A stretch of DNA of 64,000 nucleotides. Origin: Desulfovibrio sp. GTDB taxonomy: Bacteria; Desulfobacterota; Desulfovibrionia; Desulfovibrionales; Desulfovibrionaceae. A program made the translations under genes and the position numbers. The DNA is taken from assembly GCA_017528345.1 (NCBI GenBank), contig JAFXOX010000068.1, positions 2,097-66,096 on the forward strand. Direction: 5' to 3'. Shown here piece after piece: positions 1 to 64,000 of this stretch. Positions within the stretch are counted from its first letter, which is position 1, and every line of letters begins with the position of its first letter. The notes below the pieces were generated by a model that did not search any database, was not told the origin of the DNA, and saw only the letters and a program-made list of their open reading frames with translations.

Positions 1-39167: not shown

Positions 39168-39725
39168 TCAACGATCTCTGTGCTCAGCCTCATACTGCTT
39201 GACCCGCGACCAAAACGTCGATGTAGGCATGCCACAAAGCTGTGCGGCAACAACGCAGGAGAGCTCTCCAGCATTCCATGCCTTACGCATGGGATGAAAG
39301 TTTGGCGGCAACGGCTGCTGTCTCTTGGTTCGCCTCCCCTCATCTCTGAGGCGCTGATACCCTTCCCTCTGGCGCTCTTTCGTGTAGTCATTCCGCAGAT
39401 CAATCAGAGCCAGCACGCACGGCAGATCTTCTCTGACAAGATGAAAATCCTCGCAGTCAAGAAATGACTTGGAACTGTCGACCCAGACATTCACACCTCT
39501 GCTGGAAAGCTCACAAAAAATCTCTGCGCCCTCCAGAAAGCTGTCAGCCAGAAAAGAACTGCGTTCCACATGGATGGTATCTCCCCGTTGCACGCTTTCT
39601 AGACAGGCCTTAAGCCCACAATCTTCCCCAAAATTATCAAAAAATATGGCGTCGTAGACCTGATTATGTAGCATAGATGAAGACGACAAGCTATTTTTTT
39701 CGCATTTTACGTACAAAATATCCAT
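39168..39725 (-). CDS. Serine-resolvase/invertase homologue lacking catalytic residues, with intact C-terminal HTH
   Basis: GDT.HV, KERQREG helix E, PLPPNF...W..GELS...AA.LCGM..STFW.RVK HTH. YARVS is replaced by YVKCE and DRLGR by SFLAD. GGAG RBS present. Confidence 0.75.
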   Translation of the reverse strand: MDILYVKCEKNSLSSSSMLHNQVYDAIFFDNFGEDCGLKACLESVQRGDTIHVERSSFLADSFLEGAEIFCELSSRGVNVWVDSSKSFLDCEDFHLVREDLPCVLALIDLRNDYTKERQREGYQRLRDEGRRTKRQQPLPPNFHPMRKAWNAGELSCVVAAQLCGMPTSTFWSRVKQYEAEHRDR

Positions 39726-40163
39726 TTATATACTCCACAATATTTATAAATTAAGAGAAAAACAACCTTACATATCCTACTTATATTATAGAAATACCCA
39801 TGACGTATTAAAATTTCTATCTCTTTTATTAGGATTCAAAATTTTATTTATCATCTAAACCTCCAAAAAGAAGTTTTAGTGCTAGCGGCTTGAACCACGA
39901 GACACGCAAAGCATTATAACTCAAAAAAAATGAAATGGACAACCCTTTTTCTGAAATTAAGTATACTTTAGAGAAAAAAAATTTTTCAAAGCCATTAAAT
40001 TCAAGTGTTTAAGAGGTAAAAAAAATTACGTACTTTTTAGTATAGTTGGTATGAAGTTATAGTATGCAAAATTTTATGACATTCAACTAGTATAGGGAGA
40101 AGACATTATTTCAGAAAATAACTTCGAAGAACTCGCAGTTATACTTAGTCTGCGCTCAGACAT

Positions 40164-40201
40164 AAAAAAAGCCTGACAGCCGTTTATTCCGGCTGTCAGG
40201 C
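40164..40201 (-). terminator. Intrinsic terminator of the minus-strand hypB...yhcH gene run
   Basis: 12-bp stem GCCTGACAGCCG/CGGCTGTCAGGC with A7 on the plus strand (U-tract on minus). Confidence 0.85.
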
Positions 40202-40228
40202 GACAGAAAGGGCTTGTAAAGGACGCGT

Positions 40229-40693
40229 TTAGCGCATCTTGGTGTTTACTTCAGGTGTAAAAAGCCTTGTAAAAAGCAGAGGATCGTCGATGTACGCGCT
40301 CATGGGGATCTTGGCCACACATTTTTGTACTGTCTCAACATGTTTGTCCGGCCTGATGCAGGGCATATGCGCCTCAAAAGGAAAAATGACGCAAAAGATA
40401 CCGGGTCTGAGATGCACGAGAAGATCTTCAGCGGGTTTTTTGCTATAAAAGGCAATGTCCCGAGCAGGGTCAAAAACCGGCTGTTCCTGAGTCCTCAAAG
40501 ACCAGGACAGAAGGATATCTTCACAGCCCTCACGTACAAACTGAACGTCAATGTATTCCCTGTGCACCTCATAGGACCGCTCATCTCGCGCAAAGGGCAG
40601 ATAATGTTCACGATTGACAGTAAAGCGGCTGGCTAGTTGTTCTTCAATCTGCAAAGCCTGCTTGCCACCATCAAAACAAAGACTCATGGACAA
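40229..40693 (-). CDS. YhcH/YjgK/YiaL (DUF386) family protein
   Basis: YEVHREYIDVQF and IFPFEAHMPC...KCVAKI motifs; N-terminus appears short. Confidence 0.8.
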   Translation of the reverse strand: MSMSLCFDGGKQALQIEEQLASRFTVNREHYLPFARDERSYEVHREYIDVQFVREGCEDILLSWSLRTQEQPVFDPARDIAFYSKKPAEDLLVHLRPGIFCVIFPFEAHMPCIRPDKHVETVQKCVAKIPMSAYIDDPLLFTRLFTPEVNTKMR

Positions 40694-40698
40694 CCTCG

Positions 40699-41184
40699 TC
40701 AGGGCAAACTGGGCCGTACCGGAAGAAGTGCCTTGTACGGCGTTCTCAAAGAAAAAAGAAAATCTGCTTTGGACAGCTCTCCACTCACCGTCATAATCAG
40801 AAGGAGCTGAGACCTGGTATCTTCGCGCACGATGCAGTAGCCGCGCTCTTGACCATGACGGAGAAAAAACACGGTCTGACCACTCTGTTTTTTGGGTTCT
40901 GCCTGCAAACGCTTGGCATAGACCTCTATAATCTTGCTGGTCTCACCGGGGGCAACACTTCCCACCACAATGGTTGCCGTTGAACTGCGCGCTTTATTGG
41001 AGAGCTGCAAAATCACATTGTCTTTTCCACGAACCGGTCCTTTGAGCACAACCCAGTCAGACGGAAGTGTCAGGCTGTAATACTTTGTTGTCACAGGCGT
41101 GGCCCAGGCTACGGACCATAAAACCAGGACAAGCACCATGACGCCGCAGCATCCACCAAGGCCTGTTCGTACAGCTTTCCACAC
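40699..41184 (-). CDS. Hypothetical exported protein
   Basis: Signal peptide ending AWA; operonic position. Confidence 0.6.
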   Translation of the reverse strand: MWKAVRTGLGGCCGVMVLVLVLWSVAWATPVTTKYYSLTLPSDWVVLKGPVRGKDNVILQLSNKARSSTATIVVGSVAPGETSKIIEVYAKRLQAEPKKQSGQTVFFLRHGQERGYCIVREDTRSQLLLIMTVSGELSKADFLFSLRTPYKALLPVRPSLP

Positions 41185-41268
41185 AGTTTTCCTTCCTCGT
41201 TGTGATATCCCGCCCGGACAAACAGAGCCTGACTATCAGGGAATCAGCGGCTCAAACACGTCCACATC

Positions 41269-41952
41269 TTAATTTGCAGCCGGTTTCTGGCTAATCAGAA
41301 TGGGCCTGCCAAGATGCATACTCTCAAGAATCTGTAAAAGCTCCTGAGAACGGGCTGTGTCTCCTCGCAGTTTCACCTGGATCAAAAGGAGCTTGCGCTC
41401 CCGTTTCATATAGGTTCTTAACCCACGCCCCTCGAGGCGTTGACGCAAAGCGTCAGCTGCCTCCTCATTTTTCAGGGCCGCAACCTGAAAGACAAAGTCC
41501 TGCAGTCCCTGGGGTTCGGCTACGGGAACAGGAGCTTGAGACACACTCCTCTCAGGCACCTTGGGAGCACTGTCCTTGTGGGTCGGATTTTGTGTGGCAT
41601 TTTCCTGAGATGGAGGAGTTTGTGGCGTCGCAGAACTAACTACAGACGGCGTCGGAAGAGGTTTGACAGATCTTCCCGGAAGTCGATTGTCATTTCTCAG
41701 TTCACGGGAAAACTCGAGCTCCTCAGGCTGCAAAATGCCCTCGGGGGATTCTTCCTTGTTTCGCTCTGCTTCTATACCAGCTACATAGGCTTCCTGCACC
41801 TCAGCTCGTAATTTCTGTTCTGCGCTGGCACGTCCGCTCATCACACCGCCGACATAGGCCAAAGCCACAGCACAGACAATCACGATGCCGAGCCCTATAA
41901 AGGTCAGAGGCTTCAAAAGAAAGCCCCGTTCTTTCACTGCACCCTCTGCCAT
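41269..41952 (-). CDS. SPOR-domain protein
   Basis: N-terminal TM, Pro/Ser linker, FQVAALK.EEAA..L..RL. Confidence 0.8.
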   Translation of the reverse strand: MAEGAVKERGFLLKPLTFIGLGIVIVCAVALAYVGGVMSGRASAEQKLRAEVQEAYVAGIEAERNKEESPEGILQPEELEFSRELRNDNRLPGRSVKPLPTPSVVSSATPQTPPSQENATQNPTHKDSAPKVPERSVSQAPVPVAEPQGLQDFVFQVAALKNEEAADALRQRLEGRGLRTYMKRERKLLLIQVKLRGDTARSQELLQILESMHLGRPILISQKPAAN

Positions 41953-41988
41953 ATCTGCATACCCGAAAAAAAAAACGCGAAACCCGGT

Positions 41989-42642
41989 CTAGCGCACAGC
42001 CTCACGAGCGCTGCGCAGCCAGTTATACCACTCATTAAGCCCCAAAGCCTTGGTACAGGAGACCTCAAAAACCTTGAGATCGCGGTTATGACGCTTGGCA
42101 AAGCCCACAGCCCGTTCTACATCAAAGGATACATAGGGCAGAAGGTCAACTTTATTCAGGACCATGACCTTGGCAAGTTGGAAGAGGAGTGGATATTTTT
42201 CCGGCTTGTCGTCACCTTCTGTCACACTCAGCAGCGCGACTTTATAGTCCTCTCCCAGATCAAATTCCACAGGACAGACCAGATTGCCCACGTTTTCGAT
42301 AAAAAGAATGTCCAGTCCGTCAAGATCAAGCTTCTCAAGGCAGGAAAGAATCATGCTGCTTTCCAGATGGCAGCCGCCTTCTGTATTGATCTGCACAACC
42401 TGCACACCACTCTTGGCAATGCGCTGAGCATCGTTATCCGTCTGCAGATCACCTTCAATGACCGCCATTTTCAGTTCAGGCGAAAGATCCGCCAGCGTAC
42501 GTTCCAAAAGCGTTGTTTTACCGGCTCCGGGTGAACTGATGACATTGAGGGTCAAAATATGCCGCGCCTGCATTTGCGCGCGCACCTTCTGGGCCAGTTT
42601 TTCGTTATTTTCAAAAACACTGCGAATCACGGGAATTTCCAT
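41989..42642 (-). CDS. hypB: Hydrogenase nickel incorporation GTPase HypB
   Basis: SSPGAGKT, GGCHL, ENVGNLVCP, TEGDDKPEKYP, NKVD. Confidence 0.95.
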   Translation of the reverse strand: MEIPVIRSVFENNEKLAQKVRAQMQARHILTLNVISSPGAGKTTLLERTLADLSPELKMAVIEGDLQTDNDAQRIAKSGVQVVQINTEGGCHLESSMILSCLEKLDLDGLDILFIENVGNLVCPVEFDLGEDYKVALLSVTEGDDKPEKYPLLFQLAKVMVLNKVDLLPYVSFDVERAVGFAKRHNRDLKVFEVSCTKALGLNEWYNWLRSAREAVR

Positions 42643-42840
42643 GTCTCACCTCAAGAGGGGCATATCTGTTGCGGGATTAGATCATGGGAAAAAGTATACA
42701 AAAAGAGGAAGTCTTTTTCACAAAAATCTGCATTTACAGTGTAATCAAAAGGGCGTAGTATGTAAACTGATCCCGCAATTGCAGCAAGCAGCCCTGACCA
42801 AAGTCAGCCCTGCCGCAGGCTGAGGTATGGAAGGTGATCT

Positions 42841-43686
42841 ATGCAGCCAACGATTAAATTTATGGGTGTATATTCTGTGGAAGCCGCTAGCAAGGGGCAA
42901 GGAAAACAAAAAGATCTCTTCTTTGTCTGGCAGGTTCGTAACAACGATCAGCTTCATATCCATGTGCAGGAAATCGACAAAACTTATCGTCCCAAGAGCA
43001 AGATCTACGTCGTAGACAACTCCACCTTTACCTACTTCACTTTTGAGCCATCCATTGTTGCCATGCCTCAGGCCAGGACAGAAGAAATCCTCGGCCCAAA
43101 GGCGTTTGCAGAGACTGCTTCCGACCCATCAGAAGTCAAAGCTGACAAAGTCAAGCGCGATGATTTTGACGAGGACTTCTGGCGCTTTGGAAAGACAAAG
43201 CAGAAAGAGGAAGCTCCCAAACAGGCTAAACCTGATGACAAGGCCCAGGAAATGGCGCAGATTCAGGTGGAGAAAGTCCTGCGCAATGACTTTGACGAAG
43301 CCATCAAACAACTCAAACAGCCTCATTCACGCCGCGGAGCCCTGCGCTTCATCAAAACCATTCCTGAGCAGAAGAACATTCAGCCGCGCCACAAGCACAT
43401 GCTCAGAGATTTTATGACAACTCTGCGCAAACAAGAGTTGCCGGAAATTGCCCTGATGTTTGCCACAAAAACCGTGGAACTTGCGCCAGACGATGATCAC
43501 GCCCATTTCAATCTTGCCCGGATTTTTTATATTCTAGAACGGTACAAGGACGCCATTGCCCATCTCCATAAAGCTCTCGAACTCAACAACGAGGCGCAGG
43601 ATCAAGAAATCTATCAAAAAATGCTGCGCTATGTTGAAAATCAGCAGCGGCGTCAGCAGTCGCCCTATGGCCGCGCCAAACGATAA
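42841..43686 (+). CDS. TPR-containing protein
   Basis: C-terminal TPR (PDDDHAHFNLARI...A..HL.KALELN). Confidence 0.75.
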   Translation: MQPTIKFMGVYSVEAASKGQGKQKDLFFVWQVRNNDQLHIHVQEIDKTYRPKSKIYVVDNSTFTYFTFEPSIVAMPQARTEEILGPKAFAETASDPSEVKADKVKRDDFDEDFWRFGKTKQKEEAPKQAKPDDKAQEMAQIQVEKVLRNDFDEAIKQLKQPHSRRGALRFIKTIPEQKNIQPRHKHMLRDFMTTLRKQELPEIALMFATKTVELAPDDDHAHFNLARIFYILERYKDAIAHLHKALELNNEAQDQEIYQKMLRYVENQQRRQQSPYGRAKR

Positions 43687-43801
43687 GCACCATAGGCAAG
43701 CGCTCTTTTATTCGTCTCTGGACGCACACAAGCCTATACATAACAAACCTATTGGAGGCGGCGTTTCCTTCCCCGCATGCGGGGCATTACGCTGAAAACT
43801 G

Positions 43802-44608
43802 ATGAACAAAGCTCTGCTCACCCTTTTGCTCGCGGTCTGCGTGCTTGGCATGGCCCTGATTCTGCTCAATGAGCGTCTCAGCGGAGACACTCCACCCATT
43901 CAGACCCAAGAGGACGGACAGTTTCCGCCGCTAGGGACTATGCCTTCGGCCCCGCAGCGAACCCTGCCTTTGAATATGCCTAAAGGGGAGCCCGCCAAAA
44001 ACGAACATTCTCAGCCAGCCGTAAGCTCTGAAAGCCCCTTACCGCAAGTCCGCGACACAGACAGTGCCAAAAATAAACCGACTCCGCCTCCAACAGTGCC
44101 GGAAAAAGTTCAGGACAAGAAGGCTGATAATGCAGTAGGCGGCATCCGTCCCATTGCCAAGACTGAGCAAGATATTCGTGCAAGTGAAAAGGAACGTGAG
44201 GTAGCACGCAGAGAGAGCGCCAAGGAAAAGGTGCAGGCGGAAAAAGAGCCACAACCGCAAAAGAAAGAAGAAAAAGAAAATCCGGCCAAAGTTGAAAATC
44301 AAAAGCAGAAGATCACAAAATTTGTGGTTTTCTCCCGCGAAAAGGGTGCCACAGTACGACTCGTGGGCAATGCTGATCTCAAGTACAAAACAAGCCAGAT
44401 GCATTCACCTGAACGCGTGCTCATTGAACTCGATGGCAATTGGGAGGTATCGGTACCTCAAATTCCCCAAAACCCCCTTGTCAACGCCATACGCATTGGC
44501 CGTCAGAACAATAAAACACGCATTGTCCTCGATTTGAAAGCGGCTCCTAAGACCTGCCGCACAGTAAACAGCAAGGAAAAGCAGGTTGATGTCCGTGTGG
44601 ATCTGTAA
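43802..44608 (+). CDS. AMIN-domain protein
   Basis: N-terminal TM, low-complexity linker, PERVLIEL...IRIG....TRIVLDL. Confidence 0.75.
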   Translation: MNKALLTLLLAVCVLGMALILLNERLSGDTPPIQTQEDGQFPPLGTMPSAPQRTLPLNMPKGEPAKNEHSQPAVSSESPLPQVRDTDSAKNKPTPPPTVPEKVQDKKADNAVGGIRPIAKTEQDIRASEKEREVARRESAKEKVQAEKEPQPQKKEEKENPAKVENQKQKITKFVVFSREKGATVRLVGNADLKYKTSQMHSPERVLIELDGNWEVSVPQIPQNPLVNAIRIGRQNNKTRIVLDLKAAPKTCRTVNSKEKQVDVRVDL

Positions 44609-44647
44609 CTAGCTGCTCCTGGCCCACGTGTTGAGCCAAGCTCATTG

Positions 44648-44681
44648 AAAGCAAAGCCCCTCTTCAGAGGGGCTTTGCTTT
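44648..44681. terminator. Bidirectional terminator between convergent genes
   Basis: AAAGCAAAGCCCCTC-ttca-GAGGGGCTTTGCTTT. Confidence 0.8.
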
Positions 44682-44721
44682 GTCTTTCCGTCACAGATCT
44701 TACAGAGTAACAAGTACTGGA

Positions 44722-45522
44722 CTACGCCTCCTTTTCCATGGCTAGTCCCCGTGCATTGGCTGCAAGCACAGCATCAATCAGTATACCTGAAAAGCCTCGG
44801 CGGTCGAGAACATTGACGCCATCAATGGTCAGTCCATGAGGGGAACAGACGTTATCCTTAAGTCTGGCCAGATGCTCGGGAGATTTTTCAGCCATCACAG
44901 CACAGCCTTCCACAAGGGCCTGAACCATCTTTCGACTACTCTCATGGGAAAAGCCTAAAGTCACTCCAGCCTGACAGAGGGCCTGCATCATGGCAAAGAC
45001 ATAGGCAGGGCCTGCACCAATTAAGGCAGAAAACGCGGCAAATTGTGATTCTGGCATTTCAAAGCAGAGACCTAGATTTCTGAAAAGCGCAAGAATGGTC
45101 TCTGCACGCTCACGACTGCAGGATGCTGAAAAAGCAAAGGCAAAAACACCCTTACCCACGAGAGCCGGCGTATCCGGCATGCAGCGCACTAGGCAACAGC
45201 GACCGCCGCTTCCCCTGGCAAGCACCTCTAAAGAAATGCCAGCTGCCACAGAAAGCAGAACTTTATCCTCCGTTAAAGCCTCAGCGATTTCCCGGAGAAC
45301 TGCCGCAACTTGGGCGGGCTTTACACAAAGCAAAAGCAGATCAGCCTCTTTAGCAACTTCCAAGGCATTCTGCAGACGTCTGACCCCCTGCGCTTCCAGT
45401 TGAGCAAGACGCTCCGGTGTCCGTGTATAGGCACAAAACCGGCTTCCCTGCGGTGCAGAACGCAAAAGTCCCGCAAGCAGTGCGCCTCCCATATTGCCGC
45501 AGCCAATACAGCCAATGACCAT
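44722..45522 (-). CDS. proC: Pyrroline-5-carboxylate reductase
   Basis: IGCGNMG, VKP, SVAAG, RCMP.TP, GAGPAY, VCSP.G.T. Confidence 0.92.
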   Translation of the reverse strand: MVIGCIGCGNMGGALLAGLLRSAPQGSRFCAYTRTPERLAQLEAQGVRRLQNALEVAKEADLLLLCVKPAQVAAVLREIAEALTEDKVLLSVAAGISLEVLARGSGGRCCLVRCMPDTPALVGKGVFAFAFSASCSRERAETILALFRNLGLCFEMPESQFAAFSALIGAGPAYVFAMMQALCQAGVTLGFSHESSRKMVQALVEGCAVMAEKSPEHLARLKDNVCSPHGLTIDGVNVLDRRGFSGILIDAVLAANARGLAMEKEA

Positions 45523-45591
45523 AGCCGCTCTCCTCCGTCGCTTTGCTTTGAAAAAAAAAGCCCTCTGTCATCCTAACAGAGGGCGCGGACT

Positions 45592-46908
45592 TTAATTTTT
45601 AATATTCCTGATCCGTGGCAGGGCCTTGACCATCTGCAGGGCCATGCGCAGCTGATTATCCTTCTGCAGCTGCTCCTTGGCATCCTCAGACTTACTTTTT
45701 TCCTTACCGTTCTTTTTGTCCTTGCTGTTTTCAAGGTGGCGGTTCAGGTCCTGCTCTCGCACCATAAGCTTGGGCTGATTTTTTTCTTCCTGACGCGGCA
45801 TCTCAAAAGGCACTTCCACATCAGGAACAATGCCCTCTGCCTGGATGGAACTACCACTAGGCGTGTAGTAGAGAGCGACCGTCAGTTTGACACCTGAGCC
45901 GTCAGGCAAAGGAATAATATTCTGTACACTGCCCTTACCAAAGGAGCGCTCACCCATGATCAAGGCCCGATTCTGATCATGCAGGGCTCCCGCCACAATT
46001 TCCGAAGCAGAGGCAGATCCTGCATTGATCAGGACAACCAGAGGCACAGTCACGTCATCCTTCTGATTTTTCGCTTCATAGACCCGACCATTGGCCGAAC
46101 GTCCCTTAATGGAGACAATGACGCCCTGAGAAAGGAAAATATCGGAAATATTCACAGCTTGATCTAAGAGACCACCAGGATTATTGCGCAAATCCAAGAC
46201 AATACCCTTAAGTCCGCCATGGCTCTTACTATCCTTCTCTGCAGCCTTAAGCGCTTTCTTCAGTTCCTCAGTGCTACGTTCGGAAAAACGCGTCAGTCTG
46301 ATCCAATAATAGCCGTCTTCGAGCACCTTGGACTTGACACTGATCAGCGGGATGGCATCGCGCACAATACGCACAGTCTGAGAGCTTTTATCGTCAGCAT
46401 GGACAATGGTCAGCTCCACTTCGGATCCCTTGGGACCCCGGATACGGCTGACCACTTCCTGCAGCGACAGCTCTTGCGTTGACTGCCCATCAATGGTCAT
46501 GATCATGTCACCCGCTCTCAACCCGGCGCGAAAAGCCGGGGTATCTTCAATGGGAGCCACTACCACGACCTGATTGTTTTCCATGGAGATCTCGATACCA
46601 ACGCCAAAAAATTCGCCGCTGGTAGTCTCCTGCATTTCCTTATATTCCTCGCTGCTCATGAAGGTCGAATGAGGATCAAGACCCTGCAGCAGACCCTTCA
46701 GGGCGCCATTAATCAGTTCTTTCTGAGTGACGTCCTTGACATAGTGATGCTCTACGAGATCCAGCACCTGACTGAAACGTCTGAGAGAGGCGTATTTGTC
46801 CGCCACGCCTTCAGCTTCCTGGGCTTTTCTGGCCGCTGCCAGATCAGCAGACAGGAGCAGAGGACAAAAGAGCATAAGGCAGAAAAAAAGTCGCAACAGA
46901 AAAGGCAT
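45592..46908 (-). CDS. Carboxy-terminal processing protease (S41, PDZ)
   Basis: LDPHS, DLRNNPGGLL, SASASEIVAGAL, GKGSVQ. Confidence 0.92.
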   Translation of the reverse strand: MPFLLRLFFCLMLFCPLLLSADLAAARKAQEAEGVADKYASLRRFSQVLDLVEHHYVKDVTQKELINGALKGLLQGLDPHSTFMSSEEYKEMQETTSGEFFGVGIEISMENNQVVVVAPIEDTPAFRAGLRAGDMIMTIDGQSTQELSLQEVVSRIRGPKGSEVELTIVHADDKSSQTVRIVRDAIPLISVKSKVLEDGYYWIRLTRFSERSTEELKKALKAAEKDSKSHGGLKGIVLDLRNNPGGLLDQAVNISDIFLSQGVIVSIKGRSANGRVYEAKNQKDDVTVPLVVLINAGSASASEIVAGALHDQNRALIMGERSFGKGSVQNIIPLPDGSGVKLTVALYYTPSGSSIQAEGIVPDVEVPFEMPRQEEKNQPKLMVREQDLNRHLENSKDKKNGKEKSKSEDAKEQLQKDNQLRMALQMVKALPRIRNIKN

Positions 46909-47053
46909 GTATGCAGGCCTCCTTGGCAGGCCAGAGGTGACGCCAAAACGGCAGGGAAAAAGGCAAAGGCCTCCTGAAGGGCCGCTTATAGCAAATTTTG
47001 AGCAGAACTCAAAGTCTTTTACCCAGAAAAATGCGTTTTTTCCCACACATTTT

Positions 47054-49744
47054 CTAGGGTTCAAGTCTGATCGTGTAGGCATTGTCAAGAGCAAAATACT
47101 TCTGCGCGCAGGCCTTCAGATCTTCAGGAGTCAGACCTTTTGCCTTGGCTATCAGCTGGCTGCGGAAATCGGCGGGCAAACCAAGAAGTGCATTTTTAGA
47201 GGCTTCGAGGCTGCGTGCCGCAAGACTCTGGCTGGAGCGCAGATATTCGCCAAGCAGGCGATTAACGCCGGAATCAAGCTGCTCCTGAGGCAGATTTTCT
47301 GTACACAGTTTTTCAATGACACGGGCAAAACCCTGTTCTGCCTGTTCAAGTTTGTCAGGCACAGTCCCTATATAAAAACAAAAATTTCCACTCCTAGGCA
47401 AGGTCCGCACAAAGGCTGTGACCGTATAGCCAAGGCCCTGATCATCACGCATGGAGGAAAATAAAAGGCCGCTCTGTCCTGAAAGAATGTTGGCAAGCAG
47501 GGCCAGGGCCGGGGCATCTTCATGCTGCATGGGCACTGTGGGGAAGACCTTCAGCAAATGCGCCTGGGTACGCCCTGGAAGAGTCAGGACAAGTTGTTTT
47601 TCTGTGCCAAGTTGCGGTGCCTTGAGCACATCCGCACTTGTGCCGCCACTGAGGTTTGCGGCAAGATTCTGGGCAAAAGAGAGAAGCTGATCTCGCTTGA
47701 AACTTCCGGCAACCGTCAGGATCCAAGGCTGAGACGCCTGTTTTGCCCAAAAAGCAAGCACAGCCTTTCTGTCAAAACGTGCCAAAAGTTCAGGTTTGCC
47801 TAAGTCATCGTAACCATAGACATGGCCTGGATAGAGGAAGGGGCGCAATTTGGCAAAGAGGTAACGCAATGGCTGATCTTCTCTGCTCTGCAGCGCTGAA
47901 AGCATCAGACGGCGCTCACGCTCGATATCCTCGGCTGCAAAACGCGGCTTGGTCAGTACCTTGTTCAGGACAGCACAAAGATCTCCTGAAAACCGTGTAG
48001 GACCGTCCATTTCAAGGGTAAAGCTCTGACGACCGCTGCTGACACTGAAAGAAAGCGCCCGCTGGGCCAGGAACGTTTCAAAGGCATGGGCATCCAGATC
48101 ATCAGCGCCATCGGTAAGAAGTTCTGCCACTAGGTGGGAAAGGCCCTCTTCCTGCGGAGTAAGCAGGGCATTGCCGCCAAATCGTGTCAGATTCAGTGAA
48201 AGATAGGGCGCATGGGTGTCGGGCAGAAGAATGAGTTTGCAGCCATTGAGCAGATTGATTTCTTCCCTTGGGCCCTCCGCATAGGCCTGAGAAGCTTGCT
48301 TATCGGCTTTATCGGCGGGAAACTGTTCCTGCATAATTTTCTCAAAATCCGGAAGTTTGGCCTCTGTCGGAGCCAGGACCCGAACTCTAAGCTGTGCAGG
48401 ATCAAACCACCGTCTCGCCTGAGTGTTGAGCATAGCAAGATCCACTTCGGACAATTTGCTGCGGAGATTGCGCTCACCCACCGCTCCTCCAAGAAGAAAC
48501 TGCACAGTGCCCTTCCAGGCCGCAAGTCCCTGCAGCGTCTCTCCGGCTCGATCCATGCTGTCGCTGATATTCAGCTTGGCACGGGCGATTTCATCGTTGA
48601 GATGGGCGCCAGACAAAAGCTTGCCTTGGCGCAAAGCTGAAAGATCACGCATCAATTCCGTAAAAAATTCAGCAACCTTTTCCTCGCTCAGCTCAACGCT
48701 CACGGAAAGCAACCCTGCACGGGCAAGACTCATATTGTCCACGCTCATGGCATCGCAAAGTTCCTTCTCATAGCGATACTTATGAATAAAACGGGACGAA
48801 GCATCCCCGCCCAAAATATAGCAGAGCACATCGAGCTCAACCGAAGCGAGGTCTCTCAGAGCAGGGGCCGGAAAGGCAAGTCCAAGGTACACCTTCTTCC
48901 AAGGGCCTCGACGCACGGAAACAACCTGGTCAGCTGGCGCCTTAGTCAAATCCACACTTGGCAGGGCAGGAAGTTCCCTGGTATTTTTCATATCCCCAAA
49001 AAGCTGGCTAACGTAGGCGAGCACCTCATTTGGCTCAATGTCACCGGCCACAAGCAGGGACATATTCTGAGGCTGGTACCAAAAATTGCGGTAGGCAGTC
49101 AAAGATTGTGAAGTAACAGCACGGATGGTCGGCTCAAAACCGATAATCGGCCGCCCGTACGGGGTATTGGCAAGAGCCGCTCCTGCCATGTCCTCATAAA
49201 GCTTATGCTGCGGGGAATCTTCGCCACCCTGCAGTTCAGAAACGATGACGTCTTTTTCAGGCTCAAGCTCTGAAGCTGCCAGACTTGCCTGAAAGGCCAT
49301 GTCCTTGACCACATCAATGCCCGTCCGCCAGTGAGCACTTGGGATATCGGTCACATACCAGGTTCTGTCATAGCTTGTGGCGGCATTGAGATAGCCTCCG
49401 AGCGACTCGACCTCTTCGGCAACCTTGCCCTTGGGACGGTGATCAGTGCCTTTAAAAACCATATGTTCGAGAACATGGCTGATGCCTGCCTCCTCGGGCC
49501 GTTCATTGGCTGAACCCGTCGCAACAAAAAGGCGGGTGGAAACGAGAGGGAAGCGACTGTCACGAATAATATAGACGTTCAAGCCATTGGCCAGGCGCGT
49601 TAGTACCTCACCGTCAGCAGGAGCGCTGGCCTTTTCTTGCTGCGGATCTTCTCCCTCAGGCTGTGCCCAGAGAGGAGTCGGGAAAACCATAAACGCAAAA
49701 AGTACAGCTAAAAGCCAGATATCAACACAAAACTTTTTCAGCAT
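47054..49744 (-). CDS. M16 family zinc peptidase (pitrilysin-like)
   Basis: GISHVLEHMVFKG (HxxEH) motif; signal peptide; duplicated M16 architecture. Confidence 0.9.
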   Translation of the reverse strand: MLKKFCVDIWLLAVLFAFMVFPTPLWAQPEGEDPQQEKASAPADGEVLTRLANGLNVYIIRDSRFPLVSTRLFVATGSANERPEEAGISHVLEHMVFKGTDHRPKGKVAEEVESLGGYLNAATSYDRTWYVTDIPSAHWRTGIDVVKDMAFQASLAASELEPEKDVIVSELQGGEDSPQHKLYEDMAGAALANTPYGRPIIGFEPTIRAVTSQSLTAYRNFWYQPQNMSLLVAGDIEPNEVLAYVSQLFGDMKNTRELPALPSVDLTKAPADQVVSVRRGPWKKVYLGLAFPAPALRDLASVELDVLCYILGGDASSRFIHKYRYEKELCDAMSVDNMSLARAGLLSVSVELSEEKVAEFFTELMRDLSALRQGKLLSGAHLNDEIARAKLNISDSMDRAGETLQGLAAWKGTVQFLLGGAVGERNLRSKLSEVDLAMLNTQARRWFDPAQLRVRVLAPTEAKLPDFEKIMQEQFPADKADKQASQAYAEGPREEINLLNGCKLILLPDTHAPYLSLNLTRFGGNALLTPQEEGLSHLVAELLTDGADDLDAHAFETFLAQRALSFSVSSGRQSFTLEMDGPTRFSGDLCAVLNKVLTKPRFAAEDIERERRLMLSALQSREDQPLRYLFAKLRPFLYPGHVYGYDDLGKPELLARFDRKAVLAFWAKQASQPWILTVAGSFKRDQLLSFAQNLAANLSGGTSADVLKAPQLGTEKQLVLTLPGRTQAHLLKVFPTVPMQHEDAPALALLANILSGQSGLLFSSMRDDQGLGYTVTAFVRTLPRSGNFCFYIGTVPDKLEQAEQGFARVIEKLCTENLPQEQLDSGVNRLLGEYLRSSQSLAARSLEASKNALLGLPADFRSQLIAKAKGLTPEDLKACAQKYFALDNAYTIRLEP

Positions 49745-49791
49745 ATGCGTATCCTGTCCGCTTGAGCCTGCCAGGCAGGCATGATCTGAAA

Positions 49792-51543
49792 CTACGCGTC
49801 TGCACACAAAACTCGCCATTGAAAACGCGAGCAGGGAACAGACTGACTGTCATCACTGCTTTCAAGACCAGGCAAAAAAGCCCTGACCACGGGAAAATCA
49901 AGATCTGCGCGCGTGATGTCCACATAAAGCGGTGTTCTTCCCAGGGAAAGAAGCCGTGCCTCAACAAATTGCAGGGCCTGTTCAGCTTGGAAAAAGGAAT
50001 AGGCTGGCAAATCTTCCAGATACCGCTCACTGAGGCCAGCAAGACCCGCGCCCGTCGCACGGCCATAGGGCGCTGGCTGTGTGAGACAGTATGGCCAGGG
50101 TGTTTCCGTCAAAGCCGCAAGAGCCGCTTCTGCGCCTGAAAGCTTACAGGCCTGGGCCCTGACAAGGCTTCCGTCTTCAGCACGCACAAAGGCTGATAAC
50201 ACAGGCAGACCAAATTCATGCGTCAAATCCTGAAACTGCAGGCGAATATTTCTTGCCGCATAATCGTCCAGAAGGGCCTGCAGTCGTGGATTGCGACTTT
50301 TTGCCAAAAAACAGCGCTCACGCTGAAAGGGCATCGAAGCCAGGGCGTCGCGCTCAAGAATTTCCAAAAGCGCATTAAGCTTGGCCTGAGCCAGGCTTGT
50401 CCCGGAAGCAAGGCCAGTGGATGTGGCGGAAAAACACTCAGGCTCATCAGCGTTAAAAAAAAGAAAAACAGCCTGAGCAGGCACAAGAACTTCTCGCCCT
50501 GTGGGATCTGTCGCCACAAGCCAGTGCAACGAGTACTCTGCACAATTTCCATAAGATCCAAGAATTTCTGGATCAAGGGCGTTTTGCCCTGCCTTCCAGA
50601 GATGGACAAAAGAGTCACAGATCAGAGGAAGCGGCTTTTTACGCAAGGTAACAAAAGTTTTTTGACCTTTTTCTTCCAGGGAAACATACGCGCTCGCGCG
50701 CTCCACGATCTCCATGCAACAGGAAATTCTCGCCTGAGCAAGCGATAAACCGCGACCATAGGCTGTGGCCTCGCCTTGCAGAACATAGTCCATGCGCTTC
50801 TGCCTCACCTGAAGATCAATGTTCCAGGATCTCAGCAAGGCAATCGGTGCCAAAGAGGCCTCATGGCGCATTTCACAGCCTGTCAGAAGACCCGCTTCCA
50901 AAAGTCTGTCAGAGGCACAGCGTAAAAGATCAGACGCTGTCTCAAAGCCATTTTCCGCAGGTGCCTCAACAGGATGCAGGCGTGCATAGAGCGCCTCAAG
51001 GCTTTCAGAGGCCTGCATGGAGGCCGTAATGTCCGCAAGCTCTTCTGACGAAAGAAGGGCGTATTCCTGAGCCTTAGCAGAAGACGGCAAGGGCGTTAAC
51101 CAGTTGATATTCTGAAAATACAGTTTCTGCCACCAGGCACGCTTCTCCTGATCCGCAGCTGAGTCGCTGCGTACGGCATGTCTGAGTAAAGAAAGCAAGG
51201 GACTGGCCTGGGCAAGCCTTGCTGACGTATCAGCTGGGAAAGCCTTGTAGAGCTCCTCCAGAGAGGCCTCGTGCAAAGCACACTCCCAAAGCACGGAAGC
51301 CAGGGCAGGTTTTGTGAAAGTATCCGTTGTGCTGTCATAGACCAAGGGAAAAAGCTTCAGAAGATCATGGACAGGTTGCTTACGCAGACGCCGAAAAAGG
51401 GCCGCATGCAGAAAGCTGTCCATAGGCGAGGCTTCCAGGGCCTCGCAGAGCTCTGCCTCAGTGTAGCTGGCATCAGGTTCACAGGAGAAGAAACCTGTTG
51501 TGGCTATGGTTTCGGTATGGGTATAATGGTAGATCAGTGACAT
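49792..51543 (-). CDS. YcaO-like family protein
   Basis: GRG.S..QA..S..MEIVER and STGLASG...A.L.ALLEILERD ATP-binding motifs. Confidence 0.85.
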   Translation of the reverse strand: MSLIYHYTHTETIATTGFFSCEPDASYTEAELCEALEASPMDSFLHAALFRRLRKQPVHDLLKLFPLVYDSTTDTFTKPALASVLWECALHEASLEELYKAFPADTSARLAQASPLLSLLRHAVRSDSAADQEKRAWWQKLYFQNINWLTPLPSSAKAQEYALLSSEELADITASMQASESLEALYARLHPVEAPAENGFETASDLLRCASDRLLEAGLLTGCEMRHEASLAPIALLRSWNIDLQVRQKRMDYVLQGEATAYGRGLSLAQARISCCMEIVERASAYVSLEEKGQKTFVTLRKKPLPLICDSFVHLWKAGQNALDPEILGSYGNCAEYSLHWLVATDPTGREVLVPAQAVFLFFNADEPECFSATSTGLASGTSLAQAKLNALLEILERDALASMPFQRERCFLAKSRNPRLQALLDDYAARNIRLQFQDLTHEFGLPVLSAFVRAEDGSLVRAQACKLSGAEAALAALTETPWPYCLTQPAPYGRATGAGLAGLSERYLEDLPAYSFFQAEQALQFVEARLLSLGRTPLYVDITRADLDFPVVRAFLPGLESSDDSQSVPCSRFQWRVLCADA

Positions 51544-51578
51544 CTTGCCCTACTCATTAAGGGGGAAATTTGAGTAGT

Positions 51579-52313
51579 CTATGGTCTAGCCAGAAGAGCG
51601 TCAAGAATTACGCTCAAAGCCGCCAGCGTCAGAATTGCCGGAAGAATACGGGCAAAGGTCGCCATACGCATGCGTTTGGCCAGAGGGAAAGCCACAAGTG
51701 TTCCCAGAAGTGTTGCCGGTATGGCAGGTAAGGCACAGTTGAGGACAACTTCGCCGTAGAGACCTGCCTGCCATTGCAGGACCACTGTCATCAGACCGCG
51801 GACAATAAAGAAGACACCAAGCGTGCCCAGAACTTCCCGTGGTTTCCACCCGACATAGAGCGCATAGGCCGCTACTGGCGGGCCGTCAAACGAGATGGAC
51901 GAGCCCAGAATGCCTGAGACAAAACCTGCCAAACAAGCCAGAACAGGCGATTGCCCGTGCTTTGGCACTGACAGAAGACGCTGCCAGTAAATAAAGATGA
52001 GCAGCGAGATGCCGACAAAAAGGCGTAGCGCCTGATCGGGGATGTAGATCAGAAGATAGACTCCAGCCCAGGAACCTGGCAGAGCTCCAAGCCACATGGG
52101 CCAGACAGCTGAAAGCTTGCAATAGCGCAGATGCAGGACAACGAGTCCCAGGTCCATGGCGACATTGAGAATGCAGCTGATGAGAATCACATCATGCATG
52201 GAAAGAAACTGGGCAGCTACGGGCACCGCCAGCATGGCACCACCCACACCCACGAGTCCTGAAACAAAACCGCCCATCAGCCACGCCACAAAGACGACCC
52301 AAACCGCCGACAT
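51579..52313 (-). CDS. Sulfite exporter TauE/SafE family protein
   Basis: GFVSGLVGVGG, GPPVAAY; about 8 TM helices. Confidence 0.85.
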   Translation of the reverse strand: MSAVWVVFVAWLMGGFVSGLVGVGGAMLAVPVAAQFLSMHDVILISCILNVAMDLGLVVLHLRYCKLSAVWPMWLGALPGSWAGVYLLIYIPDQALRLFVGISLLIFIYWQRLLSVPKHGQSPVLACLAGFVSGILGSSISFDGPPVAAYALYVGWKPREVLGTLGVFFIVRGLMTVVLQWQAGLYGEVVLNCALPAIPATLLGTLVAFPLAKRMRMATFARILPAILTLAALSVILDALLARP

Positions 52314-52391
52314 CTTGTCCTCGTTTGCAAAGAAGAAAAAAAGAAGGCCGCAAAAGCGGCCCATAGAAATATGCTCTTGACAAGCTGGAAA

Positions 52392-52784
52392 TTAACGCTT
52401 GGAGTACTGGAAACGAGCACGAGCGGCACGCAGACCGTACTTTTTGCGTTCCTTCATACGGGCATCACGTGTCAGGAATCCGGCTTTCTTCAAAATGCCA
52501 CGCAGTTCAGGATCAACTTCGAGCAACGCACGGGAAATACCGTGACGCACAGCTTCAGCCTGTCCGGCCACACCGCCGCCGCTGACATTGACACGCACAT
52601 CGATCTTGTCCACCATCTTGGTCAGAACCAGAGGCTGACGAATGATCATCTGCAGGGTTTTTCTGGGAAAATACTCTTCAAAGGCGCGACCATTGACAAT
52701 GATATTCCCCGAGCCTGCATAGAGACGGGTACGTGCCGTGGCGGTCTTGCGGCGCCCAGTGCCATAATCAAATTTTTCGCTCAT
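52392..52784 (-). CDS. rpsI: 30S ribosomal protein S9
   Basis: [35 protein letters not shown]. Confidence 0.98.
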
Positions 52785-52795
52785 CGCATGGACTC

Positions 52796-53230
52796 CTAAT
52801 AGGGCAAGGTCAAAGGCTTGGGTTGCTGGGCGCTATGAGGATGCTCAGATCCGGCATAGACCTTGAGTTTTTTAAGCATGGCACGGCCAAGCTTGGTCTT
52901 GGGCAGCATGCCACGCACCGCATTCATCAGGGCGAAGGTCGGCTTCTTGGCCATCATATCTTCCAGGGGAGTTGTCTTGAGACCTCCCACCCAGCCGGAA
53001 TGCCGGTAGTACTTCTTATCGTGCATTTTGGTGCCGGTCACTTGAATTTTGGCACAATTTACAACAATGATGTAATCGCCATTATCCATATGAGGGGCAT
53101 ACTCTGGCTTATGCTTGCCACGCAGACGATGTGCGATCTGGCTGGCAAGACGGCCAAGAACCTTATCGGCCGCATCCACGACAAACCATTCGTGTTGGAT
53201 ATCTTTCGGTGTAGGACTGAATGTTTTCAT
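52796..53230 (-). CDS. rplM: 50S ribosomal protein L13
   Basis: [24 protein letters not shown]. Confidence 0.98.
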
Positions 53231-53568
53231 CAGAAATTCAGCGTATTGACCTCAGATGAGAGGGAGAAAACGCCGCCTCCAAATTTTGTTTCGTTGAAAG
53301 GCAAACTGGCTTGCGCAGAAAAACGCGCAGAAAGCCTACAAAAAAATAAAACTTCTCCTCAACGGGGAAAAGGGAGAAGAGTTGGTCGTCACTTGTATGG
53401 TATTTGCTATATTCTGTCAAGTCCCCGGGAAAAACGCAACAAGACCTGCGGCTTTGGAGATGTGTGCAGAAAAGGCAGCTCCAGGAAAGCCTTTGCGCCA
53501 TTTGACAAAAAGCGCCACTCTATGCAAAGAGCTTGGAAAAAGGCAAGTTTCTCAAATAAGGAGTTCCC

Positions 53569-54831
53569 ATGCCGCAATTCATCCGTAAGAGCCTTTTGCA
53601 GCTGATCTTCTCCGGAGCCTATCTCATGCGCTGGAACGACAAGTTGCGCCCGGTGGAACTCGTGGAAATTGACAAACAGGCCCATAAAATGCTGCTTGCC
53701 TGTATTCTCTGGCATCAGTACAGCCTTGAAAACACCTCCGTCAACCGCAGAGATCTTGCCAGAGAAGTCATTGAGGGCGGACTCTTTGACTATTTCTACC
53801 GTCTGGTCATCACAGATATCAAACCGCCTGTTTTCTATCGCATCAAAGAAAATGCCAGCGACTACGCCCGTCTCACGGAGCATGTGCTCAATGAGCTGAG
53901 ACCGGCCTTCACCTCAGCCGAAGAGGAGATGAACAGCTCATCGACTTTTTGGCAAAGAATGTGTGTCTGGCACAGAGACACCAATGAACAGAGTGTAGCT
54001 AGACGCATACTTGCCGCGGCCCATCTCTATGCCTCACAGTGGGAATTTACGTTAATTAAGCCACTGAACAGCTTTGACGACGAAATTCAAGATATAGCCG
54101 CATCCTTCCGAGAGAAACTTGAAGCCTATACAGATCTGCCCGGAATGCGTGCCATTCTCACTCCGGGCACGGCTCTGGCCAAATTTGCCAATCTCTGCGG
54201 TCAGCTGCGTTTTCAGATCCGCTGGACTCGGGCGCCACGCATCCCAGCGACTTCTGTGCTCGGACACATGTTTGTGGTCGCTGTTTTTGGCTATTTTTTC
54301 AGCCTCTCGCTCGATGCCTGCCAGGCCCGTTCCAATAACAATTTTTTCTGCGGTCTGTTTCACGATCTGCCGGAACTTCTGACCCGCGACATCATCTCGC
54401 CCGTCAAACAGTCCGTACCCAATCTACCGCTGATTATCAAAAAATACGAAAGCGAAGAGCTAGAGCGACAAATTTTCAATCCTCTGCGCCAAGAAGGTTT
54501 TCAGGAGCTTGTGGAACAGATTTCTTTCTATCTTGGTCTGAGCATTGGTTCGGAATTTTCCGAATGCTACCGGGAAAACGGTCAGATCAGAAAGATCAAG
54601 GATTTTGCGACCTTACAACGTGAATATAATGCTGATGCGCTGGATCCCAAAGATGGCTTTCTTCTGAAAATCTGCGACTGGCTTGCAGCCTTCATGGAAG
54701 CGCACAATTCTATCCATACCGGCGTTTCCTCACCACAGCTTTTGGAAGCCCGCACCAGGCTCAAGACCAAACTCCAGGAACAGGACCTGCCCTGTCTAAA
54801 ACTCAACGCCCTTCTGGCGGACTTTGACTGA
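53569..54831 (+). CDS. HD-domain protein (YfbR-like)
   Basis: MRWND, SVLGH, LFHDLPE.LTRDI.SPVK. Confidence 0.82.
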   Translation: MPQFIRKSLLQLIFSGAYLMRWNDKLRPVELVEIDKQAHKMLLACILWHQYSLENTSVNRRDLAREVIEGGLFDYFYRLVITDIKPPVFYRIKENASDYARLTEHVLNELRPAFTSAEEEMNSSSTFWQRMCVWHRDTNEQSVARRILAAAHLYASQWEFTLIKPLNSFDDEIQDIAASFREKLEAYTDLPGMRAILTPGTALAKFANLCGQLRFQIRWTRAPRIPATSVLGHMFVVAVFGYFFSLSLDACQARSNNNFFCGLFHDLPELLTRDIISPVKQSVPNLPLIIKKYESEELERQIFNPLRQEGFQELVEQISFYLGLSIGSEFSECYRENGQIRKIKDFATLQREYNADALDPKDGFLLKICDWLAAFMEAHNSIHTGVSSPQLLEARTRLKTKLQEQDLPCLKLNALLADFD

Positions 54832-54861
54832 AGGGAGGCTGCGCAACAGCGCTGATTGCCT

Positions 54862-55584
54862 ATGATTTCCAAACTCCGCTCTCTCCTCATACTTCTCATG
54901 GCTTTTGCTGTTTTTCCCTGTCAGAGCCAAGCTCTCGAGCTGGCACGCAATCTGCCGACCTCAGCCCGTGACATGGAATATTACTATCAGCACAAGCATC
55001 CGGAAAGTCTTCCTGGCATGCTCAAAGCTTTTGACAAAAGCAAACGCTTTGCACGCGGAGAGCTGCGCCTCATCACAGCGGCCTTTCTTGCTGAAATCAT
55101 CAAGCAGCAACCTGAACTTGGCGGCAAGTTTCTGGATCTCGCCAAAGATATGAGCCCCGAGGCACAAAGAATGTTCATCTGGGCCGCACACCTTTCTGGC
55201 CGGGAAAATGTCAAACAGGCCATGCAAAAGCTTCCCGTAAGCCAAGAAAAGGCGCTTCAGCTGCAGCTGACCCACAGTCCGGCACCACTGGAGCGCTGGG
55301 ATATCTATTCAGGCTCAGCGGTTGTGCATATGTACTGGGGTGCTTTTTTTGCCAATGCCAGTTTTCGCTATCTCGATAGCATGATTGATGCCGTTCTCCT
55401 GCACGCACGCCTCAGGTCCCAGGGCCTGGTTCAGGATCCGCGCTATAAAGGCGCTATGGAGGTAGCGGCTTCTCTCTACGAAATGACACCTAGGCATCCG
55501 ATCGTTCGACAACGTCTGGAACAACGTAGCCGCAGCCTTTCCGGACCGGAAAGAGACATTCTTCAGATCATCCTCAAGCACTGA
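54862..55584 (+). CDS. Hypothetical exported protein
   Basis: Signal peptide; WGAFFA motif; helical composition. Confidence 0.6.
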   Translation: MISKLRSLLILLMAFAVFPCQSQALELARNLPTSARDMEYYYQHKHPESLPGMLKAFDKSKRFARGELRLITAAFLAEIIKQQPELGGKFLDLAKDMSPEAQRMFIWAAHLSGRENVKQAMQKLPVSQEKALQLQLTHSPAPLERWDIYSGSAVVHMYWGAFFANASFRYLDSMIDAVLLHARLRSQGLVQDPRYKGAMEVAASLYEMTPRHPIVRQRLEQRSRSLSGPERDILQIILKH

Positions 55585-55614
55585 TTATCCCAGTGCCAGC
55601 TCAAGGAAAAACAC

Positions 55615-55905
55615 ATGTTGGTCCTCCTTGTCCTGATAATCTTCATCGCCGCCCTGGCCGCCTGGCATCTGCTTCTGACACGGCACAGGCAGCATCTCTC
55701 TGCCTTTTTGCTGCGCACGCACTACGAGCTCTACGAGCATCCAAGTCTCTTTGTCAAACGCTTTGCCCAAAGCGGCCAAAGGCGCAAAGCTGACGCTCAG
55801 CTGCGAGATGCCGCTCATTGGCGGGGATGGCTTTTCACGATCGCCCTGCCTCTCGTCTTTCTCCTGCTTTTAACCTGCTCTCTCAAATATTTGTACCTCG
55901 ACTAA
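55615..55905 (+). CDS. Small membrane protein (2 TM)
   Basis: Hydrophobic N- and C-termini; AGGA RBS. Confidence 0.5.
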   Translation: MLVLLVLIIFIAALAAWHLLLTRHRQHLSAFLLRTHYELYEHPSLFVKRFAQSGQRRKADAQLRDAAHWRGWLFTIALPLVFLLLLTCSLKYLYLD

Positions 55906-56088
55906 AACCACAAATACCTCTCATGGACTTCCCCCAGTCGGCACCATACCACCCGTATTTTGAGCCTAAAGGACTGATCGCTCAACGTGAAATGGAAACC
56001 TGGCGCCTCAGTAATGGACTCATTCATATGACCCTGTGACCGGTTGGCTAAAAAGCGCTCAAAAGCACCCCGTGGATAGCAAATTTAT

Positions 56089-56409
56089 CCTACGCGCCGT
56101 AAAACATCTCCCTTCAGGGGGAGGATATAAGGCGCACCGTTAGAATTTTCTTGCCCTTTTGCCTTTCCTGCTTCAAACTCCTTCTTGGCGGCTGGGCAAG
56201 CCGTGTCAGCCTGTGGAGAGATAGTGAGAGCCTTTCGGGAATAGCTGGTTGGTTTTTGCCGTAACATTCCCCACTGTGGGAATTTGACAGCAAAAACCAA
56301 GCTAATATTCCTCTGGGCAGTCCAGTTTTCGCAGGAACCAGCCTAGGGTTTCAGACGTAAGGCTCCCTCCGCTAGGAATCCCCCGACTTTAGGCGGTGGA
56401 GGATGTCAA
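56089..56409 (+). mobile_element. Non-autonomous IS200/IS605 mini-element, copy 2 (321 bp)
   Basis: Follows TTTAT (56084-56088); left-end hairpin CTCCC-ttcag-GGGAG; tnpB tip LAAGQAVSACGEIVRAFRE* (stop 56242-56244); right end GGAATCCCCCGACTTTAGGCGGTGGAGGATGTCAA. Confidence 0.88.
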
Positions 56410-56530
56410 ATTCTCTATAATGCTATAAAGTTTACAATCCGCTGATCCGGTCTATACCTAGATTTTCGGATTTTTTTGGCAATTTTGGTTCAAAACTTGG
56501 GTGAGACCTCAACTCAGGCCTCAGATACCG

Positions 56531-64000: not shown

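What the first reader, a model, noticed from the sequence alone, without database searches (positions are those of the whole stretch)
56089..56430. Transposase-less IS200/IS605 mini-element that keeps the whole right-end (omega/reRNA) region: a candidate mobile guide-RNA cassette
Seen: this 321-bp element follows TTTAT and has a left-end hairpin. It retains only the last ~20 codons of tnpB (LAAGQAVSACGEIVRAFRE*), then ~165 nt with internal hairpins (e.g. ATTCCC-cactgt-GGGAAT), a right-end hairpin and the terminal TCAA. Established: IS200/IS605 elements insert next to a short AT-rich motif, and TnpB uses an RNA from the tnpB 3' end and right end whose guide is the flanking DNA. Inference: the deletion removed tnpA and tnpB but spared the scaffold. 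Each copy could therefore supply a different guide (here ATTCTCTATAATGCTATAAA) to a TnpB or TldR-like protein in trans.
Basis: partly seen in the sequence, partly recalled or inferred. Interest (0 to 1): 0.8.

Follow-up and report, generated by a model that had tools for sequence, protein, structure and literature searches.

The report
Gene-less mini-transposon keeping its guide RNA
This is a 321-bp protein-less derivative of an IS608-like (IS200/IS605) insertion sequence. It keeps both transposon ends and the whole TnpB guide-RNA (omegaRNA) scaffold behind a promoter-like site, and it is transcribed into the flanking DNA in gut metatranscriptomes. It is a good example of a kind of element already described, not a new one.

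Summary
Window 56089-56409 (+) is a 321-bp element that follows TTTAT and ends in TCAA. A 92%-identical second copy lies at 31728-32047 (-), and homology starts and stops exactly at those motifs. A third, about 70%-identical copy lies at 8365-8653 (-).

Full-length relatives carry tnpA (Y1) and tnpB (for example L027). The ends follow the IS608 rules:
- The target's last base covaries with the left-end guide (TTAT with AAAA, TTAC with AAAG).
- GAAT lies 5' of the right hairpin.
- TCAA lies 10 nt 3' of the right hairpin.

A covariance model built only from tnpB-linked 3' ends matches copies A and B end to end (82.6 and 89.7 bits). The one difference is a ~103-nt expansion of one stem. The same expansion occurs in a real tnpB 3' end (L083).

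The consensus structure is 95% paired, with 8 compensated pairs. In four metatranscriptomes, RNA contigs cover only the scaffold plus 100-170 nt of flank for copies A and B.

The idea that such PATEs supply omegaRNA to TnpB in trans is already published (Meers et al. 2023). No intact TnpB could be placed in this genome. The guides match only their own flanks.

Verdict: a new member of a known kind, of moderate interest.

The parts
56084..56088 (+). TTTAT target / transposon-adjacent motif. The last four bases, TTAT, are the left cleavage site.
   Evidence: All three copies in the window are preceded by TTTAT. TTAT goes with the left-end guide AAAA, and TTAC goes with AAAG, across 12 distinct relatives.
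56089..56149 (+). Left end. It holds the DNA guide AAAA (56101-56104) immediately 5' of the hairpin CATCTCCC-TTCA-GGGGGAGG (56105-56124).
   Evidence: 83% identical to the left end of the full-length element L027 2332-2391. The architecture is that of the IS608 left end (PMC3201880).
56151..56179 (+). Promoter-like site: TTGCCC (56151-56156), 17 nt, CAAACT (56174-56179), ending 7 nt before the scaffold. This part is inferred.
   Evidence: The best sigma-70-like pair falls at this same position in 9 of 11 distinct mini-elements, scoring 7-9 of 12; the window scores 7 of 12. L074 has TTGACA-16-TAATCT. RNA contigs start downstream of it and none cover the left end. The stricter scan tool found no promoter.
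56185..56244 (+). Remnant of the tnpB 3' coding frame (LAAGQAVSACGEIVRAFRE*). The first 18 nt from 56187 also form stem A of the scaffold.
   Evidence: Matches ...NILAAGHAVSACG... of TnpB in L027 and in P0001/L083. Stem A, CGGCU-GGGCA-AGCCG, has compensatory changes at two pairs.
56187..56409 (+). omegaRNA-type scaffold, 223 nt. It comprises stem A, the long-range helix 56210-56214 with 56331-56335, an expanded stem (module), stem C (56342-56348 with 56369-56376) and the terminal hairpin.
   Evidence: A covariance model built from 16 tnpB-linked 3' ends matches 56184-56409 at 82.6 bits, E 5e-19, model 1-152/152. RNAalifold plus pair counts give 95.3% paired cells and 8 compensated pairs, with 0 of 500 shuffles as high.
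56218..56324 (+). Expanded stem ('module', about 103 nt where the short class has about 19 nt). It includes the 34-nt-arm inverted repeat and the ATTCCC/GGGAAT tip.
   Evidence: The same module lies in the 3' coding tail of a real tnpB fragment (P0001/L083). In the window copies 4 basal pairs are broken.
56375..56409 (+). Right-end recognition unit: GAAT (56375-56378), the hairpin CCCCCG-ACUUUAGG-CGGUGG, then AGGATG and the cleavage site TCAA (56406-56409).
   Evidence: The 22-mer GGAATCCCCCGACTTTAGGCGG is exact in 73 loci from many phyla. TCAA ends 10 nt 3' of the hairpin foot, as in IS608 (PMC3201880). Copy A has a G>T mismatch in the 3' arm.
56410..56429 (+). Flank that would serve as the guide (ATTCTCTATAATGCTATAAA).
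   Evidence: RNA contigs run from the scaffold through TCAA to 56513-56564 in X8, X25 and X26. There is no second match in the window or in viral contigs.
31728..32047 (-). Copy B of the same mini-element, with TTTAT at 32048-32052 and flank/guide GTGGTTGACCAAAGTC.
   Evidence: The covariance model scores 89.7 bits. RNA contigs cover 31936-31557 only. It is present in all same-species contigs seen.
8365..8653 (-). Third, diverged mini-element (about 70% identical over the scaffold). It has TTTAT at 8654-8658 and ends ...GGAATGTCAA. Its terminal TCA is the complement of the stop codon of the convergent gene 4760-8368.
   Evidence: There are no RNA contigs, and the covariance model does not hit it at E<=1.

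Best explanation
It is a non-autonomous, protein-less derivative (PATE/MITE type) of an IS608-like IS200/IS605 insertion sequence.

Shown:
- It keeps everything TnpA needs in cis: the left cleavage site TTAT with its matching DNA guide AAAA and hairpin, and the right guide GAAT, hairpin and TCAA.
- It keeps the complete stretch that in full-length relatives overlaps the tnpB 3' end and forms the omegaRNA scaffold.
- That stretch keeps its base pairing across copies and species.
- In four gut metatranscriptomes RNA contigs cover it from about the first stem through TCAA and 100-170 nt into the flank. They do not cover the left end or the neighbouring genes.

Inferred:
- A weak sigma-70-like promoter, left between the left end and the scaffold by the deletion, drives this RNA.
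- A TnpB made by a full-length relative binds the scaffold in trans and uses the flank-derived guide plus the TTTAT motif to cut the empty site left after TnpA excises the mini-element. Repair from the sister chromosome then restores the element.

On this reading the mini-element is a parasite of both TnpA and TnpB. Each copy carries its own guide because the guide is simply its flank.
For: - Boundaries and multiplicity. Two copies about 92% identical share exact edges, and there is a third diverged copy. In DNA metagenomes that hold this strain, summed depth is 100-350 inside the element against 16-17 in the flanks. That suggests roughly 6-20 copies in the community (similar).
- Family. The right-end 22-mer occurs in 73 loci, many with tnpA (PF01797) and tnpB (PF01385, PF07282, PF12323) immediately upstream.
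- IS608-type ends. TTAT/AAAA against TTAC/AAAG covary in 12 distinct loci. GAAT and TCAA are placed as in IS608 (PMC3201880).
- Scaffold completeness. The covariance model built from tnpB-linked ends matches 1-152/152. The functional ISDra2 scaffold is 116 nt (PMC10097598), against 140 nt here in the short class.
- The extra module is native to a tnpB lineage.
- Structure. 95.3% of cells are paired, against 37-52% when partners are slid. Eight pairs are compensated, including one between copies A and B.
- A mini-element with different ends (L074/L076) has the same 5' scaffold boundary and a near-consensus promoter.
- RNA.. The diverged third copy gives no RNA, which argues against general DNA carry-over.
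- A transcript of a tnpB of this family is present in the same metatranscriptome.
- The concept is stated in PMC10055086.
Against: - No tnpB or tnpA lies in the window.
- In metagenome X1, tnpB at 80% or more identity to L027 or L069 is absent at genome depth. Only a tnpA-like piece and a longer tnpB remnant were seen.
- Only one TnpB fragment with the long-class tail was found among 5.8 billion proteins, so the exact cognate protein may be rare or lost.
- Copy A has 4 broken pairs at the base of the module and a G>T mismatch in the right hairpin.
- The RNA data are unstranded assembled contigs. They show neither true 5' ends nor processed 16-20-nt guides.
- The promoter match is weak, 7 of 12, and the scan tool rejected it.
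- At this locus strains differ by a 611-nt block, not by a clean insertion at TTTAT. Recent TnpA-type movement of copy A is therefore not shown.
Confidence: 0.62

Rival explanations
1. The element is an inert, decaying remnant. It is a dead PATE whose internal region survives only by descent from a single deletion event, and its transcription is incidental, with no RNA-level function.
For: - No TnpB in the window, and none shown in the genome.
- Broken pairs in both window copies and a hairpin mismatch in copy A.
- The third copy is diverged and silent.
- Copies A and B are fixed or move only as part of larger blocks.
Against: - Pairing is kept at 95%, with 8 compensated pairs, across mini-elements 77-93% identical from several genera.
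- The same scaffold boundary and promoter position occur in mini-elements with different ends.
- More than 220 nt are kept, although TnpA binding needs only about 45-56 nt of right end (PMC3201880).
- The RNA pattern is the same for two copies in opposite genomic contexts.
Confidence: 0.2
2. The function is RNA- or DNA-level but independent of TnpB. The structured RNA or single-stranded DNA acts on TnpA, for example as a decoy for hairpin binding as speculated for haloarchaeal PATE RNAs. Alternatively the transcript acts as an antisense or 3'-end regulator of neighbouring genes (polA; the GAF-domain gene).
For: - The transcript from copy A runs antisense into the polA 3' end, to 56564 against the polA stop at 56531.
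- Copy B's transcript runs toward the GAF-domain gene.
- A PATE-derived RNA affected growth in Halobacterium, and a TnpA-decoy role was proposed (PMC4615843).
- There is a sub-threshold HgcC (RF00062) match at 56276-56422, 14.2 bits, E 1.1.
Against: - The conserved parts are exactly those shared with tnpB-linked omegaRNAs.
- The flanks differ between copies, so no common target exists.
- The HgcC match is far below the gathering score of 50.
Confidence: 0.1
3. The copies are domesticated guide-RNA genes that programme a nuclease-dead TnpB relative (TldR-like) or an active TnpB against other genomic or phage targets, for regulation or defence.
For: - The element is expressed, apparently from its own promoter-like site.
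- There are many copies, each with a different flank.
- TldR precedent exists (PMC10705468).
Against: - The guides of copies A and B have no second match in the window within 3 mismatches, and no exact TAM+guide match in viral contigs.
- The full-length family TnpBs read here keep the RuvC D/E/D motifs (GIDMG, IEDL, NAD in L027; read directly), so there is no sign of a dead effector.
- The transposon ends are intact, unlike fixed TldR loci.
Confidence: 0.06

Closest known systems
PATEs (palindrome-associated transposable elements) of IS200/IS605 that encode omegaRNA, as noted for Geobacillus stearothermophilus ISGst elements (Meers et al. 2023, PMC10055086) and Clostridioides difficile IStron PATEs (10.1101/2023.11.20.567912)
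   Same: - Left and right ends are fused and no protein gene remains.
- Movement and omegaRNA use must both come from proteins supplied in trans.
- The guide is the flank.
   Different: - The host is a gut Desulfovibrionaceae lineage.
- The scaffold carries a ~103-nt stem expansion.
- A promoter-like site sits at a fixed distance from the scaffold.
- Transcription is documented from public metatranscriptomes.
- None of this changes the kind of element.
IS608 of Helicobacter pylori (IS200/IS605 family; He et al. 2011, PMC3201880)
   Same: - The left cleavage/target tetranucleotide is read by a 4-nt guide just 5' of the left hairpin (TTAC with AAAG; here TTAT with AAAA).
[quoted passage not shown]
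- GAAT lies 5' of the right hairpin (the IS608 GAAT is recalled from the literature).
- There are no terminal inverted repeats and no target duplication.
   Different: - Full-length relatives here have tnpA and tnpB divergent, as in IS605, not co-oriented.
- The element itself has neither gene.
ISDra2 TnpB omegaRNA/reRNA (Karvelis et al. 2021, PMC8612924; Nakagawa et al. 2023, PMC10097598)
   Same: - The RNA overlaps the tnpB 3' end and the right end.
- It is a multi-stem scaffold of about 116-140 nt followed by a flank-derived guide.
- One apical stem is variable and dispensable.
   Different: - There is no detectable sequence similarity.
- The pseudoknot and triplex could not be assigned here.
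- The motif is TTTAT, not TTGAT.
Haloarchaeal PATE-derived RNA VNG_R0052 and IS1341 sotRNAs / Rfam HgcC (Gomes-Filho et al. 2015, PMC4615843)
   Same: An intergenic RNA is transcribed from a fused left-end/right-end element derived from a tnpB-type IS.
   Different: - That case is archaeal.
- Only a sub-threshold HgcC score was obtained here (14.2 bits against a gathering score of 50).

Membership tests
IS200/IS605 family, IS608-like ends (as a non-autonomous derivative) | Subterminal imperfect hairpins at both ends, with no terminal inverted repeats and no target-site duplication | tested here: met
   The left hairpin is at 56105-56124 and the right hairpin at 56378-56399, sharing ..CCC/GGGGGA-GGAT(A/G)T. 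The flanks of copies A and B are unrelated and not duplicated.
IS200/IS605 family, IS608-like ends (as a non-autonomous derivative) | The left cleavage/target tetranucleotide is specified by a 4-nt guide 5' of the left hairpin | tested here: met
   TTAT goes with AAAA in 5 distinct loci including both window copies, and TTAC goes with AAAG in 7 distinct loci. The rule is from PMC3201880.
IS200/IS605 family, IS608-like ends (as a non-autonomous derivative) | The right cleavage site lies a fixed distance 3' of the right hairpin (TCAA, 10 nt in IS608) | tested here: met
   The sequence CGGTGG|AGGATGTCAA ends the element, and similarity to copy B and to 70+ loci stops at TCAA.
IS200/IS605 family, IS608-like ends (as a non-autonomous derivative) | Full-length relatives with the same ends encode a Y1 HUH transposase and TnpB | tested here: met
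   L027 has tnpA of 138 aa (PF01797, 1.6e-41) and tnpB of 400 aa (PF01385, PF07282, PF12323). More than 15 further loci show the same.
IS200/IS605 family, IS608-like ends (as a non-autonomous derivative) | Mobility: precise presence/absence at the target motif between strains, or excision by TnpA | tested here: inconclusive
   Copy A is present or absent only as part of a 611-nt block. Copy B is fixed. No empty-site joint was seen in 8 DNA runs. The multi-copy state argues for past movement.
TnpB omegaRNA (reRNA) | Homology and structure shared with the RNA region at the 3' end of tnpB-bearing elements, from its first stem to the transposon end | tested here: met
   Covariance model R1, built from 16 tnpB-linked ends, scores 82.6 and 89.7 bits with model 1-152/152.
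TnpB omegaRNA (reRNA) | Transcribed across the right end so that flank sequence forms the 3' guide | tested here: met
   RNA contigs cover 56200-56564 (copy A) and 31936-31557 (copy B) in X8, X25, X26 and X27. Strand and mature ends are not resolved.
TnpB omegaRNA (reRNA) | Bound and used by a cognate TnpB in the same cell | not testable with these tools
   There is no TnpB in the window. The genome is not in the searchable collections. Metagenome hints are ambiguous.
TnpB omegaRNA (reRNA) | Match to a curated omegaRNA family model | tested here: not met
   Rfam 15 gives no match at gathering score in the whole window. The best related hit is HgcC RF00062 at 14.2 bits against 50. No omegaRNA family of this lineage matched, and Rfam may hold none.
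TldR-type domesticated guide RNA | Association with a nuclease-dead TnpB homologue and a guide that matches a promoter elsewhere | tested here: not met
   There is no TnpB-like gene in the window, and the guides match only their own flank. The whole genome was not testable.

The most novel reading that the evidence does not exclude
The 'long-class' scaffold may now live mainly as free-standing, self-promoted guide-RNA genes that have outlived their own TnpB. Every long-class copy found was a mini-element except one tnpB fragment among 5.8 billion proteins. Mini-elements with two different sets of ends share the same promoter-scaffold unit. If so, these are hyperparasites that borrow a heterologous (short-class) TnpB, or RNAs that have taken on a TnpB-independent role in gut Desulfovibrionaceae.
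Probability: 0.12. Interest if true: 0.65.

Novelty: new member of a known kind. Interest (0 to 1): 0.36.

Why it matters
If the trans model holds, this is a compact natural case in which a guide-RNA gene, stripped of both of its proteins, persists and multiplies by borrowing them. That bears on how guide-RNA genes separate from their nucleases, a step assumed in the origin of CRISPR arrays and of TldR regulators.

Practically, it offers a well-bounded scaffold with a defined dispensable stem. It also offers a family in which the left-end guide and the target (TTAT against TTAC) covary, for testing TnpA and TnpB specificity. It does not overturn anything known.

Tried and rejected
- Rfam at gathering score on the whole window gave nothing. 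At E<=10 there were only chance-level hits, including HgcC at 14.2 bits.
- The scan for the long-class motif in viral contigs gave nothing. TAM+guide scans of viral contigs for both guides gave nothing.
- Exact look-ups of PolA and two neighbouring proteins failed because of start-codon choice. Other neighbours worked.
- I tried to place a TnpB in the host genome. L027 and L069 full-length elements laid on metagenome X1 gave no tnpB at 80% identity or more, apart from the last ~32 coding nt, a tnpA-like 106-nt piece at genome depth, and a left end joined to a late tnpB position, which is a longer remnant.
- A peptide rebuilt from an RNA contig, padded to 48 aa with consensus residues, found only unrelated tnpB fragments.
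- Runs X31-X34 turned out to be low-depth metagenomes, not isolates.
- I considered that the RNA could be polA 3' read-through. I consider this unlikely because copy B, in a different context and orientation, shows the same element-relative coverage. It is not excluded, because the contigs are unstranded.
- An apparent pairing of TAGCTGGTT with AACCAGCCTA between copies A and B was dropped in favour of the RNAalifold model.

Full report
**1. What is there**

Window 56089-56409 (+) is a 321-bp unit preceded by TTTAT and ending in TCAA.
- the left hairpin;
- the short frame LAAGQAVSACGEIVRAFRE*, at 56185-56244;
- the internal ATTCCC/GGGAAT hairpin, which is the tip of a 34-nt-arm inverted repeat;
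- the right hairpin and the terminal TCAA.

A second copy lies at 31728-32047 on the minus strand. It is about 92% identical and is also preceded by TTTAT. Similarity starts immediately after TTTAT and stops at TCAA, so the boundaries are set by comparison and not only by motif.

A third, much more diverged copy (about 70% over the scaffold) lies at 8365-8653 (-). It again follows TTTAT and ends ...GGAATGTCAA.

In DNA metagenomes that hold this very strain, the flanks have word depth 16-17. The depths summed inside the element reach 100-350, and the assemblies break inside it. Goat and sheep gut runs show the same pattern. The element is therefore multi-copy, roughly 6-20 per genome equivalent if all copies belong to this organism.

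**2. Which family**

A 22-mer from the right end (GGAATCCCCCGACTTTAGGCGG) is exact in 73 loci of the species-representative genome collection. They come from Desulfovibrio and Mailhella through Tepidimonas and Burkholderia to Planctomycetes and Kiritimatiellia bins. In more than 15 of these loci a 380-410-aa TnpB ends just upstream and a 138-aa Y1 transposase lies divergently beside it. In L027 the Pfam hits are PF01797 for TnpA and PF12323, PF01385 and PF07282 for TnpB. TnpB there ends ...NILAAGHAVSACGAGRAQAPALKQELAYGTAH, which is the source of the window's remnant frame.

The ends obey the IS608 rules described by He et al. 2011 (PMC3201880):
- The four bases 5' of the left hairpin are AAAA wherever the target is TTAT (both window copies, L020, L041, L069).
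- They are AAAG wherever the target is TTAC (L027, L058, L067, L075, L077, L078, L080).
- At the right end, GAAT precedes the hairpin and TCAA ends 10 nt after its foot.

The mini-element therefore retains all the cis sites a TnpA of this family would need.

The 64-kb window contains no tnpA or tnpB homologue by tblastn.

**3. Is the whole guide-RNA region kept?**

I extracted the last 150 nt of 16 different tnpB-linked elements and aligned them. I then built a covariance model from them and searched the window.
- Copy A matches at 56184-56409 with 82.6 bits (E about 5e-19).
- Copy B matches with 89.7 bits.
- Both matches run over model positions 1-152 of 152.
- The only large difference is a ~103-nt insertion where the model has a 19-nt apical part of one stem.

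Relatives thus fall into two classes:
- a short class of about 140 nt (L007, L013, L014, L027, L062, L064);
- a long class of 201-223 nt, comprising the window copies and the mini-elements L009, L020, L041, L058, L067 and L074-L082.

The expansion is not an accident of the mini-elements. A translated long-class tail found a TnpB C-terminal fragment (P0001, PF07282). Its contig L083 shows the zinc-ribbon and RuvC-III coding sequence running straight into the same module and then into a right end.

For scale, the functional ISDra2 scaffold is 116 nt, and one of its apical stems is flexible and dispensable (PMC10097598).

**4. Structure**

RNAalifold was run on ten distinct long-class sequences (nine mini-elements and L083). 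It gives stem A, a long-range helix that encloses the module, the long irregular module hairpin, stem C and the terminal hairpin. Counting pairs on that structure gives the following:
- 95.3% of cells are paired, against 37-52% when partners are slid by 1-3 columns.
- 8 pairs have changes on both sides, against 1-5 when slid and 3.2 +/- 1.2 in shuffles (0 of 500 shuffles as high).

Stem A is CGGCU/AGCCG in copy A, CGGCA/UGCCG in copy B and CGGUC/GACCG in L020. Copies A and B share the same deletion junction, so at least that change arose after the proteins were lost.

Two caveats apply. The structure was derived from the same alignment on which it was counted. The window copies also break four pairs at the base of the module, and copy A has a G>T mismatch in the terminal hairpin.

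**5. Transcription**

Four metatranscriptomes from one study (X8, X25, X26, X27) hold exact contigs of this locus.
- For copy A they cover 56200-56564 and nothing else in 55700-56900.
- For copy B they cover 31936-31557 and nothing else in 31100-32700. The single exception is one left-end piece that, by its flank, belongs to another copy.

In element coordinates both patterns are the same. Coverage starts near the first stem, crosses TCAA and continues 100-170 nt into unique flank. The left ends and the neighbouring genes are not covered. The diverged third copy gives no contigs at all.

Because the two copies sit in opposite orientations and different contexts, an element-internal start is the simplest reading. 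The best sigma-70-like hexamer pair in the 60 nt upstream of the scaffold falls at the same place in 9 of 11 distinct mini-elements, with the -10 ending 7 nt before GGCGG. L074 has TTGACA-16-TAATCT. The window has only TTGCCC-17-CAAACT, and the stricter scan tool did not call it.

The limits of this evidence are that these are unstranded assembled contigs, their ends are set partly by repeat branching, and no mature guide length can be read.

**6. Mechanism proposed**

Shown: the element has intact cis ends, an intact and conserved scaffold, and RNA that carries flank sequence 3' of the scaffold.

Inferred: TnpA from a full-length relative moves the element. TnpB from a relative binds the RNA in trans and cuts TTTAT+flank once the element has been excised. 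Repair from the sister copy then restores it. This is the 'restorative homing' shown for ISGst elements, and Meers et al. explicitly note that PATEs often encode omegaRNAs that need TnpB in trans (PMC10055086).

The guides of copies A and B have no other match in the window within 3 mismatches, and no exact TAM+guide match in viral contigs. There is therefore no sign of regulatory or defence targets.

**7. The open point: is there a TnpB in this cell?**

The host genome is not in the searchable genome collection, since no 100% hit came back. I laid metagenome X1, which holds the strain at about 17x, on L027 and on L069. That showed:
- no tnpB body at 80% identity or more;
- a tnpA-like 106-nt piece on a 3.2-kb contig at depth 17.4;
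- a 78-nt unitig at depth 19.2 that extends 32 nt into tnpB coding sequence;
- a 28.8-kb contig at depth 16.3 in which a left end is joined to a late tnpB position, that is, a longer remnant.

Metatranscriptome X8 contains a 267-nt contig of tnpB coding sequence of this family, but I could not link it to a genome. This point stays unresolved and is the main reason for limited confidence in the trans model.

**8. Locus history**

Same-species contigs (MAGs GCA_018396355.1 and GCA_018396375.1, and ENA and Logan assemblies) mostly lack a 611-nt block, window 55907-56517. The block contains the mini-element plus 182 nt on its left and 108 nt on its right. It begins with a 53-nt, about 75-80% similar copy of the last codons of polA. 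One contig (L091) has the window's allele.

The polymorphism at this site is therefore not a clean TnpA-type insertion. Copy B is present in every strain seen. No empty-site joint appeared in eight DNA runs.

**9. Comparison and novelty**

In kind, this is a PATE of an IS608-like IS200/IS605 element that keeps its omegaRNA. That has been described before in concept (PMC10055086; 10.1101/2023.11.20.567912), and a PATE-derived RNA was shown to be expressed in Halobacterium (PMC4615843).

What this case adds:
- a well-bounded example in gut Desulfovibrionaceae with public RNA evidence;
- a fixed promoter-scaffold unit that also occurs between different transposon ends (L074/L076);
- a large stem expansion found almost only in protein-less copies.

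I rate it a new member of a known kind, with interest about 0.36.

Noticed in passing
window 8365-8653 (-): This is a third, diverged mini-element of the same family. It follows TTTAT and ends GGAATGTCAA. Its last bases overlap the stop codon (TGA, 8366-8368) of the convergent 7TMR-HD gene, so any read-through RNA would be antisense to that gene's 3' end. No RNA contigs were seen in the four metatranscriptomes.
   Followed up: partly
window 55907-56517, compared with L084-L095: Most same-species contigs lack a 611-nt block that contains copy A plus its immediate flanks. The block starts with a 53-nt diverged duplicate of the polA 3' end (55907-55959 against 56518-56570). In the short allele the polA stop lies 14 nt from the convergent 96-aa ORF. 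The origin is unexplained; integration into the polA 3' end, recombination with a relative, or a repair product are all possible.
   Followed up: partly
window 31613-31648 (-); also L083 about 500-530: A 36-nt stretch just beyond copy B's right end is 86% identical to the element's promoter-like segment (TTTCTTGCC(C/T)TTTTGC(C)TTTC(C/T)TGC). A similar TTGCCTTTTTTGCCTTTCTTGCC run follows the right end in L083. It may be a remnant of a neighbouring element or a shared promoter-like motif.
   Followed up: no
L074 4540-4870 and L076 (metagenome contigs): These mini-elements have a different left end (AAAATCGTGCCCGAAGACCTCTCCATTTATGGAGAGG...) and a different right end (...CTTGCTTAAGCAAGAGGAGGATGTCAC). 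They have the same promoter-scaffold core as the window's element, with a near-consensus TTGACA-16-TAATCT. This suggests exchange of transposon ends around a conserved guide-RNA unit.
   Followed up: partly
Genome-contig loci L001-L073: The 35-nt right end (GGAATCCCCCGACTTTAGGCGGGGGAGGATGTCAA) is nearly invariant from Desulfovibrionaceae to Burkholderiales, Planctomycetes, Kiritimatiellia and a Dormiibacterota bin, while the linked TnpB proteins are only about 60% identical. This points to strong constraint or recent horizontal spread of this IS lineage.
   Followed up: no
window 31411-31727 (-), seen in L097-L106 gene calls: Public gene calls place a 105-aa ORF that starts exactly at copy B's guide (GTG at 31727). 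The product is low-complexity and hydrophobic and is probably a false call. The region is covered by the read-through RNA.
   Followed up: no
window 56276-56422 (+): There is a sub-threshold match to Rfam HgcC (RF00062), 14.2 bits against a gathering score of 50, E 1.1, over the whole model. The literature links this archaeal family to IS1341 tnpB-overlapping RNAs and PATE RNAs (PMC4615843).
   Followed up: partly
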